A model generated the notes under the pieces. That model was not told the origin of the DNA, ran no database searches, and saw only the letters and a list, made by a program, of their open reading frames with translations. The position numbers and the translations under genes were made by a program. This document shows, one piece after another, positions 1-64,000 of a stretch of DNA of 64,000 nt (within the stretch, counting starts at the first letter, position 1; the number at the start of each line of letters is the position of its first letter). This DNA comes from Corallochytrium limacisporum Hawaii. Taxonomy: Eukaryota > Protista > Pluriformea. The stretch spans positions 62,001 to 126,000 of the forward strand of contig PDIP01000017.1 of the NCBI GenBank assembly GCA_002811645.1. Direction: 5' to 3'.

Positions 1-103
1 CCACGACCACCCCGGTAGGTAGATATCTCTGGCAACGCTCGCAACGCTTCTTGCACGACCGGCCCGGTTAAGTTTTCTACTGCACCTGTCATGTGGGGTG
101 GAA

Positions 104-113
104 GGGCGCGAAA
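104..113. promoter_or_regulatory. E2F consensus site (GGGCGCGAAA = TTTCGCGCCC)
   Basis: Exact TTTSSCGC match in intergenic DNA upstream of the RNR gene; no CHR at the 4-nt spacing. Confidence 0.4.
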
Positions 114-389
114 TACTCTCACTCTCGCACACTGCACACACCCCAGGCCGGTGCCCTGCAGCCTCCCCCTCCCCCAGTTCTTTCCGGGGCCTCACTCAGA
201 TGAATCTCTTTGTTTCATGGCCCCTCCCAAACCGGCTGGGCCCAACGGACGGCGGAGAGGGTGGGTTGGCCCCAATCTTCAAATGCACCCGTACACTCAC
301 TACCACACAGGTCCCCCTGCCTGTGATCACCTCCCTCGGGGCCTGGCAGATGGTGAGTGCTCATTCAGCAAATAGCTCATGATACGTTA

Positions 390-408
390 TTGGCGCGTAG
401 AGCTTGAA
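390..408 (+). promoter_or_regulatory. E2F/CDE-CHR bipartite (DREAM-type) element upstream of RNR
   Basis: TTG-GCGCGT-AGAG-CTTGAA: E2F core, 4-nt spacer, CHR variant CTTGAA. A further TTTGAA lies at 550-555. Confidence 0.6.
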
Positions 409-721
409 ACATACCCACTCAGCCGTGGGCGCAGCTCAAACTGGGCGCGACTGGAGCTGCGGTCTCCAGCCGCTGTGATTGTGCGCGCGCGATTTCGCAA
501 TTAAAGGCGAAGCCCTTAGTTGTCGTGCGAAAACGTCAACAAGCAGTCATTTGAACACTATATCAGTGTCGACTAATTCACAGACTACAAAGGTACAAAG
601 AATCTGCTACCAAATGTTAATATCAGGCACAACGCCAAAAAGTTGTAAAGTGAATAACAGTGTTTACAGGGAAGTGTCCATATGCAGGGTATGCCCACGG
701 ATAGTGGGACGTGATCCTCAT

Positions 722-2980
722 ATGTTTACGACATTTAGATCGGGCCATAGGTCACTGTGGCAGCGGACTGGAGTCTCGCAACAAAAGACACAGATCTCAA
801 CGGTCTCAAAGTCGCTTCGGGCGGCAGCAGCAGCGTTGGAAACATACTCCGAAACAGACAGCCAGAACCGCCGACCAGTTAAACGGCCGAAGAATATGGT
901 CAATTATGAAGTACTCCCACATGCCACCAACATGTACGACGCTGGAACAGACTATCGCAATGGTCACTTTGCTGACTTCAGCCGATATGTCGATATCAAG
1001 TTCAAACTAGATCAGAATTTCATCAATAGTTACAAGACCCGGGTCCCCCCCTTCGGATTCAATGGCCTCGGAGAATTGGTATACAAGAGAACGTACAGCC
1101 GTCTTCTTGAAGATGGGTCGCATGAAGAATGGTACCAAACGGTGGCTCGAGTGGTAGAGGGAACATTCACCATACAGAAGCGACACCAGACAGCATTCCA
1201 ACTGGCTTGGAATGAGTCCGAAAGACAGAAACGGGCGCAGATGATGTTTGAACGCATCTACGACATGAAGTTCCTGCCTCCTGGGCGAGGACTTTGGGCA
1301 ATGGGCACCAAACTCACAGAAGAACGGTTCCTGTATGCGGCTCTGAACAACTGCGCCTTTGTGAGCACGCAGGATATGCACAATCCTCAATTTGGACAGA
1401 AGGCCATGCCGTTCAAGTTTCTGATCGATATGAGCATGCTTGGAGTCGGTGTTGGCTTTGATTGCCGTGGTGCGGACGCTAGTCCCCATGATGGATCACA
1501 CATCAAAGTAACACAGCCACAAGGATTTCGCAAGGTTACCATTCCGGACAGCCGAGAGGGATGGGTTCAGTCTGTGGAAATGCTCCTGAACGCCTACTTT
1601 GAAGGTACTGAGGAGGTTGAATTCGACTACAGCCACATTCGTCCAGCTGGTGCTCCCATCCATGGCTTTGGGGGCACATGCGCCGGACCGGAAGCCGTAG
1701 AGAAATTGCACGGTGCCATCCGGGAGACCCTGCAACCTCTAGTCGGCAAGAACATTACCACAACCGCAATCGTGGATCTTATGAACTTTATCGGTCGGTG
1801 TGCCGTCAGTGGCAATGCCCGTCAGACCGCAGAGATTGCCTTTGGAGACCACAATAGCCAGGAATATCTGGACCTGAAAAACTACGAGGCAAATCCACAG
1901 AGGATGGAATACGGATGGGTGTCCAACAACAGTATCTTCTGTGAGGCGGGAATGGACTACGGTCCAGCTGCAGAACGTGTGGCTCTGAATGGTGAGCCTG
2001 GATTTGCATGGCTGGATAACATGCGCCACTACGGACGTATGAAGGACGGCCGGCAGGAAGGTATTGATGGCCGCTCAATGGGAGGTAATCCGTGTTTGGA
2101 ACAGACTTTGGAGAGCTATGAACTCTGCTGTCTGGTAGAGACTTTCCCGAACAAGCACGAAAGTCTTGAAGATTATATGCAGTCTGTGCAACTGGCCTAC
2201 GAGTACGCGAAGACAGTGACTCTAACACCAACCCACTGTGCGCCCACTAATGAAATCATTGCGCGCAATCGTCGTATTGGCACCAGCATGTCTGGCCTCG
2301 CTCAATTTATCGAGAAGCGTGGTCTGAACACGCTCGCAGAATGGTGTGAAGACACTTTCCAGATGATCAAAGGCCTGGACAAGGAATTGGCGGATCGCTT
2401 CCGAGTGACCCCGTCCATCAAGACCACCAGCATCAAACCCAGTGGTACTGTGAGCCTCTTGGCTGGGGCTACTCCGGGTATGCATTACCCCGAGTCCAGG
2501 TATTGCATCCGTCGCATCCGCATGAACAAACAGTCTGGTATGCTCCTTCCTCTGCGGGATGCTGGATACCACATCGAGGACGATGTCAGCAATCAGAATA
2601 ATGTAGTTGTGTCTTTCCCCATCGACTACGGTGAAGGATTGCGCTCTCTGGACACGATCAGCATGTGGGAGCAACTTGAATTGGCCGCCTTCTTGCAGCA
2701 CCACTGGGCCGACAATCAGGTCAGCTGCACGGTCACCTTCGACCCGAAGACTGAGGCTCAGAGCTTGAAGCATGCATTGACGTACTACCAGTACCGTCTG
2801 AAGGGCATTTCTTTCCTGCCTCATCTTGAAGATGGCGCGTACCCTCAGATGCCGATCGAGAAAGTCACAGCAGAGGAGTACCATGCACTGCAGAGCAAAC
2901 TCACAATGCCGCGCCTTAATGAGGCCGTCAATGACGACACGAAGATCGAGCGTTTCTGCGATAGCAACGTGTGCCAATGA
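722..2980 (+). CDS. nrdJ: Class II (adenosylcobalamin-dependent) ribonucleotide reductase, monomeric RTPR type
   Basis: Motifs RTYSR, FLPPGRGLW, LNNCAF, NPCLEQ (thiyl-radical Cys) ...ELCCL, TSIKPSGTVS, WADNQVSCT and C-terminal redox pair CDSNVC. Start uncertain: in-frame ATGs at 614, 722 and 896. Confidence 0.95.
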   Translation: MFTTFRSGHRSLWQRTGVSQQKTQISTVSKSLRAAAAALETYSETDSQNRRPVKRPKNMVNYEVLPHATNMYDAGTDYRNGHFADFSRYVDIKFKLDQNFINSYKTRVPPFGFNGLGELVYKRTYSRLLEDGSHEEWYQTVARVVEGTFTIQKRHQTAFQLAWNESERQKRAQMMFERIYDMKFLPPGRGLWAMGTKLTEERFLYAALNNCAFVSTQDMHNPQFGQKAMPFKFLIDMSMLGVGVGFDCRGADASPHDGSHIKVTQPQGFRKVTIPDSREGWVQSVEMLLNAYFEGTEEVEFDYSHIRPAGAPIHGFGGTCAGPEAVEKLHGAIRETLQPLVGKNITTTAIVDLMNFIGRCAVSGNARQTAEIAFGDHNSQEYLDLKNYEANPQRMEYGWVSNNSIFCEAGMDYGPAAERVALNGEPGFAWLDNMRHYGRMKDGRQEGIDGRSMGGNPCLEQTLESYELCCLVETFPNKHESLEDYMQSVQLAYEYAKTVTLTPTHCAPTNEIIARNRRIGTSMSGLAQFIEKRGLNTLAEWCEDTFQMIKGLDKELADRFRVTPSIKTTSIKPSGTVSLLAGATPGMHYPESRYCIRRIRMNKQSGMLLPLRDAGYHIEDDVSNQNNVVVSFPIDYGEGLRSLDTISMWEQLELAAFLQHHWADNQVSCTVTFDPKTEAQSLKHALTYYQYRLKGISFLPHLEDGAYPQMPIEKVTAEEYHALQSKLTMPRLNEAVNDDTKIERFCDSNVCQ

Positions 2981-3722
2981 ATAGGAGAGTCCTCACTTGC
3001 GTGAAGACAAAGTCTTTCCTAATAAAATCAAACACTGCTTGCCGGCTCTGGTAGTCGCAAATATGAACAGCGGCATAATCGAATTGATCTGTTTTCCTCT
3101 CCCGAGAGCGGGTTCGTCCCTTTTCGCACATATACTTATTGATTGATGATCAGTAGACCAAGAAGAACCAATGCCTACCCCCCGGGTAGGGGGAGGGGAA
3201 TTGCACCAAGCTTCCGTGCCAAGCACCCCTTTACCACCCTCGTGAATGAAAAAGAGGTTGAAACCATCGAGGGCCAAGAAAAATCAACCGCCCTACTGGG
3301 AGGAACACACATTCCTTCCGCGCAACAAACGAAAAACGGGTATACTTTTTCTGCCCTGTCCTTTCGCGCAGCTGTGGCTGTTGAGCCCGAGCGGCCCACC
3401 ACACGGCACACACAGGAGGGCATCAGCGTACTGCAAGGCGGGTGGTGCTACGCGCGGTGGTCGACCTTTGGGTGCTTGGAAAGACGGGCGGACGTTGGTG
3501 CCTGGCAGTTGCGTCGTTGGCAACAAGAGATGGCTTCCGGGACACTGACGAGCGTGTTTTTTGTGGTTTCAATGGACACGCATTAAATTTAGTATTTTCG
3601 TATCAGTCTTTCATTGCATATTAGGTATTTCGAGGTTGGTGTCACGTATGGCACAGTGCCCTTGAGACTATCCGAAATCACACCTTTGGTCACAAATTTT
3701 GGTTTTTGAATCACCATTCATA

Positions 3723-4178
3723 ATGCCGAAGAACAAGGGAAAGGGTGGCAAGAACCGCCGCAGGGGAAAGAACGAGAACGATGCTGAGAAGCGTGAGTTG
3801 GTCTTCAAGGAAGACGGTCAGGAATACGCTCAGGTTCTGAAGATGTTGGGAAATGGACGATTGGAAGCCTACTGCTTTGATGGTGAGAAACGTCTATGTC
3901 ATATCCGTGGTAAACTGCGCAAGAAAGTTTGGATCAATCAGGGAGATATCATTCTGGTCGGTCTACGTGACTTCCAAGATGAGAAGGCCGATGTTATCCT
4001 GAAGTACAACGCTGACGAAGCCCGCAACCTGAAATCCTACGGAGAATTGCCTGCTAACGCCAAGATTAACGAAACTGATCTTATCGGAGAAGATGACGCT
4101 GACCAAGAGGTCGTTTTCGATTATGATGCTGACGACGCTGTATCTGATGAAGAAGACATCGAGTTCGACGACATCTAA
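3723..4178 (+). CDS. EIF1A: Translation initiation factor eIF1A
   Basis: [44 protein letters not shown] and acidic tail ending DDI. Confidence 0.99.
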
Positions 4179-4834
4179 ACGAATCAGTATCAGAAACATT
4201 CAAATCAGACACACTAACACTTGCAGTAGCGTGTTTACCACTTTCGTGCATCATGTATCATTCATCTACACACATTGTTGCCATTCTTGGAATCGGGAAA
4301 TGCTGAAAGAGACGCGATGCAAATGTTTTTGCATGGCGGACACGCTCTGAAGCCAAGGATAAACCAACGCAGACAAACGTTCGAGTGTGATTTGTTAGCA
4401 AGCTCCAGCGTAGTGAAATACATCATTTTTCTGTCATCTCTAACGCCATTTTTGGGAACTCGATAGGTTTCCTTTCTTCCCGGTCAAGAGCCACTCTGAT
4501 CTTGGAGAGTCACGGTACAGTTCGCACGATAACCTTGCCAATGTGAAGACCGATCTGCCTGCCCCGGCGCCTAAGACGACCTGACATATCGCACAAACAC
4601 ACCTCCTCTCCCCCCCCCTTTTCCTTTCCTCGGTTGAATCTTCTCTCTGTGACGCACGCGAATGGGTACTTTGGCGATAGTAAGCCAAGCAGGACGAAAG
4701 TGCTATAAAAAGAATAAACTTGGCAGTCCAGTGGCCAACCAAGTAAGCACTTGACATTGACCAAACTAAATTGACATGAACTTGTGCATACATGGTTGCG
4801 GGAAAATATGATGTATTTGGAGGATCCATGAGAC

Positions 4835-5797
4835 ATGATCAGAAGTATTCGCAACCAGGCGGTGCCACGAAGTGGCCCCTATCGGGTTGCGGTGGCCACC
4901 GTACCAGCATATCGTGCCTATGTTACGGGTAAGGAGCACCAGAACATATCACCAGCACAGTACTGCCAGGATACAGTTCGTAAATTTGATTCCGACCACT
5001 TCCTGACTGGTCTCTTCGTACGAAAGTCTCTGAGGGCACACTACTATACACTGCGAGCACTCAACATTGCTACTGCGCAAGTTGCAGACTCGGTTTCTGA
5101 TCCGAAACTGGGTGCTATGCGTTTGCAATTTTGGCGCGATACAATTAATCAGGTCGCCAAGCAGGGTACTGCACCTGGACAACCAGTGGCACAGGCCCTG
5201 CTGGGGCTGGCTAAGGACAGTGGAGGGAAACTGCCGGTGCGGTGGCTTTTGCGCGTCATTGACGAAAGGGCAAAACGGATATCAGATCGTCCATTTACGA
5301 GCTTACAGGATGTGGAAGACTATGGTGAGCAGGTACAAGCTAGTCTGCTATACGCCAGCCTAGAGATGGCCGGAGTGCGGGACGTACACAGCGATCATGC
5401 GGCCAGCCATTTGGGCAAGTGCATTGCCCTAGTTAATCTGATTCGTGGCGTACTACCCATGCTCGAGCACAAGCGCAAGTGTCTCTTACCGATCGAGCTG
5501 ATGGCCAAGCACAAGGTTACTACAGAGGGGCTCGTGCGCGGTGATGGCCTGGAGGGCCTGACGGAAGTTATCTTCGATGCTGCAAGCGAAGCCCACATTC
5601 ATCTGCAGACTGCTCGCTCTTTCGCGGATCACGTCAATCCTGCCGCGGCTCAGTTCCTACGCAGCGCCGTGGCCATGGACAAGTTCCTGACCGATCTTCA
5701 GAAGAATCATTTTAACGTGATGGACCCCGATCTTACGGCCCGGTCCTTTTTGCTTCCGTTCCAGTTCCATTGGGCTCACTTCCGCTCGCGATACTGA
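4835..5797 (+). CDS. NDUFAF6: Complex I assembly factor 6 (squalene/phytoene synthase-like fold)
   Basis: YCQDTVRKFD, LRALN, MRLQFWRD, DHAASHLGK, ASEAHIHLQTAR; basic presequence-like N-terminus. Confidence 0.9.
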   Translation: MIRSIRNQAVPRSGPYRVAVATVPAYRAYVTGKEHQNISPAQYCQDTVRKFDSDHFLTGLFVRKSLRAHYYTLRALNIATAQVADSVSDPKLGAMRLQFWRDTINQVAKQGTAPGQPVAQALLGLAKDSGGKLPVRWLLRVIDERAKRISDRPFTSLQDVEDYGEQVQASLLYASLEMAGVRDVHSDHAASHLGKCIALVNLIRGVLPMLEHKRKCLLPIELMAKHKVTTEGLVRGDGLEGLTEVIFDAASEAHIHLQTARSFADHVNPAAAQFLRSAVAMDKFLTDLQKNHFNVMDPDLTARSFLLPFQFHWAHFRSRY

Positions 5798-6406
5798 CGC
5801 TCCACGGCACCCGCGGCCGCCTGAAAATACACACACATCATTTCACACACAAATGAAAATGCACTTCCCCTCCCATTTTTCTTGTATGTTTACTAGATTT
5901 TCTCTATTTTGGTCAGTTTTCTCCGAAATGGCCTGCCCTCTCATTGATACTGAAAGTACCCAAATCTCCACAGGAGAAGTGTTTCAGTACTTAATAGACT
6001 ATGTCTGTACATTCGCTATACGTTTATTTGGGGACTGGAATGGGAAGGCACAGTACGGAAAGCAATGCGACCAAGACTAGACGAATGGGATTGGCATAGT
6101 GAAAGAATTGGCACTCCATCAGCGCGCATACAGAGGCTTCTGGCGGAGCCCGCTTGAATCGGTGCAGGGGTGAGGGTACTGGTCCTCATGCTATGGGGAC
6201 AGTGTACAGTGAACGCAAGTACTATTGAAAATTGAATACTACTGGCCTATGCTATCTTCCCAGGTGCTAACTAATGCAGGAGCTGTGTTTCTAAAAGTTT
6301 TACAGTCAAATAGAGCTATTTGAATGAGGCGTTTATAGAACAATTGTTCTTTGTTGACAAAGCAGATTACGGATCAAACTTTATTTCGGTTTGGGACATA
6401 GGCAAC

Positions 6407-6781
6407 ATGCAGATCTTCATTCGTTCCGAGAACAATAAGGCCGTCGAGGTCGTCGAGGAGTCTCTGGTGAGCTCTCTCCCGATCGATCACGAGTCCATGT
6501 ACGTTGTGAGCAACGGTCGCGTCCTGGAGGGAGAGCAGACCGTCGGTGAATGCGTCGAGGAGGGTGCCACTCTCGATGTCATGATGCGCCTGCGGGGTGG
6601 TAAGGTCCACGGTTCTCTGGCTCGTGCCGGTAAGGTCAAGGGTCAGACCCCCAAGGTCGACAAGATGGAAGACAAGAAGAAGAAGAAGACTGGTCGTGCT
6701 AAGCGTCGTGAGGCCTACAACCGCCGCTTTGTCAACGTCGTGTTGGTCGGTGGCAAGCGCCGTGGCCCCAACGCTCAGTAA
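6407..6781 (+). CDS. FAU: Ubiquitin-like FUBI-ribosomal protein eS30 fusion
   Basis: MQIFIR...LRGG followed by [19 protein letters not shown]...RRFVNV; strong codon bias. Confidence 0.98.
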
Positions 6782-7074
6782 GGGAAATATCGGGACCATA
6801 TAACCATAACAAACCTTACTTTTGTTTCCATTTAGCATAACACAACAGTCTTTCGCATCCGGGCATAAAACAGCAAATAGTTTCCATGTCGGGTTCTGTA
6901 ATTGTGTTCTATTGGGGGTTCAGGGGCTATTTATACAGTGCCTCTTGCGTCTGAGGAATACTAGTCTCAGTATCTGAATAGTTCACGCACAAACAAGCAT
7001 ATTTCTTTCATGGCATAATATTAAATCAAATTCCACCCTTTTCTTACAAGGCACCGCTTTAAAAAGTTGTGTAG

Positions 7075-8748
7075 TTACTTGTCCATGACATCGAACATGT
7101 AGTCATCATCATCTACTACATTCTTGATGAGAACATGAGGTTTGATGACATCTCCATCATAGAGAATTTTGAGCTTCTTAGCATTCTTCTTGATATACTT
7201 TGCGAAAGCTTCCAGCGCTTTCCGGATTGGATCCTCAGGGCTCACGCTGAAGTCTTTTGTGTCCGATTCATGCCTTAACGTGACGACGATCCGGTTGTAA
7301 CCTTCCGCAGCGGATGCATCGTTATGGGCTTCCTGTGTGGCGAGGGCTTCAATGTCGTCGACACCTGGGACATACCTGAGGTTGAAGATTGCAGACTGAA
7401 GATCAAAGAGACGGTGATTGGAGTTGACTACTTCACCGTACCCGTCGAGCAACTCTATGTCCTGGGGCCGCACCTTGTACACTTCAGCGCAGTGTGCAAT
7501 GACTTCACTGATCAATGCGCTTCCAGAGAATTCGACCGTTATTTCGCTGAAGCCAGTCTCCGTAGGAAGAACCATGACCCGTTTCATTAATGCACCCTGC
7601 TCATCCAGGTCGTTATCTCCATCGCTCTGCGATGCTCCTATTTCCACGATCTCATGGACATTGTCATCAACGATTTCGACATCAGTGCGCCGACGCTTCC
7701 CTGTGTCTTGGGACCTCGTATGCTCCTCCTCGACTTCCCTCTCCCGCAGTAGTTTGGCGCCTTTTGCAGTGTGATACTCCAACCCAGTATGTGGCTCGAA
7801 TAGAATCACATTCTTGGGGATGATGAAATGCTCAGCATCAGGGTCTGTCACGGTCCAATTACTGGGCCCATTGTCTCCCATTGCGAAGGCCATCTCATCC
7901 GACTCTGTGCTCATATCCAAGCGACGTGGTGTTCGTGATGCGCTCCCAGTCATCGGACTTCGCTTGTATGATCTGTGCGGGGAGCGGATATCCTTAGGTG
8001 GCGTCACATCGAAATTGATGTTCACTTTCTTGAATCCAAACACATCGTCGTCACTGCTACAGTATGAGTCAGAGTCACATTCTTCATGGCCAACTCTTCC
8101 TTCCTTTTGCTTCTCTCGGGCCTCTGTTTCAGCATCAGCTGACTCTTCGGCATATGTACTCTCGAAGGGAGCCATTTTCAGTTCGCTATTCATGGACTCT
8201 TGACTTCTTCCCGTAGTATCTAGGTGATGCAGGCATGCATCGGGTTCTGCATGCTGAGAGGAGGTGCTTTCACTTTCATCGGATGATGATAGCAGATTGA
8301 TAACCTCAATATTAGCAGACCCGGGACTAACCGCACGATGGCTGTTTGAGGGGCTAGCACCAACAAATTCACCCTCGTCGTGACCACCTGTGGCATTTGT
8401 GGTCATGGTAGACTCTCTGTTGCGGAAGTTTTTTCTCTGCCTATCCATACTCACGCTTCTCGCTACGGATCCGTTCTTCATGCCCGGTCGTACACCCAAT
8501 GCAGCTCTTCTTGCAGCTCCTCGCCCTCTGCCTCTCCCACTGGCTGCCTCTCTAATGGCTGAAGCCCTGTTCCGTACTGATTTCTTGGGCTCATCTGTGG
8601 AACTCGCACTCGTAACTCGCTCAATGCGATCGGGAGAACTCAGCGCGACCGCAGAGCTTTCTGACATCTCTGGCTCTGAATTTTCCTTGTCTATCTCTCT
8701 TGATTCAGGTGTGCCAGCCACCAGATTCCATAGCATAGACAGGACCAT
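7075..8748 (-). CDS. Rad60/Esc2/NIP45 (RENi)-like protein with C-terminal SUMO-like domains
   Basis: Disordered acidic N-half with SIM-like motifs (IEVINLLSSSDE, VEIVDD). Two C-terminal ubiquitin-fold-like segments, the last with KLKILYDGDVI, and no terminal GG. Confidence 0.65.
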   Translation of the reverse strand: MVLSMLWNLVAGTPESREIDKENSEPEMSESSAVALSSPDRIERVTSASSTDEPKKSVRNRASAIREAASGRGRGRGAARRAALGVRPGMKNGSVARSVSMDRQRKNFRNRESTMTTNATGGHDEGEFVGASPSNSHRAVSPGSANIEVINLLSSSDESESTSSQHAEPDACLHHLDTTGRSQESMNSELKMAPFESTYAEESADAETEAREKQKEGRVGHEECDSDSYCSSDDDVFGFKKVNINFDVTPPKDIRSPHRSYKRSPMTGSASRTPRRLDMSTESDEMAFAMGDNGPSNWTVTDPDAEHFIIPKNVILFEPHTGLEYHTAKGAKLLREREVEEEHTRSQDTGKRRRTDVEIVDDNVHEIVEIGASQSDGDNDLDEQGALMKRVMVLPTETGFSEITVEFSGSALISEVIAHCAEVYKVRPQDIELLDGYGEVVNSNHRLFDLQSAIFNLRYVPGVDDIEALATQEAHNDASAAEGYNRIVVTLRHESDTKDFSVSPEDPIRKALEAFAKYIKKNAKKLKILYDGDVIKPHVLIKNVVDDDDYMFDVMDK

Positions 8749-9171
8749 ACTGTTCGGTGTATGTATATGGACCGACGCAGCTTGTCGTCGTTGTCTACAT
8801 CTTCAATTTTTGGTCCGCGTCCGGATACGTTTCTTTGAGGGATGTTTTCACAAAAATAGATAACAATCTTCATTCTTCATATTCTCACAGAAGATTTAGA
8901 AATACCCAACCAATCACACAGGAAACTGTGCATCGCTCGGCCTATGGGTTTACTTGCGGACACAAACCACCGGTCATCCGAACGCAATCCGGCTGAAAAT
9001 GCCCCAGCCCCCTGCGGCCCCTCTTCCCCCTTCCCTTGGAGTGATTTGGCGGTTCTTTTTCAGGGTGGGGAGAGAGGGGTGGGAGCACGACGAAAATATT
9101 GATCGACTGGCTAATGAAGTGTTGGGGCGAGGCGATGGTCTAAAATACATAGCATATTCAATCACTAATGG

Positions 9172-10182
9172 TTATCGTCCAGGGAAACTGTCCTGTAAGG
9201 TGATCAGAATGTTCTCCACCTGGACGAGGAGAACATCAGGCGTCTGAACTTCAGAGTATGTACCCTCTGGGGTCCACATCATGTTGAAGCATGTTATGGC
9301 ATCGCCCAACACCTCTGACAGGGCTTCTGCCTCTTCAAGGACTTCATCTGTGAAGGCACCCTCCTCTTCAAAATCTCCTGCTGCAATCACGAGGTCGTCT
9401 ACTTGTTCGCTAAACTTCTCCATGGTCTTGGAGAGATAATCAATGTTTTGGACATCCTCAGGAGTAAGCTCACTCATTTTCTTCGAGGTCAGGTCCTTAC
9501 GGATCATAACACAAAGCGTCATCACGACTTTAACCATGTTAACAATGCCCTCGTGGATCTTCTCTTGGTGGGGATTCATGTTGGAATTTTCTCTATCGAA
9601 TCCAATGCTTCCATTCGGAAGGCGCACCATGAACGGCATGTCCGCCAGAGCATCCCGGACGAGAGGTTCGACCATTATAGCTTCTTTCGCTACGGCTTCA
9701 GCATTGTTGGTTGGAAGCTTCCCTGATGCCTCCTCCATCTGCCGCAACTTGAGAAGATTGTCCTGGATTCTGTCCGCACTGATCATAGGGGCACCGAGTC
9801 CTTCAGAGCAAACCTTCGCTGCTGCAAGGACATCGTCAACGAAGCGCATGATTTGCACCTTGAAGCGCTGGCCATGTCTGTCACTCAGTGCGTTTGCGAG
9901 AACGACTTGCTTTTCGATGGACTGCGATAGGCTTTGATAAGTCTCTCTGAGGAGTCGCTCGCTTGCTTCGTCACTCCACATAAGGCATAACTGGCTGGCA
10001 TACCTATGCAATTCAGCACTGACACTCCTGAGGTACTCTACTATCTTTTCTGGTGTTTCTAACCCTTTAACAAAGTCGCTTTCACCAACTCCTGTCTGTG
10101 ATTTCAAGTAGAGTTCGTAGGCCGCAATCTCCTTCTGAAATTGTTCATGGACTGCAATTTGCGCAGCCCTGTGATCTGCCAT
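9172..10182 (-). CDS. CCNDBP1: GCIP / cyclin D1-binding protein 1-like helical protein
   Basis: LPTNNAEAV, LVRDALADM and SEQVDDLV resemble the conserved GCIP blocks LP.DN.AA, VKDA.EEM and S..VDDL. Confidence 0.65.
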   Translation of the reverse strand: MADHRAAQIAVHEQFQKEIAAYELYLKSQTGVGESDFVKGLETPEKIVEYLRSVSAELHRYASQLCLMWSDEASERLLRETYQSLSQSIEKQVVLANALSDRHGQRFKVQIMRFVDDVLAAAKVCSEGLGAPMISADRIQDNLLKLRQMEEASGKLPTNNAEAVAKEAIMVEPLVRDALADMPFMVRLPNGSIGFDRENSNMNPHQEKIHEGIVNMVKVVMTLCVMIRKDLTSKKMSELTPEDVQNIDYLSKTMEKFSEQVDDLVIAAGDFEEEGAFTDEVLEEAEALSEVLGDAITCFNMMWTPEGTYSEVQTPDVLLVQVENILITLQDSFPGR

Positions 10183-10485
10183 AGTGTTGGGAAATTTCAG
10201 CGGTCACTGACACATTATTCCACTTATGACTATATTGGCCTCGGCTCAAACTATCTTTAGTTGACACAATGACATCCTATGAAAGGTTCTCTGAAGGACC
10301 CAAAATACCCAAAGTTTGCACATTATGGTGAGCCCACCCGACGTTGAGAGACTCGCCCAGCACATCCCCACCGCGTGAGGGGTGCACGGAAATATTATTG
10401 ATTATATTATTGATCAAAACGCGAAATGAGGAGTATATATTGATTTATACGATTTTCTGGTTGTATATATAGCAGTACAGTGCAA

Positions 10486-11718
10486 CTATGAATTTTGCTT
10501 TTTCAGTTTGGCCTCCAAATCCTTAACCTTGGCCTGATATAGGGAATGAGTATCCATGAGGTTCTTCTCAAAATTGTTCATCGTGTTTTCGAACATGTCC
10601 TTCCAGTAGTCGCGTTCTTCTTCAAGCTTGGATACCACGTTGTGCATCTTGATGTTCGCTTGCTGCAGCGCAACGTTATCCTTCTGTACTTCCGCCATCT
10701 TCTGCCCCATTAGGTCCATCTCAACGCCCTGTTTCTTCAATTGGAGCATCAGATGCGAGTCATTTCTTGTTCCAAAGAAAGCTTGGCATGCCTTATCTTT
10801 GGATTCTTTAGTGTGCTCTCTGTAAGTGGTCTTGGACACTGTTTCGTGCAATTCCTTTTGCTGCAGCGTTAACGATTCCATGCTGGTGTTCATCTCTGTC
10901 TGCAACGTATCGATGGTTGTCTTCATCTCGGCACTGCTCATAGCATATTTGGTCTTCATATCAGCAATGATATTCCTGAGTTCAGAGTTTTCCTCTATGG
11001 TTTCTTTGAGAGCATTCTTGAGTTCCTTGAGGAGGAGTTGGTCCTCCTGACGGAGGGTCTGTGTGGTGCTTTGGGCCATACTCATGCTTCTCATGTCCTC
11101 TCGGAGTTGCTTCAACTCGTCCATAATTTCTGCACTCTTATCCACCGTCTCAATGGAGGGCGATGACATGACCAGCGGCTTTTCGAATTCAATATCATTA
11201 TCGTCAAATGTTTCTGCGGGGCCCTCGGAAGCATTTGTCTGCACACAGGCAGCGATCAAATCAAGTTTTGGCTGTGTTCCAAGCTGGGGGGCCTGGGGCT
11301 GCACCTCAGGAGACCTTCTGATGGCAGTCTTCTCAACTGCTATTGCTTTGGTATCTTGGTGATTTTTGAAAACGATTTCACCAAACTTTCTCTTTTTTGT
11401 TTCCGGTTGTCGATCGAAATGCTTACCCTGCGTCGACATTGACTCGACATCTTTCGGGGGCACGGGCTGAGCCAGATTCTCTTTGTCGAGTCCTAAATTA
11501 GTCATGACTCTCTTCAACTCTGTCTCACCACCCTTCTGATGCGCGCGATATAGGGCAAGTTTAGCCTGCATTGAGAGGCTGGGATGCTCCCAAGGTTTTG
11601 TTTTCTCTGTGCTCATGATCAACAGTTTGATGAGACTTACTTTCCCGGCCGCCAGTTCCTTGCTAATATCCTGAAGTGTCTCATGCTGAACATAATGTAC
11701 GTTGAAATACTTCAACAT
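10486..11718 (-). CDS. Uncharacterised coiled-coil protein with KEN-box-like motif
   Basis: Long ORF with heptad-rich C-terminal half and DKENL near the N-terminus. Alternative start ATG at 11616. Confidence 0.8.
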   Translation of the reverse strand: MLKYFNVHYVQHETLQDISKELAAGKVSLIKLLIMSTEKTKPWEHPSLSMQAKLALYRAHQKGGETELKRVMTNLGLDKENLAQPVPPKDVESMSTQGKHFDRQPETKKRKFGEIVFKNHQDTKAIAVEKTAIRRSPEVQPQAPQLGTQPKLDLIAACVQTNASEGPAETFDDNDIEFEKPLVMSSPSIETVDKSAEIMDELKQLREDMRSMSMAQSTTQTLRQEDQLLLKELKNALKETIEENSELRNIIADMKTKYAMSSAEMKTTIDTLQTEMNTSMESLTLQQKELHETVSKTTYREHTKESKDKACQAFFGTRNDSHLMLQLKKQGVEMDLMGQKMAEVQKDNVALQQANIKMHNVVSKLEEERDYWKDMFENTMNNFEKNLMDTHSLYQAKVKDLEAKLKKQNS

Positions 11719-11929
11719 ACACCTGTTCGCCTCCACTATCTTTGGTATGTTCTGTTTCCCGGTGTTTGTCTATCAACTTTCCAAATGAGCCAACAAGAAA
11801 CCTGCAAACGGACTACGTAGAATCGCCCCCTTTCCAGCAACAAAGCCGTCCCGCCCATGACGAGCTAGGGGAGGGAGGGTGTAGGCTTTGTACTGGTCCG
11901 AGGAGGGTACACTGGCCCGGGAGGGAGTT

Positions 11930-11947
11930 TTCAAGATTTTGGCGCGC
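11930..11947 (-). promoter_or_regulatory. E2F/CDE-CHR bipartite element upstream of the coiled-coil gene
   Basis: Sense strand reads GC-GCGCCA-AAAT-CTTGAA. Two more CHR-type hexamers (TTTGAA, CTTGAA) lie at about 11985-11996. Confidence 0.6.
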
Positions 11948-12101
11948 GTAGTTGGGGGGCACAGCGAGGGGGGGAGGGTCCTAGTTTGAACTTGAAATAT
12001 AAGGAGTCGGGCTTGTGGGGCGGCCGCTCCGAGGGTTGAGATCAATTTGGGATGAGCACAGGGAGTTTTGATGAATATTGATATCCATTTGGTTCTTTAT
12101 C

Positions 12102-12917
12102 TTACATGTTGGCGGCCGTGTATGGCTCATAGAATTGGTCGAGGATGGCTTCGATATCAAGAACGTTTTCTACACAGTGATGCGCGTGCTGCGCGTGCTC
12201 TTCATTGTGCTTGCCTCGGTGTACCCAGATCGTGTGGGCTCCGAATTCCTTTGCCCCTTTGACATCTGCATCGGGACAGTCTCCGATGTGTAACATGTGC
12301 TCCGGATCACAGTCGACAAGCTTGATCGCATGGTTGAAAATTTCTGGATGGGGTTTACTGACCCCAGCATGATCCGGTGAAATATGAAAACTGACTACTT
12401 CGCGAAGCCCGGGAACTCTTGATACATCTGCATTGCCATTTGTAATCACACCGATAATGTATCCCTTGTCTTTCAAACGCTTAAGCATTTCAGCAACGCC
12501 CGGAAAAAGTTCGCCAGCACTGCGATGATGGATAAAATTGGCAAGTGATGGTTCCACAAACTGCTCCGGATCAAGATCGAACTCTTTTGCAATCGAGTGA
12601 AGCGCCATTCTTCGAAGCTCAGTGAAGTTGGTGACCTTCCCACCATTGTCTTCCGATGTCTTTCTAATGAGCATAAGCATTTTCTGAGGTTGCCCATACT
12701 TCTCCTTGATCTTGGGGCTAAATTGTGACATGAACTCAATGTTGATCTCTACAGCCTTCGAGATGACAGCTTTGCAGTCCCAGAGTGTGTCATCCAGATC
12801 AAAGCTCAATGTCTTTATACGAGTTTTCTGTACAGGCATTGTGGAATATGATCTGCCTGATGTCCTATATATTAAATTTGTGATCGTACCTAAAGACCTC
12901 CTATGCAACGTTCCCAT
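12102..12917 (-). CDS. HAD-superfamily hydrolase (YigB/NANP-like, subfamily IA)
   Basis: FDLDDTLW, ITNGN, KPHPEIF, HIGDCPDADVKGA; basic presequence-like N-terminus. Confidence 0.92.
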   Translation of the reverse strand: MGTLHRRSLGTITNLIYRTSGRSYSTMPVQKTRIKTLSFDLDDTLWDCKAVISKAVEINIEFMSQFSPKIKEKYGQPQKMLMLIRKTSEDNGGKVTNFTELRRMALHSIAKEFDLDPEQFVEPSLANFIHHRSAGELFPGVAEMLKRLKDKGYIIGVITNGNADVSRVPGLREVVSFHISPDHAGVSKPHPEIFNHAIKLVDCDPEHMLHIGDCPDADVKGAKEFGAHTIWVHRGKHNEEHAQHAHHCVENVLDIEAILDQFYEPYTAANM

Positions 12918-14014
12918 CACGAGGAATACGCGGTCCTATATTTAGAGTGGTTCATCAGTCTCGAAAGGACATGATAACCCCCTGGTCCCACATCAATACA
13001 CACACAAAGACTTCTTTGAAATCTAAAGTTTTCCACACATTGCTAGGGTTGAAGTAGGTAGCTATATCCATCTGCAGGTCTTCAGCCCATCTATCGACCT
13101 CTTGTCATGACACCTTTTGCTGCGTGGCCCACCGGGGGCTACACAGGTAGCAGCAGCCACTGCCGGGAAGGGTGGGGGGCCATAAGGAACCCCGCCGGTC
13201 GGCTCCGACGTCTCATGACAGCGATCGCAGCTTCAGTAGTGAATGTACTAAAATGGTGAGATTTCATACTGAATGTACTGAGATGAGAGGGTGCAGTCGA
13301 GACGCTGTGATTTTGATCAATATTTCCATGCAGCGCCCCTTCCCCCATCCCTCCCTAGCTCCCCTGGTGTTCCTTAGGATTTTTTGGGAGCGAGGTCGCG
13401 CAGGGAGAACTATAGCCAAAATGCCCCCCTGGAAAACGGCTCCCTGATTGGCTGAAACCTCGATATTCCGAGCTTGACACTGGCTAGGCAGGCAAGAAGG
13501 CCCTTTTCGGGTCTATATAGGCAAGTTAGGGGTGGGATACGGTACGAACGGTGTTGGGACGTTGGCAGGGGCGTTATGGACACGCACCCCTGGAGAGCAG
13601 GGCACGGAGCAGTACGACGGGCAACGAGAGAGCAGAGGTTTCAACCCTAAGCGTCTGACAGTGCTGCCCCAAGGGGAGAGCCTCAGAGGCCCTTATCTGA
13701 TGATACTCTTATACTTCCGCCATCGGTGTACGGGACTCATCAAGTAGGCCTCCATTTGGGGACAATTTAGTAGTGACCTGGGCACCGGCAAAGAGTATTG
13801 TGTTGTATTCAGCTACAAGAGACAAATAGGTGAAATCATGCAAACGTGACGAATTGGAAAAAAATAATTCTTATTTGTAACGTGCGCTTAAATCAACAGA
13901 AACATAGTATTACGGAATGGTGTAACGTGAATGAAGAAAGTATATAGAGTGTGTGGGTGTAGCAACGCAAATAGACCCAGTCACAGAGACGGGAGAGAAA
14001 CTAATCATTGCAAC

Positions 14015-16966
14015 ATGAAGGCTGTTGGGCGGAAGATGCTGCGGCGTGCCCGTACGCAACGCTACTCAGCCTCTAGCGACGGGCAACGTGGACATTCTCG
14101 GCGCAGTTCTGATGCTGAACAGCAAGAACAAGAGGACTCAAAACAAATGCAAAGTCTACAGGTTTACAACCTCGGTCAATTGAAGCAACTCACACTGTTG
14201 GTTCGTGACTTCTCAGCAGCATCCAAGGATCTAAGCTGTATGCTTGTACAGCGCCGGGACGAAGGTGAGGATTTCGAAGACGGAGAGGTGTCTGCAACTC
14301 TTGGTAAGATGCTTGAAGCTATCCGTCAAACAAAGCTGAACTTCAAGATGTCCTATGCCGACCAGATTGTTGGGAAGAGCAAAAGTCTGGTTGATGAAAT
14401 TCGCAGCCTGATGGCTGACGAGGATCGCCCGGTGGATGATGCTTTGAATAAGCTACAGGCTCTTGACACAATCTACAACGGTGCCGTGTCCCGGCTGATG
14501 ACAGATGACGGCAGTGTAACAGGATCTTTGGAGGATCTATTTGGCGAAGACGACGAGGACGACTTTGGACGGTACAGCAAGAGTGCCAGCAGCTTCAGCA
14601 TGGACGCCCAGGGCTTTGAGAGTATGGAAAACGTTCCATTGAGCGGTGGCCAAAGCAACGGTACCATCCAAGCCAATGCAGACGATCACCTGCCTTGGGA
14701 AGACGAAGTCGACATTATTCTTGATCGTGGCAAGGAATGGTCTGCATTCACTCGCGAGATGGTTGGTTACATTGACAAGCGTGCTGAACTGGAAAGGGCG
14801 CATGCGATCAATCTCGAGAAGCTGGCACAGTCAACATCAGCATCTCTGCTGGAAGGAGGATGGCTGAAACGCGAACGTTTCCGCGACGTGTTCCAAACCA
14901 CTGTGGCTATGCATGCAGCCATGGCACGTACGCATGCAGGTTTGATCAACGCAAAAATGCAGCAGGAAATGGATGTCCTGCGACAGACAAAGGTTGATTT
15001 TGATCGTCAGCGGAAAGTGGTTGCTCAACAGTACAAAGACAGTGAACGGACATACCGGGACAGCGTTAGCGTGATGAAGAAAACGCGTGAACGGTATCGT
15101 ACACTAAACGATACGTGGGAGAATGCGTTGCTGGAACGCATGAAAGAGGAAGGATCAACTTACAAATTGAAGCTTCAAAAGCGCCAGAAGGAGGAAGAAG
15201 AAGCCAAGAACCGCGTGGACAAAAGCCGAGACGATTACGTCCAGAGTGTGACAAATTCGAATCACTCGCAAGAGGAGTTCATCACTGCTGCCAGTGACCT
15301 AAGCGAGCAGCTGAGAGACTGGAGTCTGCAATCTGATGAGTCGCTCAAGGCAGCTATGGTTGCCTTTCTGCAGATGGAAGCCGATGCTGCCAGCACACGG
15401 AATCAGCTCATGACCAACAACCTGACGAAGGCTGAAGAACTCAACTACTCTTTGGATTTCAAGCATCTGCTGAAGACCCATAGTTGTGGTCGTAAATTGC
15501 AATATGTTCCTCATGTCATTCACGACTACGGAGCAGACACTGCAGCACAAACGGAACAGCCCACAGCCGCCGCCAAAGAGGGCACTGCTGCTGCGTCCAA
15601 GATTCGATTGCACAAGTTCCAGAAACTATCTCGCCCTTCAAAGTGCCGTCATTGTGAAAACTTTGTGTATCTCAATGGAGTCGAGTGCTCAATATGTCGC
15701 CTAGCCTACCACAAGAAGTGTGTCAACAAATTGGATACAGAGTGTGCAGGGAAGGTGGTTGACACTGGCAATCAGTCTCTGTCCCTGTTTGGTACCCCGC
15801 TTTCGGACAGTCCGCAAAGAAACGGTCTTCCCTTCGTCATTGATAAGTGCATCGCAGAAATCGAAGCACGAGACTTGGACGAGGAAGGCCTGTACCGCTT
15901 GGCTGGCGTTAAGTCACGAATTGAAAGGGCTTGTGCACTCATGGAAAAGCAAGGTGCCAGATGCGATCTTGGACAAGAAAGTGATGTCCACGTTATCACC
16001 AACATGCTTAAGCTGTACATGCGGCAGCTCCCCGAACCGGTGGTACCAACCAGCATGTATGATGACATGCTGATACTGACGAAGAAGCGGAGTGATGCCA
16101 CTGTACAGGATTACCGTGACTTTTTAACTCGTCTGCCGCCGGTGCACTATGCCACCCTTAAGGCGCTCATTAAGCATCTCAATCTGGTCACAAGTCATTG
16201 TGAATCAAACAAAATGAAGGCCAGCAATCTGGGTATCGTATTCGGTCCGACCCTGCTCCGCCCTGAAAACGAGGATGATCAATTGCAACAAGTCACAGAC
16301 ATGCCTCATCAGAGCTTCTTTGTTGAACGGCTGATTTCAAATGCCGACGAGGTTTTCTGCAATGATGCTGCGCCAGATGCGCTGGCAGCTGACAACGACG
16401 CAGACAGTATCGTAGACGCCGAAGCAGACAATGAAGAGCACACTGAAGAACAAACTGAAGCAGATACGGAAGCAGACACTGACACTCCCACTGAAACCTC
16501 CACGAAAATGGCAGATCCTGAACCTCCGAAGGAGCCAAGGATGCCTCCTGTGGAAAATCGGTCTTCCATCGAAAAGCGTGATGTTGCAAGTTTAGATGAC
16601 GCTGACAGCAGCGAGCCGAGTGTGGCTGATATTATGGTCGAATTTGTCAGTTCACGAAGCAATATGCAAGAGCTTGACGAAGACAGCGTTGTTTCTGAGC
16701 CTGTGCCATTGAAGTCCTCCAAGGGATCACAAGAAAAGCTAGAGATGATGCCTCCTCCTCCTCCTCCCATTGAGGACAATGACCCTGTTGTCCCCGAGCC
16801 CATTATGGACAAAGGACCCGCTATCCCACCTCCAATTGAGGACGATGACCCTGCTCTTCCACCTCCCATTGAGGACAATGATCCTGTTATCAGCGTTGGA
16901 TGTGTTATGCCTCCACCACCTCCACCGCTGACCGATACAGAAGGTCGCGGAGAGTGGCGAAGATGA
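14015..16966 (+). CDS. F-BAR + C1 + RhoGAP protein (ARHGAP29/ARHGAP45/GMIP family)
   Basis: F-BAR start KEWSAFTREMVGYIDKR; C1 HKFQKL...KCRHC...CSIC...HKKC; RhoGAP EEGLYRLAG and NKMKASNLGIVFGPTL; Pro-rich tail. An upstream in-frame ATG exists at 13931. Confidence 0.93.
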   Translation: MKAVGRKMLRRARTQRYSASSDGQRGHSRRSSDAEQQEQEDSKQMQSLQVYNLGQLKQLTLLVRDFSAASKDLSCMLVQRRDEGEDFEDGEVSATLGKMLEAIRQTKLNFKMSYADQIVGKSKSLVDEIRSLMADEDRPVDDALNKLQALDTIYNGAVSRLMTDDGSVTGSLEDLFGEDDEDDFGRYSKSASSFSMDAQGFESMENVPLSGGQSNGTIQANADDHLPWEDEVDIILDRGKEWSAFTREMVGYIDKRAELERAHAINLEKLAQSTSASLLEGGWLKRERFRDVFQTTVAMHAAMARTHAGLINAKMQQEMDVLRQTKVDFDRQRKVVAQQYKDSERTYRDSVSVMKKTRERYRTLNDTWENALLERMKEEGSTYKLKLQKRQKEEEEAKNRVDKSRDDYVQSVTNSNHSQEEFITAASDLSEQLRDWSLQSDESLKAAMVAFLQMEADAASTRNQLMTNNLTKAEELNYSLDFKHLLKTHSCGRKLQYVPHVIHDYGADTAAQTEQPTAAAKEGTAAASKIRLHKFQKLSRPSKCRHCENFVYLNGVECSICRLAYHKKCVNKLDTECAGKVVDTGNQSLSLFGTPLSDSPQRNGLPFVIDKCIAEIEARDLDEEGLYRLAGVKSRIERACALMEKQGARCDLGQESDVHVITNMLKLYMRQLPEPVVPTSMYDDMLILTKKRSDATVQDYRDFLTRLPPVHYATLKALIKHLNLVTSHCESNKMKASNLGIVFGPTLLRPENEDDQLQQVTDMPHQSFFVERLISNADEVFCNDAAPDALAADNDADSIVDAEADNEEHTEEQTEADTEADTDTPTETSTKMADPEPPKEPRMPPVENRSSIEKRDVASLDDADSSEPSVADIMVEFVSSRSNMQELDEDSVVSEPVPLKSSKGSQEKLEMMPPPPPPIEDNDPVVPEPIMDKGPAIPPPIEDDDPALPPPIEDNDPVISVGCVMPPPPPPLTDTEGRGEWRR
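16751..16888 (+). repeat. Three intragenic PPPIED(N/D)DP repeats in the RhoGAP tail
   Basis: cctcc(c/a)attgaggac(a/g)atga(c/t)cct occurs three times. Confidence 0.85.
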
Positions 16967-17186
16967 GGATGCAGTGGTAGCCGCATTCGCCGAAGCAATG
17001 GATCTGCATTCAGTCGAGAACTTGGCAAGTGAGCAGGTCTGAAGGGGGATGCAAACTATTGAAAAAATGTTAACCATGTAAGCTTACCATAAATATGTGC
17101 GTATCATGTGTATGATGTTAATTAGAAGTTGACGAAATTCTACAGTTTGGAGGGAAGATGTCTATCACAGCAGCCTGCGCTCTTTC

Positions 17187-18167
17187 CTATGCCGGAGTCT
17201 CCATAGCATCGCTCATTGTCGACCGAAGGCGCTCAAAACTCGCAAAGAAGATGCTACACACGCAGAACCACCAGCCCGCGCGTGGCATGGCACCTACAAA
17301 CAGCCCTGCCGGTCCTTCTTCCATCAGTACCTGCTTCAAGACCGCGACCGTACCCAGGTTCTTGCCGGTTGCTGTCATAATCCGTGTCTTAACCACGTCG
17401 AAGGGAGTGGTGGACCATCCCGCAAGGGCACCACTGAACCCGCCCCACAAAACAGTTTCCCCGTCGCTCCACGGCTTGTCCGGGTGGTCGTTTCGCCGAC
17501 TGTCCGCAGTAGAAATACGAATCTTCCAAACTTTAAACTGCTCATAGCTCACAAAGAGCACTGCCATGAACGGTAAATCACGCAAAGCTGTGGACCAGTA
17601 GCCCCTGAAGAATCCCTTAAATCCATCGTCCCTGAGGATGGACCTAACGGCCTCTCCACTGCTGTTGTACATACCTGTCTGCAAACGCTGGACCAGAATC
17701 TCGCGTGGCACCTTCACAACGGAGCTGGCAATGTCACCCATACATGCAGCCAGAGCATTGCGCAACAGCGGGTTGCCAATGTAAGGCCCCAGGTGATCTC
17801 TGGCTTCGTTGTAGCATCCGAGACGCAGACCTCCCTGGGGTGCAGCACCAAGTACGCTGACCATAAAACCGCGACTCAGCAGAGCAGTACCGCTTTCGCG
17901 GATGGCATGTGCCATGTGCTTGCTAAATGACCCGCTGACTGTCTTGGTTGCAACTGCCTGCATCCGGGTCTTGATTGTGTCCACTGGATGCATGATTGCA
18001 AAACTCAGGGGCAAAGCAATAGCGCCTGCAACAAAATTGTAACGGAACTTATAACTGTCTGGTGGTTTGTTGACTGTGGTGGCTGTGGCTGTGGCTGTGG
18101 CAGTTGACCCACTGCCCGCAGCTGTCCGCTGCTGCATTGATTCCTTCGTGGCCATAGTAGTAGCCAT
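17187..18167 (-). CDS. Mitochondrial carrier (SLC25), S-adenosylmethionine carrier-like
   Basis: Three carrier signatures PVDTIKTRMQ, PREILVQRLQ and PFDVVKTRIM; RDLPF...YEQFK as in SAM carriers. Confidence 0.9.
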   Translation of the reverse strand: MATTMATKESMQQRTAAGSGSTATATATATTVNKPPDSYKFRYNFVAGAIALPLSFAIMHPVDTIKTRMQAVATKTVSGSFSKHMAHAIRESGTALLSRGFMVSVLGAAPQGGLRLGCYNEARDHLGPYIGNPLLRNALAACMGDIASSVVKVPREILVQRLQTGMYNSSGEAVRSILRDDGFKGFFRGYWSTALRDLPFMAVLFVSYEQFKVWKIRISTADSRRNDHPDKPWSDGETVLWGGFSGALAGWSTTPFDVVKTRIMTATGKNLGTVAVLKQVLMEEGPAGLFVGAMPRAGWWFCVCSIFFASFERLRSTMSDAMETPA

Positions 18168-18750
18168 CAAGAGTATCCTTTGATCTATAACTCTGGTCGA
18201 CAAATTCTCTGCCGGAGTGGAATTAGGCGCCTAGTTCATTACTCAAGTCAGCACATAACCTTTGTAATCTACACCCTGCTTTTGCTGCGATCCTGTCCGC
18301 TCTGGCGAGAACTTGCTCAAGACACAAATTTCTCTTTTCTACACGTGGAGAGTATGTGTCTTTACTGCTGCACAGAGCAAATCCTTCGGAGTCTCAAATC
18401 ACTTGGCCCTCAACAAATACCTCAGCTGCGAGCGAGGTTCTAGCGGTCTTCTTTCCATTGCCTTGCCCTTCAGAAGGACTTCCAAACAATTTGCTCCAGG
18501 TGGCGGACTGCATTCCGGTTCCCAGAGCCAGTCACAACCGTGTCCGCCGATCCGAAACCGCCCGTGGTGTCAGCCAAAGCGCAAGGAACGCACCATGCAC
18601 CCCACCACCTCCCCCACCATCTACCACCACCAGCCGCCAGTAATCGGGTCCCGAGCGTTAGCAAACTTCCCCCTTCGCCGGCTATGGTCAATGTCACCGC
18701 GGTCCCTCTACTTTCTTCCCCCCCCCCCCCCCCTCCCTACGGAACCAAGT

Positions 18751-19708
18751 NNNNNNNNNNNNNNNNNNNNNNNNNNNNNNNNNNNNNNNNNNNNNNNNNN
18801 NNNNNNNNNNNNNNNNNNNNNNNNNNNNNNNNNNNNNNNNNNNNNNNNNNNNNNNNNNNNNNNNNNNNNNNNNNNNNNNNNNNNNNNNNNNNNNNNNNNN
18901 NNNNNNNNNNNNNNNNNNNNNNNNNNNNNNNNNNNNNNNNNNNNNNNNNNNNNNNNNNNNNNNNNNNNNNNNNNNNNNNNNNNNNNNNNNNNNNNNNNNN
19001 NNNNNNNNNNNNNNNNNNNNNNNNNNNNNNNNNNNNNNNNNNNNNNNNNNNNNNNNNNNNNNNNNNNNNNNNNNNNNNNNNNNNNNNNNNNNNNNNNNNN
19101 NNNNNNNNNNNNNNNNNNNNNNNNNNNNNNNNNNNNNNNNNNNNNNNNNNNNNNNNNNNNNNNNNNNNNNNNNNNNNNNNNNNNNNNNNNNNNNNNNNNN
19201 NNNNNNNNNNNNNNNNNNNNNNNNNNNNNNNNNNNNNNNNNNNNNNNNNNNNNNNNNNNNNNNNNNNNNNNNNNNNNNNNNNNNNNNNNNNNNNNNNNNN
19301 NNNNNNNNNNNNNNNNNNNNNNNNNNNNNNNNNNNNNNNNNNNNNNNNNNNNNNNNNNNNNNNNNNNNNNNNNNNNNNNNNNNNNNNNNNNNNNNNNNNN
19401 NNNNNNNNNNNNNNNNNNNNNNNNNNNNNNNNNNNNNNNNNNNNNNNNNNNNNNNNNNNNNNNNNNNNNNNNNNNNNNNNNNNNNNNNNNNNNNNNNNNN
19501 NNNNNNNNNNNNNNNNNNNNNNNNNNNNNNNNNNNNNNNNNNNNNNNNNNNNNNNNNNNNNNNNNNNNNNNNNNNNNNNNNNNNNNNNNNNNNNNNNNNN
19601 NNNNNNNNNNNNNNNNNNNNNNNNNNNNNNNNNNNNNNNNNNNNNNNNNNNNNNNNNNNNNNNNNNNNNNNNNNNNNNNNNNNNNNNNNNNNNNNNNNNN
19701 NNNNNNNN
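18751..19708. other. Assembly gap (N run)
   Basis: 958 N, flanked by a poly-C tract on the left and a GA-rich tract on the right. Confidence 0.99.
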
Positions 19709-19742
19709 GAGAGAAAAAAGAGGGAGGCAACGGAAAAAGGGG

Positions 19743-19748
<6 letters not shown>

Positions 19749-19773
<25 letters not shown>
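19749..19773. repeat. (GA)n microsatellite
   Basis: About 12 consecutive GA units. Confidence 0.95.
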
Positions 19774-20083
19774 TGAGTGAGAACGTTGTGTCCGTGGAGT
19801 AGTTTGAGAGTTGTGTGTGCTGCATACTTTAATGAGGAACTTGCTCCGAAACGGGACGAAGGGTGAGTGATCTTTGCGATCTGAGTGGAGGGCCGGGCTG
19901 CGAAGCGGAAGGGGGAGGGGGGGAGAGGGAATGTCATTCAAAGTGTATGGAAGCAAAGAATGTGAGATTGGAAATCAAATTTGATTCCCGCTCCGTATAT
20001 TCAAATGACGAATCAATAGGAGGGCCACGGCTCTAGGTACGATACGATATGAGAGGCACCACTATCACTGCTCAAAGAGATGC

Positions 20084-21637
20084 TCACAGTTCCGCAACAT
20101 AGTTGCCACTGTCAGGCACCATCCACCTCATGATGCCTGTAGAATAGGTATCGTTTTCATCAAAGGTACCCAGGACACGCCAGTAGCACATATCGCAACC
20201 GCATCGCATGTCAATGTGATTGATGACGCAGGGGACTGAGCATGCTTGCACCTCAATCCATATTTGTGTGCGTGGTGGCTCGTACTGCCCATCCTCAGCC
20301 GCCACAATGTGAGACGTGCGTACAGATACAGGAGAATAGATGACATACCGACCACTTTTTCCCGCTGGATAGAAATTCTGGCAAACATCACAACAGAATG
20401 CTGGAATCATGTTTTTGGTTAACTCGTCAAGGTCAATGTCAATGGGCTCCTGAGTTCCATTCTTACATTTGCCCAGTTGCAAGCTCATCAACGACCCTAG
20501 GCACAAGGATAATAATGACGGCATTGGCCGGCGCCATGAGGTTACTAGTCTGCGATGCTCTGCTACAAAGGCCTCTGTAGAGATCCGGCGTCGTCCACGA
20601 CGATGCTTCGGTTCGCTCCTCTGGGGAAAGGCAAAGCGCTGCAGAGATCTCAACCCCATGAAATGCACTGGCAGTTCCTGTAGCTCGTGATTGAATCTCA
20701 GATCAATGTACTCGATGCGTGGGCAGAGAAAGAAGCCATTAAGTGGTATAGAGCGAATATCGTTTTCGCTCAAATCCACTGCAGTCACCATTGGCCACTC
20801 AATTTCCTTCAGCTGATCTGCGGAGAGCTTTGCCGGCTTCAGCATTTCTGCATACATGTCTCGTACCATTCTGATGAGGACGCTTGGTTGACACATGTGG
20901 GTCGGCCAGTCCTTCAGCCCGAGTCCATTCAGCCGCAAGATGTTGCTTCCTCGTATCAAGGTCGCTTCGCATCGGTCAATCGCCTGGATATGTGGATTTC
21001 GCAGCAAATTTCTCCCGCAGATCTTCGTATTCGATTCCAAATGTTCATCTAGTGATGTACATGGCACTGATGAGTCATGTGAACGCGCTTTACCCTTGTC
21101 AGTCGAGCTTACGGACTGCTGCCGTTGTCTCAGCTGCTCCAAGTCTTTCAGTATAGCAGTGTCGTACTGTGGACTGATTTTGGCATAGTACGACCGAATG
21201 ATATCTGATAGTTCCTCTGACCCTGTGTCTCGAAGTTCTCGTGCCAAAACAATTAATGCTTTCGCTTGATCGGCCGCCAGTTGCCGTCTTGCAGTTCGAT
21301 CATTGGCTCCAGGGGTTGCGTAGAGCAGGCTACGCACATCGTGCAAAAAGCGCTCGAATGCACAGGCAACAAACGGCCGGTCTCTTCCACTCTTTGATTT
21401 GTATTCTTTAGTGGCAAATCTTAACTCTCTGAGGCATGCCATCCAATCGCCATCTATTCCACTGGCCCGGCTGACCTCACATGCCTTCAAGAATTTATCG
21501 AATGCACGACCACCTGGTGTGATGCGTTCCGGTGGCAGCATTGATGGGAGGTGGATTTCTTCATCTTCGCTTTCGCTACTGGTAGTATCCCATGCTGTAG
21601 CCGCGGCAGCGGCGAAAAAACGACCGAAGCGACCCAT
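20084..21637 (-). CDS. eIF3c-N-terminal-domain / LRR / BC-box / Cys-rich chimeric protein
   Basis: aa 1-150 resemble the eIF3c N-terminus (RFF + SSESEDEE; DWMACLRE; QAKALIVL). LRRs: LRLNGLGLKDWP, VDLSENDIRSIP, IDLRFNHELQELP. BC-box PSLLSLCLGSL. Cys/His cluster CxxC...CSxxC...H...CxCxxC. Confidence 0.8.
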   Translation of the reverse strand: MGRFGRFFAAAAATAWDTTSSESEDEEIHLPSMLPPERITPGGRAFDKFLKACEVSRASGIDGDWMACLRELRFATKEYKSKSGRDRPFVACAFERFLHDVRSLLYATPGANDRTARRQLAADQAKALIVLARELRDTGSEELSDIIRSYYAKISPQYDTAILKDLEQLRQRQQSVSSTDKGKARSHDSSVPCTSLDEHLESNTKICGRNLLRNPHIQAIDRCEATLIRGSNILRLNGLGLKDWPTHMCQPSVLIRMVRDMYAEMLKPAKLSADQLKEIEWPMVTAVDLSENDIRSIPLNGFFLCPRIEYIDLRFNHELQELPVHFMGLRSLQRFAFPQRSEPKHRRGRRRISTEAFVAEHRRLVTSWRRPMPSLLSLCLGSLMSLQLGKCKNGTQEPIDIDLDELTKNMIPAFCCDVCQNFYPAGKSGRYVIYSPVSVRTSHIVAAEDGQYEPPRTQIWIEVQACSVPCVINHIDMRCGCDMCYWRVLGTFDENDTYSTGIMRWMVPDSGNYVAEL

Positions 21638-22144
21638 TCTGGCTTCCTCGGGCCCTCTCCTCCGCTATGGCTTTCCGTTGCCTATCACTTGCATGTCTGG
21701 ATCATATTGCCTTAGCCATACCGTATTCTTGCCAGGACTCTATGTCCATGGTCTGCGCCACATGACCGAACCATAGTTTCACCGTTCATCCACTCAAGTA
21801 GCCCTGCAGGTATCTGTTAGTGTTCAGAGTGAGGCTAGCGAATGGTGACGGCTCCTCTCGCAGCGACTGCCTGTGCGCCGACGTTGCAGTGCAAGTGGTA
21901 CCCCGCCGGCCGGCCCGAGGGGGCGGGTCTCTGAACATCGGCGGCCTGCTCACTCAGGTCAAAAAGTGCAGTCGGCGACTTTCTCTAACGACCGAATCCA
22001 AACCTTTTCCCAAAACTCCCCCGCCCCCCGGGGGGGGGGGGGCCTCAGCCGTTAGTGAAAGTTGTGTCTTTTTTGTAGCTCGTAATTGCGCCGCCAGGCA
22101 TCTACGCCACTGTTTGTGTTTAAGCTACTTCGCGATGGAGTGCT

Positions 22145-22813
22145 ATGCTGCGCACTGCGCACGGTAATAAAATCATCAGTCATAGACTAACCATTGTATA
22201 CTCAGCGTCTGTAGCAGGATTGTCAGTCATGTCGACATCACTCTTGGCCCGGATGCCGGCACGCATCTTCCAGTCTGGAGCTGTGGTGCACAGGACAGGG
22301 GCACTGCGACGCCCTTGTCCCGTGGCACAACGCAGCGTGTACATGTGGATTGAGTATATATTCAATAGAGTAGACTACGCACGCATTAAAGAGGTGGGTC
22401 CAGACCGGGCCTGCCTGGAGTACATTCTGCGGCAGGAGGGGAGATTCAAAGTCAGAGGACACCCGAACTGGATCGACCACGAAAGGGATGTACCTGTGGG
22501 TAAGGTTACATTGACAGACGTTGATATGTCTGGAAGGAATTGTACATCGAACGGGGTCCGTTACTTCCATGGCTGCGACGAACTTGCAAACATTAGCTTC
22601 CGTCGCTGCCCATATTTTGACGATGCAGCCGTGAAGAACATTAGCGATGTGTACGCACTGAGGACCCTGGACATGGGCGAGTGCCCCCTGATCACCAAGG
22701 TATGCCTTGAGCACTTAGAGAAGATGCAGTGGGTCGAAAGGATTAATCTGGATGGGACGAAAATTACAGCCGAGGACTTGAGCCGTGATCTATCCCAAAG
22801 AATACAATTGTAA
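22145..22813 (+). CDS. DMAC2L: ATP synthase subunit s / factor B
   Basis: WIEYIFNRVDYARIKEVGPDRACLEYILR matches the factor B signature, followed by LRRs. Alternative start ATG at 22229. Confidence 0.88.
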   Translation: MLRTAHGNKIISHRLTIVYSASVAGLSVMSTSLLARMPARIFQSGAVVHRTGALRRPCPVAQRSVYMWIEYIFNRVDYARIKEVGPDRACLEYILRQEGRFKVRGHPNWIDHERDVPVGKVTLTDVDMSGRNCTSNGVRYFHGCDELANISFRRCPYFDDAAVKNISDVYALRTLDMGECPLITKVCLEHLEKMQWVERINLDGTKITAEDLSRDLSQRIQL

Positions 22814-22849
22814 GTAAAGCATCACTATATTTCTGTAATATATCAGTCG

Positions 22850-25800
22850 CTACAGAACGGAAGCGCGGGTGTTGTCCTTGAAAAGAGTCATGACCTCCTC
22901 CATCGCAGTGGCCGCTTGTGGCCGAGCTGACTCAGAGGGGAAATGCTTCAGATGGCCCCACAACACATGATCTCGAGGCAGCGCTTGGACGATGTTGGCA
23001 ATTTCTTCCAGGCGGATCACTCCCGCGCCGCTCAGCAAACGGAACTTCATGTAGTACAGGAAGTTGACAACGGTTGCAGTGCTGTGTGTCAAGCGCCCCG
23101 GTGCGTTCTGACTAGAGAGGTGGTGGATTCGACCCTGGCAAAGCAAGCGCAAGAGCGAGACGATCAGAATCTCCGCAGATTCGCCGCCTCCCATGGAGAC
23201 GAGGCAGGGACCAATCATACGGCAAAGGAACAAAATATGGTCAACGCTAATGTCCACCTCAAGTAAGCTCTGGAGCAAGCCATTGATGGACGATAGCTCT
23301 TCTTTTAGACAGGTGAAGAGGTACGCTTGCGTAAAGAAGAGCCATTGAGCCGTATCTGTCACAAGATTGGTTCGCCACGCCTGTGCCCACGGCGTCAGAA
23401 TGGCTGTAGCTTCTATGGAAATGTGTGATCCATCGAAGCCCATCTGTGGCCCGCTCTCCGTGTACAGGCCTCGACAAAGCAAGAAGTCTTGCAGCTGGGT
23501 CCACAGGCGATTCCGCCAAGTACGAGGCAGGCTGCGAAGAAGGATGGCGCAAGCCTGCAGGGCTTCTGCCGTCTCGGTGGGATGGGAGAAAGCTTTGTGG
23601 ATTAGTAACGACACGGCTCGTTCCTCTGCTTCAGCTTCGTTCTCGAGCACGGTTGTGGGCGTGGATGCCATGATCTCACATAGACACAGTCCAAGGGTCT
23701 GATCGAGGTAATGGAGCTCCGAGGTGGGTACACCATACGAGGTATCCGGCTGACCATCAACCAAAGGGGTGAAGAACTTTCCAAGAGATGTGATAGCCTC
23801 CTCAATGATGGCTTCATGTGCAGCGCTTTCTTCCAAATCTCCGCTAATCAATTTCTGCATAGGTGCACTCAACAGCTCTTTGTCAAGCAACTTCAAAAGG
23901 CTGTACGGCTTTCGCGCACCCTCAACGGCTTCTTCACTCTTACCTTCGCCATCCGTCTTTTGTCCACTGAGTATCGAACTGTTTCTGTATAGAGTGATAA
24001 TGGCACGCAAGGAGCGGACACCGTTGGCATGGTACCGCCACAAGCCATCGTAATTGCTGAGAATCAAATCCAAGGTAGTTGCATCCTCCTCCTCAATACA
24101 GCGCATCACACCATAGTCCAGGATGGGGAGGCAGTCATGTATATCACTCGCAAAGTATCTGATGACCCGATGCTCCTGTTTAGTTTGTTCCGTATCTTCT
24201 AGTTCAGAAAGGACCTGGTTATTCGCAAACATCCAGTACACATCAGCTCCCGGGGTAGGTGTTCCAGTTGCCGTCTTTCCGCCTGCCATGGTGTCCAACC
24301 AGACCTTGTAGAGAGCTCGGAATGTCGATTCATCGCCACAAAGAATGTCCACGAATCTGAAGGCGAGGTAGCGATCGTTGCTTTCCCGGTTCCCGCTAAG
24401 CAAATGGAAAAGCATAAGATGGAACGGGATGATCTTATGCTTCCACACCAGATCACTGAGAATCGTTGCAGCAATGTCAAGATCACCTTGATTATTGGTG
24501 CGCAGCACATCCTTCAGCACAAAAGTGATCAGGGACGCAATGTTAGTACCATAGGTTTCAAGACTAAAACTTGCCAACACCTCGTGGACAATGGCGTCTT
24601 TGATGGAGAAGTCCGTCGCCTGGGCTGCTTGCCGCATAATGACAAACACAACGCACAGGAAATATGACTTCCGACTGTCTTCTTCGTAGTGCTTGACTAA
24701 CTTCTGGGTGACTGTGGGGTCGCCGTCGTCTCCCATGAGCAGAATATTGTTCGGATTGTTCTCGTCGTCGTTAATCTCGGCCGCAAACATGTCAATATTG
24801 ACATCCTTCACGGTCTGAGGACCAGATTCTGACTGGCTGTCCAATTCGTTTAGCAGTTCGATCATTTCCCTTGGCATATGCTGACGCGTTTTTTGACTGA
24901 TACCGTCTTCAATCTTCAGATACACTTGGCGTATAAGTTCCAGGGAATGAATACTGACACTTTGCTCAGGCAAGTCCCCAGGAAGTTGCTCTTCCAGTGC
25001 AAGGACCTTCATGACCGCGTACATGATGAGGGTCCTTGACATGCTGAACTGGCTGGGGTTGAGAGTCAGGATTTCAGGAGAAGGCAAGCCCTGAGGAGAA
25101 GCCGAGCTCAGCATGTGGCAAACGGAGGTTGCAATTTTGATCTTTGCGTGCATCCAGTCGACCTTGGTTTGCAGATTCATTGCAGAGTTCAGTACTTTCT
25201 GCAAACACTCGTGTCTTTCAAGTTCCGGAATCTCCAAGACAGCAAGACTTTCTAGATACGCGGTTGCAGACTGAATGAGAGTGGTCTTCAATACCTCATT
25301 CTTGGTATTTACAGCACTGGCAAGATTTTGAGACAGCGTGTTTAGGAAATCAGCAAAAATGTTCCGCACCGAACTGGAACCACGTTTGTCGTGAGCAGCG
25401 GTCAAAACTTGGCACACAGCATTCGGCAAAGCATGCATGATACGGCTAATCGTTAAGAACGCATAAGGACAGGCAGTGCTACGGTCATCCTTGTTTGCAT
25501 TTGGTAGTAAATGGCCCTTCTGCATTGCATTCGTGAGCTCATTGAAGATCAGCAACCGGCATGGAATACTAAGGTAGTCGATGCGATTCAACAGCATAGC
25601 CCCTGTGGCAGCATCTGCAGGGCCAATAGTCTTGTATCCGTTGGCCAGCACACCCTCGCGAAGTTCCACCTTGGGGGCCGTCGCAGGGTTCTTTGGCTGG
25701 ACGAGAACGGACGTTATGCTGGTACTCACATTCTTTGGGGCGGCATGGCTGTACGCTGCAAGCTTCACAAAGTTCGCTTCGTCAAGAGTGCCGTTAAGAA

Positions 25801-27454
25801 AGTCCTTCCCGATGGTATCTTTGCTCTCATTGAACCATTGCTCCGCGCTCTGATAGTACGAGGCGGCTTGTTGAAGCCTCTCTCCGTAGATTAAACCAAC
25901 CCCAGGGTCGTTGGCTCCGCCCGCCACCTTCGCAACGATACCAGTATTTGCAAGAATAGATCCCAAGACGGATGCCTTAATCAGCTCAAAGTCATCATCC
26001 AACTGACCTGCCGCGTCTTCCGCGAGGGAGTCAACCACGTATACACCTGGTGCGTCTTGATGCTCCTCTGGAATTGATGATGAAATGGTGCGAACATGGA
26101 AAGTCTTCTTCATGCGACTGATGCTACACACCTGTGCCAAAATCCAAATCATGGAGTTTGTGCGGACCTGATCCCCGCCCAACTGATGCAGGCGACTTAG
26201 ATTGATCAACAATGACCGTGAGTTGACAATACCAAGGCTGATCAGAGTATAAGTGATGTCTGCAAGAAACTGAAGATGACGATGCATCTTATACGTTGCC
26301 ACATTTCCGGTTCGTCGTAGGTCCGCTTCCTCGACAACGAAGTCTCGGAGGGCCGCTGCCAATGTGTTGTCGGCCGCAGGTAGGTGCCGGTAGATTGCAT
26401 TGAAGCGGAAACGAGGATCGGTCGCGCTGTCACCGGATTGTCCCTTTTCAGTCAAAGCAGATGTTAACATCAAATTGATGATACCCGAAACTGGCTTTTG
26501 CTGTCGAAAGAAGCTTCCCATGACCTGCGCGAAATTCACCCGATCGTTCAATCGCCGTAACGTAGGAATACTGGTAAGAATTTGATTCAGAATGGGAGAC
26601 GTGTTCTCGTCGAAAGCCCATAGTCTGAGGTCACTAACACCGAGTACCGGGGCAATGGATCCCAGCTCAGGAATAAGCAACGCATCCAACTTTGCGATCT
26701 GTGTTTCCAAGGCTCGTGCTTTAGTGGAAAAATAGGGGTGCACATCCGTTGCTCTGACCACAGTCGAAACAATCTTACGCAGCTCTGAATGCAAGAAGTA
26801 AGGAGGAATCAAGGGGTTGAATGGATCAAGGATGTGGTCTAGCATGTTAGCTACCAAATTCAAAACCTCGAAGTCCTGAACATTCTCACTTTGCTTTCCT
26901 TCTAGGTGTTTGTGTACCTGTTTGAAGAATGCGTCAACTGCGAGCCAGCACGCCTTATAACTGCACTGTGGCAGGCATTCGATGATGAACTTGGCCAAGT
27001 CCAGGTCCCGCGGTCCCCGGAAAAGTTCAAAATTGCGCAGCAGTCGGCGGACCATGAGATCGACGTCAAGCAGTCCGCGCTGTGCCAAAGCTGCCAATAA
27101 AGACCGGCAAAAAATAGTGGATTGGCCTCTAGCGGAGAAATCCTCTTCTTGCAGTGAGAGAAGAATCAGTTCAACCATGACCTCCCGGGCATAGTCTTCC
27201 CTTCCAGCCATATAGTCCTGAACAGCCTGTTCATAGATTTCAATAACCCGGCCAACATTCATGGCAGTATCATCGCCGTGACTATCAAAGAGCGCTCTTC
27301 CGACACCCCGTTCGAGTATATTACACCCTTGCATAATTTCGCGACGCATGAGCACGCTAAACTGTGTTTCTGCGTTTCCTGACGTGGTTGTCCCATTGAC
27401 CTGTGGTACGTCTGTACCACTGATCTTGGCCCGTTTGCGAACCTGTGACGACAT
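22850..27454 (-). CDS. MED23: Mediator complex subunit 23
   Basis: About 1530-aa helical protein with MED23-like blocks in the expected order: YKAC, LIPPYFLHSEL, MIWILAQ, YF...LPILDYGVMRCIE, YDGLWRYH, NFLYYMKF. Confidence 0.85.
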   Translation of the reverse strand: MSSQVRKRAKISGTDVPQVNGTTTSGNAETQFSVLMRREIMQGCNILERGVGRALFDSHGDDTAMNVGRVIEIYEQAVQDYMAGREDYAREVMVELILLSLQEEDFSARGQSTIFCRSLLAALAQRGLLDVDLMVRRLLRNFELFRGPRDLDLAKFIIECLPQCSYKACWLAVDAFFKQVHKHLEGKQSENVQDFEVLNLVANMLDHILDPFNPLIPPYFLHSELRKIVSTVVRATDVHPYFSTKARALETQIAKLDALLIPELGSIAPVLGVSDLRLWAFDENTSPILNQILTSIPTLRRLNDRVNFAQVMGSFFRQQKPVSGIINLMLTSALTEKGQSGDSATDPRFRFNAIYRHLPAADNTLAAALRDFVVEEADLRRTGNVATYKMHRHLQFLADITYTLISLGIVNSRSLLINLSRLHQLGGDQVRTNSMIWILAQVCSISRMKKTFHVRTISSSIPEEHQDAPGVYVVDSLAEDAAGQLDDDFELIKASVLGSILANTGIVAKVAGGANDPGVGLIYGERLQQAASYYQSAEQWFNESKDTIGKDFLNGTLDEANFVKLAAYSHAAPKNVSTSITSVLVQPKNPATAPKVELREGVLANGYKTIGPADAATGAMLLNRIDYLSIPCRLLIFNELTNAMQKGHLLPNANKDDRSTACPYAFLTISRIMHALPNAVCQVLTAAHDKRGSSSVRNIFADFLNTLSQNLASAVNTKNEVLKTTLIQSATAYLESLAVLEIPELERHECLQKVLNSAMNLQTKVDWMHAKIKIATSVCHMLSSASPQGLPSPEILTLNPSQFSMSRTLIMYAVMKVLALEEQLPGDLPEQSVSIHSLELIRQVYLKIEDGISQKTRQHMPREMIELLNELDSQSESGPQTVKDVNIDMFAAEINDDENNPNNILLMGDDGDPTVTQKLVKHYEEDSRKSYFLCVVFVIMRQAAQATDFSIKDAIVHEVLASFSLETYGTNIASLITFVLKDVLRTNNQGDLDIAATILSDLVWKHKIIPFHLMLFHLLSGNRESNDRYLAFRFVDILCGDESTFRALYKVWLDTMAGGKTATGTPTPGADVYWMFANNQVLSELEDTEQTKQEHRVIRYFASDIHDCLPILDYGVMRCIEEEDATTLDLILSNYDGLWRYHANGVRSLRAIITLYRNSSILSGQKTDGEGKSEEAVEGARKPYSLLKLLDKELLSAPMQKLISGDLEESAAHEAIIEEAITSLGKFFTPLVDGQPDTSYGVPTSELHYLDQTLGLCLCEIMASTPTTVLENEAEAEERAVSLLIHKAFSHPTETAEALQACAILLRSLPRTWRNRLWTQLQDFLLCRGLYTESGPQMGFDGSHISIEATAILTPWAQAWRTNLVTDTAQWLFFTQAYLFTCLKEELSSINGLLQSLLEVDISVDHILFLCRMIGPCLVSMGGGESAEILIVSLLRLLCQGRIHHLSSQNAPGRLTHSTATVVNFLYYMKFRLLSGAGVIRLEEIANIVQALPRDHVLWGHLKHFPSESARPQAATAMEEVMTLFKDNTRASVL

Positions 27455-27963
27455 GTTTTCGGGGTGATGGTTATGTGTATTTCTTGCCTTGCACCTACAT
27501 GGTTTCACTATTCATTCACTATGAATTGGTCCCTCATATACTATGAATCATACCTTCAGGTCGCTGAGAAAACTTGGATGCTATAAAATACTAACGACCA
27601 CGATCAGTACCGTAAAATACGTTATATTGGATTCATTGCCGTAATTGAATTCGTTGCCGTCGCTGGTCGGATGGTTCCCCTTCGCAGGGGGCGGGACACA
27701 CTCCCAATCGCCCTCGTCCGAAGCAGGGACCGCTTTTACCGCCCGTCCGCGCACCGCAATATATAACCAAAAACCAACAACACCGGAAGGGCCGCGCTTT
27801 CCCAATTGTAAGAGTACCAGGCGGTGGGGAGAAGAGGCGGGAAAAACATCTGAGCCAGAGCTGATCTGAATTAATCAATTACATATAGATATAATCAATA
27901 TTTTCATGGCCCGCCACACTGAGCAGGAGGAAACTTGAACGATGGGATGAAGTTTTGATACAA

Positions 27964-28809
27964 TCAGGCGTTCCAGACTACGGACGGCAGGATGTCATTC
28001 TCCTTTTCTCGCTTGATGAAGGCTTCGTTGTCCCAAGTGGAGTCAATCTCACCACCAAAGTCAGATTCCAGCTGACTGGGGTCGATCCACTGGGTGAGCT
28101 GCTCGAATACCTTGCCTTTCTTACCGCTGACAAATACAGCTTTCTCCGCAGTGCGCTTCGCCAGGAAGACTTTAATCATTCGGAAGAAAGTGTGGAATAA
28201 CCAAGGTGCATTTATAAGATATGCACGATGTAGTCGTTCAGGGTAGTAGGTGCCCAGCACCTTTGCAACATTTCTTGCATCCGTAAGACCACCACCGCCT
28301 CCGCTATGCCAGTCCTGCATATCGATAATCCAGTTTACCTGATAGAGTTGTTGGTCTGATCCTGGTGCAATAGATTTCAAAGCCTTTTCCATGGTATAAA
28401 TTACCAATGCCATTTTCCCGTCCGTATCTGTTGAGTCATCCAAGCGAGGACGCATATACACACAGGGCCTTCCCTGGCGGTCGAATCCCAACCGATACTG
28501 CTTCCCTGACTGGGCATGGTGAATGACGTCTTCGACTTTTATATCATGTGGCTTGTAACTCTGTTGCCAGCGAGCAGCCTCAATGGCTTGTCCAAGTGCG
28601 TGTTTGGCGTCACCATCATTAGCGATGAGGAACCTTGCTAAATGATTCCTGTCCCGTAGCCAACTGTTTTCGTCATAAAGTTTCTCCTTCTTTAGCTCTT
28701 CATTGTGGTCAAGAAGAGAAATCAGGTGCTCCAATTCCTTATCAGAATAAAGTTTATCATTGTGGGGCCATTTCACCTCCGTTGTGTGTTCTGATTCGGA
28801 GGCGGGCAT
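27964..28809 (-). CDS. CRAL-TRIO (Sec14/Pdr16-like) lipid-binding protein
   Basis: LARFLIA, GFDRQGRPCVYMRP, YYPERL, INAPWLF. Confidence 0.95.
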   Translation of the reverse strand: MPASESEHTTEVKWPHNDKLYSDKELEHLISLLDHNEELKKEKLYDENSWLRDRNHLARFLIANDGDAKHALGQAIEAARWQQSYKPHDIKVEDVIHHAQSGKQYRLGFDRQGRPCVYMRPRLDDSTDTDGKMALVIYTMEKALKSIAPGSDQQLYQVNWIIDMQDWHSGGGGGLTDARNVAKVLGTYYPERLHRAYLINAPWLFHTFFRMIKVFLAKRTAEKAVFVSGKKGKVFEQLTQWIDPSQLESDFGGEIDSTWDNEAFIKREKENDILPSVVWNA

Positions 28810-31800
28810 GGCAGTTCAAATTTATTGAAAGAAGTTGCTCACCACGAGTGATTAGACCATGAATTCGGAAAGTGTTGAAGAGGGCGACCCGGAAGGATCC
28901 TTGCTAAATAGGCGAACGGTTAGCCCAACCCGCTAGACCTCAGCGTACGTGCACAACAACGCACACAACATGTATCATCCGAATCACAAACACTACACTG
29001 TCGCAACGGAGAGGTGTTCACACTCCGGGCGTTTGCTTAAAAGGGGGTACCTTTCCACCCCCTGCGTGGCAGCCATATGGCTTGTACGAGACGCCGATGC
29101 CTGGAACCCTAAGAGTTTGGTGAGGGCTTTGGTCGGGTGTGCAGAAGCTCCCACCATTGGCTGAGCCCCGCGATCTTTCGACAAAGGAGATTCGGGCAGT
29201 AAATCAAGTACAAATCATGAATGTATCGGGAGTCTAATTTTCACCTACTTTTCTTTTTTTAAGATCCTTTGACGCCGGCGCGGGGTCTAGGTCACATTTG
29301 ACTGGTGTTGGTGCTAGCAATAAATTCTTCCCAAAAATGGCATGCTACAAGCCATATACAGGCAGAGACTCTCCAGTGGTGATTAGACTGTGGAGAACGT
29401 AGTGTACGTCTTCGATTGTGAGTACTCAGAAGCTCCGCTTCTGAAGGGGTGATGAGCACCATGCTCGCGGTTCCTTATCCTAAGGCTCTATCGTGCTGCA
29501 CCATATGGGGTCTACACTTGTGAACATGTCCTCTGTTGGTCAGAGGCTGAAGCTCACACCGCGATTGGAGAACCAGAGTCTGGCGTCGACACCTAATTTC
29601 CTCTGCCCCAGAACGAACATCCTGTGTGCATCCAGTGCTAGGGGTAAATAGAATGGTGAAGTCGCATGCTGATCGCAGATAGTAATCATTTGTTTCAGAC
29701 GGGCCAAATTAAATCTTTCAATTTCCCTTGTGAGACGTGTGGTTGCGAGCACATACGTATGCACCTGACACTGCTACTGACTGATGGAGATGATTGGGGG
29801 TTCAGCCCATGTGGTATCAATTGATCCGCCAATACCGCCTAATGTGTGTGCATCCAAAGAATAAGGTTGGGAAAGATTTGGCGACAGCCCTACTTTTAGC
29901 TTCCTGTCCTTTGGATGCAGTAACAGACACAATCTGTTGGATGCGACTAAGGGTTGGGCTCACCGCCACAGTACGAAAGACCCACATGCTAGGTATGAGG
30001 AGGCGCCATTCTGTTTCGTCTACATGGAGAGTGACAGTGTCCCAACCGCACTAACCCCACCTGCTAAGTAAGGCTGCATCTCGCATCTAGTTTCACATGC
30101 TCTCTCGTTCGACCATATCTCTCGCATCGCTATCAAGTGTATTACAACCCTTTTACACTTGCGTCGACCAGACGGAATGATCACCAGAGAAGGCGTATAT
30201 CAGCGCAATGGTTCTGCCATAGTGCACACTGCTAACACAGTTACGCCCATCACAAAAGTCATCATGGCCTTCCTTTCACCGCGCTACCAGCGAGGCCTCA
30301 TGGCCATTCTCAACAGCAATATCCGAATAGAGAGCGACCGCCTTGAAGACAGACCTGTATCTTCCAAAGAAAGGATCGTCTTTCGGAGTCCTGCTACTGG
30401 CGCTTTCGTGTCCTTTGTCTCTTGATCACCCGCGCATTCGGAGCAGCTCCAGTGCGACTTGCGACTGAAGCTTCAACTGACAGCGGCGTAGGACTCTTGC
30501 TGGAAGCATCGATACATCAGCAGAACATGACTGCACGGCGGCTACTCAATCCTTCCGTACATACATCATAGGCAGGTGGTCGTGCAACGGACACATTCTG
30601 CGATAGAGATATACCAGAACGCTGCTGACAGACGGGGATGATATGTGGGGACAGATTCCAATGCATTCGCGCAGCCGCTCGTCTTACTTTCTTACGGCAA
30701 TGATGATTTTGGGTGCCGGCTTTGCTCCTGCATACTGTTGAAGGCCATGTTTCCGCATGCCTGTCAGTGTGCTGTCACCAAAGAGGATACAACGTTCGGC
30801 CAGAATGATTTTTTGGCTTGTGGTCTAAGATATTGAAACTGATCTCCCTCGTGTCGAAGGAGCGGTAAAATTTTTTCGCTGGTTATCTATTCATGAAAGC
30901 GAAAGCAATGGAACCGTGACGGTGTGGTGTGCCGTGCTTTGAGCTCGTCTAATCCCTAAGACTCTATGACGCCGTCAGCTGAAGCACATACGCAGACCCT
31001 CTTTCACATATACATGAGACAGGGAAACATCGGTCCGACAGCCACAGGTTAAAGCTCATCGAGTGCGGGGGCGCTGCAACTATTTCCTTTACGAGGCTTT
31101 CAGGTGAGATAAATACGAACTGTGGAAGCAGCAACAAGAACCAATCGATCACAAGAAAAACGAGGACAGGCCTCTCTAAAAAAAACCCCCAATGTCCACG
31201 GTGGAAGAATACCTCCCCTGACCCTCCCTTTCCAGCTCTTTTACTGTCGTCAACAACGCCTACTGGCGTTAGGAAATGTGCACCCTTTGCTCTCAGCAAG
31301 TACTGCCCTCGTGGTCGATTAGCGCGAAAATTTCCGAGCAGGGCAAACTGTTAAGAAACCTCACACGACATTGGCAAAAGAAGACTCATCCCGCACATGT
31401 TGCATCTGTGATGAATATAATACATATTGCTAAAGGTTTCTCATATCGAAAGAGTGGTCTCCTACAAAGCGATGACTGTCCCCTGCGATAAGGTGTGGGC
31501 AAAGATTCTCAATGCGAAAGCGATGATGGCTACGACTATGGACACGCACAACCTTACCTCTCTGCTGATGATGTGCGGGGCTGAACAATCACAATCATTA
31601 ACACTCTAGCTTGGTGCTGATGCATGAGTTCTGTGTTAATGGCAAGAACCAGACAAAAGGTCTGAGAAGAATGCGGATAAACGAGACCTCACGATGATGA
31701 TGTGAAACAGTCATCATCGGACCGCCTCCACATGCTTTATGATGAATGGGGGAGATTCCTCCCTGTGTATTACACCCCATGACTGTTCGCCCCATGGCAC

Positions 31801-34800
31801 CCCCTGCCACTAATCTGGCACTTGTACCCCGGACTGATACCAATTGAAAAGTCCGACGTGTACACACGTACGCAGAGACACAGGCAACACCAACACGATC
31901 CCCCTATATCACAGGACCTTTCTTTTCGGGTGCGCCTGTGAGGTCATCGAGTAGGCTGTTGGAAACATCTCTAATGTTGACGATGACCATGAGCTGGTTG
32001 TGGTGGCTTCAGTAGAAGCAACAGAGTATCTTGTTGACATAAAGATGTCCGTACCGAGCTCAAGATCTTTTAGTCATCTAGTACTACGGGTTTGGACACC
32101 ATGAGCACAGCGGAAGGGGTCGGAGTGATAGAAAAGTGCCCCGGCTGTTGTTCGTTTGAGCTGCAGAAAGGTCTATTTTCAAATCCCTACTGACGACCAG
32201 TGGGTCGTCGTCGATGATCATCGCGGCAAATCATTTCGTTGTGGCTGGTGATAATCTGAGCATTGACAAGTCATCCGTACAATTACCATAATATCTCCTC
32301 TTCGCACATTGTTCGTCGGTCCTCCCAAACAAATTGCACCAATGGTGCAAACAGTGGACCCTGTGGTGCGCAAATGCGGCAGCCACACCCGCACATGGTC
32401 ACTTCGCCTACATCTGGGCATCTGACGGGCAAATATAAGGTGGGCGTTAGAGCTCTATGGCCCAAGTTGAGGTGCAATTGATGTGGCAGGTTTCTAAACG
32501 TGCGCACTAGTTATCTTGTACAGTACCAGAGTTCTTTAGCTTCTGCATTTATGTGCATATGTTCTGCACAACATCAGGAGACACCAACTCGGGCGCGCCT
32601 CCAATTTCACCACACCCGTGTGTTCGTCTGTTTTTCCGAAAGTTCTTATCAGCACCCGTTCTCTGGAGTTTTGTTTGGTCAGTAATGAATATGCGTTTTA
32701 AATTACATGAATGAGTACATGAATGAATGAAATGTAGAGACGCTTGGCGTGAATTGTGTGTAACAAACGGAAACGGAGAGAACAAAGACGGTCCGCTTGT
32801 GCCATATACAATGTTCTATTTCTGTGAATATACCCGTGGAAAGAACAGGGACGACCAAGCATTACGTGTATAAAGCTAACTCAGAGACCAAAGCTGGTTG
32901 TGTTTGTTGCAAATACAGGCTATGCCTGACTGAGAATGGACGCCTACAAAGAACACAGAAGCCGACATTGCACATGTGCCGAGGCGCTCATTCATGACCA
33001 TATACTGCAACGAAGGCATATCGTCACCAAGCATAAATGCGTCAATCCTCCGCGTCTGTTGTATGTTGTCTAGTACATTTGGCGGGATTGCATGTCTATG
33101 GTAGACGAAAACATTGGGAAAGGTCCAAAGCAAATTGAAACCTCTGAGATGCCCTCCCTGGTGCATGTGTGGTTAGTGGGCTCCGTTGCTGTGCTGCTGC
33201 ACTTACTAGAGGGCTACGTCAGGTACTCGTGCACAGAAGCTAGGTGGGATTCATAAATTGCTTTATGGAAACGGAGTTGTTTCACACAAAAAATCAGAAA
33301 CAGTGTGTTCTCTGGGCATTGGCCTGTAACCCGAAGTGCCCAACCACGAACCGGATGGGGACAACGAGAAACTATGCCTGAAGTCGTTTTCTGAACTCAT
33401 TTTCTGCTATCCTACTGGTCACATATCCCTGGACTGCACATGCACACTCCACCCCCGCATAGGAACGTGTTACGTAACAGGCACAGGGGCGCCACACAGA
33501 CCACTTCATCACGTCTACGATGTCCGGGACCTAATGCACCACCACTGATGCCATAGAGATCAACACATTCTCTTTGCTATCAGCAGAAGGGTGGGTATGG
33601 CTCGAACGCGGGTTTCCTTGCGGGTCCAGGTTTTCCCGTTGTGGGCTGGGTACCCGGACTCTTGTGAGGTCCAGGCGCCAAAAGACGCTTTTTGGGTGGC
33701 TAATGGAGTTCGTTATGAGTGGGCTATGGGCCAGCTGGCAATGGGCCCGTGTTTTTGAGTGGGTAGAGTGTGTGGGGCACTGGGGGGAGTAATGACTGTT
33801 CTATGGTAGGAAGGGGCGAATCCTTCTGTGCCACCCTTTTTTTTCTGCTTTGCATTGCGAAACAGTGGAATAGTTATGCCATTCTGAGCACAAGGGAAGA
33901 CAACGCGCGCCCCAACAACGAAGGCTTGTCCAAAAAAGTATTTTTGACTTCCGTACAGGAAAATTTCTCATTGAATTGCACATAGATTTTCTGGTCATGA
34001 TGAAACATAGAGATACAGACTTGCCAGCTGCTGATTTGAACACCAACGACAGCAGCGGCTGCAGCAAAGTAGCGCAACGTACCATCAAGAATTGAGGAAA
34101 AGACAAAAAAAACGGCTTCGGTACCTCACCAGGCCCGGCCGTTCCTTTCTTTATTGCTCAGTGTTTGCAAAATTCAACACCGAAGAAAAATTTCGAAATG
34201 TTTCAATGGACAAAGACAGCTGTTTGTTTGGGACTTTTTTTTTTTCGTCACGCTCGAGATCCCTTCCTGCCCGAGCCTTTCATTGGCCCCGTAAATTGCT
34301 CAACTCGAGCCTTCAATTCGGCACGCTGAGCAGTTCCAGGAGGACACGCCGCCATAAGGAACGGCACAGTGCGATTTGAAGCAAAAGATCACAGTCCCGA
34401 AAAACAATATGACATCCGTCGCAATTCGAATACCAGAGTTATTGGCAGCGGGCATATGTAACTGCGTCCAGGGAGCGGGCCATATGGTAGGCACATGTGC
34501 ATAAATGCCTCGGTAATGTCTGCTCCGGAGGTGGACACACAAAAACCACACACACAGAGATCAACCTCAAACCCCGGGCAATATATGATCTTGCCGTTAC
34601 CGCGGATCGTAGTCACCAACTGTGCTTCAACGGTGGGATTTGAAGGAGCGGGAGCAGCAATCACTCTCTCTATCGCAAGGTCTCCACTCTTGCCTACAAC
34701 CACACCAAGAATTTTTTTTTGCCGCTCCCCCGTTTCCTCCAACGATGTTCAACTGACCGGCCTATGTTTCAGTGAGCATGGCACTTTCATTCAAGGATGA

Positions 34801-35278
34801 AATGAATTTTAAAGAGGCACTGGTATTTATCACACGAGTGAGAAAGAAAGGTTCGCAGGGGATGAATGAGGACGGCACCACCACCGGCTACTCCGGTGGA
34901 TACCTGCAGGAAGTACCAGTCGGAACTCGGATATCCTCGTGTGAACTGTTAGGGAGACTGCTGAAGGAAACTACCAACAAAACTAGAAGACTTTTTTTCT
35001 TCCTGCTAATGGTACACTCAGAGATATTTCTGCCATTCAGTGATGATCATTGGACAACACGATGTGCCTCGGTTTGCATCGGGCTGTGAACACGTAACCT
35101 GTACACCTTTATGTAACGCAAAAACAGAAGATGATATTAAATATGTGCAAGCTATGATGTATATTTATGGTCTGGTCACAAAGCCGAATGTGAAGACGGT
35201 CCCACACTCCATCGGAAATCGCCGTTCGATCTCTCGTGCGGCGACCTCTATTTTACCTGCTGCGCTGTGGTCCCCCCC

Positions 35279-35354
35279 NNNNNNNNNNNNNNNNNNNNNN
35301 NNNNNNNNNNNNNNNNNNNNNNNNNNNNNNNNNNNNNNNNNNNNNNNNNNNNNN
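35279..35354. other. Assembly gap with duplicated flanks
   Basis: 76 N. Segment 35224-35278 is repeated almost exactly at 35355-35413, and both copies end in poly-C. Confidence 0.95.
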
Positions 35355-38300
35355 GTTCGATCTCTCGTGCGGCGCCCTCTATTTTACCTGCTGCGCTGTG
35401 CCCCCCCCCCCCCGCCGGCACCGAGTTTCTGGACCATGCCGGCCACTACATACCATCAGGAGAGCTTCCATGGCTAGGAACGAAACTTTTCCTAAGTCAG
35501 CCGTGCGAGGTGTTAGAATTCGCATGCGGAAGCCAACCCTTGCTGGTGATGTGCGTGTCGGTTTGGAAACGGGGAAGTCATTGTGGTGCGAATAGTATAG
35601 ATATGTTGACTAAAATGCCAATCCGCCATTGGAGCCTGTCCGGTGACAGAAAATCACCGACACAAGTGCAAACGTATCCTCACACTATTCTCAGTTCAAA
35701 GCGTGAAAGGTATCTTAGGTGTTCGAACCCGCACTGCCCTCCCGAACACAGCAAGGGCTTGTTCTATGGGATGGAATTCCATGGTAAACATTGAGGCGGT
35801 GGACCCCCTTAGATGCGTGTGTTTCGTGGAAGGTCTGTGTCTGCTGTGGCCTGGAGGGGGTTGGAGTGTGCGGTCTATGCGACAAGAGGGGGTCCTTGGG
35901 CGGGAGGCTGGTGGTGGTGGAGGGGTTCTTTTTTTTTTTGGTTTTGATTCGTTTTTCATCGTAGATCCAGTACCATTGGAGTGCCAGGAGAGCCCCAGAG
36001 AACCTCCAAAAGGAGGGGGGTTACAAATGACGATGGTGGGCGATCGCCGTCGTCATCCCATCCCGTCGCGCTTTCTTGTTTCGTTCGTGTATGTCTCTAT
36101 TTGTGACAACAGATGCTTGCAAGTCAACACCAAGAACACGTTGTCCTCGTGCCAGACGTTCCTAATGTGTTCTCGCACCATTCTAGTGCGCATTGGTGAC
36201 GATGGGCTTATTCACCTTCCCGTGTTAACTGTCGGAAAAATATGGAACAACTGTATAGTTTCAACATCACAATCACTGCCATTATCACCAGCCGGAGTTG
36301 CACCGGGGCCGCGAGACCAGAACGGACCCTACAGAGACAGAACAGGGTCGATTCGGTAGAAAGGCCCGGAGATATACAGGAAGTTTTGCCCTGCCCACTT
36401 GCTAACATTTCTAAAATAGAACGCGAGGGATATCAGAGCACAAGGAAATGCTCTGCTGCTGCGATGCCACGGGTCCCAATCCTGCATTTATTTCGTTTCC
36501 TGCCGCTATATTGTTTTTCATTTTGTTGACCTTGGTAAGTCCTCACGGTCCATCACCCCAAACTTACATCATCTCCCCGCAGGAGTTGGCAAGAGATTGC
36601 TAGCTGGCAGGGAGTTCTTAATAGCACACGCTCATGATCACCTTCCTTCCTTGGTTGCTTCCATGGCCAAGGACACAAAACTGCCGACGATTTCCTTGTA
36701 ACTTACCACCAACTCGTGCGACCCTTGCTCGCTTGTAACAAAGAACATGGCATACAAAGTACATACAATAGAATTTCCCTACTCCAGAAGGCAGGCGGAC
36801 ATTGCCGCATATTGACAATCTCAACAGTTGATCTTTTGCTCTCCTGCACAAGTATCAACCATGTGCGCCATGAAATTGCCATATCCTCCGAAAGAAAACA
36901 CAAGAAAAGTTGAAAGCTGGAAGGACTTACTAAGAATTTAACGGCATCCGTCAGAAACAAAAAAAAACACAAATGTATACACGAGGAAAAATTGTAGTAA
37001 GAAACATACGGAAACCTGGGCACAATGAATATGCAGGCTTACGCGAACTGTTTCGCTTCCATTTTTCCGACCATGTGCACCGTGCGCCGATTATTCTACT
37101 ATATTACCTTTTCCAAGTGATAAGTGCACCATCAGCTCCAATAGGAAGGGATGTGATGCTTGGACCACGTTCTGATGGCAGTACACAAGCCGCTAGACTT
37201 CCAGCCCGAAGCTTCGATCTATTCCTCCGCTGAAATTACCCTATGTTTCATGGTATACATTCGTGCCCTATGATTCTTCTTTCTTGTGTCAAATTGATAG
37301 GGCACCTGTTCCAAAACTCCACTACCAACCCTGTTACAGAGAACAACTTTAGAGTCTCCATATATACTCTCCGTGTACGTGACGTGTGTCAATCCACAGT
37401 AGAGGCACGCAAAGAGGAGATCCTCTGTAGCTGTTGTACGAAGAAACAGCAAGTCCGAACGCTGGGTCTTGAGGTTTTCCCTCCGGTTGTTATCACGGGG
37501 AAGGGCACAAGTTCAATCTGGTTTCCGCTGACGCAGCCACATACCCTGGGTATGCACGGCCAACCGTAACACCTGAACCGCTTTGACCATTTCATCGAAA
37601 CCCACCCGATCTGGATTAAATAACAAACCTTCCTAATAAGGCAAGTAAATATGCAGAGAAAAGTAAACTGTCAAGGTTGGTACCCGGTGCATTTTCTGGC
37701 TTCACCAAGAGTGCGCGCTGGCGAGACGTTCGAAAGCGATGGTGGCCTTGGCTCCCTGTGGCATCATATTCTTACAAAATGACCCGTGTTGCTAATGTCT
37801 CCCCATTGTTTATGTGTCCATTTCTTTTCTTGCACGGTTCATCAGAAAATTTGGCGCCCAGGAGTCGCCTGCGTCGCAGTCAATGTCTGTGCTGTTGAAA
37901 TTGTACCACTGTAGGAGAGGTGGAATGCATAAAAAAATGAGAACGAGATGAATACGAGTACTTTTGTGAAATTCGCTGTCAAAATCAAGAGATTTTCCCC
38001 CTCCTCTCTTCGATACAAACCTCAGAGACGGTATGCGCAGCAGCGAAATGAAACTTTTCTGAATCTGGGTCCTCTACGTCTCCAGGCAGCTAGCCACAGA
38101 CATCGTTTCTAAAGACATTAAAAGAAAGATTGCAGTTTGCTCTGGTTCCATTTCAATAGTAAATATATGAATATGTTTAGAGCCCACGTTGGAAATTCTT
38201 CAACGTGCCATATGCGAGGGTTAAGATTCAATAAAAGGGGGGGGGCGGGTGCGTGATCACTCTCGACAAGTTAAAAACCACAGGCTTCATATGCTCTGGC

Positions 38301-41300
38301 CGCCCAAGGGTTCCTCACTTCTACCAAATCTATTTGGGGTGTTTGTGTATGCCGTCGTTTCTTACCGCCCCCACATATACAAGTCTAAAAACACGGCACA
38401 CTTATCAAGGTAGTTTGGGGCGAAAACCAAAACGGAGTTCACGGCATTGGGTACCGATACTAATGCTACTATTGATGATGCAATATGCGTATCTTCTATA
38501 GAAAGTGGTGACTCGTCCTCCATCCCTCCGACCTTACTTGTCGCGTTCTCTAAACCTCGTTATCTGCTCTGCGCACATGTAAAGTATGCTCTTCGCATGA
38601 GCCTGTACTGGGCTGCTCCCTCAAACGTGTGTAGGCAGAGAAGGGATTCCGCCCGCAAATTTGCCTCTCCCGGCACTCTTCCGCATGCCCTGAAACTGTG
38701 TGCCACCCAACTCCCGCCCCACTTTGGTGCATACTTATGCTTCTCCGTTTCTCGTTCAAGTCATGTGTTGTTAACCGGGCGTAGGCAGAAGGTAAGAAAA
38801 AAACTCACTTTCTCCCTCACGCTGCAGTTTTGCGAGAGGCACTTTTCTTGATTCTCGATTCCGGTGAGGAAGACAAAAGGGAGAAAATTTTCATTCTCGT
38901 CCACTGTCAGCTGTGCAGGGGTTTCCTTTCTCACAAGGATAGTTAGGTTCTTCCTATACTAAATGTACAGTGCCTCTTTTGAACTTGTGAAGTACTGGCG
39001 AAATCGGTGGCGGAGTTCTCAGCAATGAAGTAGGCGACGGAGTGAGGAAAACGAGACCTGCTGAGTCCTTCACTCTTCCGAACCTCGTCATCACTAACAA
39101 CCACCGCCCATCAGCTTCAGTTTCATCGTCATCATGGAGCAGGAGAGTTCTAGCAGTAGATGACCAACACTTGGTAGCTATACAGCCGGTATAGGAGGAT
39201 GTCCACGGCTACGTGTCTGTTGTGTGTCTGTGTGTCTGTGCCTACTGCGGTGTTTGTCGTTGTCGGCACGATGGATGGTTGGTGGTGGTGGATGGATTTC
39301 ATGGCGATGATGCATAGCTATTGAAGAGGAGACACACATTGTAGACATACATAGTGACATGGAGATTGCGCGCGTGTCCGTGAGTGAATGTATCGATCAT
39401 AAGGCACGATTGATCATCAACCCAAACCATGTCGACTTCAAGCCCAATTCATGTACACCATTCGTTGACTATAGAAAGATACTTCGATGTGGACGGCGAA
39501 GAGTGATGCGGCAGCCTAAGAGGAGGGAAATAAAAGTTTTGGCGGCCGCAGCCACGCACTACCTCCGGGATGTATCGATCATTCATGGGTACAAATCCAC
39601 GTTAATGAGGCATTCTCTTCCATGTGGGTGCCGAAACCCTTGCCATAACCCTTGCGCTCCGACCACGTCGTGGGTTGTGTTGCATAGTGCTAGTACTGAC
39701 CTGAATCGCGGGGTGTTGGTGGTTAATTGTGATGTATGGTCGCCATTACTCTTTCATATCCTAGCGCTCAGCTTCCGTTGTGGGGCTGCCTACCGCCCAA
39801 ATAAATTTTTCATTGTCTTGACCGCCAGCGAAGCCAATAACGAGACTGCGAAGGCTCGCAGTCATTTATGTACCTATGGCACCAGTTTCGTTCTCAACTA
39901 CCTCGCCATACTTCTGCGGTTGAAACCCTTTCCCTTGGGATACTCGCCCCGGTTGGGGGGGGGAGTGCAGGGAGAGGAGCACATGCGCGTTGCAGAAGAA
40001 ATTTCCTTGAATTAACTTCGCTTTCGTCAGGTCTGTCCTCATTTGCCCTGCCCTACCGGGTCCAAACGCACTCAAAAGTCACCGCTTCAAATCTCTCAGA
40101 AGAAATTTTCATGCCATTTTCGTGGCCTGTTAAGTACTGATCGTGATGATCGGCTACGGGTACAATGACTGGACTATGGACATTTCAGTGTTGAACAATG
40201 TACCGGCAGTAGGTACATGAAACTCCTCATGTGGAGGTCCAGTGTGAGATAAGTGTTCTGATTTCCATACTAAACATCCCACAATATTCTGACAGGAAGG
40301 TGTGGTTTGCCATTTCTGTTATCCTTGCTACCATCCCTTCAGAACGGCGGCAGTGGACCGACCACTGTACAGACACTCTTCTATGGTAAAAGCTTGGGAA
40401 AATTTTTATCTTGCCCTTCTTCCTGAAATCCCCTAGCGGCCTGATAGACCAAGGCGAGAATTGTGTTCGGGTGATTGAGCAGAAAAGTCTTTAGATTCGA
40501 GGCTTTGGCACCAGAAATTTTTCTTTTGTTCTCTCGGTTTGTGCCATACGGGAGATGGGACCTCCCCATGCTAAGTGGGGTGGGATGGGGTGGGGAGGGA
40601 ACCTGGTGGCCCGTCAAAATTTGCAGTCTGGCCATATTCCCCTGTGTCCACTCGCCCTTCTCTTGGCCAGTCAACGTCTGCTGATATACTCTTCGACGCC
40701 GCCGCCCTCCGTTCCTCCACCCGGGTTTATCCGGTTTGGAGCTCTACGTCTCTAGATTTTTATTTTGTCTCTCCTAAAACTCAGGAATCAATTTAATGGT
40801 AAATGTATTGGAGATTCTCAGCTAGCGCGCGAGATAAATCCTCTCTTAATATCACTATTGTCACTATCTCTCAAGAGGATCAAGTGCGGCGCCAGAAAAA
40901 AAACGTGGCAAGGGGGAAAGGGCTACGTGGACTTTGCCGTCGGTTCGCGTGTTGCATATGTCTTAACTCTTAATCAGCGGACTCTTGGAGAATGTTCATG
41001 AATATATTCAGTATAATTTCAGTATTCTACGAACATTGCAGTAGCACTGGTAGGTGTCCATGGCCAACTAGACACGCCCTTCTGTAACATCATCCGAACT
41101 TCATTATTTTGACAATGATTAACTCAATCTTTATTCCGCTGCGAACAACCACGTTCTCCTGTTCGATACTGCGATACCCTAGGAACTTCACGTTGATGAA
41201 CCATAATTTCAAGTTTAGACCCTTTGGTGCTGAGCAGTGCTACCTGTTTATCCTCAGTAGTGCCTGGAGTTTCCGAGCTTCCTGCGGTAATATACCCAAA

Positions 41301-41670
41301 GAATTTTTGCCTTATGGGCACCTCATGAACGGGCGTGAGAAGCAAAGACAGGGGCAAAAACGTGAAAGTGAGGACAGCAGAGTGCAGCAAGGGTGCCGCG
41401 CTCTTTTACGGCTATCGACCCTACTAGCTTAGATTAGGGGCGATCCCACACGCATTGCTGCAGTACGGCACCAGCGACAGGCTAATCCATGCTCTATGTC
41501 CGTATTTGTAGGCGACGCAAGGGGTGACGATGGATCACTGGTGGGGGTTTCGCGATGATGAAAAACACGCTCCATGCTAAACGTGTTCTCGCAAACTGTA
41601 CGCATGTGTACGGGACATAAAGAATATTCGGTGAGGTGGACAGAAGTGCACAGTAACGGACTGACGAATT

Positions 41671-41712
41671 GAGAGAGAGCGAGAGAGAGAGAGAGAGAGT
41701 GTGTGTGTGTGT
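41671..41712. repeat. Compound (GA)n(GT)n microsatellite
   Basis: Direct reading of the sequence. Confidence 0.95.
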
Positions 41713-42120
41713 GGCACAGATCTCACAAGCCCTTTTCGCCAACGGCCGATGGTTGATGCGGAAGCTGTTCTCACACGGCGGGTGGGATGGGCGACCAGCC
41801 AGTGAGGCTGGGATGGGCGGCCAGACAGCTGGGCAGGGCGATCGGTTGTCTATCCTTTCAGTTTACTTTCTCTGCCCTTTCATTTTTTGAAACTCTTCGC
41901 TTTCCGTGGCACACTGCGCGGCTTTCCTGGAGCATTGGGGAGAGCGACGAAGAATTTTTTTTTGGGTTTGCCTTGTCCGCAAAGCCCCCCCACTTTCCAC
42001 TCGTCGGCCTCGCCCCTCATCCTCGCCCACTTTCTTTCTCTTTTTTTCCCCCACTTTCCCTATCTCTCGTTCTGTGTGGTTCGCAGAGAGTGGGGGCGTT
42101 TTTCCTCAAGTGACGCAGTC

Positions 42121-42260
42121 CGGGGAAAAAGGGGGAAAGGCGGCCAAGTGACACACCCGAGGCGGGGAGGGCTGGCCCGGGGAAGAGGAAGGGAAGGGGG
42201 GGGGGGGGAAGGGGGGAGAGGCTGAGAACAGAGTTGGGAGAGGAGAAGGGGGGGAGGGGG
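42121..42260 (+). promoter_or_regulatory. Polypurine G-run tract with G-quadruplex potential, upstream of the small ORF
   Basis: More than 8 runs of at least 3 G, separated by short A-rich loops. Confidence 0.45.
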
Positions 42261-42650
42261 AAAGCCAAGAACGAAAAATTTTGCCCGTTGCCAGTACGGT
42301 AGTTTCACTATAGGGAAAGGGTCTGAGCGGAGCAATAGCTGGGAGGGGGGAAGAGTCGGACAAGAGTGTGTGTACAGGCGCACGATTCTTTGTTAGTGTT
42401 GTCTTTGGGCAGCGTGTCTCGAGTGGGGAGAGGAGGTTTGCACCCGGGGTAACTCTGTTGCAGTGGTGGTTTGGGGACCTTCTGTCCCAGGTACTTAAGA
42501 AATACAGCGTGACGTGTTCATAGTGATAAGACAATTCACGGAGATCCAAACAGGCGACTTTAAAGAATCAAAAAGGCGAACAAGAAATCAGAACTTTCTC
42601 TCAACGAGAACAGCACAAATTTGAAATTGGAACACATCACCGACAGACTT

Positions 42651-42824
42651 ATGAACATCAGAATGGAGCGTGACTACAGTGTTGAAAGCCAAAGCGACGT
42701 CCGCCGCCGCATGCGCCGCAATGCCATCTGGGCGGACGAGAAGAGCAGCGAAGACCTGCGTCAAGTACGGGAAATGTATGGTGTGTACGCCCTGGAACAT
42801 GAAAACTCCGAGGAGCACCGCTAA
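42651..42824 (+). CDS. 57-aa microprotein with PKI-like pseudosubstrate motif (RRMRRNAI)
   Basis: GC3-rich, coding-like codons; A-rich leader before it and AT-rich trailer after it. RxxRRNAI is the PKA-inhibitor core motif. Confidence 0.6.
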   Translation: MNIRMERDYSVESQSDVRRRMRRNAIWADEKSSEDLRQVREMYGVYALEHENSEEHR

Positions 42825-43151
42825 ATCGGTTTGTATGAAAATTGAGTTAAAAAACCCAGAACACAATACTAGTACATATTAGCGGGCTGGTCCTGCGCCA
42901 AACACACACACACAAGCACTCCTGTATACTGTTTAAATATCTAGCATGATTTAATTAATTTAACACATCAGAATATATTCACTTACACAGACTTCAACGT
43001 CATTGACACCTTTACTACAATAACATAAGGACTTTGGCTTAAAATTTTCTTTATTCTTTGTCTTCTGCTGTCTTTCAGACAACACCACGAACATGAAACA
43101 TATGACATGGAACATGGTATTCTACATATTTCTATAAAACCTTGCAGGTTA

Positions 43152-43290
43152 GTCGTCCATCCAAGGACTAGTAGGCGATGGTGTAAATGAGCCTCTACTT
43201 CAAGGCCGCGAACAAGCACCATGACCGGGGACAGAGCATCCAGACCCAAGGTCGACTTGGCCTCTGGGTCCGTGTTGCACTGTAGTAACC
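43152..43290 (-). pseudogene. Degenerate tandem copy of the 3' end of the cytochrome b561 gene
   Basis: 43152-43215 aligns with 43310-43372 (offset about 158 nt) and carries two CAG>TAG stops; weaker similarity extends to about 43290. Confidence 0.75.
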
Positions 43291-43303
43291 CTTGCAACGT
43301 AAC

Positions 43304-44128
43304 TTACACGTCGTCCTCAAGGGCCTGGTAGGCGATGGTGTGAATAGGCCTCTGCTTGAAGGCCGCCAACAACGTTACTCCCAGGCACACTGTGTTAACA
43401 CCAATGAAATTTGCGAGCATGGCCTCGTCTCCGTACTTGTCAAAGCTATTGTCTTTCTCCAGAAAAGTTATCTTCTCCAGGATGCCCATCATGATGGTAC
43501 AAGTGACCAAGAGAATCATGACCTGTCCAGTAAGCCTGTGGAAACCCACTAATTCGGAGCGCAAATCCTGAGACGCGTATGGCAGCGCAAAGACCAGGAA
43601 ACCGGCCAGCCATTGGCCTGCAAACAAAATCACAGTAAGAATTCCAACCCAGCTGTGTAACGAATACATGTTGGGAATGTTGTTACTGTTATGGAAGCGG
43701 AAGACCGCCATGAGACCAATCACAGCGGAAAATAATGCAGCACCATGTAATGCTCCGTGGACGGCCTTGTTGACCTTGCCCCGCTTTGTGTACAGCCTAT
43801 AGGCGGTGGCACCGTGTCCGTACAGGATGAGCATACCCAATGTCATCAAAACCGGGTGCCAGTTGAACACCAGGGCGTCATCAGCCCAGCTGAGGCCGCC
43901 TCGGTATCCGAGAATCCACCAGAAAACGAGTATGAGCTCAATCGCTGATAGTACAAACAGTGTGTTGCGGATTCTGCTGTGAGCGAACATGCTTGACTTT
44001 GGCTGGTCAAACATAATACCATCGTCCAGGTGGTGCGGTGGATTTCGAATATTGTGTTGGTGCCTATTGATAAGGTGTGGGAGCATTTCTTCTGAATGGG
44101 TGTCTGGCAGAGGTATGCTTTCCGACAT
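43304..44128 (-). CDS. Cytochrome b561 (ascorbate-dependent transmembrane reductase)
   Basis: FNWHPVLM, AYR, KAVHGALH, AVFRFHN...NMYSLHSWVG; six TM helices. Confidence 0.95.
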   Translation of the reverse strand: MSESIPLPDTHSEEMLPHLINRHQHNIRNPPHHLDDGIMFDQPKSSMFAHSRIRNTLFVLSAIELILVFWWILGYRGGLSWADDALVFNWHPVLMTLGMLILYGHGATAYRLYTKRGKVNKAVHGALHGAALFSAVIGLMAVFRFHNSNNIPNMYSLHSWVGILTVILFAGQWLAGFLVFALPYASQDLRSELVGFHRLTGQVMILLVTCTIMMGILEKITFLEKDNSFDKYGDEAMLANFIGVNTVCLGVTLLAAFKQRPIHTIAYQALEDDV

Positions 44129-45038
44129 ATGGCCCACTATCGATCCAAATGAACAGACTCATGCTCTTACCACCCACACCATACATGGAAAAATTCCTCC
44201 TTTAGAGATTCGCCTCTCTGGAAATAGCCTGTCTAGTGACTTCAGTAGGATACACCCAGATTGAGGACATCCCCAGACGAACCCACCTTCGTGCACGAGA
44301 GGCAACTGAATTGAAGATGGTACCATCACGTTCACCTAGGTCCACCAGCCGTCCGTTTCCGTAACTCCGGTACACAGCATCGGACGAGGGCTGTGTTGGG
44401 AAGGAGCCCGGCTAAGGTTTTCGGTACTCAATCTCCCACACCGACACTTTCGGACCGGCACAGAGCGCACGGCGCTGTGTACCCGCCTGCATCTACCAAA
44501 TTTTGCCCCCGCCGTAGTGAATCTATGGAGTAAGGAGGGTACGACCGATCACTAATGTCATCGATTTGGACCCTGAGTGTGGGGACGCTTGCAGCTGCGC
44601 GTAGAGCGTATTTGCTCGCGGACAACCCGATACAGGATTTATACTAGCTTGATAATGTACTGTGTCTCGGTTGGTCACAGCGGGGGAGTGTTGTTGGTGG
44701 GTATCTTGTCCACTGACGTCGAACGAAGCCCAGTGGTGCCCGCGAGGCCAACCGTTCTCCCGTTGGTAAATTTAATATACTTTTTTATTTCCCATATTAA
44801 ATATATGTAATGTAAGTTTCTACAATATCTCCTTTATTCCGTACTTAAAACAGAAATATAATATACGGATATTATGTAATGAATTGTTGCCGCCCAATGT
44901 ACGTTGGCTTTGGGTTGTGCCAGTTGGTGCTCGGGTCCCCTTTGTTATTTGAGAACAGGTATCTGTGCTTACATGGCTTTGACCACTAGATCGAATGTGT
45001 TCAATAGCATGTAAAATTTGTAGCGATATAACAGAAGG

Positions 45039-45554
45039 ATGGAGACAACACCAACATTAGAAGGAGTCTACGGACTTATCAATGAGCTGATGAAGGACGA
45101 TGATCTGCAGAAATTGCAGGCAGAGGACAGCGTAAAGGCTGTCCAACAGGGCCTTCAGAAACTTACGGACTCCTTAATTTTGTTGGACAGTCAGGCTGAA
45201 GCATTTGATGACCAATTCTCTGGATTTGAGTCGGATGTATGGCCAGAGCTATCGAAACATGCTGTTAGACTCCCGGAGACATACAGAAAGATCGATCGCT
45301 TGTGTGATATGGTGCAACAATTAGAGGAAGTCATGGCCGCTGTGGAGCAGCGCATGGATGAAGTCGACGGAAAACGAAAATCTAGTAACATAATGGGTGG
45401 AATGATGCGTGGGTTCCAGAACTTGAATCGACCGGGACCAAAGTCTCAGGAAACGCAGAAGGCTCTCGGAGGCTCTGCTTTGCCCCACTTCAACGCTGCG
45501 GACTACTTCGAGCCATCGGACAAGGTGCCCCGGGAAGAAGATGACGGAACATGA
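45039..45554 (+). CDS. BLOC1S4: BLOC-1 subunit 4 (cappuccino)/BCAS4-like
   Basis: Coiled coil with KIDRL...V...VE and C-terminal P.F.A.DYF, as in the cappuccino family. Confidence 0.7.
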   Translation: METTPTLEGVYGLINELMKDDDLQKLQAEDSVKAVQQGLQKLTDSLILLDSQAEAFDDQFSGFESDVWPELSKHAVRLPETYRKIDRLCDMVQQLEEVMAAVEQRMDEVDGKRKSSNIMGGMMRGFQNLNRPGPKSQETQKALGGSALPHFNAADYFEPSDKVPREEDDGT

Positions 45555-45623
45555 TGGTCCTTTTGCATGCATACAAATAATTGAAAACCTAGTAAAGAAT
45601 CTAATGGATAGTATTGCATAACT

Positions 45624-47765
45624 TCAGGCCGGGAACCGTCCAGCAGCGAACGGACCTCCGCCTTGCGCACTCACATGCTTGTGCATGTGAGGTCGGAAGA
45701 TATCCAGAAGCACAGGATTGTAGTTTTCGACTCGTCCAGCCATAATATTGGGTCCGATGAACTTGGACAGCCTTTCAATGCACTCCGACGCAGCAACTTC
45801 GGTAACCCGGGTGCCACAGGCCAAACTGTACTTCAATCCATCGAAGAAATCTTCCACTTTCCTCTTGAACACTGTCTTGCCGAGGTTCTCAGCAACGATA
45901 GGGAGTAGTTGCCAAAGCGTTTCGAGCATGTACACATGATGATGGAAGTGCGTGACCTTCGACAGCTTTGCAACCAATCCCAGGCTGTCTGCCATATCTT
46001 CAGGCCTCGCACGGGTCAGCTCGCGATACAGATAAATACACCCATCACTCCATTCCCAAGGCTCAGTCGGTTTCTTGAAGGCGTGATCCATGCAACCGCC
46101 ACCGCGCCGAAGCTTGGGAGCCAAGGACCCGCACGAATACATGACCTGGTCAGTGTGCAAGGCGTCATCATTGTCATGGGCGTGCTTGAGGTCACCTATG
46201 GGTTTCGCCACACCAAAGGTGGTAGTGGCTTCTAAATTGGCGTTTTTCTTGGACTCTGGCTTTTGCTCCTCGGCCTTGAGAATGTGCTCAGTAAACCAAG
46301 TTTTCACCTTCGTAAAGAGATTGTCATTGTTCATTGCCTCAACAACCATCACCAGGGCGATAGATGCATCTTCTCTTACAGAGTTGATATTGTCGCCGAC
46401 ATGTTCAAGCATAAGCGGTAAGATCTCCATCTCGAAGCGCTCCTTGCTCTCTGTTGGGAAAGCACTAGCAAAGCGACCAATCGCGGTCAGCGACGCATCA
46501 CGCACAGGCCAGCTTTCATCCTTGAGGCACACAATGAGGGCTTCCAGAAGCGTCATCACATGTGGTGCGATTACATCCTTCTTGATCTTGATGCCCAGTT
46601 CGGCAATACATGCACAGGCAGCTTCACGGACAGCATGGTTGTCAGCCTGGGTCTGGGCAATGTAGAATGTTACCACATCACTGATGTACTCTTCGACCAG
46701 GCTCTGACCACGGTTATCGAAGAGCTCTCTCCAGATGTTTTGGCTGTAGATACGAACACCCTCCGCAACGTAGTACCGATTTATGCAGAGACGGGGCAAG
46801 AGTAGTGGATAGAACACCCGACGGTCCTCCTCCGCGGCAATGCTGCTCAGAAAGTTGTGTGCAGCAGTAGCGGAGGCCAGGCGGACCTGACTCCAGTTGT
46901 CAGCGAGACCATCGGAAATGCACTCTGCGTATCTCTGTTCATGCGGGAAGCCATTTGCTTGTGACAGGTTAGCGATAAAGTAGTACCCAGTTTCGCGGAC
47001 GAAACGGTTCCTGTGCGACAAGCTCTTGAGCAAAATAACCTTCAACCGATCACTGAAAAATGGCAGGAACTCATCTGGCTGGGCCTTGAGGAATTCATGC
47101 ACTGTTTTCACACTGGTTTCCAGGGAAGCCCATCCAGCGGTGTCATGGAAAACTTCTGCCTTGCTCCCAATGGTAGACGTGCTTTGCATAGACGTGGTTT
47201 CACCGGTGACCATATGATCTGGCTTCATATCATATTGCTTGGCAAGCTTTTCACGCAATTGTTCATAATCACCGGAAGGCTCAACCTGGGAATCAATGGT
47301 GTCTTCAATGTTCTCGATGATAGTGTACTCAACGGCCTGCGTGTAGATCCGCTTCAATCCAAATGCACGGGCAAGACGTCCAAAAGCAATTCCAGCCGCC
47401 AGCCGCACACGGGCCTCCGCATGTGTAATACACAGACGGAGCGACTCAATGGTGGCGTCCACAAACCGATCCGACAATTTCGTACCGGCAATATCAGCTG
47501 CAGTCGCAACAGCAACACAACCACCATGGATCTGCTGCCAATGCTCGGCGTCTGTTCCTTGTGCATACGACGCATCTATCAGCTTAAGGATTTCTTCTTC
47601 AACTGCAATGAGTTTCTCATCACCCTGAGCCATTGCATTCCGCATTTCCATCATCAATGACTCATTGCCGGCGTCCCTCTGCCGGCGTCTTGCTGACGTA
47701 ATGGCGGCTTGCCATGGTACCGGTCCCACCGGCACCGTTCCATTCATGGCAATCTGAGTTGGCAT
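45624..47765 (-). CDS. Uncharacterised HEAT-repeat protein
   Basis: Repeated HEAT turns: EARVRLAA, NRFVRET, NWSQVRLAS, NHAVREAA, SWPVRDAS, INSVREDA. Confidence 0.85.
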   Translation of the reverse strand: MPTQIAMNGTVPVGPVPWQAAITSARRRQRDAGNESLMMEMRNAMAQGDEKLIAVEEEILKLIDASYAQGTDAEHWQQIHGGCVAVATAADIAGTKLSDRFVDATIESLRLCITHAEARVRLAAGIAFGRLARAFGLKRIYTQAVEYTIIENIEDTIDSQVEPSGDYEQLREKLAKQYDMKPDHMVTGETTSMQSTSTIGSKAEVFHDTAGWASLETSVKTVHEFLKAQPDEFLPFFSDRLKVILLKSLSHRNRFVRETGYYFIANLSQANGFPHEQRYAECISDGLADNWSQVRLASATAAHNFLSSIAAEEDRRVFYPLLLPRLCINRYYVAEGVRIYSQNIWRELFDNRGQSLVEEYISDVVTFYIAQTQADNHAVREAACACIAELGIKIKKDVIAPHVMTLLEALIVCLKDESWPVRDASLTAIGRFASAFPTESKERFEMEILPLMLEHVGDNINSVREDASIALVMVVEAMNNDNLFTKVKTWFTEHILKAEEQKPESKKNANLEATTTFGVAKPIGDLKHAHDNDDALHTDQVMYSCGSLAPKLRRGGGCMDHAFKKPTEPWEWSDGCIYLYRELTRARPEDMADSLGLVAKLSKVTHFHHHVYMLETLWQLLPIVAENLGKTVFKRKVEDFFDGLKYSLACGTRVTEVAASECIERLSKFIGPNIMAGRVENYNPVLLDIFRPHMHKHVSAQGGGPFAAGRFPA

Positions 47766-48326
47766 GTCAAGTTTGTCACCGTCTCACATGCATAACATGT
47801 ACACACCAAAGAGTGGTACACGCAAGATACACTGTATACCTAATTGTTTTGCCTTTGGTGTCGGGGACAAGGTCTGTGTTTTGGGGCTCCCTCTAGTAGC
47901 CCCTCACTGGCAACCCGAGCCTAGTTTAGGGCTCACTTAACCCCTCTCCCCTTTTTTCGCCGGGGGTCCCACCTCTCTGTGTGCTGCCACACGGCCAAAG
48001 GGGGCCTTTTTTCAAACCACAAAAAGCCTTGTTCCGGAAGGAAAAACCCAGAGAGGAATTGGAGAACCCCCCCCCACCTCTTGGGTAACAAAGCAGTCTC
48101 ACCTTTCACCCGGCTGCTGAACTGGCTGCTGGCTGGATCTGGTTTTCCTCGAAACCTCAAAGTTTTTTGCCATACGTTTGCTGTACTGGAACCAGGTGCT
48201 GACGAAAACAAATCTGCCCGCAGCTCTCTCTCCCTCGTACACGGTCTCCCAGCATCACACGGTCCGGTCCGCACGGGCTCCACTCTTGGTATATTCACTA
48301 TGGGAACAGGGGGCCCTCTCTCCCAG

Positions 48327-48349
48327 GCCGGTGGCGCGAAACTTTTGTC
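48327..48349 (+). promoter_or_regulatory. E2F site with CHR-like element upstream of the RING gene
   Basis: GCCGGTG-GCGCGA-AACT-TTTGTC. The 15-mer GCCGGTGGCGCGAAA is identical to 60226-60240. Additional CHR hexamers at about 48387, 48473 and 48570. Confidence 0.5.
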
Positions 48350-48613
48350 GTCAGTATTTTTTTGATTAGGGCACACATCGATTCTTTTTGAATCAATATT
48401 ATCGAACACCCCGCCAGAGGTGGGTCTCAAGTAACTTGCTGGTCTCATCGGCACCGCTCGGTAGGCTTCACTTTCAAAGCCATTGACCATGATGGCGAAC
48501 CGGAAAGCCGATATAACATGCAGGTGCTTACGTGTTGGGTACTTACTAGCACGAGAAAAGGTCCGCGATCTTGAAAAAACTGATCAACGTCAGAGACAGG
48601 GAGCTTATAGAAC

Positions 48614-49411
48614 ATGACTCCAAGCGGGGGAACGGGCATCGATGTACACTGGGTGATTTGCAACAATTGTGAGAGAAGTAAAAGTGATTTGGGTAGCGAT
48701 AATCCGTTCTTGCTTGCACAATGTGGTCACATTTTCTGCAGAGAGTGTACACAGCTTCAGCACACCCAAGACAGGTTGGTGGGCAGTTGTCCCATTGATC
48801 GCAAAACGATACAATGTATCGAGATCACAGACACCATGCCACGGACTGCCCTGTCATGGTTTCAAAAGCCGTATAATCTGGGTAAGCAGGTAGCACAGGA
48901 TCTTGGGCGCAGCATGACCTTTAGAAACACTCAGCTGAAGACCCTTGGCTACAAACTACGTTTGTGTGCCAAAAGAAGTAAGAAAGCGGACTCCAAAATC
49001 AAAGCTCTGCAGGGCGAGCGCGAACGGATGGCCGAGACAATCGCGTCACTTAAGCGCCAGGTCAAAGAGTTACAAGCCAGGGAAAGAGAACTTCATAAGG
49101 ATCTCCAGCGTGCACAGCAAGCGATTGATCGAAGCGGCCAACATCTCCGCAGTCCAGCGGACTCCCTTCCCACGTTTGCTAGATTGCCTGGCTCTGGGAC
49201 CGCTCATGCATCGGAGCTCTCGGCTCGAGCCCTTCTCCGTGGGTCAGCCTTGAAGAGATCACACGCTTACGGAAAGATCTCAAGTGAACATGACGAAACA
49301 CCACTGAGCAAGAGGACCAAAGTGAGTTTATGGACAACTACACGTCATCAATATTCGTCGAGGAAGAGATTCTGGAATGCAGAAGATCAAACAGGAATAA
49401 AGAAATACTAA
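48614..49411 (+). CDS. RNF212: RNF212/Zip3/ZHP-3-like RING + coiled-coil meiotic E3 ligase
   Basis: WVICNNC...QCGHIFCREC...CPID RING, then MP.....WFQ, a coiled coil and an S/R-rich tail. Confidence 0.75.
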   Translation: MTPSGGTGIDVHWVICNNCERSKSDLGSDNPFLLAQCGHIFCRECTQLQHTQDRLVGSCPIDRKTIQCIEITDTMPRTALSWFQKPYNLGKQVAQDLGRSMTFRNTQLKTLGYKLRLCAKRSKKADSKIKALQGERERMAETIASLKRQVKELQARERELHKDLQRAQQAIDRSGQHLRSPADSLPTFARLPGSGTAHASELSARALLRGSALKRSHAYGKISSEHDETPLSKRTKVSLWTTTRHQYSSRKRFWNAEDQTGIKKY

Positions 49412-49495
49412 CGCTTGCCATGCCATGGACATGCTGGAAACACATATCTATTTGAACACACTGTTATGGTACATATGAAATGGATGCCGACTGAT

Positions 49496-51109
49496 TTATG
49501 CATTGTTCAATGCTACTTCCTCCATCTTGGCAGCGATTTCATCCGTGTCCTCAGCCTTCTCTTCCGGTCCGTTTCCGTTCGTCTTCGGTGTATCTAGGTC
49601 TTCTCCTGAAGGCCCCTGTTTAGAACCCTTTCGACCACCCTTCTGGCCCTTACTAGGGCTAGGTGGTGCATCGGGATTATACAATTCTCGCTGGCGGCGC
49701 GGAGCCGGGCGAGATGCGTACTCGTGGTGGTCGTCGTCCGGATCGGCAGGAGGATGGCCCATGCCGGGCAGCATCATCGGTGGGAGGCCACCTTGACGCA
49801 TAGAGGGGTCAGAGTAGCCCATGGCGGGGTGCATACCGCTGTAAGGAGCTGATGGTCCTGCGGCGGCAGCAGCATGGGGCGGACGGTATTGGCGTGGACC
49901 AGCCGAGGGATTGACCTCAGCGCCCTGTTCGTGGCCAGCAGTGGGCCCTCCAGACTGCTCTGCAGATGAATCATGGGAACCGTGCTGCTGGATGGGCTGC
50001 TGCCCACGGTAGGGCGGGTAGTTGTACATACCGTGGTACATTTCAGGCATCATATACCCAGTGGGAACCCATTGTTGGTAGTTCATATCAAACCAGTACA
50101 GAGGGACCACGATGCCCTGCTGGAGATACGCGGCGTCAACCAAATAAGTCACACCGCTGGTCGGGTCATAAAAAGTCATGAACTGATCCTCTGAGGGACG
50201 ACTGAAGATGCGTTCCTTTGCCTTGCGATATTCCTCTTCGCGTTGTTCAACGCTCTTACCATTGCCAGGCAGGTGACTTTCCTCCACTAGAGGGCTGCCC
50301 TGACTACCCTCGTCACCGGACTGGTCTCCAGGTGCCTTACGTTGCATAATCTTTACCTTGAAGGGGATCTCCTCATCTGCCTTGCTACCTTCAGGCGTGG
50401 TCTTCTTCACAGTGCGAGTGCCAGACTCCGTTTCTTGAGCGGGACTGACGGTGCCGCTGGATGTCTGACTGCTCGACGCCTGCGGAGTCTGGACCACCGC
50501 CTGGGGTTGCTTCCCCTTAAGAGTCGGAGTGGTCGTTGGTCTAGGAAGTTGGAACTGTGGGTTTGGTGGAATAAACTGTGGCATGGGAACACCTGGAGGG
50601 AAGTTCTGCATCTGTCCCGGCATCATCATTCCCTGCGGCATGGCATACACGTTTACGTTACCCATCATACTAGACAATTGTTTTTCTGGCTTTCGAGACT
50701 TGGCCACTCTGGTGACGACTACAGTCTTTGTGAAATCTGCTGTGGTTTCATGTTCCATCTTGTAGTAAGCTGCGATTTTATGCACCAGCATGCGATGGAA
50801 TGAATGAAGAGAGGGGAACTCCAACGAATCTCCTTCCTTGCCGTGATCTAAAAGGTTGTTCAACATTTGTTCAACTTGCATGACCAAAACACGATCCTGT
50901 GGTTGCTTCAGTGCTCCCTGTACCAGATCCTCCAGACCCGCGCCCGTTTCATCCTTGGGAGTAGTCACCTTTGTTGTTCTCTGCTGTGGGTACTGCGGCA
51001 TCATTCCGGCCGGATAGTATGTTCTCTGTGGCATCATTTGTGGAGCTACCTGGGGAGGCATACCCCTCGCACCCACCATATGGCGCTGTTGTGTTGGTGG
51101 GCGTGACAT
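49496..51109 (-). CDS. R3H-SUZ RNA-binding protein (R3HDM/ARPP21/Encore family)
   Basis: DRVLVMQVE, R3H SFHRMLVHKIAAYY, SUZ KIMQR...KSVEQREEEYRKAKERIF, P/Q/M-rich low-complexity regions. Confidence 0.9.
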   Translation of the reverse strand: MSRPPTQQRHMVGARGMPPQVAPQMMPQRTYYPAGMMPQYPQQRTTKVTTPKDETGAGLEDLVQGALKQPQDRVLVMQVEQMLNNLLDHGKEGDSLEFPSLHSFHRMLVHKIAAYYKMEHETTADFTKTVVVTRVAKSRKPEKQLSSMMGNVNVYAMPQGMMMPGQMQNFPPGVPMPQFIPPNPQFQLPRPTTTPTLKGKQPQAVVQTPQASSSQTSSGTVSPAQETESGTRTVKKTTPEGSKADEEIPFKVKIMQRKAPGDQSGDEGSQGSPLVEESHLPGNGKSVEQREEEYRKAKERIFSRPSEDQFMTFYDPTSGVTYLVDAAYLQQGIVVPLYWFDMNYQQWVPTGYMMPEMYHGMYNYPPYRGQQPIQQHGSHDSSAEQSGGPTAGHEQGAEVNPSAGPRQYRPPHAAAAAGPSAPYSGMHPAMGYSDPSMRQGGLPPMMLPGMGHPPADPDDDHHEYASRPAPRRQRELYNPDAPPSPSKGQKGGRKGSKQGPSGEDLDTPKTNGNGPEEKAEDTDEIAAKMEEVALNNA

Positions 51110-51548
51110 CTGTTCTCTATTGCTTTGCCCAATTCTTTACTTGCTAATGTGTTTAAGTGTACAAGATCATGGTGATCTTCCCGGTCGTCTAGAACTATTC
51201 CGTTTTACGTCAATCCTCTGCTGATCTGCGACACGACACGTATACAATTTTGTACCTCACCGTAAGCCCCAAGAGTATTATGATAATTGGACATTGTGGT
51301 CACTCTCCAGTCTGCGCAAAAGAATGCAAAGAATTGCGAGTCACTAGGGGGATTATCATGTGGACTACATCTCGCGTGTAATGGTCACCGCCAGAAAGCC
51401 AGACGGCCGTACAGAGAGCCGAGGAATGCAAGTAAAGCAGCCCAGGGTGGAACGGTACGAACGAGGGACGATGGATCCGCGATGTGAGACTGAGAGCCTC
51501 TCCCCCTCGTTTTGCATACAGACACTATTCACTCACTACGATGACGAG

Positions 51549-51682
51549 TCCCTCTTCCCCTCTATCTCTCTCCCCTCCTGGTCTCTCTCACTCGCCCTCT
51601 CTCTCGCTCTCTCTCTCCCTCTGTGTCGCTCTCTCCCTCGGTCTCTGTCTCTCTCTCTTGTTGTGTGTCTCTCTTCCCTCTC
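51549..51682. repeat. Imperfect (CT)n polypyrimidine tract
   Basis: Direct reading of the sequence. Confidence 0.9.
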
Positions 51683-54600
51683 ACTATTGCCTGCGATTAC
51701 CCATTGGAAAAACGCTGTGCCGGGTCAGACCATTGGGCGTATTTTTTCTTTTCCGCAATATCAGAGTGGCTTGTTCAGCTCTTACGGCATTCCCAACGCT
51801 GAAGAAAAATCCTGCGTTCACGTCACCGAACAAAGCGAAATGACGCGGGCTACCATCCCTCCCAAAGCCCCCCCCCCTTCCCTCGCTCCCCAATTCTTGC
51901 TTTGGCTCCCGCCGCGCCGGGGGAGAGGGGGGGGGGGTTTGGTGAGGGTGTTTCTTTCTTCTCTGTGTGTTTTGGCCCTCTTTTTTTTTCTCTCAATTCT
52001 TTCTTTCTCTGCAGTTTTCCTCCCTGCGGGGGCCGCTGAAAATAGTACGTGATAATTTAGGGACACGGCGGGTCAGCGGGTTCCTGAGCAGCCAGTTCTC
52101 TTTTTTTTTTTGTTTGCGGGATAAGTTTGTTATTGAAAGAGATCCTGAGAATAGCACAAACACCGACACAGAGAATACACGAGAAATCCGCATCCCCATC
52201 GGGACTCTCTGGGTTTTATTTTCTCATGACAGGAATTTTTGGAATCAGGGCGCAAAACCTACACACCAAAAGCAGCGGTGAAAAATACTCAACCTCAACA
52301 CAAAAAGCAGCCCCCAACACACACACACACACAGTCGCTCCCGCAAACAGAGAATTCAAAAGGTCCCGCAGTGCTGTGCTAAGAAAAGAAACTTTCAACG
52401 AAAGCAACTCCAGCCGAGAATGCCAACCGTCAGCAGACACTCATACAGGAAGTGCTGTAACATGTGTCAATGAGGCTAGTACAAATAACACAGACACTCA
52501 CACACACATAGAGACTTTGAGTCGGACCCGCCCCTCCCGGCATGAGCCAGCCCAAATTTCTAAGAATTTGGGTATCATTTCTAACACATTCGTGGTCTTT
52601 CTCCACGGCAGGGTTACGCGGCTCTGCTAATTCACAACTATCTATAGTGGTCCGAGTGAATACTGCTATCTGATTTCTCATACTGAAAATGTGACATTTT
52701 TACAGGCTATGTTTCTATCTCCAGCAAAGACCCACACGGGACACGAAGGAGACCCACCCTTACTGCTAAACTCCGCGAAAGTGAGTCGGCCGCTCGTGAA
52801 ACCCGAAATTCTCAATGTACTGGAACATGGGATTTCGCCTCGAACATCCGACCGCGAAAGAATTTTCCCACTCGTGTCTTTCCTGCTTCCCCTATCTCAG
52901 CCCGGTCCGTCCACATTTTTCCTCCCGTTCTTGTCCTCCCGCCAATGGCCATTGTCGGCGCACACTGACGGCGAAGAGAAGATATCTATCTAGCTCAGTA
53001 CTGAACGAAAGCACCGCTGCCCCGGGGGAGGGGGGGGGGCGCACCTGACCTATCCGTGGCGCTCCTTTCCCTTGTGGCATCGCGCTGAGGTACGTGCAAC
53101 CCCTGCCATAGTCCCCGCTCCTCCCCTCCTGTCTCTTTCGGGTACTCCTCCCGCCTTCTTTCTCCCCGGGCGCTTGGCACTTCCTTTTTTTTAAAGACGA
53201 AGGAGGAGAACAAATAGAAAAAAAAAGGGGCAAGGATTCAGGACCGACGTCTGCTATGGCAAACAATGATCTACATTGGCTTCGTGTGATTTAGGAGGGA
53301 AGTGCTCTTAGTATGCAAGGTCTTGACTTCCAATGTTCCAGTGGGAGAGGGGATCTATCGATCATTTTACTGGAACAGCCCCGTAGGGACTCCCAGAGTA
53401 TGGTGCAACAGCGGGCACGCAGAAAAACTGCGCTTGAGAGCGCGCGAGAGATACGCTTTGCGGTGAATCGATCGCCGACGACCGTGGTCCCGTGGTGGGT
53501 GTGTGGCTGAAACGCGGGACGAAACCAACGAACCAGAGGTATGGTAGCCCGTGTGTTTGCGTCAATCTCTGCAGCTGTTCGCTCACTCCCGTCTCAATGC
53601 GATGGCGCCAGGGGTCCCGCCAGTTGCTTGATAGTGCACTTTTAGCATCAAATCATTCGTACCTTTCAGAGAGAATAAGAAGGAGAAGCAATACCGACCC
53701 ACCCCGCAGTGTGACCTTGCTCCTTTTACGCCCAATCGCGAGTCCAATTCTTCATCTGACCCTCCCGTAACTCTTAGTATGGGGGGTTCGGAGTAATATC
53801 GAGGGCCGGAACATATCCTCTTTTCCAGGGTAGGGGACAACCCAGTGGGAGGCCTGGAGAGCAAAGGCGATCTTCCCACTTTCACTTCTTGCTGGTGATC
53901 GTCCCCGGCCTGTTCACTTGGCCAAAAGTATCCATTCCTCTACCAAAATAAGGCAGCATAGGCAACAAAAGTTTCATTTTATGTAACTTCTCGCATGAGC
54001 GGGTCCGAACAGGGTGGGCCATTGGAATCCGCATCGAATTGAACTTTCCGTTCAAGAGCCGTTGGCTGCCTACGCCAGGAATTTCGTTGCTGATCTGCTG
54101 CAGGATTACTATTTGTAATTGTGATGTAGTGCTGCCCGGTGATGATCGAACACGGTCAGCACTATCCGCAGATTGCAGTGATAAATCCTCATGTGTCAAG
54201 AACGTTACTCTCTTGAGCCTTGACGGAACATGCTCTCCATGTGTTAAGTCCTTTCCGCCCCTCTAGGTGCTGACAGGTATGAGTTAAGATCATGCCCCAG
54301 CAGCGAGCGCAAGAGTGTGATGGGATCTGAAGAAACGGACCTCTACGCTCTCTGCTCCCTACCTCTCTTCGCTGTGATTGGCTGCAGTCACCTGGCATAT
54401 CGCTATTGAACATACTGAGTGAACCGATGACTGTGTACGCCCGGTAGCCAAAACTGAACAAGTATTGGAGATATTTGCCTTGGTGAAATGCCGCGTCACT
54501 ACATTCCGGGTCATTATTAACTGGGATCGAAAACGAATATTCAGTAATCGACAGAGAGAGTAACAGACAATCCCAATACGAAAAACACGGATCAAAAAGA

Positions 54601-57301
54601 AAATGAAGAAAAGGGAGGAAATTTGCGGGCACCGATTGCGGGTTACCTCCTGACTATATCTCAGTATAGGGTACATCGTTCGGCCTTGCCGCAAAGCATG
54701 GCCTATTGGGGGGCTTGAAACACCAAGGCAATGTAAGGATAACTTGCTTTGTTGTACAGACACGACATTTCGCAGGATCCGTTCGCCATTCTGCTCCCTC
54801 ACACACGCACCACACCCGAACTATGCAACAACCACAGTTCTAAATTAATCTGAAGCAGAGGTTTTTCCGATCAAGCGTAAGGAGACGGAGGTGTGTTTTG
54901 TTGCGCCGGATCAGCAGAGGAAGGCATAAGGGCTGATTTCAAAGCACGAGTTTTTCCCACTTCCGCGTTGGTCTGTATGGGAATGGTATCGGTGGGGTTC
55001 ACCGCTAGAGCATGATAGTTGTGACATATTCACAAAAGGAGGCCGGGGCCAACCAGCGTATGCGCAACCACGCACAAGCATCGTGATGCTGATATGAACG
55101 ACCCCTTTGCTCTTCACATAGGTTCACACTCGTTCGGTTCAAATGCACGAACTAGTCTGTGGGTGGACAACGAGAGCCAGCCACGCAGACAGGAGCCACA
55201 ACCGTTTTCCCAAATCCACGGACACGGACACATTTTTGAAATGTTTGAGGGCAGGACGAGTACGGATCAGCCGATTTCCCTCTACTATTCTGCTTCGGCT
55301 GTCTGTGACACCTTTCGTTCCTCTGCTCATGGACAGCCGTAGCATAATTACGATATGGAAAATGGGGCATAGAATGGATGGTTTGCCGACTGTGCATCTC
55401 TGTTGTGTATCCGATGGTAATGAAATTACTGCTGACTCTCCATCCCATCATCGCGCTACTCTCTCACAGTCGTGCTCTTTGGAGCATGCTCCGACATGTC
55501 AAACAGGCAAAGTGAAAGGTTCAAAGTATCGAGGAACCAGCATACGCAGAGAACTGAGCGAGTGGGACCCCACCAATACTAAGTGCTACTACGATAGTAC
55601 TGCAATCGGGATGGTGGCGGTGCCCGTGGTGGGAAAAATGCTACAGGTCGCCTCAGTATGGAAAACAATGGACAGATTGGAGACCGAGAGCTTACGAAGG
55701 GGAAAAACCGGAGCCCAAAAGACACCTGAGAAGAGTTATCGAGGCAGGAAGCCAGGCAGTGTGCCCATGTATATGTGTAAGCATGCCTGACGTGAACCCC
55801 CCCCCCCCCCGGGGGTTGGGGCCCACATTTTCTCCACCTAACCCAGCCTCCCTCATCCACCGCCCCGCTTGGTCCCAAAAAAAGCCACCGTAGGGTGCCC
55901 TTCCGGATGGGTACTTCAGAGACACAGAGTAGAACACAAACCCACCCGCGGTGCAGTCCTCTCCCCCTCTGTCGTCTCAATCTTGGTCTTGGATTGCTCC
56001 TGCGGCCGCGCGCGGGGTTTCCATGCTTTGGAGTGGGACATTCCGTCCACGCTTTATCAGGTGGAAACCCGGTCATCACAGCAAGGCCTGGGGAAATGAG
56101 CATGGACAGTGGCCAGTTCGTGTTGCTGGCAGGTTCATTTTTCGATGTGTATGATGTGGGATTGTGCAAGGTCAGTTACCTGTGGATGCTTCCATTTGTG
56201 CTGATCATTGTCTCTGTGTTGTTGAGCACCAATCGCAGACCTCATGGTGAACACCCATCAACACTTGCGGGACCCTTTGCTGATTAGGCGTGATCTGGTC
56301 CTGGAAGCCCTCAAACTGAAGGACAACTGCGATTCAATAGGTAACTGAAGGGGCAAGAGGAGGAGCGCCTCCCGAAGCGCCCGTGGCTGTTTCGGATTCG
56401 AACGATACGTGGCGAGCCTGTAGACACAGCAACCGAGAAAACGGCAGCATAGGGTGGGCTGGGGCTATATACTTTTGAAACCATTTCGGGTGGGCGGTGA
56501 CGAGAGAGTGAGAGGGGATGTTCTGCTATGAAATAATCTCCCCTCCCACTTCCCGGGGTGGCCACTGCAAATAAGCACGATTTTCTAACATCGCAATACC
56601 CCGTGCCTCGTAGGCTGTTGTATTGATACGCAGATCCGCTGGGCTTCGCACGTTCAATCGACGACGATTCTCTTCATGCATTGTTTCGGGCTTCGTCTCT
56701 GGTCCCGAACACGGCTCCCAGATTGATGAAGATGGCAGTGGATGTACCATGGCACTATGATGCAATAAAGGATGGGATGTAAGAACATAGCGCATCACAA
56801 GCTGCCGTGTGATAGATACTGCGGAATTCTAAACCAAGTTGTGCGATTTGCGCTGGAAGGATCCTCCAACTAGGCACAGTTCCATTGCGCGTACTCGAGG
56901 GTGCAGCATGGTGGAACACACAAGATCTGTGTTGGACCCATGCTCCGCATTTGCCCTCCGTTTATGGTCTAGCCGCCGAAGGAGCTGTGAGCTATCCACC
57001 AACGGCTGTACCGCAGAAGCGATCTTCAACTCAATTTAAACTCTCTGTCAATACCAGTTCGCATGGATCATTGTTGCAGGCTTTAACATGATCCAACTCT
57101 GTAAGATCATGGCGCTAGAGCACACTACGCAAGTCCAATTAGGCCACACAAGCACACGAACAACCACTCGCCGACAATCAGAAAACATCTCTATACTTGG
57201 AGTACCTGTAAAAATCAAAGCAACTCCGCAACATTAAATCAATATATTTATGTATTGATCAATATATCGGACAGATTAGTAAGGGTAAAAGCTAAGGCTT
57301 A

Positions 57302-59704
57302 CTACTCGTCCTTCTTTCCATTTGCTTGTGCTCCGCGGTTGCCCTCCAGCTGACGTTGGACTAAACGGCGATAAAACCCATCTGGATGCTCCAAGAGTTC
57401 CGCATGGCGCCCTACTTCTACGGCCTTGCCTCCATCGATTACAATGACCTGGTCGGCGTTCTGCACCGTGGAGAGACGATGTGCAATGACGATGACTGTG
57501 CGATCTTTTACCATATTATCGATCGCGGCTTGTACAAGTGCTTCGGATTCGGTGTCTAGTGCGCTGGTAGCTTCGTCGAGTAGCAGAACCGGCGGATCCT
57601 TAAGCAGAGCTCGAGCGATGGCCACCCGCTGCTTCTGACCACCACTCAATCGAATTCCGCGTTCACCGACAACGGTGTCGTATTTGTCGTCGAATGTCAG
57701 AATTGTGTCATGAATGTTGGCAGCCTTAGCCACCCGAACAATATCATCCTCGGTAGCATCTGGTATACTGTACGCAATATTCTCTCTGATGGTGCCCCCA
57801 AACAGTGCAGGTTCCTGCAAGACCATTCCGAAGCTTTGGCGCAGAGATGTTGGATCATAGTCATAGATGCTGCTGCCGTCGATTGTAATGGAGCCATCGT
57901 CTATCCTGTAGAATCGCTCCAGCAGGGCAAAAATTGTACTTTTCCCTGCACCTGAGGCTCCGACCAATGCATTTGTGGTATAAGGTTTGATGTTGAAGCT
58001 CAGCCCTTTGAGTGCTTCACTCTGCCTACTCGGGTACCTGAACCGCACATCCTGGAACGAGATATGGCCTTCCACCCGGACCATTGAGCTTCTTATGCCC
58101 TCTGAGACCTGTTCTGATCCCACTGGCATGTCCAAGATCTCAAAAATGCGTGCACTTGATCCCAAAGCTGTCATGAAGTCACCATAGAGGCTTGACAGGA
58201 AAGCAATATTCATGGCCATACTCAAAGTGTAGAGAACGAAACTAGTGAGTGTACCTGCACTCAGCTCGCCAGACACAACAAGTGTTCCGCCATACCAAAG
58301 AACCAGAGCGATAGCCCCCTGTCCTGTGAATCCCAAGATCCCAGGGAACGCACCCGACGCCAGGGCAAGCCTCGCTCCGCGGGCATAGCTGTTATCGATT
58401 TCGTGTGCGTACATGCCGCACTCTCGCATTTCGGCCCCAAAGGTACGAACCGTGCGCACGTTGCTTACAGTCTCCTCTGCCTTGGCACTGGCCTCTGCAA
58501 GATGGTCCTGGAAAGCCTTGCGCTGGCGGCGCAGGAACTTACCATAGGAAACCGAGCCGATCGACACCAGAGGCACAACGGACAACATCAGAAGAGTCAA
58601 CTTCCAGGAAGTTGCGAACAGGATCACCAGACTCCCAATGATTTGTACTGCAAAGCGAACAAATTGGGGAAGGCTGTTTGTGAGGACTCCTTGCAGGGCC
58701 TGTGTGTCAGTACTAAGTCGTGAAGTCAACTCGCCCGTCCGAGACTTGTCAAAAAATGCAATATTCTGTCCCATGATGGATTTGAAGACACTAGTACGGA
58801 GCACAGATATGGCTCGAATACCAACCAATCCAAACAACCATGCCCGAATAAGACTGTAGAGAGCATTCAAGGAGCTGACAACGATGATGAGCAAAACTGC
58901 GTAATTCAAGTGACTTCTGTTTACCTGTTGACCGTCACCACCAACGGCGTCGATGATCCTGCCGAAGAAATACGGCATGATTAGCGAGGTCACTGACGAT
59001 GCTGCCAAAGCTGTCAGGCCCAGAGTGGTCATGCGCCATTCAATCACACAAAGGCGCATTAAACGTTTCGCTCGGGATGGCTTGGCTCGCTTTCTTTCGT
59101 CCTCAATAAACCGTTCGAAGACTCGCTCTGCATGATCAAGAGCGGGATCCCGATCTTCTCCAGCTGAACTAGTTACAGTCTCCAGAAGTTGGTAAGCACC
59201 ACGAGGCTGTCTGAATCGGCGCAACAGGAATGCTTCATACACAACGAAAACAAACGTCACAGCGCCCATCGTGATCCCAAGCACATTTAAGAGGACTGAT
59301 CTCAGCCATGGCATGCCGCATACGCTTTCCATGTGACTCGGAATGAGGATCGCTATTATTTTCAAGGCGGAGTAGATTGCCAGGATTACAGCGCCGAATC
59401 CTGAAAGCCCCAATTGAATTGCCTGTGGTTTAAGTGGCTGTCGACTGTACGTGAGTACCAGGGTGCTCAAGAGGAATGGCACGGTGGCTCCGACGTACAT
59501 GATATCAAGGGGACATGATGAAAACGTACAATGGTTTGCGCACTCGAAGATCTCCGATGCTATATCCCAAGTCTCATCAGCATTTCTGCCGTTGCTGCGT
59601 AGGTCAAACACCCATATCACCGAGAATATGATCACTGTGAGCGTGTGCAATAAGCCAACAACAACCACACAGGTCTGAAGGCGGAAGAACTCTGCCTCTA
59701 TCAT
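57302..59704 (-). CDS. ABCB half-transporter with N-terminal TMD0 (ABCB9/TAP-like)
   Basis: FFDKSRTGELTSRL, Walker A GASGAGKST, signature LSGGQKQR, LLLDEATSALD, AHRLST; extra hydrophobic N-terminal domain. Confidence 0.95.
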   Translation of the reverse strand: MIEAEFFRLQTCVVVVGLLHTLTVIIFSVIWVFDLRSNGRNADETWDIASEIFECANHCTFSSCPLDIMYVGATVPFLLSTLVLTYSRQPLKPQAIQLGLSGFGAVILAIYSALKIIAILIPSHMESVCGMPWLRSVLLNVLGITMGAVTFVFVVYEAFLLRRFRQPRGAYQLLETVTSSAGEDRDPALDHAERVFERFIEDERKRAKPSRAKRLMRLCVIEWRMTTLGLTALAASSVTSLIMPYFFGRIIDAVGGDGQQVNRSHLNYAVLLIIVVSSLNALYSLIRAWLFGLVGIRAISVLRTSVFKSIMGQNIAFFDKSRTGELTSRLSTDTQALQGVLTNSLPQFVRFAVQIIGSLVILFATSWKLTLLMLSVVPLVSIGSVSYGKFLRRQRKAFQDHLAEASAKAEETVSNVRTVRTFGAEMRECGMYAHEIDNSYARGARLALASGAFPGILGFTGQGAIALVLWYGGTLVVSGELSAGTLTSFVLYTLSMAMNIAFLSSLYGDFMTALGSSARIFEILDMPVGSEQVSEGIRSSMVRVEGHISFQDVRFRYPSRQSEALKGLSFNIKPYTTNALVGASGAGKSTIFALLERFYRIDDGSITIDGSSIYDYDPTSLRQSFGMVLQEPALFGGTIRENIAYSIPDATEDDIVRVAKAANIHDTILTFDDKYDTVVGERGIRLSGGQKQRVAIARALLKDPPVLLLDEATSALDTESEALVQAAIDNMVKDRTVIVIAHRLSTVQNADQVIVIDGGKAVEVGRHAELLEHPDGFYRRLVQRQLEGNRGAQANGKKDE

Positions 59705-60225
59705 GGTGCTATAGAGTATCCCATTACACGTCTAGGATAAGTCGCGGCGAACTGCCGACAAGTCTATCCACGTCATATACCTTTCTTGTCGCGGATCACA
59801 GTCATTGGTCTGCATCCCAGTCGACGGTACCTTCTTCACGGACCGGGCTCCGGTGTTGTTCAGCAGTGAGTTGTTGGTCTCGCCGGCTCTATTGCGTTCT
59901 TGGCACAGAAAGTGGGTCTCCCAGGGTTCTCAGGGTGACGTGTAGTGCGAGTCTGCGGTGTTGGTAGAAGCGAGGGAGACGGGTTTCACATATGGTGTAG
60001 TTTAACACGGAATAAGAGGAGCATTAGCAGGGTGCGCACTCAATGCGCGCCTATTGCGTCTTCCCGGCCGAAGCTTAGGCCACGCACACTGGGAGAGGGA
60101 AGGGACGAGTGGTTGCGGGACACTGCGCGATAAATTGCCTCAGGCTGTCGGGGGGAGTAATAAAGTATTGATTTTCAGGTGAACCCAACTTCATAAGATC
60201 AATAGCATGTCGCAGGGACCTACCC

Positions 60226-60248
60226 GCCGGTGGCGCGAAAGGTTTGAA
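60226..60248 (+). promoter_or_regulatory. E2F/CDE-CHR bipartite element upstream of the WDR76-like gene
   Basis: GCCGGTG-GCGCGA-AAGG-TTTGAA, about 130 nt before the ATG. Confidence 0.65.
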
Positions 60249-60380
60249 TCGCTTCGGTCGGTGGTACTGAGAGGAGAGAATAGCGATTCCCAGACAGCTA
60301 TTCGGTATGACAAGTAAAAACTCTGCACTGAACAAAAAAGACATTCAAGAGATCGATTTCAGCTGTCTCATCATGACACC

Positions 60381-62324
60381 ATGCCAGGCTTTGACCTCAT
60401 TGGGTGGCTGGTCAAGAAGCCAAAGACCGCGAGTGGGACGAGAGAAACCACAACGAAAGGTCACTCAGTGAAGGCAACCCCTTTATCGAAGAATAAACAA
60501 GAGTTTGCAGTGGGCGTGGAGAGCCAGCAAATATCAACCAAGCAGATCGTAGTGACCGAGGTTGTCCTACCATCAGCGGTACCGAGACAAAGCGACGACC
60601 TAGACCGTTCTGATCTGTGCGAGAACTATGCCGATCTGAAGGCACCCTTAGATGGGGAAGGTGGGGCGGGCCCTACAGTCCCGACCAAAATCAAAACAAG
60701 TGACTATGAAGCACAGAGAGCAGCAAATGTTGCCAAAAACCAGGAATTTCTCGCCCAACTTGGACTGCTCGGCCATACAATGGCTGAGAACAGCGCACAA
60801 GAGCTCACTGGCAAGCAGGTCCATAAAGTCAGGAAACCCAGGTGGGTCGGAAAGAAGAGACGAGCTCCAGAGCCGGTGCGACGGAGCGCTCGAGTTCGAA
60901 GGGAGCCTCCAACTTACGACGAATCTTATACTTATGCTGCCCCAGTTTCTGCTATCGAAGTGACTGATGTGAACCAACCACCGGAGATTACAGAGCGTCA
61001 GTCTGCACGGGTACAAATTGACGGGCATGAAGAATACCTCGATGGTCATAGCCATGACGTATACTCTATTGCTTACATGCATTACAAATGGAGCAGGGAT
61101 GAGGATGTGAAGATCCTGTTAGCGGGCGGAAAAGGAGGCAAGATTTCCATTTGGCAAACGGGGTGGCATGAAGACGCTCAAACAGGAGAATGGTGTCCAC
61201 ATCCAACCACCATAAAAGCTCACAAGTCATGGGTATCCAGTATTCAAGGGACCGTGGAAAGTATTGACACAAATAAGAATGAGGCCAAATTGAAGCTGAT
61301 CTCGTTCTCGAACAGTGGCGAAATCCGTTTACAAAGTTTCCATGCTCATTTCAAACGAGGACAAGAGAAGGCATCGCTTACGCCGACTCAAAATGTTTCA
61401 GAATTTATGGATCCCATTTACAGTGTTGCACCCATGTCTAATGAGCATTGGAGTAATACGTACCAATGTTCCACTAAAGCCGGCAGCGTAATCGCAGTGA
61501 CAGTACAGAGAAAGCAAGGCGACGATGGCACAAATGAGGACTGCCTGGTGGTTCAGGTTGCCCTGGATGACGCTGGTGTCGTCCTCAAAGACATTGCCTG
61601 TGGACCCAGCATGGTTTCGGGGGAGTCAAAACCTAGATGTTGTGTTGGAGCAGTGGGAAATAGTGGTACATTCCTGAAAAGCGTTTGCATGGAAACCGAG
61701 GAGAGCAAGGGATTTCAATGGCAGGAGTGGAAAGCTGGCCCCGGCAGCCAGGATGGGCTGGATCCCCGCTACCACGTCACTGGCGTTGGCTTCGTTGGTC
61801 ATGACGGCATGTGGACTCTTGCAACGGATGGATGCCTTCGCATTTGGAACACGAGCGGCAGTGAGAATTCGTTCGACCAACTCAACGAATTTCAACAGAT
61901 CACTGACTTCCACATCGCAAGTGGGCCACCGTCGACAAAGACGTCTCTGGCCCGGCCTTTCTGTTGGAGGGGGTCCAGGATCCATCTCGGCGATGACAAT
62001 GCAGATTACCTGTTTGTTCCCTGTTGGGATCGTCCTCTAGTGCTCATCTACGAATCTAAGGTACTTTGCGGTAGCCATGTACGGACGAAATTTGGGCTAT
62101 ATGGCCAGATTCACTGCTCAGGGAAGCCACACTCTATTGCGCCTCTAGCAGGTGACGGCGGTGTCTTGGACAGAGTTGCGATCTCTATGGGCGCAAACCT
62201 CATCGCGTTGGTGAAATTGTTTCCTGACCAGAAGACGCATTTAGAGTATGAACCCCTTTCAGAAGCCGCCAAGAAGGCCAGCCCGTATCACGCGACCCAT
62301 TGGGGAGAACGGAACGCCAGTTAA
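60381..62324 (+). CDS. WD40 protein, WDR76/Cmr1-like
   Basis: N-terminal YEAQRAANVAKNQEFLAQLGL helix and RRSARV, typical of WDR76/Cmr1, followed by divergent WD repeats (GHSHDVYSI, GKISIW, AHKSWVSSI, DGCLRIWN). Confidence 0.65.
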   Translation: MPGFDLIGWLVKKPKTASGTRETTTKGHSVKATPLSKNKQEFAVGVESQQISTKQIVVTEVVLPSAVPRQSDDLDRSDLCENYADLKAPLDGEGGAGPTVPTKIKTSDYEAQRAANVAKNQEFLAQLGLLGHTMAENSAQELTGKQVHKVRKPRWVGKKRRAPEPVRRSARVRREPPTYDESYTYAAPVSAIEVTDVNQPPEITERQSARVQIDGHEEYLDGHSHDVYSIAYMHYKWSRDEDVKILLAGGKGGKISIWQTGWHEDAQTGEWCPHPTTIKAHKSWVSSIQGTVESIDTNKNEAKLKLISFSNSGEIRLQSFHAHFKRGQEKASLTPTQNVSEFMDPIYSVAPMSNEHWSNTYQCSTKAGSVIAVTVQRKQGDDGTNEDCLVVQVALDDAGVVLKDIACGPSMVSGESKPRCCVGAVGNSGTFLKSVCMETEESKGFQWQEWKAGPGSQDGLDPRYHVTGVGFVGHDGMWTLATDGCLRIWNTSGSENSFDQLNEFQQITDFHIASGPPSTKTSLARPFCWRGSRIHLGDDNADYLFVPCWDRPLVLIYESKVLCGSHVRTKFGLYGQIHCSGKPHSIAPLAGDGGVLDRVAISMGANLIALVKLFPDQKTHLEYEPLSEAAKKASPYHATHWGERNAS

Positions 62325-62536
62325 ACGGGCACGATATCGCACCTTTTCCCTAAGTTGAACAGAAGAGTCCCATCTGGGACTGGACAAAGAGACGGCAAAT
62401 CATAATTACAATGGATCACGGCGCTGGAGCATGGCCTGCGATTTGATATGACATTTGTATTGATGTATTGCTACATGATGATTGTTCTTTATGGTGAAAG
62501 GAAATTTTGGTTCGGTTGTCTGATTGCACAGGTGGG

Positions 62537-64000
62537 TTAGATACGGTCCACCATCTCAACCTGGCTGATGTGTTCAACCTTCCTAGAAGACTGTTTCCGG
62601 AAGAGCACACCGACAACAACCATTGCCAGCAGGATAACTCCACCAAGCACAGCACCGAAGATGATCATAAAGTCGCCCCAGTCCTCTTGATTCTCAACGT
62701 CTGCCTGCAAATCAGTCTCAGACGCGGGAAGGAGAACACTACGGGTCCAGCTGTCTAGAGGGTCCGACGGTTGGACAGAGGTCAGGGGAAGAACCTTTGG
62801 GGGGTCGTACCAGCTCCACGTGTCAGCGGCACTCACATGAATATTAAGACCACGGTTCGCGGGCACATCGAGGATCGCGGTAGAGTCCGGGCCGTATGCG
62901 GGTTCGAAATCCACATAGTGCAAATCCGTGTTGAACAGGAATCCAGTAAGGTGAATAGTGCATGTGCCGTTTTCAGCAGATACCAAAACAGTTCGGACAT
63001 CACCCGATTCGTCATCAAAGCTGACAGTAGCAGTAGGTTTGCAATAGTATTGATCCTCACGACGAAGGTATTCCTTGTACATTTCATCGTGGCGTGCAGT
63101 AAGCAGAGGAAGGCTCATCTTAGGGTAGATCCCGCCAATCACGTTTGCAACCCAGTGGCTGAGTAGGGAGTGAACGGTATTATGGCTCTCAAACAAAGGA
63201 TCCCACATTGTGATGTCATCGCAGCCCTCTTCCTTTTGGTCAGGACCGACAGCGTCCGTGCAGCCGTCACCAACACGGGTTCTCAGGTTGGCCTGATGGA
63301 ACATATTTGCGTCGATGAAATTCTGCATCGCAGTTAGACCGACCCGGACGCCTTCACGACGCATGTTCTCAACGTGACCGAGAGCTTCCCCGAACAAGGC
63401 TTCGTACGTGGCCTCATTGTCCTGTACTGTTGTAGAGGTAAAGAAGACCTCCGAGGGGTCCCGCTTCATGATGTACATTCCGTCGAAACCATTGCGTTCG
63501 TAGCTGGTGACCCACCCGTGCCATGGATAGTTGTCATTGGTGATTCCAGTGGACTTGTCATCCACAAGTACACGGATACCATTATCGTACATGCTCTTCA
63601 GAGCGTATCCATTGAAGAGACCAGAAATGCGTGGGGTAACGAGACCATTGGAGCTATGGTAAGGGTGGTCATAGAGACCGACCGCCCAGTCGATGCGATT
63701 CGACAACCTGAGTTCCGCATCGGCGTCAAATGCAGTGACATTGTCCAATTCAAGATGACTGAAAGTGTGCGTAACCCAATAGAACCAAGATTGAACTTCA
63801 TCGCTCTGACTGTAGGCCCACACGGCGTCATTATTGACCCAACTCTGTACGTGTGCATCTTCAAAATGATCAGGAATGTTGTCAGCGCCATGGAAATTTT
63901 TCTTGGGCCCGCTATAAGGGACACCATTGCAGTAACAATATATGTTTACCCCGATGTCGGTATCGAGAGGAGCTCTCCATCCAACGCAGGGCATGTCCGA
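62537..64000 (-). CDS. Agd3-like (CE18-type) polysaccharide deacetylase with C-terminal TM anchor; 5' end lies beyond the window
   Basis: THTFSH, GLVTPRISGLFNG.AL.SMYDNGI, NGFDG, MFHQANLR and SLL..WV blocks. TM helix IIFGAVLGGVILLAMVVVGVLF followed by RK. Frame is open to the window edge. Confidence 0.75.
   Translation of the reverse strand, partial: SDMPCVGWRAPLDTDIGVNIYCYCNGVPYSGPKKNFHGADNIPDHFEDAHVQSWVNNDAVWAYSQSDEVQSWFYWVTHTFSHLELDNVTAFDADAELRLSNRIDWAVGLYDHPYHSSNGLVTPRISGLFNGYALKSMYDNGIRVLVDDKSTGITNDNYPWHGWVTSYERNGFDGMYIMKRDPSEVFFTSTTVQDNEATYEALFGEALGHVENMRREGVRVGLTAMQNFIDANMFHQANLRTRVGDGCTDAVGPDQKEEGCDDITMWDPLFESHNTVHSLLSHWVANVIGGIYPKMSLPLLTARHDEMYKEYLRREDQYYCKPTATVSFDDESGDVRTVLVSAENGTCTIHLTGFLFNTDLHYVDFEPAYGPDSTAILDVPANRGLNIHVSAADTWSWYDPPKVLPLTSVQPSDPLDSWTRSVLLPASETDLQADVENQEDWGDFMIIFGAVLGGVILLAMVVVGVLFRKQSSRKVEHISQVEMVDRI

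What the first reader, a model, noticed from the sequence alone, without database searches (positions are those of the whole stretch)
20084..21637. eIF3c N-terminal domain fused to an LRR/BC-box module: candidate ubiquitin-ligase receptor targeting translation initiation
Seen: the N-terminus MGRFGRFF...SSESEDEE mirrors the eIF3c start MSRFF...SESE. aa 46-79 (FDKFLKACEVSRASGIDGDWMACLRELRFATKEY) align without gaps to human eIF3c as I recall it ([34 protein letters not shown]), with F, R, D, C, L, E, K and Y identical. RRQLAADQAKALIVLARELR matches [20 protein letters not shown]. There is no PCI domain. Instead there are 3-4 LRRs, PSLLSLCLGSL (aa 373-383, BC-box consensus) and a Cys/His cluster (C416/419, C466/470, H474, C479/481/484), the layout of LRRC58-type proteins. 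Known: the eIF3c/Nip1 NTD binds eIF1, eIF5 and the 40S subunit and affects start-codon selection; BC-box proteins are CUL2/CUL5-Elongin BC substrate receptors. Inference: a duplicated eIF3c NTD reused as bait or decoy to recruit eIF1, eIF5 or 40S for ubiquitylation, potentially tuning initiation stringency. I know of no described protein with this architecture.
Basis: partly seen in the sequence, partly recalled or inferred. Interest (0 to 1): 0.85.

Follow-up and report, generated by a model that had tools for sequence, protein, structure and literature searches.

The report
Orphan LRR protein, eIF3c-like head
A real, transcribed gene found only in the unicellular animal relative Corallochytrium encodes a three-part protein whose N-terminal part weakly resembles the start of translation factor eIF3c, but neither that kinship nor a ubiquitin-ligase role is established.

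Summary
The 517-aa ORF (window 20084-21637, minus strand) is real. It is intronless, and transcript-like contigs from two studies cover it as a single unit. The genome is Corallochytrium limacisporum, which also has a normal 924-aa eIF3c elsewhere.

The protein is an orphan. I found no relative among 1.84 billion cluster representatives and no paralog in its own genome.

- **eIF3c likeness:** HMMER, Pfam, BLASTP, PDB and fold searches do not see it. Targeted profile tests do: global hhalign gives P 1.7e-4 over aa 1-156, and no real-protein or locally shuffled control came close. The most conserved eIF3c motif (KRVVRSAKDKRFEEL) is missing, and the genome's own eIF3c is not the closest match. 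I put homology at about 0.4.
- **LRRs:** only 3-4 weak repeats, below Pfam's cut-off.
- **BC-box:** the pattern fits, but 8% of shuffled versions of this protein also carry one. No cullin box follows it.
- **Layout:** LRR, then BC-like helix, then Cys-rich tail, the same order as LRRC58.

The proposed ubiquitylation of eIF1, eIF5 or the 40S subunit is untested speculation. Other first-reader notes report LRR/BC-box/Cys-cluster proteins elsewhere in this genome; I could not check them.

The parts
19817..21766 (-). Transcript-like unit: about 130 nt of 5' leader, the coding sequence, and about 267 nt of 3' trailer
   Evidence: A whole contig of run X1 (1950 nt, no differences) lies at 19817-21766. 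A whole contig of run X2 (1919 nt, 9 substitutions and 1 insertion) lies at 19819-21736. The spacer is almost uncovered: nothing long lies on 21767-22279 in X1 or 21737-22200 in X2.
20084..21637 (-). Coding sequence, 517 aa plus stop, no intron
   Evidence: The open frame is 526 codons and this is the first ATG. Between the two strains there are 3 synonymous and 3 non-synonymous differences.
21548..21637 (-). aa 1-30: N-terminal tail with RFF (aa 6-8) and the acidic/serine run SSESEDEE (aa 20-27)
   Evidence: Read directly from the sequence. It aligns to the MSRFF plus acidic/Ser start of eIF3c in HMMER (1.8 bits) and in global hhalign.
21110..21520 (-). aa 40-176: helical bundle of five to six helices; candidate diverged eIF3c-NTD-like domain
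   Evidence: AF2 model of aa 36-180: pLDDT 65.7, pTM 0.61, six helices. Local hhalign aligns aa 63-151 to eIF3c 76-162 with P 9e-4. Mean Smith-Waterman score against 29 eIF3c helical cores is 40.9; the best of 1086 real tiles scores 38.7.
20963..21109 (-). aa 177-225: linker with no confident predicted structure
   Evidence: pLDDT about 28-30 in this stretch.
20618..20962 (-). aa 226-340: short leucine-rich-repeat region, 3-4 repeats
   Evidence: Pfam LRR_8 at aa 284-333, 23.4 bits, E 5e-5, below the cut-off. PDB LRR proteins such as TLR3 match aa 275-336 at E 1e-3. A generic LRR protein, P0122, matches at E 4e-7. NCBIfam XopAC LRR region matches aa 212-333 at E 0.009.
20489..20521 (-). aa 373-383: PSLLSLCLGSL, a BC-box-like helix
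   Evidence: It fits [STP]L...C...[AILV] at aa 374-383, but 7.8% of shuffles of this protein also carry such a match. It is predicted helical in a low-confidence model. No Cul2 or Cul5 box pattern follows.
20087..20395 (-). aa 415-517: Cys/His-rich C-terminal domain with predicted beta strands; possible zinc site(s)
   Evidence: C415, 416, 419, 466, 470, H474, C479, 481, 484. No Pfam or NCBIfam hit. No paralog in the genome.

Best explanation
This is a real, transcribed, intronless gene restricted to Corallochytrium. It encodes a modular adaptor protein with three parts:
1. An N-terminal acidic tail plus a five- to six-helix bundle.
2. Three to four leucine-rich repeats.
3. A basic linker, a BC-box-like helix and a Cys/His-rich tail, in the same order as the cullin-2/5 receptor LRRC58.

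The mechanism I consider most likely is that it works as a substrate-receptor-type adaptor. The helix at aa 373-386 would dock on Elongin C, which this genome has. The LRRs and the extra N-terminal bundle would bind the partner.

The N-terminal bundle may be a very diverged copy of the eIF3c N-terminal domain. One route would be duplication of the 5' part of the gene, which would keep the exact N-terminus.

What is shown: the gene is real, it is transcribed as one unit, it is an orphan, it has LRRs, the motifs are present, and its likeness to the eIF3c NTD exceeds all controls run.

What is inferred, with my odds:
- Descent of the NTD from eIF3c: about 0.4.
- A working BC-box: about 0.35-0.4.
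- Any link to eIF1, eIF5 or the 40S subunit: about 0.05.
For: - The ORF is continuous and the protein has no relatives.
- Transcript-like contigs from two studies span the whole gene.
- LRR hits.
- A BC-box pattern sits directly after the LRRs and is followed by a Cys cluster. This parallels the published LRRC58 order of LRRs, BC-box, Cul-box and C-terminal zinc/Cys region.
- Protein-language-model neighbours include LRRC58 (0.95) and LRR1 (0.94) clusters, both CUL2 receptors. This is a lead only.
- The genome encodes Elongin C (P0123) and four cullins.
- eIF3c NTD likeness: local hhalign P 9e-4 and global P 1.7e-4 over aa 1-156.
- All 253 real tiles score 11.1 or less, and all 316 window-shuffles 12.8 or less, against 23.7 for the real sequence.
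- The helical core scores above all 1086 real tiles.
- The model has six helices, five of them across the stretch that aligns to eIF3c. In eIF3c that region is described as a five-helix bundle (PMC8599844).
Against: - There is no significant hit in any untargeted search: Pfam, HMMER, BLASTP at E 0.47 against the genome's own eIF3c, PDB sequences, Foldseek, or the genome-wide scan with the NTD profile.
- hhalign's own probability is 22-24%.
- The KRVVRSAKDKRFEEL block, the best-conserved part of the eIF3c NTD, is missing.
- The genome's own eIF3c ranks only 63-70 of 120 in similarity.
- Against the first 230 aa of eIF3c, low-complexity stretches included, 2% of real tiles score as high.
- The BC-box pattern has an 8% chance rate, and no cullin box follows it.
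- There are only 3-4 weak LRRs, against nine in LRRC58.
- The full-length structure model is unusable (pLDDT 37).
- Fold matches of the NTD are generic helical bundles.
Confidence: 0.35

Rival explanations
1. This is a lineage-specific LRR scaffold with a generic up-down helical bundle and a zinc-binding tail. The eIF3c likeness and the BC-box are both chance or convergent, and the protein has no role in translation or cullin ligases.
For: - The protein is an orphan in 1.84 billion representatives.
- No untargeted search finds eIF3c.
- The NTD model matches only generic four-helix bundles such as FAT and talin at Z 8-10, a range that is non-specific for helical proteins.
- The BC-box pattern occurs in 7.8% of shuffles, and no Cul box is present.
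- Three of six strain differences change the protein, and one removes Cys391.
Against: The co-linear match to the eIF3c NTD starts at the true N-terminus and runs to the end of the domain. It exceeds all 253 real-tile, 316 window-shuffle and 1086 core-tile controls. The LRR, BC-like helix, Cys-tail order matches LRRC58.
Confidence: 0.35
2. This is an eIF3c-NTD paralog that acts in translation initiation without any ligase. For example, it could compete with eIF3c for eIF5 or eIF1, or sit on the 40S interface, with the LRR and Cys domains tethering it to another partner.
For: Same NTD evidence as above. The N-terminal RFF plus acidic/Ser tail is retained; from my own knowledge of yeast NIP1 work, this is the eIF5-binding part of eIF3c.
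Against: The KRVVRSAKDKRFEEL block is not conserved. It lies just before the helical bundle, in the position where yeast structures place the tail that links the bundle to eIF1 and the eIF3b RRM (PMC8599844). Homology itself is unproven.
Confidence: 0.1
3. One reading: a duplicated eIF3c NTD serves as bait on an Elongin BC-cullin receptor, which ubiquitylates eIF1, eIF5 or 40S proteins and so tunes start-codon stringency.
For: It needs both uncertain parts to be true. The evidence for each is listed under the best explanation.
Against: By my own odds the two parts together come to about 0.15. Nothing bears on the substrates. The putative eIF1-contacting motif is missing.
Confidence: 0.05
4. 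This is an artefact: a misassembled chimera, or a decaying non-functional ORF.
For: No homologs anywhere. The strain comparison gives only a modest sign of constraint: 3 non-synonymous against 3 synonymous changes.
Against: A 517-codon open frame in DNA of about 51% GC. The same collinear unit is recovered in two runs from two studies, one of them a different strain with 9 substitutions and no frame break.
Confidence: 0.03

Closest known systems
eIF3c / NIP1 N-terminal domain (N-terminal part of Pfam PF05470 eIF-3c_N)
   Same: - Starts at the very N-terminus with RFF followed by an acidic/serine run.
- Then comes a run of predicted helices, five across about 115 aa in the aligned region.
- Matching landmarks appear in the same order: (R)xF[DE][KE][FL], DW, P-F, and [KR][KR]x[LM]xxxxAKALxxLxxxLR.
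- The spacing from F46 to W65 (19 aa) and from W65 to K126 (61 aa) is the same as in the Corallochytrium eIF3c.
   Different: - About 20% identity, and no significant HMMER or Pfam match.
- The KRVVRSAKDKRFEEL block is missing.
- The rest of eIF-3c_N and the PCI domain are absent.
- It is not closer to its own genome's eIF3c than to vertebrate ones.
LRRC58, an Elongin BC / CUL2-CUL5 substrate receptor for CDO1 (PDB 9T7V; PMC13156300; bioRxiv 10.1101/2025.09.23.678073)
   Same: The module order is LRRs, BC-box-type helix, second helix, then a Cys-containing C-terminal region. An LRRC58 cluster is among the nearest language-model neighbours at 0.95.
   Different: - 3-4 weak LRRs instead of nine.
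- No recognisable Cul2 box.
- A longer Cys/His tail (about 100 aa), with all its cysteines after the BC-like helix.
- An extra N-terminal region of about 225 aa ahead of the LRRs.
- No detectable sequence similarity. I could not compare directly because no LRRC58 sequence could be obtained.
LRR1 (PPIL5), the CUL2 receptor with a PH domain plus LRRs
   Same: An N-terminal extra domain, LRRs and a BC-box. LRR1 clusters are among the language-model neighbours at 0.94.
   Different: There is no PH_LRR1 domain. The genome's only PF25344 hit is weak and lies elsewhere.
Generic up-down four/five-helix bundles (FAT domains of p130Cas and Pyk2, talin R7/R8, CheA P1)
   Same: These are the best structural matches of the NTD model, at Z 8-10 and rmsd 3.5-4.1 over about 100 residues.
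   Different: This Z range is non-specific for helical bundles by the tool's own calibration, and sequence identity is 8-10%.

Membership tests
eIF3c N-terminal domain | Significant match to the family profile (Pfam PF05470, or a profile of eIF3c NTDs) | tested here: not met
   No PF05470 hit at E up to 10. My own HMM of 109 NTDs gives 3.2 bits, and 13 of 2000 shuffles reach that. A genome-wide scan with the NTD alignment finds only the canonical gene.
eIF3c N-terminal domain | M-S-R-F-F at the N-terminus followed by an acidic/serine box | tested here: met
   RFF at aa 6-8 and SSESEDEE at aa 20-27. SESEDEE is also present in the Corallochytrium eIF3c. The spacer between the two is 11 aa, longer than the 1-3 aa typical of eIF3c in A1.
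eIF3c N-terminal domain | The KRVVRSAKDKRFEEL block, the most conserved columns of the NTD (R49, V51, S53, D56, K57, R58, E61 in alignment A1) | tested here: not met
   Global hhalign deletes this block. At best a remnant, GRAFDKFL, remains.
eIF3c N-terminal domain | Five-helix bundle carrying the INDW, P-FYI and KKKMN..NAKALN..KQK.RK landmarks | tested here: inconclusive
   - Local hhalign P 9e-4 with probability 22%; global P 1.7e-4.
- The score is above all real-tile and window-shuffle controls.
- The AF2 model shows six helices, five of them in the aligned stretch.
- Fold search finds only generic bundles and no eIF3c chain.
eIF3c N-terminal domain | Continues into the rest of eIF-3c_N and a PCI domain | tested here: not met
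   Only an LRR hit lies downstream. The canonical 924-aa eIF3c, with PF05470 and PCI, lies on another contig.
eIF3c N-terminal domain | Binds eIF1, the eIF5 C-terminal domain and the 40S interface | not testable with these tools
   Needs pull-downs or co-sedimentation.
BC-box (Elongin BC) cullin-2/5 substrate receptors, LRRC58 type | BC-box consensus [STP]LxxxCxxx[AILV] on a helix | tested here: met
   SLLSLCLGSL at aa 374-383. The chance rate is 7.8% of shuffles, so it carries little weight.
BC-box (Elongin BC) cullin-2/5 substrate receptors, LRRC58 type | Cul2 box (hydrophobic-P-x-x-hydrophobic-x-x-x-hydrophobic) or Cul5 box (LPxP) within about 10-25 aa downstream | tested here: not met
   No pattern match downstream of aa 383. 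Only a loosely similar helix, EPIDIDLDELTKNMIPAF, is present.
BC-box (Elongin BC) cullin-2/5 substrate receptors, LRRC58 type | Substrate-binding LRR domain (nine LRRs in LRRC58) | tested here: inconclusive
   Only 3-4 repeats. LRR_8 scores 23.4 bits, below the 27-bit cut-off, and is among the weakest LRR_8 matches in the genome.
BC-box (Elongin BC) cullin-2/5 substrate receptors, LRRC58 type | Zinc-binding cysteines flanking the cullin-binding region | tested here: inconclusive
   A Cys/His cluster exists at 415-484, but all of it lies after the BC-like helix. There is no homology or usable structure by which to judge it.
BC-box (Elongin BC) cullin-2/5 substrate receptors, LRRC58 type | Physical binding to Elongin C / Elongin B and a cullin | not testable with these tools
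   Needs a binding experiment. The partners exist in the genome.
BC-box (Elongin BC) cullin-2/5 substrate receptors, LRRC58 type | Sequence homology to LRRC58, LRRC28 or LRR1 family members | not tested
   No reference sequence of these families could be obtained. No LRRC58 or LRR1 chain was among the PDB sequence hits.

The most novel reading that the evidence does not exclude
A chimeric gene arose when the 5' part of eIF3c (start codon, acidic tail and helical bundle) was duplicated and fused to an LRR/BC-box cullin-receptor module. The result is a ubiquitin-ligase adaptor that carries a translation-initiation-factor domain, and so a direct wire between cullin ligases and the 43S/48S initiation machinery in a close unicellular relative of animals.
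Probability: 0.12. Interest if true: 0.75.

Novelty: new variant of a known kind. Interest (0 to 1): 0.45.

Why it matters
If the head domain really descends from the eIF3c NTD, this would be the first case I know of in which that domain occurs outside eIF3c. It would also be an example of an orphan gene built by partial duplication of an essential translation factor.

If the tail also docks on Elongin BC, the protein would physically link a cullin ligase to initiation factors. That would be testable in Corallochytrium.

If neither holds, it is one more lineage-specific LRR protein of unknown partner. Its use is then mainly as a caution that short-motif resemblances (BC-box, acidic tails) are cheap. 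The gene's restriction to one genus limits its general reach either way.

Tried and rejected
- **Homolog searches.** Whole-protein searches found only the protein itself plus one generic LRR protein. No paralog of the whole protein or of aa 345-517 exists in the genome.
- **Family libraries.** Pfam and NCBIfam scans of the three parts gave nothing beyond weak LRR hits.
- **PDB by sequence.** A phmmer search with aa 1-200 gave one chance hit, a proteasome beta subunit at E 0.91, and no eIF3c.
- **Language-model search of aa 1-180.** No usable hit.
- **Full-length AF2.** pLDDT 37, unusable.
- **AF2 of aa 36-180.** Moderate quality, pLDDT 65.7. Foldseek against PDB gave nothing better than E 0.57. 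VIA-align against 48,161 chains gave only generic helical bundles.
- **Elongin C docking.** Complex prediction of Corallochytrium Elongin C (P0123) with aa 355-430 returned 'no answer' (median 0.32, mark 0.34). I do not use it as evidence either way.
- **Recent duplication from the genome's own eIF3c.** Rejected as a simple story, because that protein ranks only 63-70 of 120 eIF3c sequences in similarity.
- **Raw Smith-Waterman against the first 230 aa of eIF3c.** Misleading, because low-complexity charged tiles score as high (15 of 775). I trimmed the targets to the helical core to fix this.
- **Elongin C gene model.** The gene has one intron.
- **Parallel hhalign runs.** Two scripts timed out and were re-run serially.
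Full report
**What and where**

The window comes from a 24.1-Mb genome in 286 contigs. The genome's own eIF3c is the EukProt entry Clim_evm59s108, and its Elongin C is Clim_evm61s150. That identifies the organism as Corallochytrium limacisporum, a unicellular relative of animals.

The finding is a 517-codon ORF on the minus strand at 20084-21637. The open frame is 526 codons and the annotated ATG is the first one in it. Neighbouring genes are also long intronless ORFs, for example a 1552-aa Mediator Med23 homolog.

**Is it a real gene, and is it one gene?**

Two public runs from two studies each hold a contig that lies entirely on this gene. X1 has 1950 nt at 19817-21766 with no differences. 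X2 has 1919 nt at 19819-21736 with nine substitutions and one insertion.

The intergenic stretch upstream is almost uncovered, and the neighbouring genes sit on separate contigs with different depths. The runs are only guessed to be RNA. But contigs that begin and end at gene borders, in assemblies of 13-14 Mb from a 24-Mb genome, look like transcripts.

Both halves of the protein lie on one collinear molecule in two strains, so misassembly is excluded. Of the six coding differences between the strains, three are synonymous and three are not (F97L, I352V, C391G). That is too few to measure selection.

**Relatives**

There are none. The word-indexed search of 5.8 billion clusters returned only the protein itself. 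The exhaustive phmmer search of 1.84 billion representatives added one generic LRR protein, which matches aa 285-336 at E 4e-7. The genome has no paralog of the whole protein or of the C-terminal 173 aa.

**The observation**

- the N-terminal RFF and SSESEDEE;
- the ungapped 34-aa stretch with eight identities to mammalian eIF3c;
- the AKAL...LR stretch;
- weak LRRs;
- PSLLSLCLGSL at aa 373-383;
- the Cys/His cluster at aa 415-484.

A canonical eIF3c of 924 aa lies on another contig, with PF05470 at 585 bits plus a PCI domain.

**Is the head an eIF3c N-terminal domain?**

Untargeted methods say no:
- Pfam eIF-3c_N gives no hit, even at E 10.
- An HMM I built from 109 eIF3c N-termini gives 3.2 bits, reached by 13 of 2000 shuffles.
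- BLASTP against the genome's own eIF3c gives a co-linear alignment (aa 2-154 against 3-158) at E 0.47. The best pairwise case, an amphibian eIF3c, gives E 0.024.
- Scanning the genome with the NTD profile finds only the canonical gene.
- PDB sequence and fold searches do not return eIF3c.

Targeted profile tests say the likeness is not random:
- Local hhalign against 30 diverse eIF3c NTDs aligns aa 63-151 to eIF3c 76-162 with P 9e-4 and probability 22%.
- Global hhalign aligns aa 1-156 to the whole NTD with score 23.7 and P 1.7e-4.
- 253 real 160-aa tiles from 200 kb of the same genome have mean 3.3, sd 2.5 and maximum 11.1.
- 316 versions of the query shuffled within 16-aa windows, which keeps local composition, have mean 1.6, sd 2.2 and maximum 12.8.
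- A separate method agrees. I took the mean Smith-Waterman score of aa 40-160 against 29 eIF3c helical cores. The real sequence scores 40.9. The 1086 real tiles have mean 25.8, sd 3.0 and maximum 38.7.

Other points for homology:
- The match begins at the true N-terminus in both proteins.
- The landmark spacings are identical to those of the Corallochytrium eIF3c: F46 to W65 is 19 aa and W65 to K126 is 61 aa.
- An AF2 model of aa 36-180 (pLDDT 65.7) shows six helices, five of them across the aligned stretch. In eIF3c this region is described as a five-helix bundle at the 40S interface (PMC8599844).

Points against homology:
- The best-conserved block of the family, KRVVRSAKDKRFEEL, is missing.
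- The genome's own eIF3c is not the most similar family member (rank 63-70 of 120).
- With untrimmed targets, low-complexity tiles score as high as the query.

Extrapolating the control tails puts the pairwise p between about 1e-4 and 1e-6. Given how unlikely any one particular family is beforehand, I put homology at roughly 0.4.

**Is the tail a cullin-receptor module?**

The LRRs are real but few and weak. LRR_8 scores 23.4 bits, below the cut-off, and is among the weakest such hits in a genome with more than 100.

SLLSLCLGSL fits the BC-box pattern, but 7.8% of shuffles of this Cys-rich protein also contain such a match. No Cul2 or Cul5 box pattern follows it.

In its favour, the motif sits just after the LRRs and is followed by a second predicted helix and a Cys/His cluster. 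The helix calls come from the low-confidence full-length model. That is the published order in LRRC58: LRRs, BC-box, Cul-box, then a C-terminal region with a zinc loop (PMC13156300; bioRxiv 10.1101/2025.09.23.678073).

LRRC58 and LRR1 clusters are among the nearest protein-language-model neighbours. That is a lead, not a test. The genome has Elongin C and four cullins. I put a working BC-box at about 0.35-0.4.

Other first-reader notes report several LRR/BC-box/Cys-cluster proteins elsewhere in this genome. I could not fetch those loci, so they remain unchecked leads.

**Verdict**

The gene and the listed features are confirmed. The architecture 'eIF3c NTD fused to a BC-box LRR receptor' is possible (about 0.15 for both parts together) but not established. 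The proposed function, recruiting eIF1, eIF5 or the 40S subunit for ubiquitylation, has no support beyond the analogy.

The safest description is an expressed, genus-restricted, three-module adaptor protein with a head that looks eIF3c-like at the limit of detection. It is worth a proper HHpred search and an Elongin BC binding test.

Noticed in passing
window 18740-19700 (approx.): A run of about 960 N lies just downstream of the gene's 3' end. It is either an assembly gap or withheld sequence. It is flanked by GA/CT-rich simple sequence that translates as ...ERERERE. It does not touch the ORF.
   Followed up: no
window 22850-27508 (-): An intronless 1552-aa ORF with a Mediator Med23 domain (PF11573, E 1.9e-20). 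This fits a holozoan genome.
   Followed up: partly
window 22145-22813 (+) and 22850 (-): The 222-aa ORF has no Pfam hit; another first-reader note calls it ATP synthase factor B. Its coding sequence ends 36 bp from the end of the convergent Med23 coding sequence. Single contigs of X1 (22280-23309) and X2 (22201 onward) bridge both genes, so the 3' ends of the two transcripts probably overlap.
   Followed up: no
window 22018-22108: The intergenic spacer upstream of the gene holds a C-run followed by a G-rich run (around 22020-22050). It is covered only by very short, low-depth contigs.
   Followed up: no
L004:1229-1650 (-) = G000:C179: The Elongin C gene has one intron between SGPG and QFSENE, in a region of the genome where most genes seen here are intronless. 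The spliced product equals database protein P0123 (107 aa).
   Followed up: partly
window 19760-23500: Run X2 differs from the assembly at 14 substitutions and one insertion over 3.7 kb, while X1 is identical. The two studies therefore probably sequenced different strains or isolates.
   Followed up: partly
G000, several contigs: The genome holds more than 100 LRR_8 matches, spread over roughly 50 open frames. Several of those frames are 350-410 codons long, about the size of LRRC58. Other first-reader notes describe LRR/BC-box/Cys-cluster proteins among the genome's LRR proteins, so this family may be expanded here.
   Followed up: no
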